Assembly (NCBI GenBank): GCA_963815195.1
Contig: CAWFGE010000014.1
Span: forward strand, 141,097-205,096
Reading direction: 5' to 3'
Length of the DNA: 64,000 nt
Source of the DNA: an uncultured Planctomycetaceae bacterium
Lineage (GTDB): Bacteria > Planctomycetota > Planctomycetia > Planctomycetales > Planctomycetaceae
Shown here: positions 1 through 64,000 of the stretch, piece after piece
How positions within the stretch are numbered: position 1 is the first letter of the stretch
Layout of the letters: the number at the start of each line of letters is the position of its first letter
Notes under the pieces: generated by a model
What the model was told of the DNA's origin: nothing
Seen by the model: the letters and a program-made list of their open reading frames with translations, nothing else
Databases searched by the model: none
Program-made: the position numbers and the translations under genes

Positions 1-1
1 G

Positions 2-745
2 TTTAAGAGCGAAGCCGAGTCCGAGCCAGATGCGGAGGAGGCCAAGAACCCGCGGGTCATCGGTCCGCCGAACCGCGTGAAAGCCTACGGGCTCTTGGTG
101 CGAAGCGTGCTCCCCAAACCGTTGGCGGGCTTTTTCGCGGCGGTGGTGGTTGGGGCGATTTTGAGTTCGTTCAACTCAGCCCTCAACAGCACCGCCACGC
201 TGTTCAGCCTGGGGGTCTATCAGCACATGATCCGCCCGGGCGCCACCGAAGAGCAGGTGATTCGGTCGGGCAAGTGGTTCGGATGGATCATCGCCATCGC
301 CGCCATGAGCACCGCGCCGCTGCTCGCCGGCCAGGAAAGCATCTTCGGGTATCTGCAGAAGATGAACGGATTGTATTTCATCCCGATTTTCTCGGTGGTG
401 TTCATGGGGATTGTGCATCGGCGGGTGCCTGCCGCCGCCGCGAACACCGCGCTGGTCCTGGGCTTCGCCGCGATTGTGCTGGGATATTTCGTGCCGCCCT
501 TCAAAGGTTGGGCCGAAGCGATCCACGGCTATCATTTTCTGGGGCTGGTCTTTGCCGCGCTGGTGCTTTTAATGTCCGTGTGGGCGAAGGCCGCTCCTTT
601 GGAGAAAGCCTGGGAGCAGAGATACTCCGGCGACGTCGATCTGACGCCCTGGAAACCCGCGAAAATCGTCGGCTTGATCCTGATTCTGATCGTGCTGTCG
701 ATGTACCTCTTCCTGGCGGACCCGTCTGTGATCGGTGGACCCTGA
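2..745 (+). CDS. Sodium:solute symporter (SSS family), 3' part; 5' end outside window
   Basis: Frame open from base 2; '[19 protein letters not shown]' SSS motif and multiple TM helices. Confidence 0.85.
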
Positions 746-1196
746 TCGCTTCGACTTTCTGCGCGCTCAAATTGGCGACAAACGCGCAATTCCGATCAAA
801 ACTTGCCAGCAACACTCCCGAAATGTTTCAAGCCGACGACGGCATCTTGCCGCGGTCGATCGCGCTCGGCGGCTGGAATCCGCCGCTCCGAAAATGCCCT
901 CAACGCGCCGAAGCCCTAAAAACCGGCATTTTCCGGGAAGAATGCTTTTTTGAGGAAAAGCCGATGTTATCTGAACGGATGCCCGAAAACACTTGTGCTA
1001 TGTATGACGGTTCATTAGTATTACTGAGGTTGAGCATCAAGCCTTACCCTAAACGCCAAATATTCATCAACAAATTTTTGTCCATTGGTTCTCTTCCATT
1101 GCATACTATAATCGAGTATACTCATGCCAATCTTGCGAGATTGACAGTTGGTGTCGGTCTCATCGGTTGTCCACTTTTAGTCAGGGAGTCGCGACA

Positions 1197-1808
1197 ATGC
1201 TAAACAGCACTTCAACCAAGCCGGCGTTAACGCCGCGTCAGCGAGAAATCTACGAATTTCTCAAAGACAAAATCGTCAACCGGGGATACGGGCCGACGGT
1301 CCGGGAAATTGGAGCCCACTTCGACATCAAATCCCCCAATGGCGTGATGTGCCATTTGAAGGCGCTTGAAAAGAAGGGTTTGATCACACGGGAATCGCAT
1401 ATGTCCCGCGCCATCCAACTGACCGAATCGCCCCAGAAGCGGATGAGCCTGCCGCTCGCCGGCCAGATTGCCGCGGGCAGCCCCGTCTTGGCGGAAGAAG
1501 ACACCGAACGCGTCGATTTCGCCGACCTCTTTGATGCGGAAGATCACTTCTGCCTCAAAGTCAAAGGCGATTCGATGATCGAAGACCACATTTCCGAAGG
1601 CGACTTTGTGATTGTCAACAAGCAAAGCAGTTGCCGGGACGGAGAAATCGTGGTCGCTTTAGTGGACGGCCAGGAAGCGACATTGAAGCGGTTCTACAAA
1701 GAGCGCGACCGCATCCGCCTGGAACCGGCCAATTCCAAAATGAAGCCCATCTACGCCAACAACGTGGATATTTTGGGCGTGGTCGTCGGCGTGATCCGCC
1801 GCTGCTAG
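1197..1808 (+). CDS. lexA: SOS transcriptional repressor LexA
   Basis: N-terminal wHTH (LTPRQREIY..GYGPTVREIG..HLKALEKKG), Ala-Gly cleavage site (IAAGSP), catalytic Ser (GDSM) and Lys (ATLKR); GGGAG upstream of ATG 1197. Confidence 0.95.
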   Translation: MLNSTSTKPALTPRQREIYEFLKDKIVNRGYGPTVREIGAHFDIKSPNGVMCHLKALEKKGLITRESHMSRAIQLTESPQKRMSLPLAGQIAAGSPVLAEEDTERVDFADLFDAEDHFCLKVKGDSMIEDHISEGDFVIVNKQSSCRDGEIVVALVDGQEATLKRFYKERDRIRLEPANSKMKPIYANNVDILGVVVGVIRRC

Positions 1809-1837
1809 TTCTGTAAAAACGTGGGCTTGAACAAATG

Positions 1838-1912
1838 AGCCGCAGGGCGCTAAGTGCTCTGCGAAAGCAAAAACTTTGGGTGAAAAAATTAGCCGCAGGG
1901 CACTAGCCGCGG
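1838..1912. repeat. Two direct copies of a short REP-like motif AGCCGCAGGGCRCTA
   Basis: agccgcagggcgcta at 1838 and agccgcagggcacta at 1891. Confidence 0.55.
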
Positions 1913-1941
1913 TTTTTCCAAATCGAAATAGACGATTCCAC

Positions 1942-1982
1942 AGAAAGCCCGGCTTGTCCCATTAAGCCGGGCTTTCTTTTTT
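1942..1982 (+). terminator. Rho-independent terminator between convergent lexA and arnT-like genes, possibly bidirectional
   Basis: 14-bp stem agaaagcccggctt / aagccgggctttct followed by a T run. Confidence 0.85.
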
Positions 1983-1986
1983 GAAA

Positions 1987-3777
1987 TTATCGCCGAGTGG
2001 AACCGTCCGCGCCGCGGGCAAACTGGATTCCGCCGGGCTTCGGGCGGCCGAGGATCACGATGTCGTGCCGGCGCAGAAACCGCCGCCGGCGGGCCAGGAT
2101 TTCCGTCCCGTCCGGCAATAGCGGCCGCAGGTGTTCCAGGCGGTCGGCCCGCGTGATGAGCAAACTGTCGTCCCGCGACAAGAGTTCCGGCACGTCTTCC
2201 GCAACCTGGCAGCGCTCGATTTTTCGCTCGGCATAAAACACCAGGCCCGGCGGCAAATAGTTGAAGGCTCCCGCGGGCGAGTTCGGATCCTGATGCTCGA
2301 GCAGTTCCGCCGCGAGATAGGCCCCGTCTTGATGCCGGCTGATCCGCGGTGCCGCCCATGTGAACACGACGAGGATAAACAGCACCGCGACTGCTCCCAC
2401 CGCTCGGCGGGCGGCGATGAGTCCGCGGCGTTTGAGAATCCGCCAAACCGCGATCCCGCCCAACATCGGCACCAATCCCACCATCGCCAGCATCGTTTCG
2501 CCGGGCAGCAGAATCGACGCGGCAAGGCCCAGGCCGACCGCCATCGCGATCCCCACGCCTACAAAAGTCCAGGCCGCCCAGGCGAAATCTCGCATCACCG
2601 AAGCGAACACGGCCTCTTCGCCCGCCCGCTCAAACCACCACGCGGTGATGAGGGCCAGCGCCGGATAGCAGGGCAAAATGTAGTTGGGCAGTTTCGTGCG
2701 GGCACAGGTGAAAAAAATCAGATACACCAGAAACCAGCACACGACGAAGACGACGCCCGCCGACTCCGGCGTTCCCCCGCGAAGCCGGCGAATCACCCCC
2801 CGAATGACCGGCACGCAAAACACCGACCACGGGAAGAAACCGATCAGAATCGCGATCGGATAATACAGCACCGGACCGTTGTGGCCTTCCATCGGCTTTA
2901 AGAATCGGCCCACGTTGTGCTGCCCCAAAAACCCGCGAAGCCAGGCTCCATCCGTTTTGATTCCCACGGCGACGTACCAGGGCAGGGCAATCACCGCCAC
3001 GCATACGAGAATCCAATACGGCCGCATCGCCCAGGCGATCCGCCAAAGCTCGCCCGGCTGAAACGAACGCTTCAAAAATTGCTTGACTCTTATCCAGCGC
3101 GAGACGGGCGTGGCGATTTCCTGCGGTTCGACGCGGTTCGCGCGAGCGATGGCGGAAACGTACAGAAAGCAGCCGATCACCACCGAAGGCAACAGCACGC
3201 CCACCGGCCCCTTGGCAAGCACCGCCAGCGCCATCGCACTATAAATCGCCAGAAAAGCCGGCGTCCGCTGCGGCAACAGGTCCCGCCAACCGCGGGCGGA
3301 ATCGCACCCGGCAGCCGGCCCCAGGCGGACAAACAAAAACAGCGAAAGCGTAGTAAAGAAAATCAGCGTCGAATCCGGCGTCGAGGCCCGGGCGATCGTC
3401 GTGAACATCAGCGTGCTGCACAACATGATCCCCGCCCACATCCCCACGCGCTCGGAGAACAGCACCCGGCCGATGTTGTAGGTCAACAGACACGTCCCCA
3501 GACCCAGCGCGGCCGACCAGAACCGGGCCGCGAACTCGCTGACCCCGAACACATGGTACGACGCGAGCATCAACCAATACACCAGAATCGGCTTGTCGGT
3601 GCGAAGCTCCTCGTTGTACGTCGGCACGATCCAATCGCCCCGCACGAACATTTCCCGCCCGCACTCCGCGTTTTTCGGCTCATCCTCGTCGAACAGCTGC
3701 GGCGCGCCCAGGCCGAGAAAAAATGTCAGCAAAGCCATCCCGGCCACAAGCATCCATCGGGGCATTCGGCGTTCCAT
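1987..3777 (-). CDS. ArnT-like GT-C (PMT_2) membrane glycosyltransferase
   Basis: 'LFDEDEPKNAECGREM..GDWIVP..DKPILVYWL', 'LAKGPVG', 'TKLPNYILP'; many TM segments. Confidence 0.85.
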   Translation of the reverse strand: MERRMPRWMLVAGMALLTFFLGLGAPQLFDEDEPKNAECGREMFVRGDWIVPTYNEELRTDKPILVYWLMLASYHVFGVSEFAARFWSAALGLGTCLLTYNIGRVLFSERVGMWAGIMLCSTLMFTTIARASTPDSTLIFFTTLSLFLFVRLGPAAGCDSARGWRDLLPQRTPAFLAIYSAMALAVLAKGPVGVLLPSVVIGCFLYVSAIARANRVEPQEIATPVSRWIRVKQFLKRSFQPGELWRIAWAMRPYWILVCVAVIALPWYVAVGIKTDGAWLRGFLGQHNVGRFLKPMEGHNGPVLYYPIAILIGFFPWSVFCVPVIRGVIRRLRGGTPESAGVVFVVCWFLVYLIFFTCARTKLPNYILPCYPALALITAWWFERAGEEAVFASVMRDFAWAAWTFVGVGIAMAVGLGLAASILLPGETMLAMVGLVPMLGGIAVWRILKRRGLIAARRAVGAVAVLFILVVFTWAAPRISRHQDGAYLAAELLEHQDPNSPAGAFNYLPPGLVFYAERKIERCQVAEDVPELLSRDDSLLITRADRLEHLRPLLPDGTEILARRRRFLRRHDIVILGRPKPGGIQFARGADGSTRR

Positions 3778-4004
3778 CGCGTTGTTGTCTCCGTTCGTCC
3801 GTCTGCGGGCTTCCCAAGATTGCCTGGATTCTTTGGCTTATCGGATTTTCGGACCGATTTGGGCAGATTCCCTCTTTCGCGAAATCCAAAAATGGTGAAA
3901 ATGCCCCGGTCCACCCGACAAGATAAACAGGGTTTTCTCAAAAAATCGCTTTGAGATCCAGAACATTTCGGAATCGCTCGCTCCACTCGACAGATTACCA
4001 GTTT

Positions 4005-4742
4005 ATGACGGTCACTCCGCTCAAAGGGCATTCCACCGCCTGTCCACAGGACAACCGCCTCTGGCAAGAGGAGCATCCGTTGTGGATTTCGCACGCCTTT
4101 ACCTGGAGAGGCTTGATCCCGCCGGGTCTGTTGCTGCTGGCGGCGTGCCTGTTTCTTCCCGCGGATGTCTGGGTGTCGCTGTATTACTACAAGATTCCCG
4201 CGGGGCATCCCAAATTCTTGCGGAACATCTTGGATAACGTGGAACCGTTCGGGCACGCGGTGGGCGTCGTGGTCGCGGCGTTGTCGGTGATGCTCTTGGA
4301 CGGCCGGCAATGGAAAACGGGCTTCAGCGTCTTGGGGGCGGGACTCGGGGCCGGGCTCGCGGCGGATGTCGCCAAGCTGCTCATCGGCCGGGTCCGGCCG
4401 CGGAATTTCGATTTTGACACCCTGGACGTCCGGGCGACGTTTGAAGGGTTTCTGCCGTTTTTCAGCGGGACCTCGGGCAGCCAGAGCTTTCCCTCGGCCC
4501 ACACCGCGACGGCCTTTGCGATGGCGGTGATGCTCAGTTCCCTCTATCCCCGCGCGCGGGTGCTGTTTTTCCTCTTGGCGTTTCTCGTGGCGGGGCATCG
4601 CCTGCATTCGGGCGCGCATTATCCGAGCGACATTCTCACCGGGGCCGCGATCGGCTGGCTGTTTGCGATGTGGTGCATCCGTCTCGCGGTCCAGCACCGC
4701 TACCTCGCCACTCCCTCGGAATCCACGTCCGCTATTCGATAA
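4005..4742 (+). CDS. PAP2-family membrane phosphatase
   Basis: Motifs 'KLLIGRVRP', 'SFPSAH', 'RLHSGAHYPSD'; start uncertain. Confidence 0.85.
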   Translation: MTVTPLKGHSTACPQDNRLWQEEHPLWISHAFTWRGLIPPGLLLLAACLFLPADVWVSLYYYKIPAGHPKFLRNILDNVEPFGHAVGVVVAALSVMLLDGRQWKTGFSVLGAGLGAGLAADVAKLLIGRVRPRNFDFDTLDVRATFEGFLPFFSGTSGSQSFPSAHTATAFAMAVMLSSLYPRARVLFFLLAFLVAGHRLHSGAHYPSDILTGAAIGWLFAMWCIRLAVQHRYLATPSESTSAIR

Positions 4743-5550
4743 ACTCGAACACGGCCTTGGTGGGCGGGTCATCGGGCAGGCCGAGTTCGGCATTGATCCT
4801 GCGGTGATTGGTGTCTTTCGCCGGGAAGGTCTTGGCGGAAATGCCCGCTTCCCTGAGCGCCTCGGCCAGCCGGTTCGATTGCAGCTTCGTTTCGGGATGC
4901 TCCGCCACATGCAAAATCAGAAACGGCGGGAGCGATTTCCCCTTGGCCACGTGGCTCACGGGCGAGAGGTCCTTTTGGCTTTCCTCATCGCCGAACTTTC
5001 GGCGGTAGATGTTGGCGATCCGCTCTTCGACGGTCCGAATCTGCAGGGGGACATCGTAAGTGTCGCCGTCCACGGGGACGCAGCCTTTGACGATCTTTAG
5101 GGGCAACCCCTCGGCCTTCAGATAACTGTCATCCGTGCAAAGGAGGGCGGCCAGTTGCGCCCCGGCGGAATGGCCCATCACGTAAAACCGCTTGGGATCG
5201 CCGCCGATCTCGCCCGCATGATCGTGAACCCAGCGGAACCCCTTCGCCACGTCGCCGGCCATCTCTTTGATGGATGCTTCGGGAATCAAGCGGTAGTTCG
5301 TCGAGACAAACACGTACCCGCGGTCCACAAACGCCTGGGGCTTTTTGTCCATTTCGGATTTGTCCCCCGCCTGCCAGCCGCCGCCGTGGATCCAGAACAC
5401 GATTGCGTGCGTTTTGCCGTCCGCCGGCGAATAGACATCGAGTGTCTGCCGTTTGTTCTGCGTCTCGGCATAAGCCACATCCCGAAGGGTCCGCATTTCC
5501 GCCCCGCGCACGGAGCCGGCGAGCAACAACAAAACCGGAAGCCATCTCAT
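4732..5550 (-). CDS. Secreted alpha/beta hydrolase (carboxylesterase-like)
   Basis: Signal peptide, HGGG oxyanion motif, GHSAG nucleophile elbow. Confidence 0.85.
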   Translation of the reverse strand: MRWLPVLLLLAGSVRGAEMRTLRDVAYAETQNKRQTLDVYSPADGKTHAIVFWIHGGGWQAGDKSEMDKKPQAFVDRGYVFVSTNYRLIPEASIKEMAGDVAKGFRWVHDHAGEIGGDPKRFYVMGHSAGAQLAALLCTDDSYLKAEGLPLKIVKGCVPVDGDTYDVPLQIRTVEERIANIYRRKFGDEESQKDLSPVSHVAKGKSLPPFLILHVAEHPETKLQSNRLAEALREAGISAKTFPAKDTNHRRINAELGLPDDPPTKAVFEFIE

Positions 5551-5607
5551 GCCGTATTCCTTATCGCAAAGAGAAGAATCATCGCCGAAATCCCCTGGTC
5601 ATGTCCC

Positions 5608-5637
5608 CTCGTTGCCAAGCTGGAGCTTGGGAACGAG
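5608..5637. repeat. REP-like palindrome CTCGTTNCCAAGC-N4-GCTTGGGAACGAG
   Basis: Hairpin; related copies at 51083-51217 and inside the 51356-52077 duplication. Confidence 0.7.
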
Positions 5638-5858
5638 AGGAATCACTTCACGGATATGATGGAGCGCCCCGACGCTGGAAACAAGTCTGCCGGAAAACGC
5701 GGGTTCCCCGGAACGGCCTTGTCATTTAAGATTAAGAGTATTCCCCCTGAGCAACGGTTCGCCCGCATTGCATATTGTCTTTGGGCGGTTGCCTCTCTTG
5801 CTTGTCCAATCCTTCGGAGTCTGTTGTTTTGGCTGCTCATAAACAAACCATTTGCCGA

Positions 5859-7409
5859 ATGGGTTCTGTGCTGGCGTTGTGGCTGGGTTTGGGCGGCTTC
5901 TGCCCGCCGGTTTTCGGAGCCGTTCTCGCCGACCAAAGTGCGCGGGCCAGGCAACTGGCGAGCTATCAAGAGCAATACCGCGAACTGGCGGAGAAATACA
6001 CCCAGGGGTTGGGGCAAATCGCCGACAAAGCCGAGCGGTCGGGTTTCGCCAAGGAGGCGAAAGCCATCCGGGGACTGGCGGTTCCGTTTGATCCCGAAAA
6101 AATCCAAGCCGACGGCCTGCCCCGCGCGGCGCTGCCGGATCTGCCGGTGAGTCTGCCGGACGCGGAGCGTTGGCGGCTCGAACTGCGACAGCACCGCGAA
6201 GACTACGCCAACCATCTGTATGTGCTGTCCCGGCGACTTTTGCGGTCGAAGTTTCCCAGTGCCTCGTACCGGCTCGTGCGGGAAGTCGCCTCGGCCTATC
6301 CCGATCACCCCGGAGCCCGGCGGATTCTGGGATTTCAACCTTGGAAAGGCGAGTGGATCACCCCCTTCGAGGCCGAGCAAGCCCGCAAGAATCTTGTCTG
6401 GCACGAGAAATACGGCTGGCTCCTCAAAACCTACGTCAAACGCTACGAAGACGGCGAACGCAATTTCCGCGGCAGCTGGATGCCGGCGGCGAAAGAAGAA
6501 GGAATCCGCCGCGTCTTCTCGAACGCGTGGATCATTCGCACCGAGAATTTCCTGATCGAGACCAACCACAGCCTGGAGCGGGGCGTCGAGATCGCGACAA
6601 AGCTCGAAGAATATCACGACTTTTTCGTGCAGACCTTCGTGGGATTTTTTCAAACGCCCAAGCAGCTCGAGGATTTGTTCAACGAAGCCGCCCGCCACCG
6701 CCGGGGCACGAAGTCGGACGCCGAACGGTTCCACGTCCACTATTACCGCACCCGCGACGAGTACATCCAGGCCCTCAAGCAGAAAGTGCCGCAGGTCGCG
6801 ATCACCAACGGCCTGTACCACAACGGCGACCGCATCGCTTACTTTTACGACGCCCCCAAAGAAGACAAGGAAAGCTTGGACTCGACGTTGTTCCACGAAG
6901 CGACGCATCAACTGCTTTACGAAACCCGCTTCCGCAACCCCCGGATGAGCCAGGGCGTGGGGGACGATGCGAACTTTTGGATCGTGGAAGGCATCGCGTG
7001 CTATATGGAGTCCCTCAAACGCCAGGCCGGGAGCGTCACGCTGGGCGATCCGGAATTCATCCGCTTCTATTGGGCGCGGAACCGTTACCTCAAGGAAAGC
7101 TATTACGTTCCGCTGGCGGAGTTCGCTTCCATGGGGATGCGAGAATTCCAGAGCCATCAAAACATCTCCCGCAATTACAGCCAGGCTTCGGGATTGGTGC
7201 ATTTCTTCATGCACTCTCAAGGCGGCGTGTACCGCGATGCGATGATCGAGCACATTTCGCAGATCTACGCCCCCGGCCGGCGGCTTCAATCCGCCGCGAG
7301 CTTGGCCGACCTCACCGGCGTGTCGTTCCCCGAGTTGGACAAGCAATACGGCGACTACCTCCGCGCCGAGCAGGATGCGATCGACCGCGCCCAATCCCGC
7401 ACGCCGTAA
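5859..7409 (+). CDS. DUF1570-domain protein (putative secreted HExxH metallopeptidase)
   Basis: Signal-like N-terminus; 'LFHEATHQLL..WIVEGIACYME', 'YSQASGLVHF'. Confidence 0.75.
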   Translation: MGSVLALWLGLGGFCPPVFGAVLADQSARARQLASYQEQYRELAEKYTQGLGQIADKAERSGFAKEAKAIRGLAVPFDPEKIQADGLPRAALPDLPVSLPDAERWRLELRQHREDYANHLYVLSRRLLRSKFPSASYRLVREVASAYPDHPGARRILGFQPWKGEWITPFEAEQARKNLVWHEKYGWLLKTYVKRYEDGERNFRGSWMPAAKEEGIRRVFSNAWIIRTENFLIETNHSLERGVEIATKLEEYHDFFVQTFVGFFQTPKQLEDLFNEAARHRRGTKSDAERFHVHYYRTRDEYIQALKQKVPQVAITNGLYHNGDRIAYFYDAPKEDKESLDSTLFHEATHQLLYETRFRNPRMSQGVGDDANFWIVEGIACYMESLKRQAGSVTLGDPEFIRFYWARNRYLKESYYVPLAEFASMGMREFQSHQNISRNYSQASGLVHFFMHSQGGVYRDAMIEHISQIYAPGRRLQSAASLADLTGVSFPELDKQYGDYLRAEQDAIDRAQSRTP

Positions 7410-7492
7410 AGCGTCGAATTCCGCGGTCCTCCCTGGTATAGTGAACGCTGCAATCGAAGCCGGTTTTCATCATCCTTGCGAGGATCATCCCC

Positions 7493-9039
7493 TTGAGCAT
7501 TCGCCGAACCGCCCGCGAGTTGTTGTGCGGGCCCGTATTGTTTTTCCATATCGTCGCCTCGGCGCCCTCGGCGGAGAAGACCCCGGCCCCCAAGTGGTCC
7601 GTGGACGTGGAGTTCTCTCCCCAAGTTCATGCCAAACCCTACACCGGCCGGGTGTATTTGTTTTTCAGCAAACAAGACGAGCAGCCGCGCATGGGGCCGA
7701 ACTGGTTTCGCCCGGAGCCGTTCGTGTCCCGCGATGTGAAAGACTGGAAACCCGGCGAGACGCTGACTTTCTCCAATAAAACTCCCGGCCGGATGCTCGC
7801 GTATCCGCGCGAGTTCTCGACGGTCGATTTGTCCGGCTACCATGTGCAAGCCGTCGCCCGGTTTAATCCGTACGAGCGAAACGTCGGCACCGGAGCGGGC
7901 AACGGTTATAGTTCCGCCCGGGAACTTCCCGCCGATCTGATCAAGGACCAAGAGCCATTGCGGTTGGCGATCGACCAGATCGTGCCCGAGCGCAAGTTTT
8001 CCGAAACCCGCTGGACCAAAGAACTCACGGTCCGCTCCGGGCTCTTGAGCGACTTCCACAATCGGGACGTGTATCTAAAAGCCGCGGTGCGGTTGCCGGC
8101 GAGTTATTACGAACAGCCCGAGCGGCGGTATCCGGTGATCTATCAGATCCCAGGTTTCGGCGGCACGCATTTCATCGGGAAGCGAGAAGAACCCGTTGAA
8201 GAAGACAACAAACAGGGCGTGGAATTCCTGCGGGTGATTCTCGATCCCAGTTGTCCCTTGGGGCATCACGTGTTTGCGGACTCGGCGAACAACGGGCCCG
8301 TGGGCGAAGCGCTTATCAAGGAACTCATCCCCGCTCTCGATGAAAACTACCGCACCGTTGCAAAACCCACCGCGCGGTTTTTGACGGGGCATTCCTCGGG
8401 CGGCTGGAGCAGTCTTTGGCTGCAGGGGACCTATCCCGATTTCTTCGGCGGGACCTGGAGCACCGCCCCCGATCCCGTGGACTTCCGCGACTTCCAGCGA
8501 ATCAACCTCTACAAAGATGGCGAGAATATGTACAAGGACGCCGACGGCGAACGCCGTCCTCTGCCCGCGCCGGCGGCAAAGTCCTGCTGTGGTATCGCGA
8601 CTTCGACCACATGGAAACCGTGCTTGGTCCCGGCGGCCAATTGCATAGTTTCGAAGCCTGCTTCAGCCCCCGCGGAAAAGATGGCAAACCGGTGCGCGTC
8701 TGGAACACAGACACCGGCGAAATCGACACCGCCGTCGCCAGGACCTGGGAGAAGTACGACATCCGCCTGATTCTCGAACGCCACTGGAAAACCCTCGGGC
8801 CGAAACTCCAAGGCAAGCTGCACGTGTTCATGGGCAGCGAGGACACGTTTTATCTCGAAGGGGCCACGATGCTCCTCAAGGAATCCCTGGACAAACTCCC
8901 CGGCGATGCGGTCGTCGAAATCCACGAAGGCAAAAACCACGGCAGCCTGATGACCCCGGAACTCATCAGCCGCATCCGTAGCGAAATGACCGCAGCCTTC
9001 TTAAAACATCATCAACCGATAGAGCGACAAGACAATTGA
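7493..9039 (+). CDS. Secreted esterase (alpha/beta hydrolase, enterochelin-esterase-like), frameshift near 8562
   Basis: 'GHSSGGWSSLWLQ' in ORF 7493..; C-terminus 'FMGSEDTFYLEGA..GKNHG' continues in ORF 8416..9039. Confidence 0.75.
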
Positions 9040-9171
9040 CGCCACGGATGAAACACGAATCGAACACGGATTATAGAGAATGAGTTGACGTAATCTGGTC
9101 TGCGATACAAACGACGCAATGTCTTTTTTGCACCCAAGTCCTGCACAAGAATAGCCATGCTATTTTTGTCC

Positions 9172-9277
9172 TTACGCCGAAGGCGTTATATGACAAAGCC
9201 CAGGGTCAGCGGCGCAGCCGCGCCACCCTGGGTATCGGTTTCGAAAAAAAATTACGCCGAAGGCGTTAGACAAAGCC
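9172..9277. repeat. REP-type composite element
   Basis: Direct repeats ttacgccgaaggcgtta at 9172 and 9252 flanking hairpin cccagggt..gcggcgcagccgc..accctggg. Confidence 0.7.
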
Positions 9278-9329
9278 GTCGTTTTTTGAGGAACAGTAAC
9301 ACCGTTTTTATGCTGATGGAGTTATCCCG

Positions 9330-10364
9330 ATGAAGTTCACCTCGTTAATTTTTGGTGTGTTGTGTTTAAGCGTTTCCGCGGCTTTCGGGCAAGATCTGAA
9401 ACCCACCGGCGAGGCTTCGATCATCCCGAAAGGGGCGAAGCTTGAAGAGGTTTGGAACGAAGGCCTGTTCACCGAAGGCGTGGCGGCGGCGCCCGATGGA
9501 GTTTTGTATTTCAGCGACATTGCCTTTGTGGCCGAGAAACCCGGGCGGATTCTAAAGTACGATCCCAAGACCGGGAAAACGGAGGTGCATTCCGCCGACA
9601 GCGGCAAGAGCAACGGCCTGTTCTTCGACACCAAAGGCCGGCTGATCGCCTGCTGCGGCGCAAACAACGGCAAACGGGCCGTCGTGGAAGTGCTGGCCGA
9701 CGGCAAACTGAACGTGCTCGTGGACCGCTACGAGGGCAAACGGCTCAACTCGCCCAACGACCTGGTCGTGCATCAGGACGGCAGCATCTATTTCAGCGAT
9801 CCGCGTTACGTGGGCGAGGAACCGGTCGAGTTGTCCCAAATGAGCGTGTACCGCATCGACCTCGACGGCTCGGTGCACCGCGTCACCCAAAGCACGCCCG
9901 GACCGAACAGCATCCAAAAACCCAACGGCGTCAACGTCTCGCCCGACGGCAAAACGCTGTATGTGGCCGAGAACAACAACGGCAGCCTCGATGTCACCAA
10001 AGAAGACGCCGACACCAAGATGGGCCGGATGACGCTCAACGCGTTTCCCATCCAAAAAGACGGCTCGCTCGGCAAAAAGACCGTGCTCGTGGACTTCGGC
10101 GACCAGGCCGGCACCGACGGCATGACGATCGACACGAAGGGCAACATCTACGCCGCGGTCCGGAGCGAGAAACGCCACGGCATCGTCGTGTTTTCGCCGA
10201 AGGGCAAGGAACTCGCCTACATTCCCACCAAGGATCTGCCCACGAATTGCTGCTTCGGCCGGCGTGATGACGCCCATACGCTGTACGTCACCGCCGGCAC
10301 GGGCTTTTATCGCATCAAGCTGAACTCGATCGGTTATCACTCTGTGGAAAACTCGGCGGACTGA
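9330..10364 (+). CDS. SMP-30/gluconolactonase family protein, secreted
   Basis: 'FTEG', 'LNSPNDL', 'YFSDP', 'PNGV..SPDGKTLYV', 'DGMTID', 'PTNCCFG'. Confidence 0.9.
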   Translation: MKFTSLIFGVLCLSVSAAFGQDLKPTGEASIIPKGAKLEEVWNEGLFTEGVAAAPDGVLYFSDIAFVAEKPGRILKYDPKTGKTEVHSADSGKSNGLFFDTKGRLIACCGANNGKRAVVEVLADGKLNVLVDRYEGKRLNSPNDLVVHQDGSIYFSDPRYVGEEPVELSQMSVYRIDLDGSVHRVTQSTPGPNSIQKPNGVNVSPDGKTLYVAENNNGSLDVTKEDADTKMGRMTLNAFPIQKDGSLGKKTVLVDFGDQAGTDGMTIDTKGNIYAAVRSEKRHGIVVFSPKGKELAYIPTKDLPTNCCFGRRDDAHTLYVTAGTGFYRIKLNSIGYHSVENSAD

Positions 10365-10462
10365 GTTTTTTCAAAGCATTTCGGCAACGTGCGAGTCCGA
10401 ATATCGTCTGGTTCAATACGGTCTTTGTCGCGCTTTTCAAAATCCAGCCCCGGGAGAACTCC

Positions 10463-11911
10463 ATGCGAAACCCCTTTGCCGTCGGTGCCTGTGTTTTTTT
10501 GCTGGCGGGTTTGCTTGGCGCGGAAATCTCCCCGGCACGGGGCGAAGACATCTCGCCGGACGAGGCGCGGTCGGCCCTGCATCGGGCGGTGCGGTTTTTC
10601 CGGCAGGATGTGGCGGCAGGCACCGGCGGCTATTTGTGGCGGTACAGCGCGGACCTCTCCAAGCGGGAAGGCGAAGGCGTCGCCAAGCCCACCACCGCCT
10701 GGCTCCAGCCGCCCGGCACGCCCAGCGTCGGCGAGGCGTATTTAGAAGCCTATTTGCTGACGGGAGACGAGGTGCTCCGCGAAGCGACTTTGGAAACCGC
10801 GATGGCCTTGGTCCGCGGGCAGTTGGTCTCCGGCGGTTGGGCGGACCGCATCGAGTTCGCGCCCGAAGACCGCGGCCGCTATGCCTACCGCATCGACAAA
10901 AACCGCGGCAAGTTCAACCGCACGACCTTCGACGACAACAAATCCCAATCCGCCCTGCGGTTTCTCATGCGGACCGATCAGGCTTTCAAATTCCAGAACG
11001 CCACGATTCACGAAGCCTGCCTGTATGCACTCGATTCGTTTATCAAAGCCCAATATCCCAACGGGGCGTGGCCGCAGCAGTATGACGAGTTTCCGAACCC
11101 GCAGGACTATCCCGCGCTGAAAGCCTCGTATCCCGAATCGTGGTCCAGAACCTATCCTGCCAAGACGTACCGCGGCTATTACACCCTCAACGACAATACG
11201 ATTTCCGATGTGATCGAGACCCTGCTCGAGGCGGCGGAGATTTATAAGCAGCCTCGCTACCGGGCGGCGGCGGTCCAGGGCGGGGAGTTCTTTCTGCTCG
11301 CGCAAATGCCCGACCCGCAGCCCGGCTGGGCGCAGCAATACACGAAAGAAATGCACCCCGCGTGGGCCCGGAAGTTCGAGCCGCCCGCGATCACCGGCAG
11401 CGAAAGCCAGGGCGTGATGCAAACGCTCCTGCTGCTCGCCCGCGAAACCGGCGAAGACAAATTCCTCGAATGCCTGCCCCGGGCTTTGGCGTACTACAAA
11501 AAGTCCGTCCTGCCCGGCGGACGGTTGGCGCGGTTTTACGAACTCAAAACCAACCGCCCGCTGTACTTCACGAAGAAGTACGAGCTGACTTACGAAGCCA
11601 ACGATCTGCCCACGCATTACGGCTTCATCGTGGGCAACAAGCTGGACCGCATCGAACAGGACTACGAGCGACTGAAGGGCAGCGATCCCTCGAAATGGCG
11701 AACCGACCGGAAAGACAAGCCGCCACGGATGACCGATTCCTTGAAGGCCCGCGCGAAGAAAACCGCGGCGCAACTGGACGAGCGCGGAGCCTGGCTGGAA
11801 GCGGGCGAACTGCGCTATCAGAACGCCGAGGATGTCAAGCAGATCATCAACCCCCGCACCTTCAGCCAGAACATCCTGATCCTTGCGGAGTTCCTCGCCG
11901 CCTCGCGCTAA
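10463..11911 (+). CDS. Pectate lyase-like protein (PL10/pectic acid lyase type)
   Basis: Signal peptide; 'TTFDDN', 'AQYPNGAWPQ', 'TLNDN', 'WAQQY..PAWARKFEPPA..ES', 'ARFYE'. Confidence 0.75.
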   Translation: MRNPFAVGACVFLLAGLLGAEISPARGEDISPDEARSALHRAVRFFRQDVAAGTGGYLWRYSADLSKREGEGVAKPTTAWLQPPGTPSVGEAYLEAYLLTGDEVLREATLETAMALVRGQLVSGGWADRIEFAPEDRGRYAYRIDKNRGKFNRTTFDDNKSQSALRFLMRTDQAFKFQNATIHEACLYALDSFIKAQYPNGAWPQQYDEFPNPQDYPALKASYPESWSRTYPAKTYRGYYTLNDNTISDVIETLLEAAEIYKQPRYRAAAVQGGEFFLLAQMPDPQPGWAQQYTKEMHPAWARKFEPPAITGSESQGVMQTLLLLARETGEDKFLECLPRALAYYKKSVLPGGRLARFYELKTNRPLYFTKKYELTYEANDLPTHYGFIVGNKLDRIEQDYERLKGSDPSKWRTDRKDKPPRMTDSLKARAKKTAAQLDERGAWLEAGELRYQNAEDVKQIINPRTFSQNILILAEFLAASR

Positions 11912-11964
11912 TGTGCACACCATGATGATGACAAGTAGACATTTGGGGAAGGAGAGATCGCGCG

Positions 11965-14900
11965 ATGAGCAGCGTTCGGTTGTTGTGGGAAAGCTTGTTC
12001 TATTATTGGCGGACGAATCTTGCGGTCTTGTTGGGCGTAATCGCGGGGACGGCGGTCATCGGCGGGGCGTTGATCGTCGGCGATTCCGTGCGGGGCAGCC
12101 TGGAAACCATGAGCCGCGAACGCCTGGGCGAAATCGATTACGCCCTCAGCAGCCACCGCTTCGTGCGGGAGAGCCTCGCCAACGATTTGGCGGCTCATAT
12201 CAAGCAGTCCGATGGAACGCCGGGAACATCGGGATCGAAAATCTCGATGGCCCCGGCCCTCGTGATGGTCGGAGCGGTCGAGCGGAAGTTGAAAAAAAAC
12301 GACAAGCAATCCAAAGGCCAGGCCCAATACGCCCGCGCGGGGCAGGTGAATGTTTACGGCTTGAATCAACGCCTTTGGGATCTGACCAACCACGATAGGG
12401 TCCCCCGGCCGGCGGGGAACGAGGTCATCCTCAGCGGACGGCTGGCGGAGCAATTGGGGCAGACCGAAGCGGGCGTCACCAGGCCGGTGGAAGTGGGCGA
12501 CGAGGTCACGCTGTGGATCGAACTCCCCGCGAGCATTCCCCGCGACACGCTGCTCGGCGACCGCGAGCAGCAAACGTCCGTCCGCATCCCGCTGGAAGTC
12601 TCCAAGATCCTCCCCGACCGTTCCGGCGTGGGGCGGTTGGAACTCAATCCCAGCCAACAGTTGCCCCTCAATGCGTTTCTCGATTTGGAAACGCTCCAGA
12701 AGGCTCTGGATCTCAATGCCCGGCGGGTCCGCGATCCCGACCATGGACGGTTTGTCGAAAAGCCCGCGCGGGTGAATGCAATTTTCGTGGGAACGCACAC
12801 GCCTTCCGTGGCCGAGGAGCAATCGGCCATCGACGTCGCGGAGACCTTAAACAAGCGGCTCGATGAATCCCTGGATCTCGACGATCTCAGCTTGCGAATC
12901 GTTTCGTATCCGAGCGAGGGATATTTCTCGCTGGAAAGCCAGCAGCAGATTCTGGCCGACCCCTTCGCCGAGGCTGCGCGGAAAGCGGCAAAGGATCTCA
13001 AGCTGCCCATCTCGCCCGCGCTGGTTTACATCGCCAACGAAATCGACAACGCCGATGCCTCCCAAGTGCAACATAAGACCGCGGAGCAACCGGGGCGGGG
13101 GTATTCGATGTATTCGATCGTCGCCGGGATCGATTTGAACCAGGCCGGTCCGTTTCCCAAGTTTGAGTTCGCCGGCGCGCGGCCGAAATCATTGGGCGAT
13201 GACGGCATCCTTCTGAACGATTGGCTGGCAAAAGACCTCAACGTCCAAACGGGCGACAACGTGCAAATGAAGTATTACCAGGTCGGCGGGCATATCTTGG
13301 GAGCGAAAGGCGAAATCCCGCAGGAGTCGCGGACCTTCACGGTGAAGGGGATCGTGAAACTCGAAGCCGCGGCGGTGGATAAAGGCTGGGTCCCCGAAGT
13401 GCCCGGCATCACCGATGCCCACACCTTCGATGACATCAAAGAGCCGTTCCCCATGAAACGGAACCTCATCACGAAGCGCGACGATACGTTCTGGGAACAA
13501 TATCAAGCCAGTCCCAAAGCCTTTGTCTCCTTGGACACCGCCCAGAAACTCTGGCACAGCCGATATGGAAATCTGACCTCGGTCCGAGTCGGAATTCCGA
13601 ACGGAGCCGACGCCGAGAAGATCCAACAGCAATTCACCAAGGCGTTTCTCAAGAACGTCGACATCCAGCAAGCGGGCTTGGCGTTTCGGCCGGTGAAATA
13701 TCAGGGCCTGAATGCAGCCCGCGGGACGACCGACTTCAGCGGCCTATTCATCGGGTTCAGCTTCTTCTTAATTCTCTCCGCGACGATTCTGATCGGGCTG
13801 TTGTTTCGCTTGGGGATCGAACGCCGGAGCGCGCAGGTCGGCTTGCTCGCAGCGGTCGGTTACACGCCGGGCCAGGTCCGCAGCATGTTTTTGAAGGAAG
13901 GCTCGCTCGTCGTGGTCTTGGGCGGAATCCTCGGCGTCGCGGCCGCGATCGGTTATGCCCAGTTGATGATCTACGGCCTCAAGACCTGGTGGATCGGAGC
14001 CATCGGCACGCGGTTTTTGGATGTTTATCTCACCCCGATGAGCCTGGCGTCCGGGTTTCTCATCTCCGTGGTGATTACGCTGATCACCATCTGGTGGGCG
14101 CTAAGGCAACTGAAAAAACTCTCCACCCGCGACCTGCTTTCCGGTGAAGTCGAGGTCCAGGTCCCGATCGAAAAACAGCACCGCCGCGGACAGCTCGCTT
14201 GGAAGGTCAGCCTGGTTTGCGGCGTGCTTTCGCTGATTATTTTGATCGCGGCGCTCGCGGGTTTGATTCCGTCGAGCGAAGCCTTTATGGGATTGTCCTG
14301 GGCGGTGGTGGCGTTTTTTGTCGTGGGGATGGCGATGCTGACGGCGAGTTTGACGCTGCTCGCGTGGCTGTTGGAAACGGGCCGGGGTTTCGAGGTGCGG
14401 GGTTCGGGACTCTCGGGCACGACGCGGCTGGGCATGCGAAACGCCGCCCGCAGCCGGATGCGGAGCGTGCTCACGGTGGGATTGATCGCCTCGGCGACGT
14501 TTGTGATCGTCGCGGTCGCCGCGGGTCATCGAAACCCGGCGGTGGAATCGCCCGACATCAACTCAGGCAACGGCGGTTTCACGCTGGTCGCCGAGAGCAG
14601 CACGCCGATCAATTACGATTTGAACACAGCCGCCGGCCGCGAAAAAGTCGGCCTCACGGTGACCGGCGATTCCACCGAGGCCCAGCGCAAACGCGAGCTT
14701 TTGGACAAGATGAAAGTCATGCCTTTCCGCGTCAAGCCGGGCGAGAACGCGAGCTGTTTGAACCTTTATCAAACCCAACTGCCGACGGTGCTGGGGGCGA
14801 CCCCGGCGATGATCGAGCGGGGCGGATTCAAGTTTATCGGGGCCAACCGCGAGAATCCCTGGACGCGGCTCGAGGAATCTCTCGATCCCGTGACGATCAC

Positions 14901-15646
14901 CACCGCCCAAGGCAATGAGGTCGAGGTGCCGGCGGTCCCGGCGTTCGGCGACATGAACACGCTGCAATACAGCCTGCACAAAGCCGTGGGCGATGTGGTC
15001 CCCGTGCCCAATTCCACTGCGCCGGAATATGCGCTCAAGATTGCGGGCATGTGGGACGGCAGCGTGTTTCAGGGCGTGCTGGTCGTTTCGGAAGCGAACT
15101 TCAACCGCCTGTTTCCCGAGCAGGCGGGCTACCGTTATTTCCTGGTCGAGACGCCGCCGAAAGAGAAGGGCGAAGTCTCGAACATTTTGGAATCGGACCT
15201 GCACGACTACGGCTTCGATGCCGAGCCCGTGGGCCGGCGGCTGGAAAGTTTTCTGGAAGTGCAGAACACGTATCTTTCCACGTTCCAGGCCTTGGGGGGA
15301 TTGGGCCTCTTGTTGGGGACGCTCGGATTGGCGACGGTGATGCTGCGGAATGTCCTCGAACGCCGCAGCGAACTTGCCCTGTTGCGGTCGGTAGGATTTC
15401 TCAAATCCCGGCTGGTGTGGCTGGTGCTTTGCGAGAATGCGTTTCTTTTGGTGTGGGGCCTCGCCGCGGGGACGGCGTCGGCTTTGATTGCGATGGCTCC
15501 GCATCTGGTGACCATCGGGGCGGACGTGCCTTGGTCCACGGTGGGGGTGATTTTGGGAGCGGTCGCCGTCGTGGGCATGCTCGCCGCCCTGTTTGCCGTC
15601 TATGCAGCGGTCCGCACGCCGGTGCTGGCGACGTTGCGCGGAATAA
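11965..15646 (+). CDS. FtsX/MacB-like ABC transporter permease; true stop probably TAA 15644-15646 masked by an indel
   Basis: Two FtsX-type TM blocks ('ERRSAQVGLLAAVGY', 'ERRSELALLRSVGF'); typical '..LATLRxE*' end at ttgcgcg-gaataa; read-through would run antisense over the HDOD gene. Confidence 0.8.
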
Positions 15647-15708
15647 CCCCGAGCCGTGGATCGAACTCGGCGGTTGGAAGCCTTCCCCCTACGGAAGACG
15701 CGCTCCGC

Positions 15709-16674
15709 TCATGCGGTGACGGTGGCATTGAGCGTGCCGTCGTCGTAGCTTTCAGGCGAATCCTTCGCGGCGCAGCAGCGGCGGCTGAGCGGAAAATCGT
15801 TTTGCACGCCGAGGTCCATCTCCGCGTGTTGCTCATCGACGCGCTCGGCGAGTTCCGCAAGGTCGAAGGCTTTCCATTTCTCGCCGAGCTTGAGCAGCAA
15901 ATCGAGCCCGGCCTTTTCCTGCCGAAGTTGGTCCGGGAGCATCGCCGAGAGAGCGACCGCGGCGGCGGGCGTGCGGCCCAACTGCGGATGAGCCAGAATC
16001 CGCAATCCGAAATGATGGAACAAGATGCAGCCGACCAGTTCGTCCGGCAGGCTCCATTTCTGGGCGAGCGAGGCCCCGGCGAGGGCGTGGTTCCATCCAA
16101 AGGTCTGGTCCTCGAATTCCGTGATGCAATCGGGAAACGCCTCGCGCTGATGAATGAAGGGCAGATACTTTTCGTCCATTTCATTCGTCAAAATCGGCAA
16201 GAGATAATCCTGCAAAAGCGCGCCCGCGAACGCGACGTCGGTGTCGGCTTTGAGCATCTTCGCCACCTCGCGGGCGAACAGGGCTTTTTGGAGGCAGGCG
16301 TTCCAGAACCCGGCCTGATGGATCAAGCGGGACTTTCGCGCCTTCACCGCGGACTGCATGCCGTTAGAGACGATGAACATCTTCACCTGGCGGACGCCTA
16401 ACAGCGTGATGGCTTGCTGCACGCTGCTGGCCTTGTGCCGGAGCCCGACATAAGCCGAGTTCACGTGCCTGAGCAACTCCAGCGTGAGCCCGGCATCCGT
16501 TTCCAGGATTTGCGAAAGCGTTTTCACGGGCGCATCGGGGTCTTTGGAAGCCTCCAAAAACCGCGTGACCGCCAAGGGCAGCGCAGGGAGCTTCAGCATC
16601 GACGGCAGGCTGGTGAGGCGAAAATCTCCAATGACTTCCGCGCACAACCCGCTCCAATCAATCGGCTCTGTCAT
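15709..16674 (-). CDS. HDOD-domain signal transduction protein
   Basis: '[27 protein letters not shown]', 'AFAGALLQD', '[15 protein letters not shown]'. Confidence 0.85.
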
Positions 16675-17119
16675 ATTCGCACCTGGATTGTTTGTGAGCC
16701 GCGGCTTCCTTCAAGCGGAGTCTCAAAAGCAAATCGCAAAGAACCGGAAACATCGGCTCTCGCGGTTGGGATTTCACGCTGCAAAATCGAAAGAATCCCC
16801 CGAACCGTCGACGGCCAAGGCGCACATTTCTCGGGTCTTGTCACGAGTTACCGAAATATAGAACAAGTTTCTTCCGCATGCGGCGTCCGAAATCGGTTTG
16901 ACTCAAACTTTCGGCCTTCGGCGGCCCCCTTCCGAAACAGGCATGGATTGTCAACAAAAAACTCCCGCTCGTTTTCCAAATCGCAAATAGATATACTCAT
17001 GGTGGGAACCGTTGAGCAGGAAAGCTTCGCTTCGCCGGGGTCGGCGGAGTTTGGAGGACAACGGATGCATGCCACATCGGAGAGCCGCCGAGCACCACGG
17101 CTGGGAACGAGGAAACCAA

Positions 17120-18579
17120 ATGCAGACGGTTTTGGTGGTGGATGATGATCGTTCGATCCGTCATCAACTGCAGGCAGCCCTCAGCCAGCTCGATCTCGTG
17201 GCTGTCGGGGATGCCCAGGATGGTTTGAGATGGCTCAAGGAGAACAGCGCCGATTGCGTGCTCTTGGACATCGTGCTGCCGGGGACATCGGGCCTGGAGG
17301 TGTTCCAACAGATCAAAACGCTGGACAACAAGCTGCCGGTGATATTCATCACGGCGGGGGGCAGCAGCGAGACCGCGATTCGAGCGATGCAATTGGGGGC
17401 TTATGATTTTCTGGTCAAGCCGCTGAAATTGCCGGTCGTCAAGGATCTGGTGGCCAAGGCCCTTGAAACGCGGCGGCTGATGAACGTGCCGGTGGCCATT
17501 CCCAAAGATGAAGCCCTGCCCGCCACGGGAGATTTCCTGGTGGGCAAAAGCGAGCCGATGCTCAAAGTTTATGCGCAGGTCGGCCGCGTGGCGGCTCAGG
17601 ATGTGATCGTGTTGATCCGCGGCGAGAGCGGGACCGGCAAAGAACTGATCGCCCGCGCCATCTATCAGCACAGTCCCCGCGCCAGCGAATGCTTCATGGC
17701 CGTGAACTGCGCTGCACTTCCGGACAGTCTGCTGGAGAGCGAACTCTTCGGGCACGAAAAAGGCGCTTCACGGGCGCTCATTCCCGGAGGATCGGCAAAT
17801 TCGAGCAGTGCAACGGCGGCACGCTGTTCCTCGATGAAGTCGGCGACATGGCGCTCACCGTGCAAAGCAAAGTGCTCCGACTGCTCCAAGAGCAAAGGTT
17901 CGAGCGGGTGGGCGGGAACGAAACGATTCAAACCGACGTGCGAATCATCGCCGCCACCAACCGCAACCTCGAAGACATGGTCGAAGAAGGCGAGTTCCGC
18001 GAGGATCTGTTTTATCGGCTGAACGGCTATACGATCTTTCTGCCGCCCTTGCGGGAGCGGCCCGGCGATCTCCCGCCTTTGATTCAGCATTTTCTCAACC
18101 GGCTCAGCCCGCAATTGGGAAAAGACAACGTGGAGGGCATTTCCCCGGAAGCCACCCGCTTGTTGATCCGTTACGACTGGCCGGGGAACGTGCGGGAAAT
18201 GCAAAGCGTGATCCGCCAGAGTTTGCTGAACGCGACCGGCCCGGTCATTGTGCCCGATTTTCTGCCGCCGGAAGTCCGCGCGGCCGAAGGACCTTCCGAT
18301 CAGACGGCCGAACAGGTTTCCACCGAATCCAACGGCGAAGTCTGCAACCTCAAGCAGTTCTTGGACGAGCATCTGGCGGACGGGAAGGATTCCGAAAACC
18401 TGCACGCCGAGACGATCGAGTTCGTCGAACGCTACCTGTTGACCCGGGTGCTCGAGCGCACCAACGGAAATCAATCGCAGGCGGCACGGATTCTCGGAAT
18501 CACGCGGGGCAGTTTACGCAACAAAATCCGCACGCTGGGCATCGTTATCGAGCAAATCGTCCACGTCGATGAAGCGTAA
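17120..18579 (+). CDS. Sigma-54-dependent response regulator (NtrC family: REC-AAA-Fis HTH), frameshift near 17766
   Basis: REC 'VLVVDDD', Walker A 'GESGTGKE', 'GHEKG(A)FTGA' split by the indel, 'LFLDEVG', 'WPGNVRE', C-terminal '[12 protein letters not shown]'. Confidence 0.9.
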
Positions 18580-18672
18580 GACTGCTGGTCGTTTCGCCTC
18601 CAGGTTGGACAGACCGCGTCCAGTTCGGAGGAATCCCCCTCCGTCCGCCAGGCAATTGGAAGCCGAACTCTT

Positions 18673-18688
18673 TGGCATCCGCTTTGCT
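18673..18688 (+). promoter_or_regulatory. Sigma-54 (-24/-12) promoter
   Basis: TGGCATCCGCTTTGCT: GG-N10-GC, about 65 nt before ATG 18755. Confidence 0.7.
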
Positions 18689-18754
18689 TTGCAGTTCCGT
18701 CTGTTGTGATGACAAGTGCCATCACTCCAATCCATCCCCTTCCGGGAGGTATCC

Positions 18755-19213
18755 ATGCGCATGGAAACCCAATTTCCTTTTCATAAAGAGTTGTCAGAAA
18801 AGCTGCACGCGTTGATTCGTTTTAACAGGGATGCTCACGCGGGGTTTCTCCAAGCGGCCGAGGAAATCCAGAACCCGCACCTTTCGAGATTGTTCCGCGA
18901 TTTGGCCCAGGAGCGGGCGGCGATGTCCACGGAGTTAAAAGAGTACGTGGGCTCCCACGCCGAACACGAGGCCTCGCCGCCCACGGCGGTACGGCGGTAT
19001 TGGATCGGAATTCACCACCGCATCGCCGACGGAGAGGCCCACGCGATTCTCGCGGACGTCGAGCGTCCGGAGGATTTCATCGAGTCGGCTTATGAGGAAG
19101 TCCTACAGGACTTGCCCGAGAGCGATTTCAAAGAAATCCTCCGGCATCAGCATGCCCGGGTGAAGTCGGTCCACAACCGCATCCGCGACCTGCGGGACAG
19201 CTATCAAACGTGA
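18755..19213 (+). CDS. PA2169/DUF2383-family four-helix-bundle (ferritin-like) protein
   Basis: 'LHALIRFNRDAHAGFLQAAE..ERPED..AYEEVL'; GGAGG RBS. Confidence 0.75.
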   Translation: MRMETQFPFHKELSEKLHALIRFNRDAHAGFLQAAEEIQNPHLSRLFRDLAQERAAMSTELKEYVGSHAEHEASPPTAVRRYWIGIHHRIADGEAHAILADVERPEDFIESAYEEVLQDLPESDFKEILRHQHARVKSVHNRIRDLRDSYQT

Positions 19214-19434
19214 ACGTGCCTGATAATGTGAACCGTTGGCGCTCGCCTCGGGTTTCGCGGGGGATATTCCCGAACTCAGGACCGGCGGCGAACTGCTTGC
19301 CGCTCTTGTTTTGCAAGAATCTCTCGATGACCGCCGCACCGCGGCGACTCTCCGGGTCGCGGCGGTGTTGGCTTATAATGGCCGGGACGACGTCGCGGTT
19401 GCTTTCGTCCTTCCGATGAGGTGGCGGATCCCTG

Positions 19435-20793
19435 ATGAGTGTTTGGTTGATTCAGATCTGGGACCGGATTCGCGCGGGCTTTTGGTTCGTGCCTTTGGGC
19501 ATGATAACGTTCGCCGCGTTTTTCGCATTGTTCATGGCCTGGGTGGACGAGCACACAACGCTTGAACAGCACGGACCGCTGGGTTGGCTGGTGGTGAATG
19601 CCGCGACAGCGCGGTCCACGCTGTCGCTGTTGTCCGGAGGGATGCTCACCTTGTCGGGCGTCGTGTTCTCGATGACGATGGTGACCTTGTCGCTGACATC
19701 CAGCCAGTTCGGCTCGCGGTTGTTGCGAACCGCCTTGACCGACCTGACCATGCAGGTTTCGTTGGGGATGTTCCTGGCGACGACCATGTACTGCCTGACG
19801 GTGCTCAGGTTTATTCCCAGCAATGCCGATTCGCCCTTCGTGCCTCATCTTGCGGTGTTTTTGGGAAGCCTGTTGAGCTTCGTGAGCCTGGTGGTGATGA
19901 TCGTGTTCGTGCATCACATCAGCGTTTCGATCCAAGCGCAAAACGTGGTCGCGGAAGTCGCTCACGACCTGGACGCCGCCATTCAACGCCTGTTTCCCGA
20001 ACGTCTAGGCCACACCCTCGACGACGAGGTGTCGAACGACGATGCCGATCAACCGGAACTCGGCAGCCGAGGTGACAAAAACCGGCAGACGCTGCCCGCG
20101 ACGTCCGAAGGTTATCTTCAGACGGTGGACGTCGAGACATTGCTGGATTTTGCCTGCAAAAACGATCTGGTCATCGAGTTGTTGTATCGGCCGGGGGATT
20201 TTGTGATTCGGGAATCTCCCCTGGTGCATTTGCTGAGCCAGAAACCCGGCGAGTACGGAAAGGACGAGCGGAAGAAAATGACGGAGTCCCTCAACGCGGC
20301 GATCATCACGGGCCACAGCCGCACGCCCCGCCAGGATGTGTGCTGCGCCGTCAACGAACTGGTGGAAGTCGCGGTGCGGGCCTTGTCGCCGGGCATCAAC
20401 GATCCGTTTACCGCCGTCGCCTGCATCGACCGCATGACCGCCGCCCTTTCGCGTTTGCTCGAGCGGTCTCTGCCGTCGCGTTGCCGCTACGACAAACACG
20501 ATCATTTGCGGGTGATCGCCCAGCCGCCTTCCATCCCGCATGTGATCGAGTCGGCCTTCCAGCAGGTCATCCATTATGGCGCCGACAATCTGATGGTCGC
20601 GGTCCGCGTGATGGAAGGACTCGAGCAGTTGATCGGCGTGGCCCGGCGGAAGGCGGATCGAAACGCCATTCAACAACAGGCCGATAGCTTGTATCGTCTC
20701 GCCGGCCATCCCAAAACAGAACCGCAGGACAGATCGCGTCTTAAAACCCTGCGGGATCGCATTTGCGACGAACCGGCCCGAGAGGTTCCCTGA
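19435..20793 (+). CDS. DUF2254-family membrane protein
   Basis: 'FWFVP', 'LTSSQFGSRLL', 'RALSPGINDPFTA..CID'. Confidence 0.85.
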   Translation: MSVWLIQIWDRIRAGFWFVPLGMITFAAFFALFMAWVDEHTTLEQHGPLGWLVVNAATARSTLSLLSGGMLTLSGVVFSMTMVTLSLTSSQFGSRLLRTALTDLTMQVSLGMFLATTMYCLTVLRFIPSNADSPFVPHLAVFLGSLLSFVSLVVMIVFVHHISVSIQAQNVVAEVAHDLDAAIQRLFPERLGHTLDDEVSNDDADQPELGSRGDKNRQTLPATSEGYLQTVDVETLLDFACKNDLVIELLYRPGDFVIRESPLVHLLSQKPGEYGKDERKKMTESLNAAIITGHSRTPRQDVCCAVNELVEVAVRALSPGINDPFTAVACIDRMTAALSRLLERSLPSRCRYDKHDHLRVIAQPPSIPHVIESAFQQVIHYGADNLMVAVRVMEGLEQLIGVARRKADRNAIQQQADSLYRLAGHPKTEPQDRSRLKTLRDRICDEPAREVP

Positions 20794-20920
20794 AAGCCGG
20801 CCTGTTCGCGTATTCGCGGAAAAAGAAGGGCCTCCACCTCTCCTGCGAGAAAGCGGAGACCTTTCGAAGGGAAAGGCATAAAACCTTCACAATTCCCAGG
20901 CTGGGCCAATCGAGGCCCGA

Positions 20921-21259
20921 TCAGTTGATGTTTTTGTCTTTGTCCTTCAAATCTTCATGGACATCCTCGGCTCCGCGTTCCACATCCTCCGCTCCTTCCT
21001 TCACCGAATCTTTGAACTTGTGTGCCGCGTCGTGACTGTCTTCTTGCAGGTCATCCACGGTTTCCCGGGCGCCCTCGGCGAACTTGTCCGCGGCTTTCGC
21101 CGTGGCCGTCTTGGCGTTTTCCGTGTCCTCTTCGACCTTCTCTTTGTTGATCTCGATGGTGGAACTCGAATCGGTATTGTCGATCGTCAACCATCCAATC
21201 GCCCAACCGCCGAGCACAACGCACGCGATCAAGAGAAGTGTAATGACAAACCCTTTCAT
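20921..21259 (-). CDS. Small membrane-anchored hydrophilic protein (LEA/YtxH-like stress protein)
   Basis: AGGAG RBS, 'MKGFVITLLLIACVVLGGWAIGW' TM followed by acidic/Lys-rich helical repeats. Confidence 0.65.
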   Translation of the reverse strand: MKGFVITLLLIACVVLGGWAIGWLTIDNTDSSSTIEINKEKVEEDTENAKTATAKAADKFAEGARETVDDLQEDSHDAAHKFKDSVKEGAEDVERGAEDVHEDLKDKDKNIN

Positions 21260-21363
21260 TGGTTTCTCCTTTGTGTTGCGGATTTGACTGATGACCTTGT
21301 CAGGGATTTGCTGTTTGGTGGTCATCGAGATTTCAAAAACCTTTGATTTCGCCCGATGGTCAT

Positions 21364-21379
21364 CGCAAGATCGATGCCA
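21364..21379 (-). promoter_or_regulatory. Sigma-54 (-24/-12) promoter for the 21259 gene
   Basis: Minus strand TGGCATCGATCTTGCG: GG-N10-GC. Confidence 0.7.
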
Positions 21380-21579
21380 AATCCCGGGCCAAGGCTCGGC
21401 TCGGACGATAAATGTCTTTTTCCCTGCAATTGATTGGAGCAGCGATCGGATTCTGGTCGCAGCCGGTTCAGCGTGATTGCAAAGCCACCACCCTCCGATT
21501 TCGTGTCGATGCTCTTTCAGGCTGCCGATCCGCCCTTCTGAGGACGTTTCGCTCAAGAAACGCCGGCGGTTCGGCGAGT

Positions 21580-21595
21580 TGGCACGGGACGTGCA
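21580..21595 (+). promoter_or_regulatory. Sigma-54 (-24/-12) promoter, divergent from the previous one
   Basis: TGGCACGGGACGTGCA: GG-N10-GC. Confidence 0.65.
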
Positions 21596-21895
21596 ATGCA
21601 GGATTGCCGTCGGAAACAAAAAACAACCCGCCGGGAGTTGCACTCCGAATCTCCATCAGGAGTTGAAGACACCAAAGTGCTTGAGATTCCCGTTTCCGCC
21701 GATCCGGCTCGACGACTTCAGAGCCAGCTCCCCCTGGGAGGATCGACGGCGTGCCTCTCCCGGCGGCTCACGATATTTTCCGCAGTGGTCGCGAGTGGAT
21801 TTTTACTTCGCTATCGCCGCGTGACGATCACAAACCCGAGCTGTCGGGCCGGTTGACAAACTCCTTCACACATTCCTATTGAAAGGAACTCTACG

Positions 21896-22060
21896 ATGTT
21901 AGGATGGGCAATTACCTTTTTTATTATCGCACTGATCGCAGGACTTTTGGGATTCGGACTCGTGGGCGGAATGGCCTACGGAGCGGCGAAGATTTGTTTC
22001 TTCGTGTTTCTCGTGCTGTTCATCGTTTCCCTGATTGCCGGCCGCCGCGCTCCCGTGTAG
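21896..22060 (+). CDS. DUF1328/UPF0391 (YtjA-like) small membrane protein, 54 aa; absent from ORF track
   Basis: Manual translation [62 protein letters not shown]. Confidence 0.9.
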
Positions 22061-22196
22061 GATTCCTAAACGGGTTGAATTCGAATTACGATGTCCAAGG
22101 CTCGGTGACAGGTTTCGTCATCGAGTCTTGCGTCGCATTCGAGGGACCGGTGGTCCCGGGCGACTGGATTGGAGAAGCAACAGGGTAACAGGCTCC

Positions 22197-25100
22197 ATGA
22201 ATGATACTCGTTCCGCTGTCGCATCCGCCCCTTTGGATCACATGACCGACGCCGTCATCGTGATGGATGTCGAAGGCCGCATCGTGGATTGGCCTTCGTC
22301 GGCGGAAGCCCTGTTCGGCTGGGCGCGCACAGAAGCCGTGGGGCGTTTGGCCGCTTCACTGCTGATTCCGAATCGATTCCGGGATGCCTTCAGCGAAACC
22401 CTGGACCGGCTGGTCTCGCCTTGTGACGATTCGCTCGTTCCGCACCACATGGAGGTCAGCAGCCTCGACAAAAGCGGTGAAGAATTCCTTTTGGATTTCA
22501 CGGTGACGCGGCTGGAAGTCGAGGGAAAACGGTTCCTGTTCGGCCAGGCGCGGAACTTATCCGACAGCCGCCGGCGGGAAGAGCACTCGTCCCGGCAGAG
22601 CGTGCAATTTCAGTTGCACAATCACACGGCCGCCTTGTCCTCCGTGGGAGAATCGCTGCAGGCCTCGTTGACAAAAAGCCTGGACACCCTGTGCTCGATT
22701 GCGGGCTGGCCGGCGGGCATTGCTTTGGCCCTCGATTATTCCGACCGAACGGCGTTAAAAGAAAAGGCCCGGCACGTCGCTGGGGACGATCGGCTCCAAA
22801 AGTTTCAAACCGACCACCCGTTTTTTCAGGCTCCATGCGATCGAGGGTTTCTGGGGAGAATCTGGAAATCCAAAGAGCCGGCGTGGACTCAGGAGTTCCA
22901 CAATCTGGACCCGTTTTGCACTCCCGGCCTGTCGGATTTGGGATTTCGAGCCGCGTTCGGCTTACCCGTGCTGGCGGACGAGGAAATCGTCGCTGTGCTG
23001 GTGTTCTTCGCTTGGGAGAAGACCGTTCCCGATTCGAACATGCGGATGCTCATCGAGAATCTCTGCGAGCAGTTGGGGCGAGTCGTGGAGCGCAGCCGCT
23101 GGATCGAGGAGCGCGCCCGGCTCGCCGCCATTGTGGATTCCTCCTACGACGCCATCATCAGCAAAGACCTCCAGGGTCGGATCATCTCCTGGAACCAGGG
23201 GGCCGAGCAGACCTACGGCTACGCCGCCGAAGAGGTGTTGGGACAATCCGCGCGGTTGCTGTTGCCCGAAGGCATGGAGGAGGAAGAGTCCTCCGTGGCC
23301 GATGTGGTCTCCACGGGGCACCGCCTCAAGTTGTTTGAGACGAGGCGGCGCTGCAAAGACGGCTCGATTATCGATGTGGCCCTCACCGTCTCGCCCATTC
23401 GGGATTCGCGCGGACGGATCGTGGGGGCTTCCTCGATCGAACGCAACGTGACGTTTCCCAAGCAACGGGAAAAAGAACTCCGCCTGGCCAAACGCGACGC
23501 CGAAAAAGCCAACCAGGCGAAAAGCGAATTCCTCGCGAACATCAGCCACGAACTCCGCACGCCCATGAACGCGATCTTGGGCATGGTGAACCTCAGCCTG
23601 GGCGAAGAGCTGTCCGACGTGATGCGCGACTATCTGACGACCGCGTACGAGTCGGCCCAAACGCTGTTATACCTGCTCAACGACTTGCTGGATTTCTCGC
23701 GGATGTCGGCGGGGCATCTGGAATTGGAAAACGAACCTTTCCGGCTAAGGGAGACGCTCGACACCGCGATGAAATCGCTCTCGATCCGGGCCAGCGAGAA
23801 AGGCTTGGAACTCGCCTGCCAGATCAACAAGCACGTCCCCCATTTCCTCCGGGGCGATGCGATGCGGCTGCGGCAAGTCATCGTCAACCTCGCGGGGAAT
23901 GCGATCAAATTCACCGATCAAGGGGAAGTCGTCGTCGATGTCCGCGCCCTGTCCCAGAGGAACAGCGAAGTCTTTTTGCAGTTCTCCGTCCGCGATACGG
24001 GCATCGGCATTCCACAAGAAGACCAGCAGAAAATCTTCTCCCCGTTTACGCAGGTCGACGCCTCCACGACGCGAAACGAGACGGGCAGCGGCCTGGGCCT
24101 GGCCATCGTCCGCGAACTGGTCGGGAAAATGGGCGGGACCGTCGGCCTGGAAAGCGAACCGGGCCGAGGCAGCCATTTTTATTTTACCGTGCCGTTTGAG
24201 ATTCTGCCGGATGCCAACGCGGCGCCGCACAGCACCGAACTGGTCGATCTCCCGGTCCTGGTGGTCGACGACAACCGCACGAACCAGATGATTCTGGAGG
24301 AATCGCTTTCCAACTGGTCCATGCGTCCCACCGTCGTCGGGAGCGCCAAGGCCGCCTTGGAGGGTGCTGCGAAAAGCCGAGGACGCCGGACGGCCTTTTC
24401 CCTTGTTGATCGTGGATGCGCTCATGCCGGAAATGGACGGCTTCCTGCTCGTCGAAGAGCTCAACGAGAAACAGCGGGGGATGGACGAGCCGATGACGGT
24501 GCTCATGTTGTCGTCGGCGGATCGGCAGACCTTTAAAACTCGCTGCGAAAAACTCCACGTGTCGGCGTATCTCGAAAAGCCGATTTCCCAATCGGAATTG
24601 CTGGATACGCTGATGACCGTGCTCCGGGGGCCGCTTTTGAATCGGGATTCCTACGAGCGGATCGATCCCTCCCCGCAAGCGATGTCGATTCTCGTCGCCG
24701 AGGACACGCCCGCCAATCAAAAAGTCATCCGCGCGATTCTGGAGAAGCGCGGGCATCAGGTGCAGATTGCCAACAACGGCCGCGAAGCGGTCGATCGGAT
24801 CAAGCAGCGGACGTTTGACGTGATTCTCATGGATGTGCAGATGCCGACGATGGACGGCCTGCAGGCGACGCAGTTAATTCGCCAATTGTCCAAGCCGGCT
24901 CAGGCGGAAATTCCGATTGTGGCCATGACGGCGCACGCCCGGCGGGAAGATCGGCGGAAATGCCTCGCCGCGGGCATGGATGCGTATGTGGCCAAGCCGA
25001 TCGACGCCGGGAAGCTGGTCCATTTGGTGGAATCGGTCAAACGGCGGACGGAGGAGATGCTCTCCTCGGATTCGTGGGAGTCGGTCGCGGTGACGCCGCC

Positions 25101-25461
25101 GCCAAAACTGATCAACGTTGAGTCTGCAAAAGCCCGGATGGACGGGGACGAATCGCTGGTGATCGATCTAGCCGAGTTTTTCCTGGAAGATGCCCCGAAG
25201 CTTGTGAACGAAATGGAAGACGCCTTGGACGCGGGCCATGCCGAGGTGGTGGAACGGGCCGCGCACAGCCTGAAAGGTCTGGCCGCCAACTTCGACGCCG
25301 AGACGCTCGCCACGGCGTCCATGATTATCGAAGAGCACGGCCGGAACGAGAATCTCGAACAGGCGCGGGCGCTATTCCCCGATCTGCAAAAATCCGCCGC
25401 CTCCGTCACCGAGGCGATTCAAGCATATGTGGACGCCAAGAAAGGAACCCGTCGGGATTGA
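22197..25461 (+). CDS. Cytoplasmic hybrid histidine kinase (PAS-GAF-PAS-HisKA-HATPase-REC-REC-HPt), frameshift near 24362
   Basis: H-box 'FLANISHELRTPMN', N/G boxes 'NLAGNAIKFT', 'DTGIGI', 'GSGLGLAI'; two REC domains; HPt 'AAHSLKG'. Confidence 0.9.
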
Positions 25462-25530
25462 TTGTGAGGGGCGGGTAGCGCCGTGCCGCTCACAAAAATC
25501 ATTTTGCTTCCGATAGGGACGAGGATCACT

Positions 25531-26451
25531 ATGACGACCATCTTGATCGTGGACTGTTCCGATGACGACCGCCAGACGATTCGGGATCTTCTGAACCAAA
25601 GATCCGAGTGGAACATCCTGGATGTGGCGAGCGCCGCGGTGGCGAAGGATCTGCTAAGGCAGCAGCACGTGGACATGGTGCTGGTGGACCTCAGCACCGC
25701 CAGCCTTCCCGAAGAGCAGTTTCTGAAGTTCCTGCGGCTGGAACTCACGGATCTCCCCGCCGTGCTCTTGACGACCGACGGACATGCCGACCGGGCGATG
25801 GTCGAGGCTCTGGGGATCGGGGCGGTGAGCTACGTTCCCAAATCCATGATGGCTCGCGACCTTTTGATTACGGTGGAGCGGCTGTTGGGATTGACGGGCT
25901 GCCGGCGCCGGCACGCACGGTTGTTGGAATGTCTCACCCAAACCGAAACTCAATTTGAGTTGAAGGGAAACGACATTTCGTTGATCTCCGCCTTGATCGG
26001 GCATCTGGTGGATACGGCCGAGGATTTCGGCGTCACCACGCACGGCAACCGCGCCCAAATCGCAGTCGCGCTCGACGAAGCCATGACGAATGGCATCCTG
26101 CACGGCAACCTGGAAGTCTCCTCCGATCTTCGCCAAGGGGACGGCAACGCCTTTCACGATTGCGTCCAAAAACGCCAAAACCAAAAGCCCTATTCCGACC
26201 GCATCCTCCGCGCGAGGGGAACGTTTCAGGCCGGCGAAGCGCGGTATTGGATTCGCGATGAAGGACCGGGCTTTAATCCGGCGGAAGTCGGCGATCCCAC
26301 GCAGGGGTCCAATCTCCACAAACCTTACGGCCGGGGATTATTCCTGATCCGCGCCTTCATGGACGAGGTCGAGTTCAACGACCAAGGCAACGAAATCACC
26401 CTCATCAAACGCACGCCCCCCGGCCAAATTCCAGACTCGCCCGCCGAGTAA
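25531..26451 (+). CDS. Response regulator fused to RsbW-like HATPase (anti-sigma/serine kinase-type) domain
   Basis: N-terminal REC; 'ALDEAMTNGILHGN', 'IRDEGPGF', 'GRGLFLIRAFMDEV.FN..GNEITL'. Confidence 0.85.
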   Translation: MTTILIVDCSDDDRQTIRDLLNQRSEWNILDVASAAVAKDLLRQQHVDMVLVDLSTASLPEEQFLKFLRLELTDLPAVLLTTDGHADRAMVEALGIGAVSYVPKSMMARDLLITVERLLGLTGCRRRHARLLECLTQTETQFELKGNDISLISALIGHLVDTAEDFGVTTHGNRAQIAVALDEAMTNGILHGNLEVSSDLRQGDGNAFHDCVQKRQNQKPYSDRILRARGTFQAGEARYWIRDEGPGFNPAEVGDPTQGSNLHKPYGRGLFLIRAFMDEVEFNDQGNEITLIKRTPPGQIPDSPAE

Positions 26452-26464
26452 ACGGAACACGGCA

Positions 26465-26626
26465 GGGTGGCTGGGGTCAGGCTGCCGCAATGGGTTATGG
26501 ATCCGAGGGACGACGACATCGGCAACCTGCCCCCAGGTGAGCCAAGTGCCATACGACTGGGGCAGTTTGTCGATGGCACTTTCACTGAAAACTATGCCAT
26601 TCCCGACAAACTGACCCCAGCCACCC
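26465..26626. repeat. MITE/REP-doublet-like element with 16-bp terminal inverted repeats
   Basis: gggtggctggggtcag (26465) and ctgaccccagccaccc (26611-26626), with two internal hairpins. Confidence 0.75.
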
Positions 26627-26673
26627 CTTTGGCTTAATACTTGATGACAACCGCAAATCTGTGTGAGACTCTG

Positions 26674-28074
26674 ATGCAAAAGATCATCGCATTGATTCTG
26701 ATCTCTCTCTTCCCTCTCGCCCAAACCCAGGCCGCAAGCCGGCCGAATGTGGTTTTGATTCTCGCCGACGATTTGGGCGTGGAGGGGCTGAATTGTTACG
26801 GGGGGACCAGTTACCGGACGCCTCGGTTGGATCGGTTGGGGGTGGAGGGGCTGCGGTTTACCCAGGCGTATGCCCAGCCGCTTTGCACCAATTCCCGCGT
26901 GCAGTTGATGACGGGCGATTACAACAACCGCAATTGGCTGTACTTCGGCTGTCTCGACCCTCGGGCGAAGACCATCGGGCATTGGATGAAAGACGCCGGC
27001 TACCACACCGCGATCGCGGGGAAATGGCAGCTCACCAGTTACGATCCGCCCGATTACCCCGGCAGCGAACTCCGCCGCGGCAAAGGCATGAAGGTGCAGA
27101 ATACGGGCTTCGATGAGTATTCCCTCTGGCACACCGGGCACACGGAAGACAAAGGCCCAAGGTACGCCGACCCTGTCATTTTTGAAAACGGCAAGTTCCG
27201 CCAGGACACTGGGGGCAAATACGGCGAGGACATTTGGGTGGAGTTTATCAAGGATTTCATCCATCGGCACAAAGACAGCGATCGGCCGTTCTTCGTCTAT
27301 TACCCGATGACGCTCCCGCATTGGCCGTTCGTCCCCACGCCCAAAAGCGGCGATTGGGGCATCCAGAAAAAAATGCACCCGCCCTTAGGGACGACCGGCG
27401 GCGATACGAAATACTTCCCCGACATGGTGGCGTATATGGATGAAGTCGTGGGCCGGGTCGTCGATGCCGTCGATGACATGGGCCTCAAGGAGAATACGCT
27501 CATCATTTATTTCAGCGACAACGGCACCGACCGCCGGGTGGTGTCCAACACGAGCTTTGGAGACATCAAGGGCGGCAAGGGTTCGACCACGAACGCCGGC
27601 ACGCATGTCCCGCTGATCGTCCGCTGGCCCGGCACGATCGAGCCGGGCCTCAACGAAGACCTCATCGACTCGACCGATTTCCTGCCGACGATCTTGGAAG
27701 CCGCGGGCCGACCGATTCCAAAATCGGTAGGCCTCGACGGCCGGAGTTTCTATCCGCAACTGCTCGGAAAACCCGGCCAACCTCGCGAGTGGACCTTCTG
27801 CCATTTCGATCCTCGCCCCGGTTGGGACAAGGACAAATTCACCCGCAAACGCTATGCCCGCAACAAGCGGTTCAAACTCTACGAAGACGGCCGGCTGTTC
27901 GATGTTCCCTTTGATTTGAACGAAGAACATCCGATTTCCCCCGGCGACGAGACACCCGAAGCCAAAGCGGCCCGGAAGCAACTTTCGCAGGTTTTGGAGT
28001 CGATGAAGGAAAAGAAAACCGCGGATGGAAAACGGACGAAGCCCCGAGATTCCATTACTCCGCCGCGATGTTGA
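26674..28074 (+). CDS. Secreted formylglycine-type sulfatase
   Basis: '[13 protein letters not shown]', 'LCTNSR..LMTG', 'GKWQL', 'FSDNG', 'GGKG'. Confidence 0.9.
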
Positions 28075-29158
28075 CGAAGACTTTCAGGGCGGATTTGTCT
28101 TCAACGAGGAGCCGCATCATTTCGTGGTAGTTCTCGAGGCCGTCCACGGGGGAGGTGAGAATTTTTTCGAGGGTGCCGGGGTAGGTGACTTCGCCCAAGG
28201 CGAGGTCCGCGATGCCCATTTCGAAATGGCGGTAGTTGGCGTTGACGGTGCCCAACAGAAGTTTGTTGCCCAGCACCCAATCCAGGTTGACGCGGTCGGC
28301 GGGGACTTCGTGCTTTTGCTGGCCGCCGGTGATGCTCGTCCACACCAAGGCCCCGTTGTGGCCGAGGACTTTCATGGCCTCGAACGCCAGCACGCTGCTG
28401 CCGGTGGCTTCGATGATGAGGTCCGCCTTGCCGACGCTCTTGGCGAGTTCCTGGAGCGTGGTTTCGCTGGTGCTGACGTACTTCGCCCCGAAGCCTTCCA
28501 CGATGTCGGCTTTGAGGGCGGGCTTGGGCGTGCGGGCGAGCGTGTAAACGTCGAGACCCCGCAGCCGGAGAATCAGCGACGCCAGAATCCCGATCTGCCC
28601 GGCTCCCAGTACGAAGGCCCGTTCGGGCGTCCAAACTTGCAAACGTTTTTGCGCTTCGAAAGCTTGCTCGACGGCTTTGGCGGCCACGCTCATGGGTTCG
28701 GCCAGAACGTGCAGATGCTTGAGGCCCTTGGGCATCCGCACGATGAACTCCGCGTCGTCCACGAAGTATTCCGTCAAAAAGCCGTGGAGCAAACAGATGC
28801 CCCGCTCGTAATAGGTTTCTTCGCTGGTGATGTCGGAGCGGCCGATCTGGTCGTAAATCGAGCCGCCGGGCCGGCGGACGGTGCAGGCGACGTAATCGCC
28901 GGGCCGGACGTGGCGGACGTTGGGTCCGACCTCTTCGACGATCCCGAAGCACTCGTGCCCCAACACGAGGAAATCCGATCCCGGCGGCGCCGTGCCGTAG
29001 AGGGCCTCGTTGATTTCGCGGTCGGTGGCGTCCACGCCGACTTTGAGCACTTTCACCAGAACGCCGCGGCCATTGGGAATTTCGTCCAAGGCGGGCTTGG
29101 GGAGTTCCGCCAAGTGCACACTCTCGGCCTGGCCGGGAAAAACAGCGATCGCCTTCAT
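28055..29158 (-). CDS. Glucose 1-dehydrogenase-like Zn-dependent medium-chain dehydrogenase
   Basis: 'MKAIAV', 'GVDATDREI', 'LGHE', 'TVRRP', 'ERGI', 'GAGQIG', 'GTVNAN'. Confidence 0.8.
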
Positions 29159-29518
29159 AACATTTTGACTCGTTGGGGTCGTCTTGGGTGGGAGAACAGT
29201 TTCGTCTCGCGGCCCCGCAAAACACGGGAACCGCCGCGGGAGCGGAGATTTTAGCGACCTTCCCGGCGAATTGCGACGGGCGGATTGTCGCGACGGTGCG
29301 TCAAGCCGCCACTGCCCTACTAGGGTTTTGTATATCATCCTGAGCGGTTTTTTCGCAAAATCCGCGGGGGATTCTAGAGAAATTCCCTGTTGTTCCGGTT
29401 ATATTGGAATGACCTGGTTTTTTATTGGGGGAAATGCGGGTCGCCTCAGTCGAGTCTGGTGGGAAGCGTCCATCCATGCACACGGTGGACTTTCCGTCTG
29501 TTTGGAAGAGATCGACTT

Positions 29519-32500
29519 ATGAAGTGGCTGATCCGCTCGCACCCTTTGCGCAGAAGCTGTTCGTCGCACCGCCGGCGTCAAACGCCGATCGCGGGCGAAG
29601 TCGAGGTCTTGGAAGCCCGGCTGGTTTTGTCGGCGGCGTTCGATGTCACGCAGCTGAGTTTGCTCCGCAGCCTGCCGCAGTACGCGGACGTGGACGGGCA
29701 GTTGCCGGACAATACCAAGATCGGCATCGCGATCATCGACAGCGGCGTGTTGGGTTCGCATGTCGATTTGCAGGGGAACTTCGAGGCGTTTTTTGATGCG
29801 GTCCGCACGGATGCCAACGCCGACGGGATCATCACGCCGGCGGATACCGAGAATCCGGCGAGCGCTTTCGATCCGGTGGGGCATGGAACGCACGTGGCGG
29901 GGATCGCGGCGTCGACCAATCCGGACATCGGCGTCGCCCCGGACGCGGGATTGATCGCCATTCGCGGACTGCCCGGTCCTGGCGAGCAGTTTCCGCAATA
30001 CGATACGCTGCTCTCCGGTTTGCAATGGGTCGAAGAAAACTACCAGCGATACAACATCAAGGTGGTGAATATGTCGATCCAGAACGGGACGAACTTCAAC
30101 TTTGTTCCGAACCCCACCGACTTCGCCCGCGAGATCGACGTGCTGGAATCGCTGGGGATCACGGTGGTGTCGGCGTCGGGAAATGCCTATGCCGATTACG
30201 AATCGCTCGGGGCTTCGTTCCCGGCGGTGTTTTCCTCCCTGAGCGTGGCGAACACCTGGGAAGACAACGGCCAAGGCGATCGGCTGCCCTATTTGGGAGC
30301 GGGGCCGAACCCGCAATACGTGGCGATCGACGTCGCTCCGAAAGCCGACGACCTCGCCGGCACCAGCCAGCGGAGCACGCTCGACAACCAGGTCGCCGCC
30401 CCAGGGACGACGATCTTTAGCACGTGGAACGACGGCGGCTACAACACGATTTCCGGCACGAGCATGGCCGCCCCGTTTGTCACCGGGACGGTGGCCTTGA
30501 TGCAAGACGCGGCCTACACCTTCGGCGGGCGGTATCTGAGCGTCGAAGAAGTGGTCAATATCCTCGAGAACTCGGCGGATACGATTGTCGATTCGCAAAA
30601 TCCCAACACGCTCCGCGCCGCTCATTCGGGACCAGAACGGAAACCTGAGCCTGGGCCAGGCGGAGGATCTGCTCGAAAGCGGCCAGTCCTTCAAGCGGGT
30701 CAATGTCTACCAGGCGATCCTGGCGACGCAGGCGCTTGTGAGCCAAGGCGGTTCGACGAGCAACGACACGAACAACCAGACCACAACGGCGATCGCGGTT
30801 CCGCCTTTGGACGGCACGCAGGTTTACGCCGTGTCCGGAAACATCGGCACCGACGGGCAAGTCGCGATCGGGCCGAACGATGTCGATCTGTTCCAAGTCA
30901 CCGTGGAATCGCCGGGGCAGCTTCGCGCCCAGACCGGTCCGGTCAGCGGCGGGACGTCGTTTGACCCTTACCTCCGAATCTTCGACGACCAAGGCCAGGA
31001 GATCGCTTCCCAAAACGACGCCACCGGCGGCAATTCGTATCCCGACCTGACCACCGGGCTGCTTGCGCCCGGCGTGTACTACGTGGGCCTGAGCAGCTTC
31101 GCCAACACGGGCTACGACCCCGCCGATGGCAGTGGCGCGTTTGGCGGCGGGAGCATGGGGGATTATCAACTCACGGTGTCGCTGTCGAATCCCGATCCCG
31201 ACGGCGTGGTTCAGGGATCCCGGGAAGTCGATCTCACCAGCCCCAATGCGCTCAACCCCGACGCGAATCTCGTCAACGTGGGCGTGTATGTCACGAATCA
31301 ATTTCTCAATCAAAGCATCGGCGAAGACTCCGGCGGCTTGGCGAATCCGAGCCAGGAACTCGAGCCCAACGCGGGCACGGTCACCGTGGGCGACACCGAC
31401 GTGGATTTTTATCGCGTCATCGCGCCGGACAGCGGCGTGATTTTTATCGAAACCGACACCACCCCGTACGGCAGCAGCGGCATCGATCCGTATCTCGAAG
31501 TCTTCACGCAGAACCCCGTCACGAAGAATCTGGAATTTGTCGATGACAACACCGATGGCTTTCTGGCGATCAGCGTCGCGATCGGCCAAACCTATTTCGT
31601 CGCCGTGACCACCGCCGGGAACCAGGGCTTTGATCCCCAGGATCCCTTCGGAAGGACTTCGACGACGCATCAGACCGGACAGTACGATCTGTTTTTGTCG
31701 TTCTTCAACGGCGACGTGAACGGCACCGCCTTGGGAGCCGTGGACTTTACAACCTTCGACGAATTGGACGGATCCAAGGACGGCTCTATCAACGGCGTGA
31801 TCGGCGCGGACTTCGGCCAACCGCTGTTGGGGGCGAACGGCGGGTTCAAGGACGTGGATTTCCTGACCTACACCCCCGCCCAGGACGGCCTCTTGGACAT
31901 CGACCTCACGGTTCCGGCCGGGGCGGGCGATCCGCTGGACGGGGTGCTTGGGATCTGGGAGCTCAACTCCTCGCAGACCGACATCATGCAGGTCGTCGAC
32001 ACCAACAACAAAGAGCCGCACGCCATCGTCCAAGTCTCGGCGAACGAGACGCTTTACATCTCCGTCACCGGCAAAGGCAACAGCGGCTTCAATTGGTCCG
32101 CACCGGGAAGCGGGACCGGCGGCGATACGGGAGACTATCGGCTCTCCATCACGGAGCGTCCCACGTCCACGCTCGCCTCGCTCACCAACAACTCCATCGC
32201 GCAAAACACGCCCACGCCGATTTCCCAGGGACAACTCTTCGCGGGAAACATCGGCTTCGACAACGACACATTCCTCGGCGCGACCGATGTGGACGTTTTC
32301 GCTTACACGCCCGCGGTCGATCAAATCGTCCGCATTCAGACGTTCGCCAATCAGGAAGACAGCGCGGACACGTTTCTGCGAATCTTCGACGCCGGCGGAA
32401 ATGAATTGGCGTTTAACGACAACTCGCACCCCGGCACCAAAGGCAGCGAAATCACAATCCGGCTCGTCCGCGGGCAGACGTATTACATCGGCGTCAACGG

Positions 32501-34004
32501 GAACAGCGCCAACGCCCACAACTACAATCCGCTGACGGGAACCAGCGCCGCGACCGGCAGCACGGGGGATTATTCCCTGCTCATCACCGAAGCCCCGCCG
32601 CCGATCTATGCGACCGGCGCGGACGCGGGCGGCGGACCGCATGTGCGGGTGTTCGATGCCCGCGACAACGCCCAGATTACGTCCCTTTATGCTTACAATC
32701 CGCTGTTTACCGGCGGGGTTCGCGTGGCGGTGGGAGATGTGACGGGCGACAACGTGGACGATGTGGTCATGGCGCCCGGTCCCGGCGGCGGACCGCACAT
32801 TCGCGTCCTCGACGGAGCGACTCTGCAATTCCGCACGGAACCCATCTACGACTTCTTCGCCTTCGCGCCCGGCATGACGATGGGCCTCAACGTGGCCGTG
32901 GGGGATGTCAACGACGACGGCTACGGCGACATCATCGTGGCTCCCGAAGCCGGCAGTTCGCCGGCCGTGCGCGTGTTTTCCGGGGCCGACGGGTCCATCC
33001 TCAAGGACTTCTATGCCTATGATCTGAATGTCTCCGGCGGCGTGCGCATCGCCGCGGCGGATGTTACCGGCGACGGCGCCGCCGACATCATCACGGTCCC
33101 CGGTCCAGGGTTTCCCGCTCGCGTCCGCGTGTTCGACGGCGGCCTGCCGCAAACCGGCGTGGGCGTTGACCTGGCCCAATCGAGCGGCCTCAGGATCGGC
33201 AGCTTTTATGCCTTCGACGGCTTTACCGGCGGAGCCTATGTCGCCGCGGGCGATGTCAACGACGATGGTCTTCCCGATGTGATCGTTGGAGCGGGCGCGG
33301 GCGGCGGGCCTCGGGTGCAAGTCTTCAATGCTTCCAACAACGGGCCGAGCGTGCTCGCCGATTTCTACGCCTATGACCCGGGCTTTCACGGCGGCGTCCG
33401 CGTGGGGGCGACGGAGTTCAGCCTCGACGACCACGCGGACATCGTCACCGCCGCGGGTCCCGGCGGCGGTCCGCACGTCCGCGTGTTCGACACCCAGAAC
33501 CCGAATTTCAACGTGGAGAACAATTTCGTCTACGGCGGCTTCACGGGCGGCGTATTCGTCTCGGGCAGCAAGAATTACACGGTCCAGGACCAAATCCAAT
33601 TTCTCGCGGGCGGCGGTTCCCTCGCCAATGCCGCCGGCGGTTCCCTCGCGCTGGCGGTGTCGGACGGGAAACTCGAACCGACCCCAGCGGCCTCGACCAA
33701 TCAATCCGGCGAGCCGTCGGACGGGGCGCAGGGCAGCGCGGCCGGGTTCATCAATCCCGCATCCCACGCGGATGAAGAACCTGCCCCCGCCTCGGCGAGC
33801 GGTTTGGCCGCGGTCTCGTCCGACGGGGATTGGCTCGCGATGATCGAGCCCGAATCAAACGACCCGAATCAAATCGCCGCGTTCCCGCCGGTCGATCCCG
33901 TCGCATCCGCGGAAAGCCCGGACCCGAGCGTGCAAACTTTGGATGCCGTGTTCGTTCACCACGGTCTCCTTGGCGATTTGCTCCAATCATCCGTGGAGGA
34001 ATGA
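29519..34004 (+). CDS. Large secreted S8 (subtilisin) peptidase with PPC-like domains and FG-GAP-like repeats, frameshift near 30617
   Basis: 'EVLEARLVLSA' planctomycete export motif; triad 'IIDSG', 'GHGTHVAG', 'SGTSMAAP'; repeated 'DVD.F..DPYLRIFD' and 'GDVNDDG.D..GAGGGP.VRVF'. Confidence 0.85.
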
Positions 34005-34049
34005 CCGTCGCAACTCAAGAAAGCGTTCTCTCGCGAAAACCTAGTCCCC

Positions 34050-35141
34050 ATGGAATGGAACCAACTTTGTCAAATCCTCAAAGCGCATGGCTGGCATGTG
34101 GATTTGACGATTCAGGCGCCGCCGCTCCCAGAGGAAGCTGGCGTTTCCACGTCGCCTGATGCCGCGAATCTTTGCATCCGGCAACTCACGACGGAAAGCG
34201 AACTCGCCGATTGGCTGGGCCATCGCCCGGAGGAACCCTGCAGCCGGGAATCCGCTCTGGCAATCGCCGTCCAGGCGTATCAATCCCAATCCCTGCCGCC
34301 CAGCGATGCGGATGAAAGATTCATCTCGATCGGCTGCGCCGTTTCCGCTCAAAGCCCTGCGATCTGGATGGCGGCTCAAACGAGCGATGCCACCAGCGTG
34401 TTGGAGTTTCATCAACAACATTCCCAACTCGCCCAGGATTGGCCCGCGCTGGTTTTGGCGGGCTTAGCGAAGATCTGTCCCCTGCCCTTTCCGGTGGCAA
34501 TTCCGAGCGACGCGGTCTTGGCGGCACATCGAACGGCCGCCGCGGAGCCGCTATTGAGACACGTCTGGCAAGGCACGCGGCCCGGGGTTTGGCGGCTCCC
34601 GGACGGCGAGTTATCCGTGGACCTTTCACCATTCCCGCGGGGGCTGCTTTCGGGATCGTTCAATCCGTTGCACCACGGGCACCGCGAATTGCGCGCGGCG
34701 GCGGAAGAGCGGTTGGGCGGACCGGTGTGGTTTGAGATGACCATCACAAATGCCGACAAGCCGCCCTTGGACTTTCTGACGATCGAAGACCGCTCCGCGC
34801 AGTTTGTGGAGAATCCGCTGTGGATCACGAACGCTCCGACTTTTGTCAAAAAGGCGGAACTCGCGCCGCAGACCGTGTTCGTCGTCGGAGCCGACACGGC
34901 CGAGCGGATCGTCGAGCCGAGATTTTATGGAGGCGAACCGGCCATGCAATCCGCGCTCGAACAAATCCGCGAAGCGGGCTGCCGATTTTTGGTCGCAGGC
35001 CGGCTGGCAGGCGACCGGTTCCGGACGCAGGCCCACATTCCCATCCCGGCCGGCTTTGAGGATCTGTTCGATCCGCTGCCCGAAACCCATTTTCGCCGGG
35101 ACATCTCCTCCACCCAGCTTCGCCGCCCGACAGAGGAGTGA
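34050..35141 (+). CDS. HxGH nucleotidyltransferase (NadD/cytidylyltransferase-like) with divergent N-terminal domain
   Basis: 'GSFNPLHHGH', 'NADKPPL', 'FVVGADT', 'DISSTQLR'. Confidence 0.7.
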   Translation: MEWNQLCQILKAHGWHVDLTIQAPPLPEEAGVSTSPDAANLCIRQLTTESELADWLGHRPEEPCSRESALAIAVQAYQSQSLPPSDADERFISIGCAVSAQSPAIWMAAQTSDATSVLEFHQQHSQLAQDWPALVLAGLAKICPLPFPVAIPSDAVLAAHRTAAAEPLLRHVWQGTRPGVWRLPDGELSVDLSPFPRGLLSGSFNPLHHGHRELRAAAEERLGGPVWFEMTITNADKPPLDFLTIEDRSAQFVENPLWITNAPTFVKKAELAPQTVFVVGADTAERIVEPRFYGGEPAMQSALEQIREAGCRFLVAGRLAGDRFRTQAHIPIPAGFEDLFDPLPETHFRRDISSTQLRRPTEE

Positions 35142-35256
35142 ACCACGAAACACGCGAAAAATCACTCGTGGTCCGCGACCTCTGGCCCCTGATTCCCGAA
35201 CGTCTTATGATGCGACCTTCATTCCTTCTGCATTTTCCTACCGGACAACGGCGAAC

Positions 35257-36675
35257 ATGGCGGACGATTGGAATTCCGAAGACCTGACCCACGCCCCGCG
35301 GCCCGCCCGGTTGGGGCTTTGGGACGCGGTGAGCTTGATCGTGGGCATCGTCGTGGGGTCGTCCATTTTCAAGGCCCCCGTGGATGTGTTCGCCAGCCTG
35401 AATTGCGCCTGGGCGGCGTTTGGCATGTGGGGCTTGGGCGGCGTGTTGTCTTTGATCGGGGCGTTCTGCTACGCGGAACTCGCCACGGCCTACCCGCGAT
35501 CCGGCGGCGATTACGTTTACCTCACGCGGGCCTATGGTTCGTTTGTCGGCTTTCTCTTCGGCTGGTCGCATCTGGCGGGCATTTTGACGGGCAGCATCGG
35601 GGCTTTGGCCTTCGTGTTCGCGAGCCATGCGATCGAGTTCTGCGGACTGGGATCGGAGTGGGAGTTCTCGTTCGCCCTGGGTGCCGTGGCCGTGCTTTCG
35701 CTGTTGAATGTGTTCGGCCTCGTCTTGGGAAAAACCGCGCAGAACGTGTTGACGATCCTGAAAATCATCGGCCTCGGCGGCGTGATTGTGTTGGGCATCA
35801 GTTGGGGAATCACGAACGGCGTCGCCTGGGAACCGCCTTCCACCCCCGAGAATTTTTCGCCCGCTTGGGGGCTTTCGCTGATCTTTGTGCTTTATGCCTA
35901 TGGCGGCTGGAACGATGCCTCGTTTGTCGCCGCCGAGGTCAAGGACCGCTCGCGAAATCTTCCCCGAGCGCTCTTCGGCGGCGTGGGGGCGATTACCGCG
36001 GTCTATCTGTTGGTCAACCTGGGGTACTTGATGGGGCTGGGCTTTGACGGCGTGGCCCACGCGAAAACGCCCGCCGCCGATGTCTTCGGGAGATCGTTGG
36101 GCGAAGCCGGTTCGCGGGCAATGCTGGTGTTGGTGATGATCTCGGCCTTGGGCGGCGTGAACGGGTTGATCCTCACGGGTTCGCGGGTCCATGCAAGCCT
36201 GGGGGCCGACCACCGGTTGTTCGCGTGGCTGGGCCGCTGGCATCCGCGCTGGGATGCGCCGATCGCGTCGCTCGTGACGCAGGCGGCCGTTACGTCGGGG
36301 CTGATGACCATCGGCACGCCTTGGGGACAGGACTGTCTGGATCGCTTAAACGGCTGGATCACAACGGAACCGCTCGACTGGTCCCGGTTCGGCGGCGGGT
36401 TCGGGCTGCTCGTCGCCACGACCGCTCCCGTGTTCTGGTTTTTCTTTTTCCTCACCGGAACGGCGGTCATCACGCTCCGCTGGAAAGATCCCGACACCGA
36501 AAGGCCGTTTCGCGTGCCGCTGTTTCCGTACTTGCCGATCGTGTTTTGCGGGATGTGCGTTTACATGTTCTGGTCGAGCATCCAATACGCCGGCACGCTG
36601 GCCTTGGTGCCCGTCGTGCCGCTGGCGGTGGGCATCGCGCTTTACGGAGCCAGTCAGTTTCTAAAGCGCCGCTGA
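35257..36675 (+). CDS. APC-family amino acid permease
   Basis: 'IVGSSIF', 'YAELATAYPRSGGDYVYL', 'YAYGGWN', 'RPFRVP'. Confidence 0.9.
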   Translation: MADDWNSEDLTHAPRPARLGLWDAVSLIVGIVVGSSIFKAPVDVFASLNCAWAAFGMWGLGGVLSLIGAFCYAELATAYPRSGGDYVYLTRAYGSFVGFLFGWSHLAGILTGSIGALAFVFASHAIEFCGLGSEWEFSFALGAVAVLSLLNVFGLVLGKTAQNVLTILKIIGLGGVIVLGISWGITNGVAWEPPSTPENFSPAWGLSLIFVLYAYGGWNDASFVAAEVKDRSRNLPRALFGGVGAITAVYLLVNLGYLMGLGFDGVAHAKTPAADVFGRSLGEAGSRAMLVLVMISALGGVNGLILTGSRVHASLGADHRLFAWLGRWHPRWDAPIASLVTQAAVTSGLMTIGTPWGQDCLDRLNGWITTEPLDWSRFGGGFGLLVATTAPVFWFFFFLTGTAVITLRWKDPDTERPFRVPLFPYLPIVFCGMCVYMFWSSIQYAGTLALVPVVPLAVGIALYGASQFLKRR

Positions 36676-36681
36676 TCGCGA

Positions 36682-38209
36682 CTACGGCTTGTTGTATTCG
36701 CGGGAATCCTTTTCGGAGAGGCTTTCGGGCTCCGGCGGTTTGACGCCCGCGGCACGCATGACGTTTTGAATCGCTGCGATGGTTTCCGCGGAGGGTTTGA
36801 AGTTGCCGGGGCGATGGCCTTGGGCGATTAAGAGCGGCGTCCAGCCGTATTTGTTTTTGCGGTTCCAGAGTTTGATGTCGGCTCCGTTTTCGGCGAGAAA
36901 CGCCACCATTTCGGGCAGGCTTTTATACGCGGCCCCGTGCATGGCCGTCTCCCCGTTTTTATCGACGGTGTTGACGTCGCCCTTATGCTTCAAAATGAAT
37001 TTCGCCGCTTCCAAAGCCTCGGCTTCGGTGCCGGCTTCTTCGCCGGGCGCGAGTGTTGCCCAAGCCGGCGGCGGCCATCAAAGGCGTTACGCCGTCCGTG
37101 TTCGGAAGCAGCGGGTCCGCGCCGAGTTCGACCAGCAGTTTCATCAAAGGCACATCCGCCGTGTCCGCGGCCATCAAAAACGGCGTCGCCCCGCGCTGGT
37201 TGATCCGCCCGCGTCCCGAACGGCCCCGCTTCAGCCGCGCGTTCACGTCGGCTCCATATTTCACGAGTTCGCGAACGAGATCCAGACTCGTTCGTCTGCC
37301 TGAACCGATCGGCGGCGGGTCGCCGTCTTCGCCGTCGCCGCGGTTGGGCTTTCTGACCCAGGTCAACGTATGCAACGGCGTGTAGCCCGATCTTTGATCG
37401 TTGGGGTCGGCCCCGGCTTTCAAAAGTTCCACCGCCAGATCGAAATGCCCATTCTCCACGGCGAGGATCAAGGCACTCGTGCCGGAGTTCACACCCTTGG
37501 CGATGTGTCTTTCGGGCTGCATCGCGGCTGTGACATCCGCCCCGGCTTTGATCAAGGCTTGCACCGTTTCAATATGCCCCGCGCGGACAGCGAACAACAA
37601 CGGCGTAAAGCCCGAAGAGAGCGGCGTCTGGAAATCCGCCCCGGCTGCGATCAAAACTTTGACGACCTCCGTGTGTCCCTCGGCCGCGGCCCACATGATC
37701 GCCGATTGCCCGCGGCGTTCCTTCGCATCGACTTTGGCCCCATGTTTTAAGATCGCCTGAACCGGCCCGAGCTTTCCGGTGCGGGCGGCGGTCATCAGCA
37801 CCGTTTCCCCGCCGGGCAGTTCGGTGTTGGCGTCGGCCCCGGCTCCCAAGAGCAATTCCACGATCTCGCCGCTCCCGTTGGTGCACGCGAGGGAAAGCGG
37901 CGTCACGTGGTAGCGGTTCTCCGCTTTGACGTTCGCTCCGGCTTTCACCAACTGCTTGGTAGTTTCGAGATCATCGTAATACACCGCCCAATGCAGAGCC
38001 GTCATCCCGTCCACTTGCGGAGCGTTGACGTTGATGTCTTGCTCCAACAGGGCTTTTAGCGATGCGTGGTCCTGCCGCTCCGCAGCGTCCGCGAGTTTGG
38101 CATTTTCATCAGCGAAGGCTGGGAACGTCATCAGCATGAACAGTAAACACAGGCGAGCGGGGGGCGTAAGCCCCCTGGTTACTCGCGAGTCCTTATAGAG
38201 CTTGCACAT
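36682..38209 (-). CDS. Secreted ankyrin-repeat protein, frameshift near 37055; start uncertain
   Basis: Many 'GxTxLxxA..G..V..LL..GAD.N' repeats in ORFs 36983..38290 and 36682..37014. Confidence 0.85.
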
Positions 38210-38284
38210 GGTCAACGTTTTCCGAATCAATGACGCTCCTCCCGGATTCAATATAACCAGGGGGCTGACGCCCCCCGCTCGCCT
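38151..38284. repeat. Inverted REP pair, about 30 bp each
   Basis: aggcgagcggggggcgtaagccccctggtta and taaccagggggctgacgccccccgctcgcct, one mismatch. Confidence 0.8.
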
Positions 38285-38286
38285 TT

Positions 38287-39636
38287 TCACACGGACAACG
38301 GTTCAAACAAATCGTCAATCTGGCCGTTGCTGTCGGCGAAGGATTCCAACCGCACGCCGACTTTGTCCAAGAGCGTCAGATGCAAATTCGCGAGCGGCGT
38401 GAGTTCTTTAAATTGAATGTGCCGGCCGCCTCGCATCTTTCCCGCGGCGCCGCCCGCGACGAGGATCGGCAGGTTGCGGTGATCGTGCACGTTGGGATTG
38501 CCCATCCCGCTGCCGTAGAGATACAGGCAATGATCCAAGAGCGTCCCGTCCGCTTCCGGCGTGGCTTTGAGCTTCGCCAAAAACTCCGCGAACAGCGACA
38601 CGTGGAAGCGGTTGATCTTGGCGACCTTGGCGATCTTCGCGGGGTCGTTGCCGTGGTGGGTCAGCGGATGATGCGGGTCCGGCACGCCGATTTCGGGATA
38701 CGTGCGGTTGCTCGTTTCCCGCGCGAGCTGGAACGTAATCACCCGCGTCACATCGCCTTGAAATGCCAAGAGTTGGAGGTCGAACATCAGCCGGGCATGG
38801 TCGGCATACGCGGCGGGCACGCCCAGCGGCCGGTCCAAATCGGGCAGCGGGTTGTCCTTCGCATCGGCCTCCGCTTTTTGAATCCGCCGCTCCACTTCGC
38901 GAACCGTATCCAGATACTGCCGAAGTTTGTTGCGATCGCTCGGCCCGACTTGTTTTTGCAGGCGGTTGATCTCCTCGGTCACGGAGTCCAACAAACTCGC
39001 CCGCTGCTTGAGGGCCGCCCGCCGCTCGGCTGCGTTTCCGCCTTCGCCGAAGAGATGCTCGAATACAATCCGCGGGTGAGCCTCCGCGGGCAAAGGCGTT
39101 GTCGGCGAGGACCAGGAGAGATTGTTCTGATACACGCAGGCATAGCCGTTGTCGCATTGACCCACTGTCTCAAGCAGATCCATCGCAAGTTCCAGCGAAG
39201 GCAGTTGCGTCTCCTGCCCGATCTGCCGGGCCGCGATCTGATCGACCGTCGTTCCCAAGTGGTAATCGCTGCTCTCGGTAGGCTTGGATTTCGCGCAGCT
39301 TAAAAAGGAGGCATTCGACGTGGCATGCGTGCCGGGGTAGGCGTTTTTCACTTCGAGATTGGAAATCGCGGTGACGTGATCTTTCACCGGAGCCAACGGC
39401 TCCAGCGTAGGCGAGAGCTTGCTGAGATCATCCCCCGGCAATCGCCAGCGGGTGATGTCGCAGCCCATCGGCATGTAAACGTAGCCCAATCGCCTCAGCC
39501 GAGCCGGGTTCGCGGGCGTCTCAGCCGCAACGGTCAGCGAAGGAACCATCGCATCCAACAACGGCAGCGCGAGCGTGGTCCCCACGCCTTTCAAAAACGT
39601 CCGCCGCGGCAAGGCTTTTTTTGTAATAAACATCAT
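38287..39636 (-). CDS. DUF1552-domain protein (Tat-like signal)
   Basis: 'LPRRTFLKGVG..LALPLLDAM', 'PSLELA', 'LDHCLYLYGSGMG..H..NLP'. Confidence 0.9.
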   Translation of the reverse strand: MMFITKKALPRRTFLKGVGTTLALPLLDAMVPSLTVAAETPANPARLRRLGYVYMPMGCDITRWRLPGDDLSKLSPTLEPLAPVKDHVTAISNLEVKNAYPGTHATSNASFLSCAKSKPTESSDYHLGTTVDQIAARQIGQETQLPSLELAMDLLETVGQCDNGYACVYQNNLSWSSPTTPLPAEAHPRIVFEHLFGEGGNAAERRAALKQRASLLDSVTEEINRLQKQVGPSDRNKLRQYLDTVREVERRIQKAEADAKDNPLPDLDRPLGVPAAYADHARLMFDLQLLAFQGDVTRVITFQLARETSNRTYPEIGVPDPHHPLTHHGNDPAKIAKVAKINRFHVSLFAEFLAKLKATPEADGTLLDHCLYLYGSGMGNPNVHDHRNLPILVAGGAAGKMRGGRHIQFKELTPLANLHLTLLDKVGVRLESFADSNGQIDDLFEPLSV

Positions 39637-41978
39637 TCGGCCTTTCTCATTTGAAACGGCACGCTGCGAGTGATCCCTAAAATCAAAGCCGAAAACCGGT
39701 CATCATCGGCGTTGGCGTCTGAAACGATTTTCCGAATCGCCGGGGCATCGAATTCTTCCACGCCCCGGCCTAACGCATAGGTCAACAGTTTTTCGGTAAG
39801 CGTCGTCACAAACAGTTCGGGGCGGTCGAGCAAGGCTTTTTCCAAGCCGGCGACGCCTTCAAACTCGCTGCCGTCGGGCAGACCGCCGGTCGCATCGATC
39901 GGTTGGTCGGCTTCGATGTCCCGCCAGCGGCCGACGGCGTCGAAGTTTTCCAAGGCAAGTCCGACGGGGTCCATCAGGTCATGGCAGCGGGCACACGTCG
40001 CGTTGGCCCGATGCTCGGCCAGACGCTCGCGGACGGTGAGATTCGCAGCCACGGTATTGTCTTTGAGAGCCGGCACATTCGCCGGCGGCGGAGGCGGCGG
40101 CGTGCCCAGAATGTTCTTGAGCACCCAATGCCCGCGAAGCACCGGCGACGTCCGCGTCGCATACGATGTCACCGTCAAAATGCTCCCTTGCCGAAGCAAC
40201 CCGCCCCGCTTGCTGCCTGAGTCCAACTTCACCCGGCGAAAGCGGCTGCCGTAAATGTGCGGGATGCCGTAGTGCTTCGCGAGGCGTTCGTTGAGGAACG
40301 TCTCATCCGCCCGCAGCAAATCCAACACGCTCCGGTCCTCCCGGAGAATGCTTTCGAAGAACAACTCCGTCTCCCGCCGCAACGACCGCCGGAGGTTGTC
40401 GTCGAAATCGGGAAACATCCGCAAATCCGGCGTGAAGGAATCCAGGTTCCGCAGGTACAGCCACTGGTCGGCAAAGTTCTCGACCAGGCTTTGCGAGCGG
40501 CCGTCTTTCAATATCCGCCGAACCTGTTGTTCCAGAATCTTCGGTTGATGCAGTTTGCCTGCCTCGGCCAGATCGAGCAGTTCATCATCGGGATTGCTGC
40601 TCCACAAAAAGAACGACAACCGCGACGCCAATTCGATGTCGCTGATGCGGTACGCCGTGCCCGGCCGAGCATCCGCGGGATCGCGCTCCACGCGGAACAG
40701 GAAATGCGGATTCACCAGGATCGCGCTCAAGGCCGATTCAATCCCCGCCTCGAAATCCTTCTCCGATCGTGCTTGCCGATAGAACTCCAACGGTTTTAAG
40801 AGATCAAGTTCGGACACCGGCCTGCGATAGGCCCGGCGGGTGAGGTTGGCGAGAATGCGTTTCGCGGAGGCTTCTTCGTCTTCAGAAGTTTCCGGGCGGG
40901 TGATGAAAATTCGCCGGCGGCTGGGCGTATCGCCGGGGCCTTTGGTGGAAAACGGGCCGGTGATCGACACCTGATACACCGCCGGCGACAACCGCGGATG
41001 CCGGTGCATGTTGAAGTGGGCTTCAAACGATTGGCGTTTGGTTTCGAGCAGCGACGTGGGCTTCTTCAAAAAGGTGACGCCGAGCTTGTGCGGACCGGCG
41101 GTTGCCTCAAAGCGGGTTTTCAAATGCCGATCCACTTGGGAATGATCCGCCCCGCGCGGCGGTTTGACGGGGAAGGATTTGACGAGCTTCCGGTCCAACA
41201 GCACTTCCATCTCGTGCGGTTCTTTGAGGCCTTCGACTTCTTCGTTGCGGTCGCGGGTCAGGCGGACCTGGATTTCGTATTCGCCGGTTTGCGGGAAGTT
41301 GTGGGAGACGACCGCGCCGCCCCGCGTGCCCGCAGGCAGCCCGGGGACATGTTTTTCCTGCGTGAGATCGGGCCGGAGGCGAACCGTTTTGCCCTCCGGC
41401 GAACCGCTGCCGCCGCCGACTGCGAGCCGGCTGATTTTCTGGGCGGCCGAGATGTAGCGGTTCAACAGCGTGGGCGAAAGATTGCCGACGGTGATGTTAT
41501 CAAATCCCTGGCTGGATTCCTCGGCCGGCAACAGCGTCTTGGCATCGATCTCCAAGTCCAATAAATCCCGGATCGCGTTTTGGTACTCCGTCCGCGTCAG
41601 GCGACGAAATGTTTGCGTCCGGCCCGGCTGCGGCTGCTTTTCGTAAGCCGCGTCGAGCGGAGCAACGATCGACGACACCGCGGCCTGATATTCCTCTTCC
41701 GAAGGCTTCGGCATCTCGCGGGGCGGCATCTGGCGGGTCTTTAATCGCCGGACCACTTTCTCCCAGACCGCGGCATGCTTTTCGAGCGGCTGTTGGCTCA
41801 AGGATTGCAAATCCAATCCCGCCGTTTTCGCGTTCGCGTTATGGCAATCCGTGCAATGTTTGCTGATAAACTCGCGGGGAACGTCCGCCCGGCAAGGCGA
41901 ATGGATCGCCGCGAAGAATAAGCAGAGCCATAGCAGCTGGCGAAAGGACATAAAGAGCAACTGTCCGTGCAAAGGCAA
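39633..41978 (-). CDS. Planctomycete cytochrome c / DUF1587-DUF1595-DUF1592-DUF1588-DUF1585 protein
   Basis: Two CxxCH (CTDCH, CARCH); 'RRLTRTEYQNAIRDLL', 'ELASRLSFFLWSS', 'RTSPVLRG'. Confidence 0.9.
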   Translation of the reverse strand: MPLHGQLLFMSFRQLLWLCLFFAAIHSPCRADVPREFISKHCTDCHNANAKTAGLDLQSLSQQPLEKHAAVWEKVVRRLKTRQMPPREMPKPSEEEYQAAVSSIVAPLDAAYEKQPQPGRTQTFRRLTRTEYQNAIRDLLDLEIDAKTLLPAEESSQGFDNITVGNLSPTLLNRYISAAQKISRLAVGGGSGSPEGKTVRLRPDLTQEKHVPGLPAGTRGGAVVSHNFPQTGEYEIQVRLTRDRNEEVEGLKEPHEMEVLLDRKLVKSFPVKPPRGADHSQVDRHLKTRFEATAGPHKLGVTFLKKPTSLLETKRQSFEAHFNMHRHPRLSPAVYQVSITGPFSTKGPGDTPSRRRIFITRPETSEDEEASAKRILANLTRRAYRRPVSELDLLKPLEFYRQARSEKDFEAGIESALSAILVNPHFLFRVERDPADARPGTAYRISDIELASRLSFFLWSSNPDDELLDLAEAGKLHQPKILEQQVRRILKDGRSQSLVENFADQWLYLRNLDSFTPDLRMFPDFDDNLRRSLRRETELFFESILREDRSVLDLLRADETFLNERLAKHYGIPHIYGSRFRRVKLDSGSKRGGLLRQGSILTVTSYATRTSPVLRGHWVLKNILGTPPPPPPANVPALKDNTVAANLTVRERLAEHRANATCARCHDLMDPVGLALENFDAVGRWRDIEADQPIDATGGLPDGSEFEGVAGLEKALLDRPELFVTTLTEKLLTYALGRGVEEFDAPAIRKIVSDANADDDRFSALILGITRSVPFQMRKAE

Positions 41979-42124
41979 AAATCGACGGTTGATTGAATTT
42001 TGCTGCGGGAGATTTCAGTATAGACGCAATTCCCCGAACCTCCAAGTTACGTGTGACCCATGTCCCGCGTCGGCAGTCCCTGGCTGCGGATTCTCTCGTC
42101 CAGCTTTTTTCGAAAGTTCGCACC

Positions 42125-43039
42125 ATGAAAACCACCCGTTTGCGTTATGTCGCGGCCCTCCTGCTCGTGACCAGCGTCGCTTTGGGGCAGGAGCGCCAAA
42201 ACCCGCGGCAGGCGCGGAACGTCAAAATCACCCGCGACGTGGAATACGGAAAAGCGGGCGAACGTAGTTTGAAGCTGGACATCTACCAGCCCGAAAAACC
42301 CGCCGGCGACAAGCTGCCCGTCATCGTCTGGATTCACGGCGGCGGCTGGCGGGGGGGCGACAAGTCCAGCGGCTCGCGGCTCGTGGGCCTCGTGAACACC
42401 GGCGAGTACGTCGGCGTGTCGGTGGGGTATCGGCTCAGCGGGGAAGCGACCTGGCCCGCGCAGGTTCACGACTGCAAAGCCGCCCTCCGCTGGGTTCGCG
42501 CCCATGCCAAGGAGTACGGCATCGAACCCGACCGCATCGGTCTCTGGGGCAGTTCCGCCGGCGGGCATCTGGTGAGCCTGTTGGGAACGTCGAGCGACAT
42601 CAAAGATCTGGAAGGCGAGAACGGCACGCCCGGCGTTTCCACGCGCGTGACCTGCGTCGTCGATTATTGCGGACCGTCGCTGCTCAACGTGTTTAAGCAT
42701 CCCGCGGTGATCGCCCTGTTCGGGTCCGAGGAGAATCACAAAGCCGAATCGAAAGCCGCGTCTCCCGCGGCCTATGTCACCAAGGACGACCCGGCGTTCC
42801 TCATCGTGCACGGCACCCAGGACAAAACCGTACCCATCTCCCAAGCCGAGCTGTTTTATGAAAAGCTGAAAGACGCGGGCGTCGATGTGACCTTCATCAA
42901 AATGGAAGGCGGCGGGCACGGCATCGGCGGTGCGGAGATTTCCCAGCGCGTGGCCCTTTTCTTCGACAAACACCTCCGCGGCAAAGAGGTACAAGTCTCG
43001 GATGAACCGATCGCCGTGAAATCGCCAACCGCAGAATAA
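42125..43039 (+). CDS. Secreted alpha/beta hydrolase (esterase/lipase)
   Basis: Signal peptide, 'IHGGGW', 'GSSAGG', 'HGTQD', 'GGHG'. Confidence 0.9.
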   Translation: MKTTRLRYVAALLLVTSVALGQERQNPRQARNVKITRDVEYGKAGERSLKLDIYQPEKPAGDKLPVIVWIHGGGWRGGDKSSGSRLVGLVNTGEYVGVSVGYRLSGEATWPAQVHDCKAALRWVRAHAKEYGIEPDRIGLWGSSAGGHLVSLLGTSSDIKDLEGENGTPGVSTRVTCVVDYCGPSLLNVFKHPAVIALFGSEENHKAESKAASPAAYVTKDDPAFLIVHGTQDKTVPISQAELFYEKLKDAGVDVTFIKMEGGGHGIGGAEISQRVALFFDKHLRGKEVQVSDEPIAVKSPTAE

Positions 43040-43051
43040 TCGAAGTTCCCG

Positions 43052-43846
43052 TTGGCCGTTTGGAAAACAATTGTGTCAAACACGATCACCTGCCACGACC
43101 GCGCGTGTCTGACCTTTCCGGTGGAGTGCATCCGCTGCGGGGTTGTGCCGGAAACCATTCTGACGGTGGAGGCCACCCGTCGCTGGGATTTGCTGATCTT
43201 CGAACACGACGTCACCCATGAAATCACCGTGCCCATGTGCCGTCGGTGTTGGGCGATTCGGAAGTTCGCGGGATTTGTCCTCGGGCTCGTCATCTTGGCC
43301 GGCGGATTGGGTTTCGGCATGTATTTGCTTGCCAACGCGCCCCAACAGGCCCGCCTGCCGTGGGTCGCGGGATTTATGATCTGGTTTGCCGCAATTGTTT
43401 GGTACATCCGCAACCGGCATTCCCGGTGGATGGACCGCTTGTTTGCGGGGGTGTCGGCAGGGCCTTTGCGGAAAGACGGCACGTTTTCGCTTTGGCTGCG
43501 CCGCCGTCCGCTTGTGGATCAAATCGGGTACCAAGACGAACCGAGGAAATACATCGCGGCTGCCGGCTACGCCACACACGAAGAACGCGACTTAAAGCGG
43601 TTGGCCAGTTGGTGGGGCAAATGCTTCCTGGGAGGATTCTTTATGCTGGCCGGTTGGTTTGTCTGGTGGGATTTGTCGTTGCTCGAAGCCGGTCGTCGGC
43701 CAAAAGTTTTTTTGCCCAGCGGATTCACGCTCCTCTACGACCTGTTCGGCAAATGGCCGCCGAGCCTGATTTTTGGAATCCCCGGCATCCTGCTCGTGGG
43801 TTGGGGAGTCTGGCAATTCCTCAACGAAAAACGATTTGGCGTTTAG
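43052..43846 (+). CDS. Hypothetical membrane protein with N-terminal CxxC...CxxC
   Basis: CIRC and CRRC then about 4 TM segments; fills the gap between genes. Confidence 0.55.
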   Translation: MAVWKTIVSNTITCHDRACLTFPVECIRCGVVPETILTVEATRRWDLLIFEHDVTHEITVPMCRRCWAIRKFAGFVLGLVILAGGLGFGMYLLANAPQQARLPWVAGFMIWFAAIVWYIRNRHSRWMDRLFAGVSAGPLRKDGTFSLWLRRRPLVDQIGYQDEPRKYIAAAGYATHEERDLKRLASWWGKCFLGGFFMLAGWFVWWDLSLLEAGRRPKVFLPSGFTLLYDLFGKWPPSLIFGIPGILLVGWGVWQFLNEKRFGV

Positions 43847-44003
43847 CCGCCGCGGGTGCAAAACTCGGATCCTAACGCCCCGGCGATACGCTCTTGCGGG
43901 AGGGACGCCGAAATCGGGAACGCTTTTCAGGGGGCCTTTGTGAAACTACATTAGGCGCCAGTGGCAGAAACCGGAAACTCATTTCACACATTGGCAAGCG
44001 AAT

Positions 44004-46064
44004 ATGATCGTCAGTTGGAATTGGCTCAAAGATTATGTGAACCTCGAAATGCCGGTGGACGAGTTGACCCATCGGCTGACAATGGCGGGGCTGAACCTCG
44101 AAGAAGTGCACCACCTCGAAGGCGATGTGGCGATCGATCTGGAAGTCACCAGCAACCGCCCCGATTGCCTGGGGCATCTGGGCGTGGCCCGCGAGATCAG
44201 CGTGCTATTTGAATTGCCGCTGAATATCCCGCCCGCGAGCGTGCCGGCCGTCCCGCAACAAACGTCCGAAATCACGTCGGTGGACATCGAATGCCCGGAC
44301 CTTTGCCCGCTGTATGTCGCGCGGGTGATTCGCGGCGTGAAGATCGGCCCCAGCCCCGACTGGCTCATTCAGCGTCTGCAGGCTTCGCTGTCGCGGATTG
44401 ATGAAGAGGACCCAACCAAAACCGCCCTGTATCGGCCGATCAACAATGTGGCCGACATCACGAATTATGTGATGATGGAATGCGGGCAGCCGCTGCATGC
44501 GTTCGATTTCGACAAACTGCATGGCGGGCGGATCATCGTCCGGCGGGCGAAGGCCGGCGAAAAGGTCACCGCGATCGATCAGGCGGAGTATGCGCTCGAT
44601 CCGGAGATGTGCGTGATCGCCGACGCAGACCGCCCCGTCGCCATCGCCGGCGTGATGGGCGGGTTCGATACGGAAATCAGCCAAGGCACGGTGAACGTGT
44701 TGATCGAAGCCGCGGACTTCGCGCCGCTTTCCGTCCGCAACGCGGCCCGCCAGCTCAAGCTGCACAGCCCTTCGTCCTACCGGTTCGAACGCCAGGTCGA
44801 TCCCGCACAAATCGATTGGGCCAGCCGGCGGTGCTGCGAGTTGATCCAAAAACTCGCCGGCGGGGATCTCTTAACGGATCCCGTGATCGCCGGCCAACGT
44901 CCCGGAGCAACGCGGCCGGCCATCAAATTGCGGTTCGACCAGATTCCCCGCATTCTGGGGATCGACATCCCGCCGGGAACCGCCGTCAAGATTCTAGAGG
45001 ACCTGGGCCTCGAAAAAACCGGCGGGCAAAACGGCTCGTGTGAAGTCATCCCGCCTTCCTGGCGGCGGGATCTGAACCGCGAAGCCGACCTGATCGAAGA
45101 AGTCGCCCGCATTCACGGATACGATAACATCCCCGCCGATGTTCCCGTGCCCTTGGCTCCAAGCGCTCCGACCACGCGCGATCAGGTGCAAAACCGCGTT
45201 CGCGAAACGCTGACCGGCGCGGGCTTTTTCGAGGCGATCACGCTCTCGTTCACCACCGAGGAAAACCGCGCCCGGTTCATGCCGCGAGGCGATTTGGCCC
45301 CGCTCGCCGTCGAGCATTCCAGCCGCAAGCACGAAAACCTGTTAAGGCAAAGCCTGGTGCCGCACCTCTTGGAATCCCGCCGCGAGAACGAACGCCAGGG
45401 CAACTTCAATGTGCAGCTTTTCGAGATCGCCAAGGTCTATCTAAAAGCCTCGCCGGGGACGGCGGAGCGCGAAGTCGAGCCGACGGTCATCGGCCTCGTC
45501 AGCGGGCGGCCGTTTCGAGAATTGAAGGGCGTGGCGGCCGAATTGGCCCGCCGGATCAACCGCGGCGCGCTCGTCACCACGCGCCCCTCCGACGTTGCCC
45601 AGTTCGCTCCCGGCCGCGGTGCCGAGTTGCTGCTCAACGGCGAGCCCTGGGGTTGGCTGGGCGAACTGCATTCCAACATCGCCGACGACCTGAAGCTCCG
45701 CGATGAAACCACCGTGGCGGAACTCGACCTGGCGGCCTTGGAGGCGATCGCCGATCTGACGCCGCAGTTCGAACCGCTGCCCCAGTTCCCCGCCGTTATG
45801 CGGGATTTGAACTTCATCCTCGACGAAGGCGTGACCTGGCAGCAACTGGAACAGACGGTCCGCGCCGCCGCGGGCGAACTGTTGGATGCCGTCTCCTTCG
45901 GCGGCCAATACCGCGGCCAGCAGATCCCCGCGGACAAAAAGTCCTACCTCGTCACGGTCGGCTACCGCTCCCCCGACCGCACGTTGACCGCGGAAGAAGT
46001 GGACGAAGCCCAGAAGGCCGTCATCGAAGCCTGCGAAAAACAACTCGGGGCCCAACTGCGGTAA
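44004..46064 (+). CDS. pheT: Phenylalanine--tRNA ligase beta subunit (short form)
   Basis: 'MIVSWNWLKDYV', 'EVTSNRPDCLGHLGVARE', 'GQPLHAFD', 'PSWRRDL.READLIEEVARIHGY', C-terminal FDX-ACB. Confidence 0.95.
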   Translation: MIVSWNWLKDYVNLEMPVDELTHRLTMAGLNLEEVHHLEGDVAIDLEVTSNRPDCLGHLGVAREISVLFELPLNIPPASVPAVPQQTSEITSVDIECPDLCPLYVARVIRGVKIGPSPDWLIQRLQASLSRIDEEDPTKTALYRPINNVADITNYVMMECGQPLHAFDFDKLHGGRIIVRRAKAGEKVTAIDQAEYALDPEMCVIADADRPVAIAGVMGGFDTEISQGTVNVLIEAADFAPLSVRNAARQLKLHSPSSYRFERQVDPAQIDWASRRCCELIQKLAGGDLLTDPVIAGQRPGATRPAIKLRFDQIPRILGIDIPPGTAVKILEDLGLEKTGGQNGSCEVIPPSWRRDLNREADLIEEVARIHGYDNIPADVPVPLAPSAPTTRDQVQNRVRETLTGAGFFEAITLSFTTEENRARFMPRGDLAPLAVEHSSRKHENLLRQSLVPHLLESRRENERQGNFNVQLFEIAKVYLKASPGTAEREVEPTVIGLVSGRPFRELKGVAAELARRINRGALVTTRPSDVAQFAPGRGAELLLNGEPWGWLGELHSNIADDLKLRDETTVAELDLAALEAIADLTPQFEPLPQFPAVMRDLNFILDEGVTWQQLEQTVRAAAGELLDAVSFGGQYRGQQIPADKKSYLVTVGYRSPDRTLTAEEVDEAQKAVIEACEKQLGAQLR

Positions 46065-46116
46065 CATCGATTTGACACGAGTGATTCATGGAATGGATGA
46101 AAGACCTACGATCCAA

Positions 46117-48428
46117 TCACACCAAACCGCGGCGTTTGCGGAAGAACCATTCGAGGGATATTAAACCCACGAACACACACAGGAACCACCAGTTGTCCCA
46201 GAGACGCGTGCGGGTGATTCTGGAAACCAGTGTTGGCGGCGGATCGTCGAGCAAATCCTGCAAATAGTCCTTGAGTTCTTCCGGCCTCAAAAACCGGCCG
46301 CCGGTGGCGTTCGCGATGTCTTTCATCAGTTCCGGGTCGGCGGCGGGGTGATCGAGTTCCAAGTCGCGGGTGTTGACCAGAAACCGCGTCCAGCCGTCCG
46401 GCCCCAGTGACGTGCCGTCTTTGCTGCCGGACACGCGGACCCAATAATCGCCCGGCTCCGCGGTGCCGGCGAACTCGGCGAGATGCGTGTCGCCGCTCTG
46501 CCGAGGATTGAGCGATTGCTCTTCTTTCTTTTCCGTCCCTTTTTTTCCCGGGGCGATGACGATGGGCTTGAACTCGGCCCCGGGGATCGGAAGTCCGTGC
46601 TCGTCCCGCGCTCCGAACTCGACCTGCACCGATTGGTTCGGCGAATAGCTGCGCGGATTGGCCCGGGCCCACACCGCCTGCTCGCCGTCCATCTCTTTGC
46701 GGGACAGGTACAAAATCATCTGCTGCCAGAACCGCTGATGCTCTTCCTCATGCCCGGCCATCACCCACTGCCACGTGGTATCGCCCGCGAACGCCATCAC
46801 GCGGGCCGCCCCGACTTCGTGCGTAAACAACAACGGCGCGCCGCGCGGGGGTACTCGGCATCGGTCGCCGCGAGCACCTGGACCGCGGCGTTTTTCTGCT
46901 CCAGGCGGTTCGCGCTTTGGAGCGGCGGCAGACTTTGCCAGCGCTCGAGATTTTTGGAGAGCGTATCGAGCCGCATGATGTAATGCGCAAGCCCCTGCCG
47001 GGTGGGGAGCATCTTGAGATCCTGGAAGTAATGATCGGACTCCGAAACTTCGCCGCCCCGCGCCGCCGTGCCTGTAAGCCGGACCGGCAACAAGGGCTCG
47101 AGGGCTGTGCCTCGATAGCCGCCCGACCCGAACGTGTGAAATCCGCCGAGCATCAACAGCCCCGACCCTTCGCTGACGCGGTTCGCCAACTGGTTGAGCA
47201 AATTCGGGCCGAAAACTTCCGCAGGCACGTCGCCGATGATGTAGGCATCGTACTCGCCGGGCTCGAACATCCGCGGATCGATCTGGTTCTTCGCCAGGTA
47301 AGGCAGCGGGCGGATGGGCACGAAATCGATGTCGATCTTCTTCGAGCGGTTCGCCAGTTGGATGTATTTCTGCTCCCAGTACGGTTTGTCGAAGTAGGCG
47401 ATCTTCACGCCGCCTTTGCGGACGCTGATGATCGTGGCTTGCTCGTTGTTGGTCACCTTGAGTTCGCCGTCGGTCGTTTCCACGCGGACGGCGAGCTTGA
47501 ACTCGCCCGGCAACTCGGGCACGAAGGACAACTCGATCGGGATGACTTCGTTGTTCTTGGTCGGCGTGACTTTGACGAAAGGCTCGGCATTGCGGGTGAC
47601 GGGCAGTTCCACAAGCGGCCCCGTCTCGCCGGGGGCTTTGCCGGTGCGGTCTTCCAAGAGCACCCGCACGGTGAGTTCCCGGCCGACGGCCCCGAACGTC
47701 CTCAGCCGCGCCACCACCGGGACCGTCGTTTTCACGAAGGGTTCCGGAGCGACCGACACATCCTCGATCGCCAGATCGACGGCTCCTTTGAGCTCCGTGC
47801 TGCCGAACACGATCGTGGAGATCGGCACCCGGTGCGTCGGGTGGTTGCCGATCCGCTGCGCGACCTGCCGCGGCGGCATTTCCAAGGGCGGCAATGCCCG
47901 TTGGGCTCCGTCGCCCAACATTAACACCGCGACCAGTTGCTCGCGGCTGTTTTCCTTGAAGGTCTGATCGAGCACCGCCCCCATCGCAGTCTGCGGACCG
48001 GTCGCCTCCGGCGAGAGCGTCTCCACCGGCGTGAGCGAATCCGAAAAATCATAGTAGCGGATTTCGATCTTCTCTTCGAGTTCTTCCAAGAGATCGCCGG
48101 CATCGCCCAGGGTCTTGATGAGCGCTTCCCGGCGGGACAAACCGCCCGGGGCGTCGCGGGTCGTCATGCTCCGGCTCGCATCGGTGAGGATCAGCATCGC
48201 CCGCTGCTTCTCGTCGCGTTCTTCGTGCTGGATCTCCGGCCGGAGCATCGCCAGACCGAGCACAACCGCCGTCGCCAACCGCAATCCCAACAGCCCCCGC
48301 CGCCAGGGCACCGGCAAATGCCGAACGCGAGGCGGATAGGTCACCAGCACCAGCGCCACCAGCCCCAGAATGGCCAGCATGACCAGCGGATAAGACCAGA
48401 TTGGATCCAGATGGAACGACATCTTCAA
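46117..48428 (-). CDS. Membrane-anchored vWA + class-I glutamine-amidotransferase-like protein, frameshift near 46845
   Basis: MIDAS-like 'DASRSM', 'LGDG', 'GLLMLGG..FGSGGY', C-terminal 'LWDNWW..LEWFFRKRRGLV'. Confidence 0.75.
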
Positions 48429-48433
48429 GAGGA

Positions 48434-48518
48434 TTTTCGGTTCTCGGTTTTAGTCCCAGTTTTCGGTTTTCGCTTTTTCAATTGAAATTGGTCATGGGTG
48501 CCTGGTCATTGGTCATTT
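48434..48518. repeat. Degenerate heptamer tandem repeats (TTTTCGG; TTGGTCA)
   Basis: ttttcgg ttctcgg ttttagt..ttttcgg ttttcgc and ttggtca..ctggtca ttggtca. Confidence 0.55.
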
Positions 48519-50980
48519 CCCTGCGGCACCTGGTCCGCTTCGTAAAAGCGGTTGGACACCAAATGCTCGCCGCAGAAGACGAGGATCACCAAAAACAGCA
48601 CCTGTGGAAAGAGTTCCTGCCCCAACCGGCCTTCGGTGACGATCCGCTCGAGCTCGTCCAAGTTGCGGCTGATACGGTAGCGGTTCTCGCCGAACATCGC
48701 GTTGAGATCGTCGGTGCTGAGTTTTTTCAGATTGCTTTCCTCGGCGGGGGAATTGACGCTGAAACCCACGGCGAAATCGGAAGCCGGGTCGGCATCCAGC
48801 ACGCGGTACTGCCCGGGCTGCTGCGTTTCCACCAGCGTGAGAAAATCCCGGCCCGCCGGCACCGTGCGGGATTGCTGCGCTCCGTCCGGCGTGCGGAACA
48901 GATAGTTCTCGATCGTTCGCTCGGGATCCCAGCGGACGAGGGCTTCTTCCCCCGCCTGGTAATTGAACCGCCCCGCCGACTCCCGGCTGAGGTATCTCAT
49001 CAAATCGTGCGTGAAGACCAGATACGCCCAACGGCCCATCGGCAACTCGCTCCAATTCAATTGACCGATCTTGAGGCTCACCCCGGTCGTCAGCAGCACC
49101 ACCCGGCCCGCTCCATGCGCGCGTTCCACAATCGCAGGCGTCGGGGCGGGATAATCGATTTGCGTGTACCAATCCACGACCGAGGCATCTTCCGCCGGCG
49201 TCACATGCCAGCACTCATAGACCGGCATCTGAGACAACAGCGTCGCGCCCTTCAGTTCAAACAGCCGCTTGAACAAGGGATGCTCGCGCTTGGTAAGGCT
49301 CAAGGTTTCGGGCGGTCTGAATTCCCGTTTCGCCTCAAGCTTTGCGGGCACCAGGGATTGAGCCGTCGGCTTGTTGTATTCCACCGGGTTGATTTTTGCG
49401 CTGCCCAGAACAATCGCCAGGCCGCCGCCTCGGTTGGTAAACTCGGCCAGCGCATTCCACGCGGCTTCGCCGGGACCGGGCACGTTGACCAGGCAGACGA
49501 CCTGATAATTGCCCAGTTCTTCGAGATGCGTGTCCAGCCAGTTCGCGGCGTGTTGATCCACGCGAAACGGAGCCCGGCCCAGCTTGACCAATCTTTGCGG
49601 CGCGAGGGCTTCCTTCAAATAATCCCCGTCGCCCGGTTCGCCGTCCACAATCAACACCCGCGGCGGGAACTGGACGCCGACCGTGAAATACCGGCGATTG
49701 TCGGCGTCCAAGGGATCGCCGCTGCCGAGCCGGACTTGCCCCTGGGCGAACGGCTGCGAGAGGTCGGTGAGTTGAAACGTCTCGACGATCGGCTCGCCGG
49801 GCTTCAATCGTACGGTGCGTTTGCCTTGCGGGACTTCTTTGCCCGCGGAATTGGTGGCGAGGATTTCCACCGTCTGGGTGATTTCCTCACGGCCCGTCGC
49901 CGAGATCGTGACATCCACCGAAAGCGGCGAGCCGAGCGGCACCGTTTGGCTCGACAGCTTGAGCGATTCGACCATCGCGTTCTGCGGCTTCTCCACGCTG
50001 AGATCGATTACATACACATTGATGAACTTCAGCCGCTCGAGCTCTTTCCGCAAGAGCTTGGACGCGTTTTTCCGCCAGGCGGTTTCGCTGAGGTCGGTGA
50101 AGATGTAAATCTCCCGCAGGAATTGGTCCTGGCGATTTTCGGCGGGGACGGCCGCTTGGGAATCGAGCGTCCGGCCGTAGTCCTGTTCCTGGGCACTCAA
50201 TGCCTGGCGGACGCGCTGGTTGATCGGCACGCTGACCGCGGAGGTTCGTAGGCTCTGCACATCGCCGCGGGCCACGGCCAAGTCCTCGCGGAACGCCAAC
50301 GGATCGTCCGCTTTCGTTCCGCCGACCGCGACCCGACTCGCGGTGGGCAGCTTCGAGAGATAGTCGGCCGCGATCTGTTGGGCTTGTTCCAGCCGCGTCT
50401 TGCCTTGGTGGCGGTAGTCCATGCTCAAGCTGGTGTCGAACACGAACACCGCGGCGATGGGCAGGTCTTCGGTGAGGTCCGCGGCGGGGGCTTCGATCTC
50501 CGCCGCGATCCGCCGCTGATAAGGCCAGAACACGAGCAGCAATAAAAGCAGCGCAATCGCCAGACCCGTGCCGCCGCGGAGCACGCTTCGGCGGTACGTC
50601 AACGTGTGGTGCGACAATCGCTGTTTTCGCCAACGGGTGATGAGCGCGAAATAGACGCCCACTGCCAAGGCGAGAATCCCGAGCAGCGTGGCGGTTTCGG
50701 TGCCGGTGAGCGAATAGTTCGCCGCGGGCAAGGAAGGCCGGGCGATCGCGAGCACGATGAGCACGATCACCGCGATCCGCAACAGCAAAAGCCAGAGATG
50801 CCGAAGTTTCAGCCGCCGGACGTTGTTTTTCCGCCGATTCTGAATCAGCCGCAGGGCGGGAAATATCAACTTCTTCGGTTTGGCCCGCATCAACAGATGC
50901 AGCAAGATCGGCACGAGGGCGAGGGCCGCCCCGAACAAGAGTCCCGGCCGCAAGAAAATGTCTGGCGTCAAAAACGACAT
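48506..50980 (-). CDS. BatA-domain / vWA membrane protein
   Basis: 'PILLHLL..FPALRLI..LLLLRI..ARP' BatA N-terminus; 'DTSLSM' MIDAS; 'IFTD'. Confidence 0.8.
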   Translation of the reverse strand: MSFLTPDIFLRPGLLFGAALALVPILLHLLMRAKPKKLIFPALRLIQNRRKNNVRRLKLRHLWLLLLRIAVIVLIVLAIARPSLPAANYSLTGTETATLLGILALAVGVYFALITRWRKQRLSHHTLTYRRSVLRGGTGLAIALLLLLLVFWPYQRRIAAEIEAPAADLTEDLPIAAVFVFDTSLSMDYRHQGKTRLEQAQQIAADYLSKLPTASRVAVGGTKADDPLAFREDLAVARGDVQSLRTSAVSVPINQRVRQALSAQEQDYGRTLDSQAAVPAENRQDQFLREIYIFTDLSETAWRKNASKLLRKELERLKFINVYVIDLSVEKPQNAMVESLKLSSQTVPLGSPLSVDVTISATGREEITQTVEILATNSAGKEVPQGKRTVRLKPGEPIVETFQLTDLSQPFAQGQVRLGSGDPLDADNRRYFTVGVQFPPRVLIVDGEPGDGDYLKEALAPQRLVKLGRAPFRVDQHAANWLDTHLEELGNYQVVCLVNVPGPGEAAWNALAEFTNRGGGLAIVLGSAKINPVEYNKPTAQSLVPAKLEAKREFRPPETLSLTKREHPLFKRLFELKGATLLSQMPVYECWHVTPAEDASVVDWYTQIDYPAPTPAIVERAHGAGRVVLLTTGVSLKIGQLNWSELPMGRWAYLVFTHDLMRYLSRESAGRFNYQAGEEALVRWDPERTIENYLFRTPDGAQQSRTVPAGRDFLTLVETQQPGQYRVLDADPASDFAVGFSVNSPAEESNLKKLSTDDLNAMFGENRYRISRNLDELERIVTEGRLGQELFPQVLFLVILVFCGEHLVSNRFYEADQVPQGNDQ

Positions 50981-50993
50981 CGCTTATTCCTCG

Positions 50994-51043
50994 GAAATCC
51001 GAATATCGAAATCCGAAACAAATTCAAAATTCTAAAGGTTCAA
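50994..51043. repeat. Degenerate heptamer tandem repeat (GAAATCC-like)
   Basis: gaaatcc gaatatc gaaatcc gaaacaa attcaaa attctaa. Confidence 0.55.
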
Positions 51044-51080
51044 ATGCGGAGAAAAACCACCATTCACACGAACATTTCCT

Positions 51081-51220
51081 CCCTCGTTCCCAAGCTCCAG
51101 CTTGGGAACGCACTCTCGCGAAGCTCCGCTTCGCAACGCATCCTTAGTTCTTTGGCCGACGATTGAATGTGGGTCGTCCGACGTGAAGCGCGTTGCCAAG
51201 CAGCGCTTGGGAACGAGGGG
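51081..51220. repeat. REP doublet of the CTCGTTCCCAAGC family
   Basis: ccctcgttcccaagctccagcttgggaacg ... cgttgccaagcagcgcttgggaacgaggg. Confidence 0.75.
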
Positions 51221-51355
51221 GGAAAAGACAAGTCTGCTCGCACTCTGGATATGCATTCTCTCCGTTTTCTGACCGTGAGGCTATCTCAGATTCACGTTGC
51301 GCAATTTCTTACCTTTCGACTAACGTTTCAATCGAATCTACAAATGCGGCCAGAT

Positions 51356-52077
51356 CGACGGGGTGGCTGGGGCGCAATGGAATGTTTCAAGGAAAAAGGA
51401 GATTTGAGGCCTGGGGCCGTGTGAGATTCTTCTCGCCGGGCCACAGCCCCAGCTTTCGCAGTTCAAGCCCTATTCCAAGGGGGATTTGCGCCCCAGCCAC
51501 CCAGACGCTCCCCTCGTTCCCAAGCTCCGCTTCCCCTCGTTCCCAAACGGAGCTTGGCAACCACGGGAAATTCGTGTGATTCGTGGTTCCCGCCTCTTCA
51601 TGCCTTCGTGATCCCCTCGTCTTCGTGCCTTCGTGGTTCAATCCTTTTCGCGTCCGTCGTTTACTTCGTGGTCCCGTTGCCTCTCTTTGATCGTAGTGGT
51701 CTCGCAAGTGGCGACGGGGTGGCTGGGCGCAAAGGAATGTTTCAAGGAAAAAGGAGATTTGAGGCCTGGGGCCGTGTGAGATTCTTCTCGCCGGGCCACA
51801 GCCCCAGCTTTCGCAGTTCAAGCCCTATTCCAAGGGGGATTTGCGCCCCAGCCACCCAGACGCTCCCCTCGTTCCTAAGCTCCGCTTCCCCTCGTTCCCA
51901 AACGGAGCTTGGCAACCACGGGAAATTCGTGTGATTCGTGTAATTCGTGGTTCCCTCCTCTTCATGCCTTCGTGATCCCCTCGTCTTCGTGCCTTCGTGG
52001 TTCAATCCTTTTCGCGTCCGTCGTTTACTTCGTGGTCCCGTTGCCTCTCTTTGATCGTAGTGGTCTCGGAAGTGGCG
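51356..52077. repeat. Tandem duplication of a 356-bp non-coding unit built from REP/MITE-like parts
   Basis: Units start cgacggggtggctggg at 51356 and 51712; near-identical with a few substitutions and small indels. Confidence 0.9.
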
Positions 52078-52207
52078 GGCAAGGTGGGAGTTCTGAGTTC
52101 TGCGGGCGTTCTCTTTCCATTTTACGCTCGGCATGCGACACTGGAGGAAATGCCCCAAAATTTGGATTTTTGTTCGCAAACCCTCAGCCCCAAAGGACGC
52201 ACCGACG

Positions 52208-52945
52208 ATGACCCGCCCGAAACCTTCGCTGCCGATGCTGTTCTGGATGATTCTGATTTTGTGTCTGCCCTCTGTCCGTCTGTTTTCCACCACGGCCCGG
52301 GCGGAGGACAAAAAAACCGCCCAAGAGCCGCCGTTGGTCAAAGATAAAGACGGCTGGATTTCGCTGTTCGACGGCAAAACGCTCAAAGGCTGGAAAATCA
52401 CCAACTTCGGCGGCCAAGGCGACGTGACCGTGAAAGACGGGGCGATCTTGATGGAAGTCGGCTCCAACCTCACGGGCATTCACACCGAACGCAAACTGCC
52501 CAAGATCAACTACGAAGTGGAACTCGAAGCCCAGCGGGTCAACGGCACCGACTTTTTCTGCGGGCTGACGTTTCCGGTGAAAAAAGATCCGTGCAGCCTG
52601 ATCTTGGGCGGCTGGGGCGGCGGCGTGTGCGGGCTGTCGAGCATCGACGACATGGACGCTTCGGAAAACGACACCACGACCTATCAGGAGTTCAAAAACA
52701 AAAAGTGGTACAAGATCCGCCTCAAGGTGGCCGAGGACAAAATCGAGGCCTGGATTGACGGCAAAAAAATCGTCGAGCAGGAGCTCAAAGGCAAAAAAAT
52801 CGGCATCCGCTACGAGGTGGACCTGTCGAAACCGTTCGGCTTCGCCTGCTGGCAAACGACCGCCGCCCTCAAAAACATCCGCATCCGCTCCCTGGCCGAT
52901 GCCCCTAAGCGGGAAACCACGAAGAAGAACAAGAAAGCCTCTTAG
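52208..52945 (+). CDS. DUF1080 (3-keto-disaccharide hydrolase-like) secreted protein
   Basis: 'GWISLFDGKTLKGW', 'DFFCGLTFP', 'GGWGG', 'KNIRIR'. Confidence 0.85.
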   Translation: MTRPKPSLPMLFWMILILCLPSVRLFSTTARAEDKKTAQEPPLVKDKDGWISLFDGKTLKGWKITNFGGQGDVTVKDGAILMEVGSNLTGIHTERKLPKINYEVELEAQRVNGTDFFCGLTFPVKKDPCSLILGGWGGGVCGLSSIDDMDASENDTTTYQEFKNKKWYKIRLKVAEDKIEAWIDGKKIVEQELKGKKIGIRYEVDLSKPFGFACWQTTAALKNIRIRSLADAPKRETTKKNKKAS

Positions 52946-52962
52946 CTTCGACGGGAAGAAGG

Positions 52963-53189
52963 GACCACGAAACACACGAACGACACGAAAAAAACCGGCA
53001 GGAAGCCGTCCCCAACGGTGATTTGGGGGAACACTCATCTCCACTAATAACCGCCAATCAAGCAGAGCCTTCGGATTAGCGGTGATTAGAAAAATAGGGT
53101 TCCCGACTCCAAAATGGTTTTTTATTCGTGCTATCCGTGGTTCCAACCCCGCGCCCCCCTTTTTCGTGTGTTTCGTGTCTTTCGTGGTC
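52963..53189. repeat. MITE-like segment bounded by about 28-bp imperfect inverted repeats made of CACGAA 9-mers
   Basis: gaccacgaaacacacgaacgacacgaaa ... tttcgtgtgtttcgtgtctttcgtggtc. Confidence 0.7.
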
Positions 53190-53231
53190 AAACCTCGGCT
53201 TTCGTGGTGTTTGAATTGATGATGATTTTCT

Positions 53232-55545
53232 GTGAGCGCTGAAGCCCATTCTGCGAAGCCTTCCCCGCCGGCGGACCGCACGACGCTCTCGTGGCGGATG
53301 ATTGTGGCCGGGGTTTGGTTGGTGGGGTTTTCGGTTTACTTCTTCACGCGGCCGATGCCCAATCTGCACGCGTCGTTTGCGCAGACGCGGGGCGAAGCCT
53401 GCGAGCTGGTGCCCTTCGTTCTTCTGGATTGGGTGCTGCCTGAATCTTCCGCTCCCCCGCTTCGCGGCGACGAACTGCCGGCGGGTTGGCGCTTCCTGCC
53501 GGAGCGGTTGGTGCTCTGGAGTTGGGCCGGATTGATTTTGCTGGGGGCGTGGGGCATTGGGGCTTTGATTCTGCGCCCGCTCATTCCCGGCGATGAACTC
53601 TCGGCCTTGGAACGCTTCGTGTTCGCCTGCGGCGCGGGGCTTTCGCTCGTGTCTTTGCTGACGTTGTTTTGCGGAATCTTTGGGTTTCTCTCGCGCGGTT
53701 TTTTTATCGGTGTGTTGGGCGCAGCGTTTCTTTCGGCCTGTGGTCTGGCCGGGCGGTCGCTGTGGAAGCGGCGCTCGGAAATGACGTGGAGATTCTCGGG
53801 CGGGCCTGGGTTGTGCGTGTTGGCGTTGTTGCCGTTTTTGGCGGCGATGGTGTTCGGTGCGGTTTCGCCATCCACGGATTTCGACGTGAAGGAATACCAC
53901 TTCGAGGGGCCGAAGGAATTTTTTCTCGCGGGCCGGATCGAGTTCCTGCCGCACAACGTTTACACGAGCTTCCCCTTCCTCACGGAGATGCTCACGCTTC
54001 TGGGCATGGTGCTCAAAGGCGATTGGGCCGACGGGGCCCTCGTGGGCAAGACGGTGTTGATGGCATTTGTGCTGCTCACCGGCCTGGCGATTCTCGCGGC
54101 GGGCCGGCGTTGGTTCGGGAATGGGGCCGGCTGGTTGGGAATGCTCATCTGGCTGACGACGCCTTGGGCCACGCGGATTGCGATCATCGCGTATGCCGAG
54201 GGCGGGCTGACGTTTTTTCTGTTCGCCGCGTTCTTCGCGACGTCTTTGGCGATCGAGCAAATGGCCCGCGGCCGACCGCAACCGGGGTTGTTCCTCTTGG
54301 CGGGATTTCTCGCGGGGAGTGCGATGGCCTGTAAGTACACGGGGCTGGTTTCCGTGGTGTTGCCGCTGGCGGTCGCTGTCGCGATTGGGGTTTGGCGATG
54401 CGCTCGCAAAGGTTCGGCGAGCGGATCGGCGGTGAAACTCGGCCTCCGCACCGTGGGCGTGTTCGGTCTGGGCGCGGCGATTGCGATTGGGCCTTGGCTT
54501 TTAAAAAACCTGATCGAGACCGGCAATCCGGTGTACCCTTTGGCGTGGTCGATCTTTGGCGGGCGGGATTGGGACACCGACCTCAACGCCCAATGGACGA
54601 AGGCCCATAGTCCGCCCGATCACCGCGTGTCTTCGCTGATCGTTCTGGACAACGGGGCCCCGGGTTGGATCATCGATGTCTCCGCGATCAACGATTGGCT
54701 CAGCCCGCTGCTTTACGGGTTGGCTCCGCTCGTTTTCCTGGTGCCCGCGTTTCGGAAGCGGGCCTCTTGGATGTGGGCTTACGCGGCGTGGCTGTTTTTT
54801 GCCTGGTGGTGTTTTACGCACCGCCTGGACCGGTTTTGGGTGCCCATGCTGCCGGTGATCGCGCTCGCCGCGGGAGCGGGGGCCGTTTGGAGTTCCGAGC
54901 GGATTTGGAAGATTGCTCGCCGGTGCCGTGATCGCGGCGGCACTGCTGTTTAACTTCGTGCTCATCGGCACGCAGAACGCGGGTTATATTGCGTGGCTGA
55001 CGGAACTCGAAGCCGCGAGGCAATTCACCACGCAGCTCACCGCTCCGGAAATCGCGGAGGTCAACCGCCTCGCGAAAACTTCGCCGGGAAAAACTCGCGT
55101 GCTTTCCGTGGGGGAAGCCGAGGTGTTCGATGCCCGTTTCCCGGTTGCGTATAACACCGTGTTCGACCGCTCGATTTTTCAGGAATGGACCGCCGAGCCG
55201 AAGCCCGGCGTGCCGGACGCAAAGCTCGCCATGAAATCGCCCGCGGAGATTCGCAAAAAACTCCACGAGGAAGGCATCACGCACGTGCTGGTGAATTGGC
55301 AAGAGATTCTGCGCTACCGGCCGACCTACGGCTACGCGGAATACGTCGCTCCCGAGCGATTCCGCCGGCTCGTGGAAACCGGCGTCCTCGAAGACCCGGT
55401 CATTCTCAATCGCCAAAAATGGAATGGTCTCACGCCGAGCGAGAAGCGGGAACTCACGCGATCTGGCTGGCGGGAAATCTTACAGTTGCCGGATTTTTCC
55501 GACGAAGAGCAGATTCTGCTCTCGGCGCTTTACCGCGTTCGCTGA
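53232..55545 (+). CDS. Polytopic GT-C-like membrane glycosyltransferase, frameshift near 54915
   Basis: 'DFDVKEYH..PK', 'ACKYTG', 'TGNPVYP', 'RLDRFWVP'; C-terminal soluble domain in ORF 54913..55545. Confidence 0.7.
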
Positions 55546-55554
55546 AGGTTGGGG

Positions 55555-55746
55555 CTATTTCAGCGAGAAGGGTTGGCGGAGGGCTTCCCGGTGGGCCGGG
55601 TCGTGACGCCGCTGGGGTGGCGGCGGCGCGGCGTCTTCGGTTTTGGGCTGTTCCTTGCGGGCTGTTGCCAACTCGCGCTCCGGTTCGTCGGAACAGCGGT
55701 TTTCCGGATCCAGCCCGGCTTCATCGCGGCGGGGAGTCTGACTCAT
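55555..55746 (-). CDS. Small hypothetical protein
   Basis: 63-aa ORF with GAGG upstream filling an intergenic gap; no recognisable motif. Confidence 0.3.
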   Translation of the reverse strand: MSQTPRRDEAGLDPENRCSDEPERELATARKEQPKTEDAAPPPPQRRHDPAHREALRQPFSLK

Positions 55747-55985
55747 CGTAGGTGCCTCATCCGTGGAATTTGCTCAACCGATTCTGAAAACTTCGCGATA
55801 AGACGACGTTGGTGTTCCAGATTGAAGTTTTCACGCAAGCCAAAATTGATTAAATCCCGGTAGTTTGCGAATTAAAGCATAACCTGGGCCAATCAGGCGG
55901 GACAAGAGGTAATCTGGAGAAATCAGGCGAAATCGATTTCCCCATTAGGCGGCGAGTGCGCTCGCAGCGACGCCGGGAGTGCGGA

Positions 55986-57679
55986 ATGGAAGATCACAAC
56001 ATGCGGCCTCAACCGTGGTGGCGGGAGATTCAAGTTCTCTGGCTGGTCGTTTTGGTGGGGGGCGTGTTCTTCACCCGCATCGACGATCTGAATCTGCACG
56101 GCGAGGAAACCCGCCGGGCCCAGGTGGCCGCCGAGATGCTTTGGAGCGGCGATTGGCTCGTGCCGCACCAGCAGGGCGAAATCTATCTCAGCCGCCCGCC
56201 GTTGGGAAGTTGGGCCATCGCGGCGGCGGCGGAATTGCGGGGCACGTTGGATGCCGTCACCGTGCGGCTGCCCACGATTTTGGCGACGCTTCTCACCACG
56301 CTCTTGATTTACGCCTACACGCGGAATTTTCTGTCGCGGACGGGTGCCTTTCTGTCGGCGCTTGCGTATCCCACGATGGCCCAGGTCCTGCAGTTGGGCC
56401 GGGTCGCCGAGAGCGAAGGGCTGTTTACGCTGTTGATCTCGGCGTCGCTGCTCGTCTGGCATTGGGGCTATTTGCGAAAGTGGCCTGCCTGGGGCTTTTG
56501 GACCGCGGGCTATGTGCTCTCGGCACTCGCCGGCTTGACGAAAGGTCCCCAAGGCATTGCGTATTTCGTGGGGCCGGTCTGGTTTTATTTGATCGTGCTC
56601 GAACGGCAGTGGCGGGAATTGCTTCGGCCCGCACATTGGCTTGGAGTCGCCGCGGGCCTGGCGACGGTCGCCTCGTGGCAGGTGCCCTACATGCTCGCGA
56701 CGAGTTGGGACGCGGGGATCGCCGTGTGGTTCACGCAGGCCTCGAACCGCTTCGCCTATCCCAGCGTGTCGGCGCCGCCCGGCATTTCGTGGGATTCCCC
56801 CTCGAGATCCTCGCCTGCACGCTGCCCTGGTCATTGGCCCTCGCGCAGCTGTTCAACCGAAACTTCTGGCGGGCGATCCAACCGATTCGCTCCGAGGTTC
56901 GCTTCTTATTGGTCGCGCTGTTGGTGACGTTCCCCACCGTATGGCTGGCTCCGTTTGCCCGCGGGCGGTACTTCATGCCGCTGTATCCGCTGATCGGGAT
57001 CCTCTGCGGCATCGTGTTGGACCGCTGCGCGTTCGCGGACGCCGGAACCTGGCTGAACCGCGGCTGGCGGAATTTCTTATTGACGTACGCCGGCGTCGCA
57101 GTGGCCGGCGGCGCGGCGGTTTGCGGTTTGGCCTTCGAACCCGATTGGGTCGACAGCACGGTCATCATCCCGGCGGGATTGGCGCTCGGATTTCTCGCGG
57201 CGTCGCTCGCGGTCGCGGCGTGGCTGCTTTTCACGTTTCGCTCCCAATCCGCGCGGACCATTCAAACGAGCATCTGGGTCTTGGCGGCACTTTGGGGCTT
57301 GTGTTTTTCGGGGGTGGTGATGACGTCCCAAGTCGCCCGCCAGCCCCGCGTGTCCCATTTGCTGGCGGATGTCGAAGCGGAGCTGCCCAAGGATCAGAAG
57401 CTCGTCAGCTTCGGATTGATCCCGCATGCGTTCGCCTACTACTACGGCGAGTTCATCCCCGCCCGGCCCTGGCCGCAAGCGGAAGCCCGCGAGACGTACC
57501 CTGCGTATTTTTGCGTCCGCAAAGTCGACCTGGAAAAGCACGCGCTGCCTTTCGCCTGGGAACCCATCGCGGAAATGTCGTTTGAAGATGATGATGAACC
57601 CAGCCGGCCAAGCTACGTGATCATCGCCCGCCGCCTGGATCAAGTCGCGGAAACAACGGAACGCCGCCGCATCGATTGA
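55986..57679 (+). CDS. ArnT-like GT-C glycosyltransferase, frameshift near 56775
   Basis: 'GEETRRAQVAAEM..GDWLVP..YLSRPPL', 'LTKGPQ', 'RGRYFMPLYP'. Confidence 0.8.
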
Positions 57680-57715
57680 TTATAACTCCCGGCATCGCTC
57701 AGGAAGGATGAAAAC

Positions 57716-58372
57716 ATGGTTTGGTTTTCCCAGCCAAAAACAACGCGGCAAAAACTCGGCTGGCTCTTCGTGTTGATCGCGGCGGCCGGGGGATTGGGAT
57801 TTCTGTTGTGGGAAACCGTGCTCGAAGACCGCCTTGTCGCCAAGCGGTTCGGCGTCGTCGTGCCCGGCGAGGTGTACCGCAGCGGGCAAATCTCCCAATG
57901 GATGCTCGAACCCACGCTCGAAAAGCACGGCATCCAGGTGATTATCGACATGAACGGCGTCGAAACCGACGATCCGCATCAAGCGGCGGAAATCGATTTC
58001 CTCAACCGTACGCGTTTCGAGCATTACCGCTATCGGCTCTCCGGCGACGGGATCGGCGACATTCGAAACTATGCGCTGGCCCTCAAGACCATCGAGGATT
58101 GCCGAGCCAGACACAAACCGGTACTCGTGCACTGCTCCGCGGGAAGCCAGCGCACGGGAGGCGTGGTCGCGATGTTCCGGGTGCTGATCCAGAAGCAATC
58201 CCCCGAGTCCGTCGTCGCCGAATTGGAGCGCTACGATTGGCGGCCGGGCAAAGACCAGGTACTGCTCGACTACCTCAACAGCCACATGGCCGAGTTGGCG
58301 AAATTGCTGGTGGAGATGCACGTGATCGAAACCGTCCCCAACCCCCTGCCGGTCCTGCATCCGCCCGAATGA
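57716..58372 (+). CDS. Membrane-anchored protein-tyrosine/dual-specificity phosphatase-fold protein
   Basis: N-terminal TM; 'VYRSGQ'; P-loop 'PVLVHCSAGSQRTG' (CX5R). Confidence 0.85.
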   Translation: MVWFSQPKTTRQKLGWLFVLIAAAGGLGFLLWETVLEDRLVAKRFGVVVPGEVYRSGQISQWMLEPTLEKHGIQVIIDMNGVETDDPHQAAEIDFLNRTRFEHYRYRLSGDGIGDIRNYALALKTIEDCRARHKPVLVHCSAGSQRTGGVVAMFRVLIQKQSPESVVAELERYDWRPGKDQVLLDYLNSHMAELAKLLVEMHVIETVPNPLPVLHPPE

Positions 58373-58373
58373 A

Positions 58374-59506
58374 TCAGTCTTCCAAGCGTTCGTAAAACCT
58401 CAGGAAGTCCGCTTCCAGCATTTTGAGGTCGCTGCCGAAGGCGGCTTGGAAATCGCGCAAGCGTTCCGCTGTCGGGTAATCCGTCACCGGGTCGCGGCCG
58501 GCGATGATCTTCAGATAGCCCGCATACTTCGAGGGGCGGGTTTCGATCAGATAAAAACTGAGCGCCCAGGCCTCGGCATACCCGTCGAGAACGGAGCTTT
58601 GAAACGGCTTGTCGCTGGAAACAAAATCCGCGAGCGACTTGGGCTTTCGGCGGGACTGGGCATAGTTCTTAAAGGCGACGTAGCGTTCCTTGTTGACCCG
58701 CTGGATCGCTTTCCCCCGCGCTGGCCGAGTCGCGAATGCCCGGCGCTTTCGAACACCGTCGCCAAACCTTCGACGACCCATTGGGGCGTCACGCCGATCC
58801 GCGAATGCAGCCCCGCATTGAACGCCACTTGATGCGTGGTTTCGTGAACGATCGTGTCGGCCAGGTTCGCCTGGATGTTGGCATCCATGAATCGGGACGG
58901 ACGGAAGCCTTCGCCACCGGCCTGGGCGGTTTGCGGATCGCCGGGATCGTAAACCGCCACGCGGTTGGATGTTCGCAGATAATAGCCCCGGAGTCCCGCG
59001 GGAACCGGCACGCGGTCGGCTTTGCAGTAGTCGTGAAAGCTCTTCTGATCCGGAAACACGATCGCCACGAGCGGAAACTCCGGCTCAGAAAGCCGAAATC
59101 CCCGCACGCCGAAGTACCCGCGGAAGGAGCGGTAAATCTCCTCGAAAAGCTTGACGTAGTCGCCGGCTTTGCCCACCGGTGCGCACACCAAATAGTGCTC
59201 GCTGGCGGCAATCTCAAAACCCTTGCCGAACTCCCGCCGGAGTGAATCGCGAACCTCGCCGGCGTTCGCCGGCTGAAACACCGGCGCGAGCCGTTTGAAG
59301 TCTTTGACGTCCCGCAGTTCGAATTCGGACAGCCGCCCTTCGGGGGACATCAGCCAGACGTTCGACCGGTCCATCGCCAACAATTTGCCACGCTGGGGCT
59401 GATCACCCACCATCAATTCCAAATACGCCGGCGGCCCGGCCATCGCATTTACCGCCGTTCCGACAATCAGCCCCAGCCATACAATCAGACCCACGCCTGC
59501 CGGCAT
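58374..59506 (-). CDS. DUF1570-domain protein, frameshift near 58740
   Basis: 'TIVHETTHQVAFNAG..WVVEGLATVFE'; C-terminal 'YAEAWALSFYL' in ORF 58374..58781. Confidence 0.75.
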
Positions 59507-59810
59507 CGCTGTTCTCCCCTCACTCTTGCTGTTCAAAGAAGTGGCTTCTGGGAAACCATAGGTCGAACAGCAACCGGTGCCGAGCGATTCGGCGGACTTT
59601 CCTCGCGTGGGAAAAAGAATCTACGGAAAAAATCGAGTGCCGGCGCGACAGACGAAATATCCGATTCGACCGGCATCAGCCTTTCAAGCGCCAGACGTGG
59701 ACGTAGCCGGGATTGACCCGTTGACCCATAACGACGAAACTGCGTTCCCGATTTTCCCACCTCTCTGTCTCGTGGGACTGAGGATCAAGCCATCTCAAGG
59801 AGGACGTCAA

Positions 59811-60608
59811 ATGCTCGGCCGTTATCTAGTCTTTTGCACCCTTTTCTCGGTGTTTGCCACTCCAACGTTTGCCGAAGAAACGACGCCTGAAACCAGCGTT
59901 CAACTCTACAATGTCGCCGACCTCGTCACCTATGGCACGCCGCATGAAAGCATGGAGCGCCAAATCTCTCCTGCGGAATGGCAATCGCAACACGTCGAAA
60001 CGATCCAATCGCTCGATCGGTTGGCCGCTTTGGTGAAGGGAATGAGTTCGACAAAATGGTCAAAAGTGGAAGCGTACCCCGAGACGCTCAGCCTCGTCGT
60101 CCGGAACACCGCCGACGGCCATCGGGAGATTCATCAGTTGCTGAAATTGCTGCGCACGGCTAACCAACCTTCGATCCGATTGACCTGCTACGGAACGGAT
60201 ATTGAAGCTCTCCCAGAAGATCGGGCCGTAAAACTCTGGATGAAAAAAACGCTAACGTCTGATGAGGCACGGGAAGCCAAGGAGCTGTTCGGGAAACCAG
60301 ACTTTGCGAATTACGACCAAACACTCCAACTCGCCGCCGGTCGAAAGACGGCCTGGGGGATGCCGGCGCTTCCGGCAACGGCGACTGCGTCTGTCGTTCC
60401 AGGCAAACGTTCAATTCAACTACGCATTGACTATGTGTCCAACAATATCGGCGACAAGATCCCGGTTAAATCTCAGGTCTTTGAGATCGAAGAGGGCCAC
60501 TCGGCAATTTCGCTCCAGACGTGTGATGGTGGCACGGTGATGTGGCTGATCACTCCGACGCGGATCGAACCCAAAGCGCCAGGCGATTCGACCGCAATCG
60601 TGAAATGA
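59811..60608 (+). CDS. Secreted hypothetical protein
   Basis: AGGA RBS, signal peptide, 'YNVADLV..SLVVRNT..HREI..LL..LR' segment reminiscent of secretin N-domain repeats. Confidence 0.6.
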   Translation: MLGRYLVFCTLFSVFATPTFAEETTPETSVQLYNVADLVTYGTPHESMERQISPAEWQSQHVETIQSLDRLAALVKGMSSTKWSKVEAYPETLSLVVRNTADGHREIHQLLKLLRTANQPSIRLTCYGTDIEALPEDRAVKLWMKKTLTSDEAREAKELFGKPDFANYDQTLQLAAGRKTAWGMPALPATATASVVPGKRSIQLRIDYVSNNIGDKIPVKSQVFEIEEGHSAISLQTCDGGTVMWLITPTRIEPKAPGDSTAIVK

Positions 60609-60641
60609 ACCGTCGCGATAATCCGCATCCCGTCCCTTGGG

Positions 60642-60696
60642 TGTCACCGGGCACTTTAAAACCGGCCAGGGGTGGGCACTTCAAAACCGACAGGGG
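60642..60696. repeat. IS21 terminal repeat with two transposase-binding subrepeats
   Basis: tgtcacc gggcactttaaaaccggccagggg t gggcacttcaaaaccgacagggg. Confidence 0.8.
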
Positions 60697-60778
60697 TGTG
60701 AATGATTAGTGCCGCAACTTTGTCGCACAGTTTTTCTGTCGGTGGCAGTTTTGCTATCGGATGCTTGACCTCAATGGC

Positions 60779-61213
60779 TCAAGCCTCAGGTGGGGTTTTC
60801 TGGTCCTTTGAGCGTTTGGCTTGCTTATTTTCCGGGCAGTTTTTCTCCGCGGATTTCTCGCCCTGGACCCGGTGGGCACTTTGGCCGGTTTTGGGGCTTT
60901 GATTCCCCGTCTGCGTTTGGCCGGTTTTGGCGTCCCGTTTGGGCTTCTTTTCTTGGTTGGTTTTGGTGTCCTGGGGAGTCGTTTCCTCCGCGTCGCTTTT
61001 CTCTGCGGTTTTGTTGCGAAGGCGGTAGCTTTGGCCGGTGATCTGGATGATCTCGGCGTGTTCCAGGAAGCGATCCAAGATTGCGGTCGCGGCGGGAACA
61101 TCGCCGATAAGCTTGCCCCAATCTTGTAACGGTCTGTTGGAAGTCATCATCGTGCTTTTGACTTCGTGCCGGCGGAGGATGATCTCGAACAAACATTCCC
61201 CGCTTCGCTTGGG
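60779..61213 (-). pseudogene. istB: IstB ATPase, 3' half
   Basis: 'PKRSGECLFEIILRRHE..STMMTSNRP..WGKLIGDVPAATAILDRFL..ITGQSYR'. Confidence 0.85.
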
Positions 61214-61251
61214 TATGTTTCGACATAGTGCTACATCTCTCCAATAAGGGT

Positions 61252-63323
61252 TTAATTTAAGGGTAATTCCTTCTGTCGGCGGTCGGTTGATGGGCTTCGT
61301 TTTCCCGAATGAATGGCTTGGATGGTTCGCTTGACGGCCGGTAATTCCAAATCCTTTCGTTCGATGATCCAGGGTGCGTACTTGACAACTTGTTTGGCCG
61401 GGAGGTGGCCGAGCTTGATCAGGCGGCGAATGGCGGTGAAGCTGACATTTGAGATTTCGGCGGCTTGGCTCAGAGTCAGCCAGTCTTCGCTCTTCCGAAA
61501 ATTCGGTAGCTGGTATTGGTAGCGCACCTGACCGATTCGCGAGGCGATCCACGAGTTTCCCTGGCCCGTTCGATAGCCCAAGCGGTTGAGTATCGAAGCA
61601 ATCGCGCGGTCGTCGCAAACCTTCGAGAGTTCGGTGATCAACTCGCGAACGGTTTGATCGGTCACGCGTCCATGCTTGCCACGCGGGTTCCGGCGGACGA
61701 ACAGTTCGGTATGCACTCCTCCTTGCCAGTGCAAATGCAAATCATGTTGCGGAGGATCGTCTTGGCTGTTGACGACGATTTCGACAAGAACCGTTCGCAA
61801 GATGCGTTTCTTGGTTTCCGCGGATGTGGCGGAGTGGCTCCAGAGTTTCTTCAAGTCCGCCCCCAGTTTGAGCAATTGTTGCCGATCCTGGTCGCTAAGA
61901 ACGGTGACGTGGGAATCCAACTCGGCCAAACGTTTTTCCATCTCCGCCACATGTTTGAGTGCTGCGTTCCATCGTGCTTCGAGTTCCGCCGCCACGAGTC
62001 GGTTATCAGGATCGACCAAGTCGTATTGTTTTTGGGCTCGTCCCGCCTCATACCGAGCTTTCTCTAACGCCAGTTCGAGGGAGCGCCGCTTGTCTTCGTC
62101 TTCATGCAGCACTTGGTCCATCGCGGCGAGGGCGGCTTGGACTCCCGCGGGTTGGATGGCATCCAGAACGGTCTCACTGACCGCTTCATCCAAACGCAGA
62201 CCTCCGATGGCCAAGCAGGGAGCCGAACCGCGATGCGTTCTTCCGCCGCTGCAAACATAGCGCGGCACATTGCCGTCCGCGCCGCCGTACTTGGTAAACA
62301 TCATCCGGCCGCAGCGACCGCAACGCAGCAATCCGGCCAGAAGTGCGGGTCCGGTTTTGGCTGCCCCTCGTGTGGTTCCGTCAGGCATGTTTCGATTCGA
62401 CTCCAAAACCTGTTGATTTTGCAAATACTCTTTCCAAGTGATGTACCCGGGATGGTGATCCAAAATCAAGACTTTCCATTCCTCACGAGGCCGCTTTTTT
62501 CGACCGTTACTCTTCGCGCGGCCGTTCTCGACCACTGTTTGTGAGACCGTCCGTCCCCAGGCAAAAGCTCCCGCATAACACGGATTCTTTAGGATTTGCA
62601 GAATGCGGTGCCGGCCTGGAATATGCTACTGAGTCTCGCGACCCGAGGTGCCGGGGACGGCTTCAGGAAGCCGCAGTTGCTCTTGAGCGTACCAGAGCGC
62701 TGTCTGACGCGCGCTGCCCAGTTCGCGAAACTTGCGAAAGACTCCGCGCAAGGCGTCTTGCACTTGCCGATCGGCAATCATCTCCACCCGATGATCTTCC
62801 GTCTTCACGAAACCCACGGCAGGTTCCCAAAGGATATGACCCCGGCGAACTTTCTGTTCATAGGCGGCTCGGGCACGTTGCCGCAATAGTCCCAGTTCAA
62901 ATTCCGCCAAACTGCCCTTGAGCCCCAACAGCAATCGATCATTGAGTTGCGCGGATCGTAGACGCCGTCTTCATCGATGATTAACGTCTCCGTGATCGCA
63001 CAGAGATCAATCAAGTGATGCCAGTCCCGGTTGTTTCGCGCCAAACGCGAAGCCTCCAAAGCCAGAACGGCCCCCGCTTCGCCTTCGCAGACCGCCGTGA
63101 GCAATCTTGCGAATCCCGGGCGGTCTTGAAGTCCGCTGCCCGAGCGGCCGAGATCATCATCAATCACCGTAACCTTGCGGAACTTGAGCTGCCTGGCGTA
63201 ATCCGCCAGAGCATATTGCCGTTTTTGACCTTCGCGGTGCTCCCGCACTTGGTGATCACTGGATTGCCGGACATAGACAAAAGCGGTTCGCTCTCGGTGT
63301 TCAGATCGAATCTTCTCGTTCAT
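61252..63323 (-). pseudogene. Large serine recombinase (resolvase, recombinase, Zn-ribbon, coiled coil, C-terminal HTH), about 690 aa; frameshift near 62950 and in-frame TAG at 62626-62628 as assembled
   Basis: 'VYVRQSS' catalytic Ser, 'DDDLGRSG..RPGF', 'EASRLARN', 'LKNPCYAG', 'LLRCGRCG', 'DPDNRLVAAELEARWN', 'WLTLSQAA..IRRLI'. Confidence 0.9.
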
Positions 63324-63489
63324 CGACGTTCTCCTGTTGAGATTGAGAGGGGAAGGATTGTTTCAACTGCTGTGTGATTAAACGTTGGCACTCATCGCGG
63401 ACGGCTTGCGGGAGCTTGTCCCACAGATCAAGCCGCGCGAACGCAAACACCTGTTGTTTAGGAGGAGGGTGGACTTCGTTTCGCGGCAT
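63301..63489 (-). CDS. ORF2: 62-aa accessory protein overlapping the recombinase start
   Basis: AGGAG RBS; MPRNEVH..LWDKLPQAVRDECQRLITQQL..; overlaps ORF1 end and recombinase ATG. Confidence 0.55.
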   Translation of the reverse strand: MPRNEVHPPPKQQVFAFARLDLWDKLPQAVRDECQRLITQQLKQSFPSQSQQENVDEREDSI

Positions 63490-63772
63490 GAGGATCTCCT
63501 TGAGGAATTGAGTTTCCCTCAGTCGTAGAGTCTGCCTCCGCGTGAAACAATGGTTGGTGGTCCAGAAGTCGACGAAGCTCAAGCAGAGCCGCGATCCCGA
63601 TTCGCGGATGGTCCGCATCAGGACAATGACCGCAGGCGATGGGATCAAGCATCCAACACGGAATCGCGAGTTGCACATCGTCTCGCAGTCGTACGAGATG
63701 ATGAGCCGCATCAAATCGGCGAACGACCTCGACCTCTTCGCCATAGAAAGCGTGATAACGATAGCAGATCAT
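63458..63772 (-). CDS. ORF1: small accessory protein (resembles Y4bD/DUF5372-type 'YHxxxG..IPxWM.D..C' proteins found before such recombinases)
   Basis: MICYRYHAFYGEEVEV..LAIPCWMLDPIAC..ALLELRRLLD; frame stays open upstream to the element boundary. Confidence 0.6.
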   Translation of the reverse strand: MICYRYHAFYGEEVEVVRRFDAAHHLVRLRDDVQLAIPCWMLDPIACGHCPDADHPRIGIAALLELRRLLDHQPLFHAEADSTTEGNSIPQGDPHAAKRSPPSS

Positions 63773-63810
63773 TACTCGGGGCGATTCATGAGCAGTGTGT
63801 TGATGGATAG

Positions 63811-64000
63811 GGGCAATTGTTTCATGCCCATGTCGTCGATGATCAACAGGTCGGGCTTGAGGTATCGCATCAACGTTTTGTCATCGCCATCGAACGCGGC
63901 CTCGTGCAGGAAGTCGCGGACCACGTCGAAGATCGAACGGTAGAGCACCGAAAAGCCCGCCTTGATCGCGCTGCGGCCCACGGCCTGGCAGCAATGGCTC
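63811..64000 (-). pseudogene. istB: IstB ATPase, central part up to Walker B; 5' end outside window
   Basis: 'SHCCQAVGRSAIKAGFSVLYR..YLKPDLLIIDDMGMKQLP'. Confidence 0.85.

Follow-up and report, generated by a model that had tools for sequence, protein, structure and literature searches.

Can the joining of a mobile element's two ends assemble a gene that integration takes apart? This question is raised by the last kilobases of the window (the whole 64,000-nucleotide stretch of DNA that was analysed), for which the first-pass annotation had proposed that a Shine-Dalgarno (SD) sequence and an ATG at one end of a putative element join in frame to ORF1 at the other end, with recombination acting as a switch for this gene. 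We examined the proposal by computational analysis of the locus and of its relatives in genomes and metagenomes.

Anatomy of the element in the window

In the window, a 2,603-bp element (61211-63813, in minus-strand sense) interrupts the istB gene of an IS21-family element. The features of the locus are listed below in minus-strand order.

63814..64000, minus strand: 5' part of istB (IS21 helper ATPase), matching the Pfam IstB_IS21 profile at 107-167 (E 2.6e-9) and continuing past the end of the window and contig
63811..63813, minus strand: left-junction CCC (attL), which includes the crossover dinucleotide, placed by the public contig joint 61210->63811
63773..63810, minus strand: left-end leader of 38 nt (P' arm of attP), open in the ORF1 frame, whose product, residues 6-18 of the junction extension, contains an H-T-A-H motif
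63458..63772, minus strand: ORF1 body, 104 aa from an internal ATG, predicted to fold as an SH3-like barrel with helices and distantly related to DUF5372
63301..63489, minus strand: ORF2, 62 aa, preceded by a ribosome-binding site of its own (AAGGAGA) and overlapping the end of ORF1 and the start of the recombinase gene
61252..63323, minus strand: large serine recombinase gene, broken, with Pfam Resolvase, Recombinase, Zn_ribbon_recom and HTH_17 domains
61237..61242, minus strand: GGAGAG resembling a Shine-Dalgarno sequence, separated from the downstream right-end ATG by 10 nt
61224..61226, minus strand: right-end ATG, the predicted start of full-length ORF1 after end joining, assigned from the sequence and from relatives
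61211..61213, minus strand: right-junction CCC (attR), the second core copy, shared with attL
60779..61210, minus strand: 3' part of istB, matching the Pfam IstB_IS21 profile at 171-236 (E 8e-19)

The ends proposed for the element, 61211 and 63813, are borne out in several ways. The match to the Pfam IstB_IS21 profile is broken by the element between positions 167 and 171, and a related istB elsewhere in the genome that carries no insertion (C23) is continuous over the insertion point, thus representing an empty site. Moreover, a public contig from an unrelated run joins 61210 to 63811, with 2,600 bases absent and 3 ambiguous letters. Both the empty site and the skip of 2,600 bp point to conservative insertion at a short shared core, with no target duplication beyond CCC. 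No sequence other than CCC is common to the two junctions, so a circle would have one and the same junction wherever exactly the crossover falls. All five element copies of the genome occupy the identical istB site. When inspected by eye, the left-end leader and the right end form an imperfect inverted repeat.

On the minus strand, the right end reads recombinase stop (61254-61252), GGAGAG (61242-61237), 10 nt and ATG (61226-61224), with 13 nt from this ATG to CCC (61213-61211), while the left end reads CCC (63813-63811), 38 nt and the ORF1 ATG at 63772. Every coordinate of the proposed joint was confirmed: through one CCC, the SD and ATG are brought in frame with ORF1 over 13+3+38 = 54 nt that contain no stop. 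When the element is integrated, the right-end ATG reads out of frame over istB (ORF 60825-61244), again as proposed. At the other end, the istB frame enters the element and ends in TAATG, its TAA overlapping the ORF1 ATG 63772 (istB-side ORF 63772-63999). Because the correct frame has a chance of 1 in 3 in any single case, the in-frame junction of one copy is weak evidence, not beyond chance, and the weight comes from relatives.

As for the recombinase, it is of the large serine type, N-terminal resolvase catalytic, recombinase and zinc-ribbon domains all being present, although the domains lie on three fragments (PF00239, PF07508 and PF13408, plus a C-terminal HTH_17). In the window, the frame is interrupted twice, through deletion of one nucleotide near 62950 and through an in-frame TAG at 62628-62626, a breakage that the first-pass annotation did not mention. 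The TAG is found in every near-identical copy, and a diverged paralogue at the same istB site (C16) has Trp at this position; the deletion is a frameshift of the window copy, the missing base being retained in the X1 contig. Elsewhere, 35 relatives have intact recombinases of 651-697 aa (family ~690 aa). Judged by its reading frame, the window copy is a relic and its recombinase gene a pseudogene, so a switch of the proposed kind could not work unaided in this copy. ORF2 is conserved family-wide, with its own SD and a stop overlapping the recombinase start.

Frame continuity across relatives

The frame test was made independent of any assumed crossover by taking the target-gene phases of both flanks from cross-locus blastp, phasing by open frames alone being unusable in GC-rich DNA. 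Both phases were obtained for 32 loci; the two flanks share a strand in 30, of which 29 have a motif-defined start. The right-end start is in frame with ORF1 in 28 of the 29 usable loci, a count that, like those that follow, overstates independence because the loci are interrelated and fall into about seven target classes. When both flanks are confidently phased the figure is 17/18. The one phased locus that is out of frame, L076, has a weak left-flank score of 37 bits. In 48 of 51 distinct loci, the left end repeats the +14/+15 crossover dinucleotide at an in-frame offset. This left-end copy precedes the ORF1 anchor by 38 nt in 35 loci, by 41 nt in 10 and by 44 nt in 3, other offsets scoring 0-9 in the same 51 loci, and these leader lengths all preserve the frame since they differ by multiples of three. 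No in-frame junction was found in 5/51 loci, three interrupted by a contig end and the other two being L030 and L086. The start frame is open in all 38 distinct junctions, versus 11/38 and 21/38 for the other two frames. Frame continuity across homologues is therefore above chance, as the proposal anticipated.

Other procedures were set aside. Junction finding by dyad symmetry and core identity alone was too noisy per locus (frame classes 23, 16 and 12). A lenient test accepting any ATG or GTG at five offsets gave an in-frame start in 40/41 genome and 17/24 metagenome loci, with out-of-frame controls of up to 14/41 and 17/24, respectively. A regex test solved 10/29 metagenome loci; it failed because the motif missed the GTTATTATG variant and because five loci have an extra gene after the recombinase.

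The terminal SD and start codon are also conserved, being kept between subfamilies whose recombinases are ~40% identical, and the layout with a split-off ORF1 start extends over several phyla. The right-end start codon is ATG throughout, except in a Verrucomicrobia group with an in-frame GTG. SD pairing at right ends has a median of -7.1 kcal/mol versus -3.1 kcal/mol in control windows, and reaches -6 kcal/mol or lower in 62% of 39 distinct right ends versus 14% of controls. An SD adjoining the proposed start is absent in two groups, Verrucomicrobia and the Bradyrhizobium group, the latter having an upstream in-frame ATG in its place. One subfamily shows an overlap (ATGA or TAATG) between the recombinase stop and the right-end start.

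Nor do homologues start at an internal ATG, which is absent in 73/74 distinct left ends and in 58/59 metagenome left ends (present in 1/59). The only distinct left end with an in-frame ATG inside the element is the window's own, so ATG 63772 is a peculiarity of this copy; the C16 paralogue has Thr, not Met, at that codon. None of the three outcomes named beforehand as refuting the proposal (a random frame, an unconserved SD-ATG or an internal start) occurred.

The same data bear on a rival reading that we consider unlikely, namely that the layout is a by-product of attP architecture. On this reading, the ATG at the right end and the open frame of the leader would reflect only two inverted recombinase-binding half-sites held at fixed spacing, and ORF1 would be translated regardless of state, either by internal or non-canonical initiation or on transcripts that enter from the flank. 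By eye, the ATG region and the in-frame H-x-A-H codons mirror each other about the crossover, each falling in one of the two attP half-sites, so that recombinase binding alone could keep both spacing and frame. Consistent with this, the 18-residue leader is weakly conserved as protein, varying about equally at codon positions 1, 2 and 3 (23, 31 and 36 variable sites), some in-frame ATG, GTG or TTG is found inside the element in 26/74 distinct left ends, and the anchor codon of the Bradyrhizobium group is GTG. However, the frame remains open far past the ~50-bp attP, up to a conserved Tyr, with indels solely of +3 and +6 nt, and the contrast between the three frames at the 38 junctions also speaks against a by-product. 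In addition, 33/74 distinct left ends have no possible start before the upstream stop when integrated. SD-like pairing precedes the start, no similar purine-rich motif having been noticed by eye in the left arm, and the stop-start overlap in one subfamily likewise argues against a by-product.

Even less likely is a reading that concerns the window copy only, in which ORF1 would not be state-dependent but translated from ATG 63772 by re-initiation after the truncated istB, the element being a domesticated or decaying IS21 passenger. The TAATG in which the istB frame terminates, the uniqueness of this ATG among the 74 left ends, the broken recombinase of each near-identical copy and the single istB site of the five copies would all fit, but the Thr of the C16 paralogue at the same site would not, and re-initiation confined to this copy is compatible with the family-level explanation. 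Completion of ORF1 at head-to-tail tandem copies or by inter-copy recombination, rather than on a free circle, we judge very improbable: every right-end-to-left-end joint yields an identical ORF and sequence cannot separate the two routes, but none of the 80 genome loci and none of the 80 metagenome loci showed a tandem, and the known large-serine-recombinase transposons move via circles (title of Lyras and Rood 2000, cited in PMC13023037).

The ORF1 protein and its possible role

ORF1 is evidently a real protein: its homologues occur on 99 plasmids as well as in 118 stretches of genome sequence and at least 466 of metagenome sequence. It is best classed as a distant homologue of DUF5372 (PF17342), itself below the gathering threshold of 25 bits: the window's ORF1 gave no match to this profile up to E 1, whereas among aligned ORF1 relatives L044 passes (26.1 bits) and others score 24.1 (L025), 19, 15 and 14 bits. 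Neither ORF1 nor ORF2 of the window has a Pfam match, six ORF1 proteins have none in NCBIfam, and a word-index protein search returned just 2 matches. An AlphaFold2 model of ORF1 (mean pLDDT 82.6) found nothing in Foldseek at E <=0.001, just short SH3 matches at E 0.3-1.5. The best VIA-align matches are KOW and SH3-like barrels over residues 1-45, with Z 5.0-5.3, a level that the tool calls common. The layout also explains why DUF5372 genes often escape annotation, a start codon being absent as long as the element is integrated. The table of a Bradyrhizobium plasmid record, which leaves out pseudogenes, lists ORF2 and the recombinase but not ORF1.

Structural modeling hints that ORF1 may bind its recombinase. 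For the L022 pair, the modeled contact scored 0.60, the best of 3 controls scoring 0.00, and runs agreed in at least 91% of contacts, with partner pLDDT of at least 70. In calibration, the mark was reached by 116/157 solved complexes and 2/215 mismatched pairs; scores of 0.60 or below comprise just 18/157 solved complexes but both passing mismatches. A recombination directionality factor would be a small protein that binds the integrase and reverses its preferred reaction; behind this idea, or that of a targeting factor, stands the weak modeled contact.

Together, the comparisons establish at the DNA level the anatomy of the element and its conservation. We think it probable that this is a 2.6-kb IS-like serine-recombinase element with attP within the 5' end of ORF1, whose start is restored by end joining and is thus state-dependent. 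The element would enter istB by conservative site-specific recombination via its large serine recombinase. With attP inside the 5' end of the first gene, the right end, just past the recombinase stop, would carry a ribosome-binding site, a start codon and about five codons of ORF1, the crossover dinucleotide falling 14-15 nt after the start codon's first base, and the remainder of ORF1 would begin at the left end. Integration would separate ORF1 from its translation start, and end joining, in an excised circle or a head-to-tail pair, would restore it. ORF2 and the recombinase would retain their own start signals whether integrated or circular. In a 2,600-bp circle, ORF1, ORF2 and the recombinase would form a closed ring of coupled genes, as the first-pass annotation also proposed; ORF2 overlaps both the ORF1 end and the recombinase start, and GGAGAG-ATG lies just after the recombinase stop.

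The conserved layout supports the proposed switch. Neither a circle junction nor its RNA or peptide was seen, so we infer the switch, and with it circle formation, translation of the junction ORF and the role of ORF1. In contigs from four public runs there was no circle junction (a "go back" joint), and the recombinase 3' end is directly upstream of ORF1 in 0/80 metagenome loci. On the end-joining reading, joined ends would be the sole source of ORF1, which would act with the recombinase as a sensor of element state, re-integration being favoured or expression from the circle boosted. More tentatively, these would be widespread serine-recombinase "IS hunters" whose attP-split gene is the state sensor: a DUF5372-like protein made only from the excised circle, with its closed and translationally coupled ring of three genes, would bind the recombinase and determine either the direction of recombination or the capture of a target, perhaps in opposition to ORF2 as excision factor. 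Fast re-integration into a conserved motif within a gene of another mobile element would follow, after which ORF1 would switch itself off.

Relation to known elements and biological meaning

State-dependent expression has precedents. By its title, a 2000 paper of Lyras and Rood concerns the movement of a large-serine-recombinase transposon via a circular form. In Tn4451/Tn4453 of clostridia (TnpX), the circle junction is a promoter for the recombinase gene. The likeness lies in a small large-serine-recombinase element with a circular intermediate, in which end joining creates an expression signal absent when integrated. The joint differs, however: instead of a recombinase promoter, an SD and start codon are joined to an accessory gene body, while the recombinase has a start that does not depend on the joint. 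There are further differences in the choice of target and in the accessory genes. Junction promoters are likewise formed by IS circles of the IS911 type. In our element, no joining of -35/-10 hexamers or promoter ahead of the recombinase (Tn4451/IS911-type) was found, with 0 sigma-70-like sites in 61150-63900, a scan that the host's promoter type may escape. In mycobacteriophage integration-dependent immunity, attP lies in the repressor gene and integration trims its 3' end, yielding a stable active repressor. There too, attP within a gene makes the protein product follow the integration state; unlike that repressor, ORF1 loses its 5' start on integration, and its product should vanish.

Genes split by integration are known from the SSV-type "suicidal" tyrosine integrases of archaeal viruses and plasmids (SSV1, pTN3 and pT26-2), in which attP lies in the coding sequence and the gene is whole only when circular, and which the review PMC8371274 describes as exclusively archaeal. 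Integration in both cases splits a gene of the element carrying attP; in the SSV type it is the tyrosine integrase itself, whereas here the gene with attP near its 5' end is ORF1, an accessory gene that loses about five codons and its translation signals, and the bacterial serine recombinase is left unsplit. Circle-specific promoters, Pcirc of ICEclc and P3'end of ICEKp1, are end signals that drive a gene at the opposite end only after excision, according to PMC13023037. ICEclc, ICEKp1 and IS circles control transcription of an integrase or transposase gene, whereas here a coding sequence is assembled and the gene is not the recombinase. In the literature searched, subscription journals being outside coverage, we found no description of the family or of a split accessory gene, nor the term DUF5372.

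The family, carried in our collection by 99 plasmids that are mostly rhizobial, is invariably found inside genes of other mobile elements (IstB, IS66 TnpB and TnpC, rve, tyrosine recombinase). This preference for conserved motifs in genes of IS21, IS66 and IS3-like elements and of tyrosine recombinases makes it a parasite of other mobile elements. Promoter-level state-dependent expression after excision (Tn4451, ICEclc, IS circles) and integration-split genes of archaeal tyrosine integrases are known; here, a bacterial serine-recombinase element detaches the translation start of an accessory gene. If ORF1 sets the direction of recombination, this would be a new and very compact means of making a serine integrase one-way without outside regulation, of relevance to genome-engineering integrases.

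Element boundaries and the junction in the window

On the minus strand, the IstB Pfam profile match halts at profile position 167 (window position 63814) and restarts at position 171 (61210), with 2,603 bases between the two IstB parts and CCC on either side.

Genes of the element
63772-63458, minus strand: ORF1
63489-63301, minus strand: ORF2, 62 codons, with its own ribosome-binding site AAGGAGA
63323-61252, minus strand: large serine recombinase with Resolvase, Recombinase and zinc-ribbon domains and a C-terminal HTH_17

The HTH_17 domain, which is excisionase-like (61252-61500, minus strand; E 2.4e-6), is to our knowledge unusual in large serine recombinases. Past its Pfam domain, the IstB 3' fragment bears a long low-complexity tail rich in Lys, Pro and Gln (60779-61000, minus strand). 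The exact ends of the element follow from a related IS21 copy on contig C23 of the same genome, uninterrupted across the insertion site, and from one contig of a public run from another study, which joins 61210 to 63811 with three ambiguous letters and skips 2,600 bases. The joined form is therefore unique, wherever within CCC the crossover falls.

The recombinase stop is followed by GGAGAG (61242-61237), ten bases, an ATG (61226), thirteen bases and CCC, while the opposite end reads CCC, 38 bases and the ORF1 ATG. Base-level reading of both ends bore out the first-pass annotation, according to which joining through one CCC yields 54 stop-free bases. In the integrated element the right-end ATG is out of phase over istB, where it opens a 133-codon frame (60825-61244, minus strand). 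A junk protein could arise from every integrated copy, through a right-end Shine-Dalgarno (SD) sequence and ATG reading out of phase over the 3' part of istB. By itself the junction in the window is weak evidence, since it would be in frame by chance one time in three and, of 38 such junctions, 11 and 21 are open in the other two frames.

The element in the window is a relic, apparently multiplied as a passenger. The genome holds five copies; one istB site and one upstream flank are common to all of them, so they are not independent insertions.

Copies of the element in the source genome
Window copy: full length
C21:188-2791: full length
C19:267012-269122: near-identical, truncated
C18:29475-30453: near-identical, truncated
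C16:87061-88511: diverged (84% identical), truncated

The truncated copies break off at element bases 2110, 978 and 1444. The window copy is one base short near 62950; this base is present in the other copies and in a public contig of sequencing run X1. In all near-identical copies, TAG stands in place of the Trp codon of the diverged copy. None of the five encodes an intact recombinase, and they appear to have spread as passengers of a larger repeat. Upstream of the element istB extends for only 187-188 bases, followed, beyond the window end, by a repeat of ~1.3 kb; one copy lies at C18:30641-31954, six more were located, and the total elsewhere exceeds six. Three contigs terminate exactly where this repeat begins, and the diverged C16 copy also has it at the corresponding point.

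Relatives and their target genes

ORF1 homologues, also found in related genomes, adjoin recombinases 40-60% identical to that of the window. They occur in 118 stretches of species-representative genomes (80 kept for analysis), at least 466 metagenome stretches (80 kept) and 99 plasmids, mostly of rhizobia; recombinases are intact in 35 relatives (651-697 aa). Many matches are contigs of 2.6-2.7 kb with ORF1 starting near base 44, a pattern characteristic of a multicopy element of that size. The scores of some relatives of ORF1 come up to or close to the Pfam DUF5372 threshold; that of the ORF1 in the window does not. In the plasmid search, many ORF1 matches had no annotated feature; on a Bradyrhizobium barranii plasmid (L182; NZ_CP088281.1, 37124-44423), ORF2 and the recombinase are annotated and nothing over ORF1. 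Metagenome relatives L105, L124, L127 and L148 have a further ORF, beginning M-A-A-V-R-L-S-R-L, whose ATG overlaps the recombinase stop, suggestive of a larger variant that has four genes and another right end.

In every subfamily, the element sits in a conserved motif of a gene that belongs to another mobile element (flanks of loci L022-L101). Flank translations match IstB_IS21 at two sites (Walker A and the C-terminal region), IS66 transposase (TnpC) at two sites, IS66 Orf2 (TnpB; profile split at 60|63), the end of the rve integrase core, and the RHSFATH region of tyrosine recombinases. By eye, the right arm of the element resembles the left arm of the target in these loci. Insertions occur in either orientation relative to the target gene, and ORF1 therefore cannot rely on target-gene translation.

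Reading frame across the junction

Because every element interrupts a conserved gene, flank phases fix element length modulo three. Our frame test accordingly assumes no crossover position and uses the codon phases of the interrupted gene on both flanks, assigned by blastp comparison of six-frame flank segments between loci, with matches above 85% identity dropped. Both phases were obtained for 32 loci, of which two with discordant strands and one without a motif-defined start were left out. Across the junction, the conserved right-end start shares the ORF1 frame in 28 of the 29 usable loci, and in 17 of the 18 with both flanks confidently phased; the exception, L076, depends on a flank score of 37 bits. 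These counts are not independent trials, as the loci are relatives of one another and represent about seven target classes.

When the target reading frame was restored by hand for seven target classes, the common core dinucleotide fell at +14/+15, counting from the first base of the start codon. Applied to loci from the genome and metagenome collections, this rule places the left-end dinucleotide at one of three distances ahead of the ORF1 anchor, namely 38 bases in 35, 41 in 10 and 44 in 3 of 51 distinct loci; other dinucleotide offsets score 0-9. The start frame is open in 38/38 distinct junctions so built, the other frames in 11/38 and 21/38. No in-frame junction was obtained for five of 51 genome loci: a contig end cuts three, and two (L030, L086) are unexplained.

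As for the starts themselves, the codon aligned to the internal ATG of the window is almost never a start codon in relatives. An in-frame ATG inside the element occurs in one of 74 distinct left ends, that of the window, and in 1/59 metagenome loci; any in-frame ATG, GTG or TTG occurs in 26/74, and 33/74 have no possible start before the upstream stop. All subfamilies carry a start codon shortly past the recombinase stop, ~16 bases short of the right end; this codon is ATG except in a Verrucomicrobia group with an in-frame GTG. SD-like pairing upstream of it has a median of -7.1 kcal/mol versus -3.1 in control windows, and reaches -6 or below in 62% of 39 distinct right ends versus 14% of controls. 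The first-pass interpretation, with which a random frame, an unconserved right-end start or ORF1 initiation at the internal ATG would conflict, thus stands at family level.

Fixed spacing could instead be kept for DNA binding, with the frame a mere by-product, because an in-frame His-x-Ala-His motif and the start codon mirror each other about the crossover (by eye), the arrangement expected of the two recombinase-binding half-sites of attP. Nor is the leader peptide well conserved, with 23, 31 and 36 variable sites at codon positions 1, 2 and 3. However, the frame stays open beyond a normal attP, up to a conserved Tyr, and the three left-end lengths differ by multiples of three, changing only by +3 and +6. 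Moreover, an SD precedes the start, the recombinase stop overlaps it in an acidobacterial subfamily (as ATGA or TAATG), and most integrated copies lack an alternative start.

ORF1 and the proposed switch

In the predicted structure of ORF1 (pLDDT 82.6), helices follow a small barrel of SH3 or KOW type; its fold matches are at the common level only. Co-modeled with its own recombinase (locus L022), ORF1 scored 0.60, against 0.00 for the best of three controls. The passing mark was reached by 116/157 solved complexes and 2/215 mismatches, but only 18 of the 157, plus both passing mismatches, score 0.60 or less. At least 91% of contacts are shared between runs, and partner pLDDT is at least 70. 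The model tentatively suggests that ORF1 may contact its recombinase.

ORF2, 55-70 aa long, is kept family-wide and runs from a basic N-terminus through a Leu-rich helix to an acidic tail. An SD of its own usually precedes the gene, whose stop overlaps the start of the recombinase, so that ORF2 and the recombinase are translatable in either state. No circle junction was found in the public contigs searched, metagenome loci included, a search for RNA runs returned none, and a scan of the element found no promoter-like site.

Tn4451/Tn4453 reportedly has a circle-dependent promoter. Such promoters are also described for ICEclc and ICEKp1 (PMC13023037), and the review PMC8371274 describes archaeal SSV-type tyrosine integrases, whose gene is split by integration, as exclusively archaeal. 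In the literature searched we found neither a published account of this element family nor the term "DUF5372". The junction observation is correct, and the copy in the window is defective. The mechanism is inferred: circles would form, and the junction ORF would be translated from the joined form. The family is a variant, with no earlier account found, on known circle-dependent expression and integration-split genes, in which joining would be needed for ORF1 only, ORF2 and the recombinase being translatable whether the element is integrated or joined.

Follow-up and report, generated by a model that had tools for sequence, protein, structure and literature searches.

A compact large-serine-recombinase element at a proline codon of IS21 istB, with an apparent switch of target address

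The window, that is, the whole stretch of 64,000 nucleotides analyzed here, ends inside an IS21 element whose istB gene is interrupted by a small insert. All features described lie on the minus strand. The right end of the host IS21, with a terminal ACA and two repeats (D2/D11) spaced 24–25 bp, is found at 60642–60698. It is followed by the 3′ part of istB, starting with KRSGECLFE (60779–61210; PF01695 positions 171–236, E 7e-19), which is 89% identical to C23, another IS21 copy of the same genome (G000). A further istB piece, the middle one, runs from the end of Walker A through DDMGMKQLP (63813–64000; PF01695 positions 107–167). The insert is bounded by core dinucleotides CC, at attR (61211–61212, bases 2–3 of a proline codon) and at attL (63811–63812). 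Its right arm (61213–61242) carries a conserved end motif (61224–61237) that includes an ATG (61224–61226), and a GGAG (61239–61242); the motif is spaced 11 bp from the attR core, as in the relatives. The conserved left-end motif (63787–63799) is an imperfect inverted counterpart, likewise 11 bp inside its core.

Three open reading frames fill the 2.6 kb between the cores. A large serine recombinase gene of 690 codons (61252–63323) is broken, and its YVRQS motif places Ser21 at 63261–63263. Its start is overlapped by ORF-B (62 amino acids, 63301–63489), which has its own GGAG site and is a candidate recombination directionality factor. The body of ORF-A (63458–63810), a remote relative of DUF5372 with a predicted SH3/KOW-like barrel, is open up to the left core. 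No virion, conjugation, or relaxase genes were detected in the element, either among the open reading frames or by domain search, in agreement with a first-pass annotation which had described an insert with two tiny genes and a recombinase, free of phage, conjugation, and cargo functions.

The same annotation had placed the cut in IstB directly after Walker B (DDMGMKQLP | KRSGECLFE), and this proved correct: the Pfam IstB_IS21 pieces meet on either side of the insert, with positions 107–167 at 63814–63999 and positions 171–236 at 60782–61213. A CCC is common to both junctions (63811–63813 and 61211–61213, 2600 bp apart), and removal of 2600 bp gives, as proposed, a continuous frame with no internal stop. 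The rebuilt empty istB matched the uninterrupted copy C23:241693-242340 at 88.4% over 621 nt, with a single gap near the 3′ end, far from the junction. Similarly, 22 of 29 fetched host-class loci read straight through the QLP/KRSG motif, the remaining seven being recombinase matches without istB. Contigs from two other studies skip 2600 bases from 61210 to 63811 with three shared letters; as they matched at 88% likeness, they represent related IS21 copies. Support across both junctions, which had been named as decisive, was obtained for one of them. A single contig of run X1, which may be the source sample, spans 61207–64000 with zero substitutions and bridges the left junction, but at the right junction it provides only about 24 letters on the element side, under the 31-letter rule. 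Crossover at a 2-bp core without target duplication fits both the rebuilt site and the junctions of the relatives, and excision of the element would restore istB exactly. An alternative crossover at a shared GAAACA hexamer was rejected on inspection of the junctions, because the istB frame would then be off by one base.

As first annotated, the insert encodes a large serine recombinase, in which Resolvase, Recombinase, Zn-ribbon, coiled-coil, and HTH_17 regions are recognized. The gene is not intact, however, and carries an in-frame TAG at 62626–62628 that is common to the copies C14 (the one in the window), C21, and C19 and to X1. W233 of the recombinase is invariant in 24 of 24 full-length homologues. 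P0001, a homologue that is naturally intact, shares 90% identity. A 1-bp deletion after 62948 occurs in the C14 copy only and is probably an assembly error. Judged from its reading frame, the recombinase of the window copy is dead.

The C14 and C21 copies are 99.97% identical over 3360 bp, both with the TAG, and differ in their flanks beyond the IS end. Six different sequences adjoin the right end of the host IS21 in G000, and a 6-bp target duplication surrounds the uninterrupted C23 copy. None of the six left ends could be paired, by a target duplication, with the right flank of the window's IS21. Terminal inverted repeats, a target duplication, and a DDE transposase, the hallmarks of a classical DDE insertion sequence, are found in the host IS21 and not in the element. 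C23 is the only uninterrupted copy of this IS21 type, with frameshifts in istA and istB as assembled. The assembly breaks up at these repeats, which leaves both the number of copies and the direction of their movement uncertain. The window and the contig both stop at a further insertion junction, that of a second serine-recombinase element in Walker A of the same istB. Sequence of this 2.5-kb element 2 follows in the C18 copy. The composite carries two cuts in istB, and at three places the flanks of element 2 do not match. Whether the insert inactivates its host or hitch-hikes on it had been left as alternatives, and the data agree with both: istB is cut and its 3′ half lacks in-frame re-initiation, while IS21 together with its dead passenger is found at two different flanks (C14 and C21).

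Mapping of further copies, as suggested earlier, revealed three related elements that break istB at the same proline after Walker B, namely C16 (85% nucleotide identity), L002 (69% amino acid identity), and L042 (65%), all with flanks confirmed by Pfam as IstB. Furthermore, in 13 of the 120 IstB clusters listed, the protein runs out into an element-type tail exactly four residues after K[QN]LP, compared with none at nine other offsets; these 13 tails are known from protein sequence alone, and four elements have DNA flanks. Of the two modes of targeting initially considered, istB-specific insertion is therefore the one that stands for this lineage, and relaxed insertion is not. A protein search of the phylum matched 18 of 401 genomes, all at ≤38% identity outside G000, and a DNA search of the class matched 53 of 401, mostly with short istB stretches; neither gave a further element at the istB codon. 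A GTDB scan returned five loci, one of them at the istB codon, and the scan of a viral collection a single distant relative.

In the wider family, many of whose metagenome loci are near-duplicates, a CG core was present at 50 of the 56 left ends that could be called and at 54 of 67 such right ends. For the Bryobacterales loci, a GT core was considered and given up in favor of CG on the basis of the 11-bp spacing. Left and right cores were equal in 36 of 45 loci with both called; of the nine unequal pairs, three look real (CG/CT) and six are probably motif miscalls. The arms have a fixed 11-2-11 spacing and are imperfectly inverted, with 13 of 28 attP positions matching at the chosen register against 4–10 at six shifted ones, a weak signal from one element. 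Core-to-core length was 2597–2618 bp in the 43 loci with both ends. The loci L095 and L103, with the palindromic CG core, have opposite orientation. Serine-integrase chemistry permits insertion in either orientation with a palindromic core.

The three istB-site recombinases included in the tree form one clade (support 1.0), nested in a group that targets tyrosine recombinases; in a quick tree, SH-aLRT was 100 for this clade and 98 for the group around it. Neither tree contains the C16 recombinase, which is frameshifted, and the clade also includes 16 database proteins and two flankless loci with no target assigned. In 62 of 80 loci, insertion had occurred at the catalytic arginine (HxxR) codon of tyrosine recombinases, and nearly all of the 34 frames matching PF00589 are broken at Pfam position 132|133. 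By its sequences, the istB lineage is therefore nested among elements that target the HxxR arginine codon. A few sister elements lie in other genes (L060 in a PAS-domain gene and probably also L099, L116, L121, and L126). The istB and tyrosine-recombinase targets resemble each other only modestly, the istB site having a median rank of 42 among about 1500 positions under the tyrosine-recombinase target profile. As close relatives share one istB codon and the sister lineage a tyrosine-recombinase codon, the target address appears to have been switched.

ORF-A seems to be split across attP, as its start codon (ATG 61224–61226) would be supplied only across the joint of the excised circle. Reconstructed circles gave an open reading frame of at least 100 amino acids in 42 of 43 cases, compared with 1 of 43 at a core displacement of one base and 1 of 43 at two. 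Among 32 distinct ORF-A starts, 27 lack an internal start codon. The window's ORF-A does contain an internal ATG (63772), but no ribosome-binding site accompanies it, and the C16 element has ACG instead. Comparison of ORF-A with a DUF5372 cluster of the ESM Atlas gave 0.93, and sub-threshold matches to PF17342 were obtained for 10 of 13 family members tried, whereas the window's own ORF-A gave none. The predicted fold is a generic SH3/KOW-like barrel (best Z 6.2, rmsd 1.7, 47 aligned residues) and gives no function. Foldseek returned nothing for ORF-A at E ≤ 0.001, and profile comparisons with the pNGR234a DUF5372 protein (probability 3.9%) and with the ORF-A of element 2 were not significant.

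ORF-B is conserved in 32 aligned elements and had no sequence match in Pfam, NCBIfam, or PDB. It was modelled on the base of the recombinase coiled coil with a score of 0.74 (best control 0.01), passing a mark that is reached by 116 of 157 solved pairs and 2 of 215 mismatched pairs. Runs agreed in at least 81% of contacts, partner pLDDT was at least 60, and ORF-B contacts the coiled coil at both of its ends in the model; the models were built with custom alignments at a pLDDT of about 60. As solved SprA–SprB complexes exist, the pass may reflect likeness to them. In phiC31, gp3 binds the coiled-coil base of the integrase (PMC5814800). From the model, ORF-B is a candidate for a directionality-factor-like protein.

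Taken together, the locus is probably occupied by a cargo-free integrative element with its own large serine recombinase, whose lineage has specialized on the proline codon after Walker B in the istB of one IS21 subgroup. The junctions, as read, place crossover at a 2-bp core without duplication and put related elements at the same codon in different IS21s. The recombinase, with ORF-B as directionality factor, would excise a 2.6-kb circle and restore istB. Circularization would join the ribosome site and ATG of the right end to ORF-A, so that a protein made only from the circle could result, and this protein perhaps favors re-integration; the circle would then enter another istB. No joint of such a circle was seen in the contigs of four runs, and contigs drop rare forms. 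The window copy, with its dead recombinase, has probably spread as a passenger of IS21, the ends of which are left intact, and this IS21 would most likely have been moved by IstA and IstB supplied in trans.

The same sites could have arisen by relaxed targeting, with near-consensus sequences (roughly TG(C/G)-CG-(A/C)AGCG) being accepted and only insertions in dispensable mobile genes surviving. Shared bases adjoining the core in the two target consensuses, cores that tolerate a one-base mismatch, and the few sister elements in other genes would all suit such a process. Survival bias, however, would not yield the same codon, as observed for the four DNA-flanked members and the 13 protein tails at one position. 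Nor would it account for the nearly uniform break in the tyrosine recombinases, and the istB site is not even the best site of its own gene under the sister profile; we regard relaxed targeting as unlikely. Less probable still is a skin- or SPbeta-like element that is excised during development and retained by the host to switch IS21 transposition. Although exact restoration of istB would serve that purpose, the recombinase stop in three copies speaks against it, and the relatives are multicopy and sit in many different IS and integrase genes, which fits selfish spread. The contig end among repeats and the mismatched flanks of element 2 could also suggest an assembly chimera or what is left of a larger prophage or island. 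This reading is largely refuted by the constant size and the conserved, precise ends of the family; moreover, X1 has the sequence on one contig and the viral collection gave only its distant relative.

A different doubt concerns how the copies spread. Rather than having moved with IS21, each might have been filled separately by an intact recombinase in trans, now lost or unassembled, or through gene conversion among the IS21 copies. Action in trans is established for serine integrases, the istB of the composite was entered twice, and the sole uninterrupted IS21 of this type carries its frameshifts. No intact recombinase of the istB-site lineage is present in the assembly, however, and the surrounding IS21 sequence, too, is nearly the same from copy to copy, so separate filling is conceivable but doubtful in our view, and we retain transport as an IS21 passenger. 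A bolder extension is put forward only tentatively. These elements may be self-contained two-state machines in which translationally coupled ORF-B drives excision and circle-only ORF-A turns the recombinase to integration. The family would walk from istB Walker A to the HxxR of tyrosine recombinases and on to the proline after istB Walker B, via near-cognate DNA and a mismatch-tolerant core, and one istB might carry two parasites that gate IS21 while riding it. If true, this would be a natural record of how serine integrases change target.

The findings point to a class of compact mobile DNA whose address lies where other mobile elements encode conserved catalytic motifs, with one lineage caught after a switch of address. 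Through such a switch, matched natural recombinases that are 57–66% identical and have different known targets become available. They allow a direct question of which residues set serine-integrase specificity, which is relevant to genome-engineering tools. Annotation pipelines miss such elements, displaying them as a "recombinase family protein" between two istB fragments. That the window copy is itself dead limits the surprise.

A literature search gave no serine-recombinase elements targeting istB, and the ISfinder and TIGER/Islander tables could list some. IstB is absent from the text of PMC12884075, as are IstB and IS21 from the accessible text and eight supplements of PMC10083194. With the phage serine integrases (phiC31/gp3, Bxb1, and SPbeta SprA/SprB) the istB element shares domain order, catalytic serine, and a 2-bp core without duplication. 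SPbeta YokA/SprA is the best PDB sequence match of the recombinase (E 2e-6), and ORF-B is modelled where gp3 binds (PMC5814800). Unlike these systems, it has no phage genes, measures 2.6 kb in total, targets the gene of another mobile element, and has a gene split across attP. Streptococcal IMEs with serine recombinases (PMC7168690) also specifically target conserved genes of another mobile element (SNF2, PPI, and traG of ICEs), but they carry a relaxase and often cargo and reside in ICEs, whereas the istB element has neither and resides in an IS. The DUF4368 multi-targeting recombinases likewise combine a large serine recombinase with movement through a circle, which the istB element would share; they use many unrelated targets (PMC10083194), compared with one codon for the istB lineage, and the DUF4368 domain had no match in the element's proteins. 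Precedents for joint-dependent expression are promoters, such as ICEclc Pcirc (PMC5812530), whereas the joint of the istB element would build a translation start and not only a promoter. IS607 serine transposases, with a short TnpA, an N-terminal HTH, and low target specificity, differ in their profile (NF033518 score 20.6 against a cut-off of 110) and from the codon-specific targets seen here. In Tn4451/TnpX and Tn5397/TndX, a large serine recombinase moves the element through a circle with loose target choice.

The closest parallel is a 3.3-kb repeated element of Sinorhizobium fredii pNGR234a (WP_010875067-070), which we take to be NGRIS-4 (y4bA-y4bD). In 1997, Perret and colleagues reportedly described NGRIS-4 as an IS, without a serine-integrase mechanism, and all of its copies are said to have lain inside other IS elements, for which the present elements offer a mechanism. 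Its recombinase of about 690 amino acids is 41% identical over 611 residues (E 1e-128), its first gene is DUF5372 (the homology to ORF-A being remote) with an ATG also supplied across attP, and its three plasmid copies lie at one motif inside transposase genes, two of them in IS21 istA. It differs from the istB element in its target, a P-x-x-K|G/A motif of DDE transposases, in an additional HTH gene, and in being longer by 0.7 kb. On these sequence comparisons, the istB element belongs to the same wider family as the pNGR234a element and is distinct from it.

The 2.6-kb element (minus strand, 61211–63813), which comprises a large serine recombinase, ORF-A and ORF-B, interrupts an IS21 istB gene close to the contig end, at which the window (C14:141097–205096) also stops. 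The match to the IstB_IS21 profile ended at profile position 167 (63814–63999, minus strand) and restarted at position 171 (60782–61213, minus strand), with two copies of CCC at 63811–63813 and 61211–61213. According to the first-pass annotation, deletion of 2600 bp restores the istB frame. The empty site rebuilt by script was indeed an open frame, and an uninterrupted istB copy on contig C23 of the host genome aligned to it over 621 nt at 88.4% with a gap-free junction. The expectation that homologues run contiguously across the break also held: a DNA search across 401 genomes from the host's class yielded 29 loci, of which 22 were uninterrupted istB genes through the motif and the other 7 were recombinase matches. 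An exact 2600-base skip at the insertion point was found in contigs of two other studies; as their likeness is 88%, these represent related IS21s. Furthermore, a single contig of sequencing run X1, which may be the source sample, spanned 61207–64000 with zero substitutions, its right junction lying below the 31-letter rule.

The C-terminal tail of istB contains KTGQ-coding 36-bp repeats (60779–61010), and the motif also occurs at the istA start of the same IS21. Three short dispersed repeat families of about 150, 60, and 115 bp were seen elsewhere in the window (51352–51864, 51075–51143, and 9161–9282, respectively), all with many copies in the host genome; the first lies within a 357-bp tandem duplication.

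When metagenomes were scanned using an alignment of 24 close homologues, 439 relatives were confirmed, and the best 80 were analyzed. In their common layout, 11 bp separate the 2-bp core from an end motif on either side, and element length was 2597–2618 bp where both ends were present. Precise core crossover and this fixed 11-2-11 layout bear out the earlier claim of a serine-integrase type crossover at a 2-bp core. Junction motifs of the best 80 relatives, many of them near-duplicates, placed 59 antiparallel and 2 parallel in a tyrosine-recombinase gene; one carried both signatures, one lay at the istB Pro codon following Walker B (DDMGMKQLP), one in istB Walker A, and 16 were unplaced, mostly for lack of flank. 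Pfam assigned 50 hand-picked flank frames to Phage_integrase (34), IstB (4), ArdC-N, PAS, and HTH (1 each), or to no family (9). Nearly all Phage_integrase matches ended at position 131–132 or began at 133, the HxxR Arg.

Four elements whose flanking DNA was available occupied the same istB Pro codon (the window's, that on contig C16, and metagenome loci L002 and L042), which favors istB-specific over relaxed targeting, the two options left by the first-pass annotation. Searching proteins with the N-terminal portion of IstB gave 720 clusters. Among the best 120 of these, 13 switched directly after K[QN]LP to a tail resembling the element's left end, and the first tail residues differed among all 13. 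The tail pattern was absent at every other offset from 0 to 9 in the same 120 clusters, and it is this control that bears the weight, because the pattern was defined after the tails were known. IstB proteins P0213, P0214, and P0166 diverged at DDMG (two sharing a tail start) or after KQL, and may reflect another element inserted one or two codons from the Pro site, or frameshifts. A 52%-identical relative sits inside an ArdC-N-domain gene (L006:2800–5420), a gene type typical of mobile elements. Locus L055 has the same integrase-gene half on both flanks, inverted, which is either an assembly artefact or an inversion. The Bryobacterales genome G779 contained 19 matches to the recombinase family from several subfamilies (L153–L172).

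FastTree analysis of 64 recombinases grouped the three istB-Pro proteins in one clade (support 1.0) nested among the tyrosine-recombinase targeters, and the Walker A and ArdC targeters fell outside that group. A quick IQ-TREE tree of 25 recombinases was concordant (SH-aLRT 100 and 98). Support in both trees is expressed as FastTree or SH-aLRT values, and the outgroups are long branches. Most relatives had CG as the core dinucleotide; at the istB Pro it was CG or CC. Three loci (L084, L085, and L086) had a left core CG and a right core CT, apparently the result of integration across a one-base core mismatch, which suggests how the core could change. Near-core bases were common to the istB Pro and tyrosine-recombinase targets. 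Under the tyrosine-recombinase target profile, the istB site had a median rank of 42 out of some 1500 positions when a 10-bp window was used, and of 73 and 171 with 6-bp and 14-bp windows, respectively; it thus exceeds chance, yet is not the top site.

By sequence comparison, ORF-A is a remote DUF5372 relative, with a predicted small SH3/KOW-like barrel fold. Of 32 distinct family members, 27 lacked a start codon upstream of the first conserved motif of ORF-A; this count leaves out 4 loci set aside in advance and 4 others in which the motif was missing. At the right end of the element there is a purine-rich site, together with an ATG located 14 bp inward of the core. When the two ends were joined, 42 of 43 loci yielded an ORF of 100 aa or longer, compared to 1/43 and 1/43 when the core was shifted by one or two bases. 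As the right core was anchored on the ATG, the independent check is the target gene ending at that core.

ORF-B is conserved, has its own ribosome site, and overlaps the recombinase start. Its predicted complex with recombinase residues 234–633 scored 0.74 (best control, 0.01); 116 of 157 solved pairs attained the score mark, as did 2 of 215 mismatched pairs. Contacts agreed by at least 81% between runs, with a partner pLDDT of at least 60, and involved residues ~389–405, 480–512, and 533–539, both ends of the coiled coil, the binding region of phiC31 gp3 (PMC5814800). The model supports binding of ORF-B to the recombinase coiled coil, although comparable complexes are already solved and the score may reflect likeness to them, and makes ORF-B a candidate directionality factor.

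The recombinase is interrupted by TAG (62626–62628) in every copy reaching this position (C14, C21, and C19) and in X1. Since Trp occupies this position in 24 of 24 aligned homologues and in the diverged C16 element, TAG represents a nonsense change. The window's copy further shows a 1-bp deletion after position 62948 that is absent from C21, C19, C18, and X1, and this probably reflects an assembly error. The host genome assembly contains no intact recombinase of this lineage. The C14 and C21 copies were 99.97% identical across 3360 bp to the IS21 end and diverged beyond it, the simplest reading being that IS21 transposed carrying a dead passenger element. That the copies were each filled in trans, or by gene conversion between IS21 copies, is the less likely reading.

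Past the window's end, the C18 copy runs into element 2, a different serine-recombinase element of ~2.5 kb; its recombinase (696 aa) shares 35% identity with that of the window's element. The junctions of element 2 lay at the Walker A Lys codon (9/9 left, 7/7 right) in three istB types. The host genome holds at least nine copies, ~99% identical and with core AA (C7, C8, C12, C15, C16, C18, and C23; loci L013, L015–L017). With reading frames open in C18, C12, and C15, element 2 looks recently active. In three copies (C16:84400–86870, C12:1840–4310, and C15:137080–139550) the left and right flanks came from different istB types, indicating either rearrangement between copies or misassembly. Double occupancy arose independently at L042 (1–1400), where one istB holds both a Pro-site element and, in Walker A, a serine-recombinase element in antiparallel orientation.

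The sequences establish that crossover at the core is precise, that targeting is specific to the codon level, that the ends are fixed and the start is split, and that the enzyme of the window's copy is dead. In the proposed mechanism, recombinase and ORF-B would excise the element, the excised circle would produce ORF-A, and the circle would re-integrate in another istB; passive spread within IS21 could follow, with IstB provided in trans. New are the second address within istB, evidence that the lineage switched from a tyrosine-recombinase address, two parasites per istB gene (two occurrences), and the candidate directionality factor.

The literature searched, with subscription papers thinly covered and ISfinder outside its scope, held no account of istB-targeting serine-recombinase elements; nor did a term search for istB targeting in PMC10083194 (text and eight supplements) and PMC12884075 (text). 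Parasitism of mobile genes has a precedent in IMEs with a serine recombinase that target ICE genes (PMC7168690).

The recombinase shares 41% identity with WP_010875070 from Sinorhizobium fredii plasmid pNGR234a, where a 3.3-kb repeated element likewise has a DUF5372 gene as its first gene. Its three copies (L007, L008, and L009) cross over at one P-x-x-K|G/A motif with a common 4-base overlap; two of them reside in IS21 istA genes and the third in another transposase gene. We take this element to be NGRIS-4, which, from a 1997 account by Perret et al., is said always to sit within other IS elements. A tblastn search against plasmids matched 442 records, for the most part rhizobial; in three of four inspected, the element was antiparallel in istB Walker A, and the fourth junction was not cleanly readable. 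The split-start layout recurs in element 2 and in all three pNGR234a copies. Identity of the window's element as the pNGR234a element itself, IS607, an IME, or a prophage was rejected. It is a real, well-defined element that operates like a phage serine-integrase system and falls in the wider family to which the pNGR234a element belongs.
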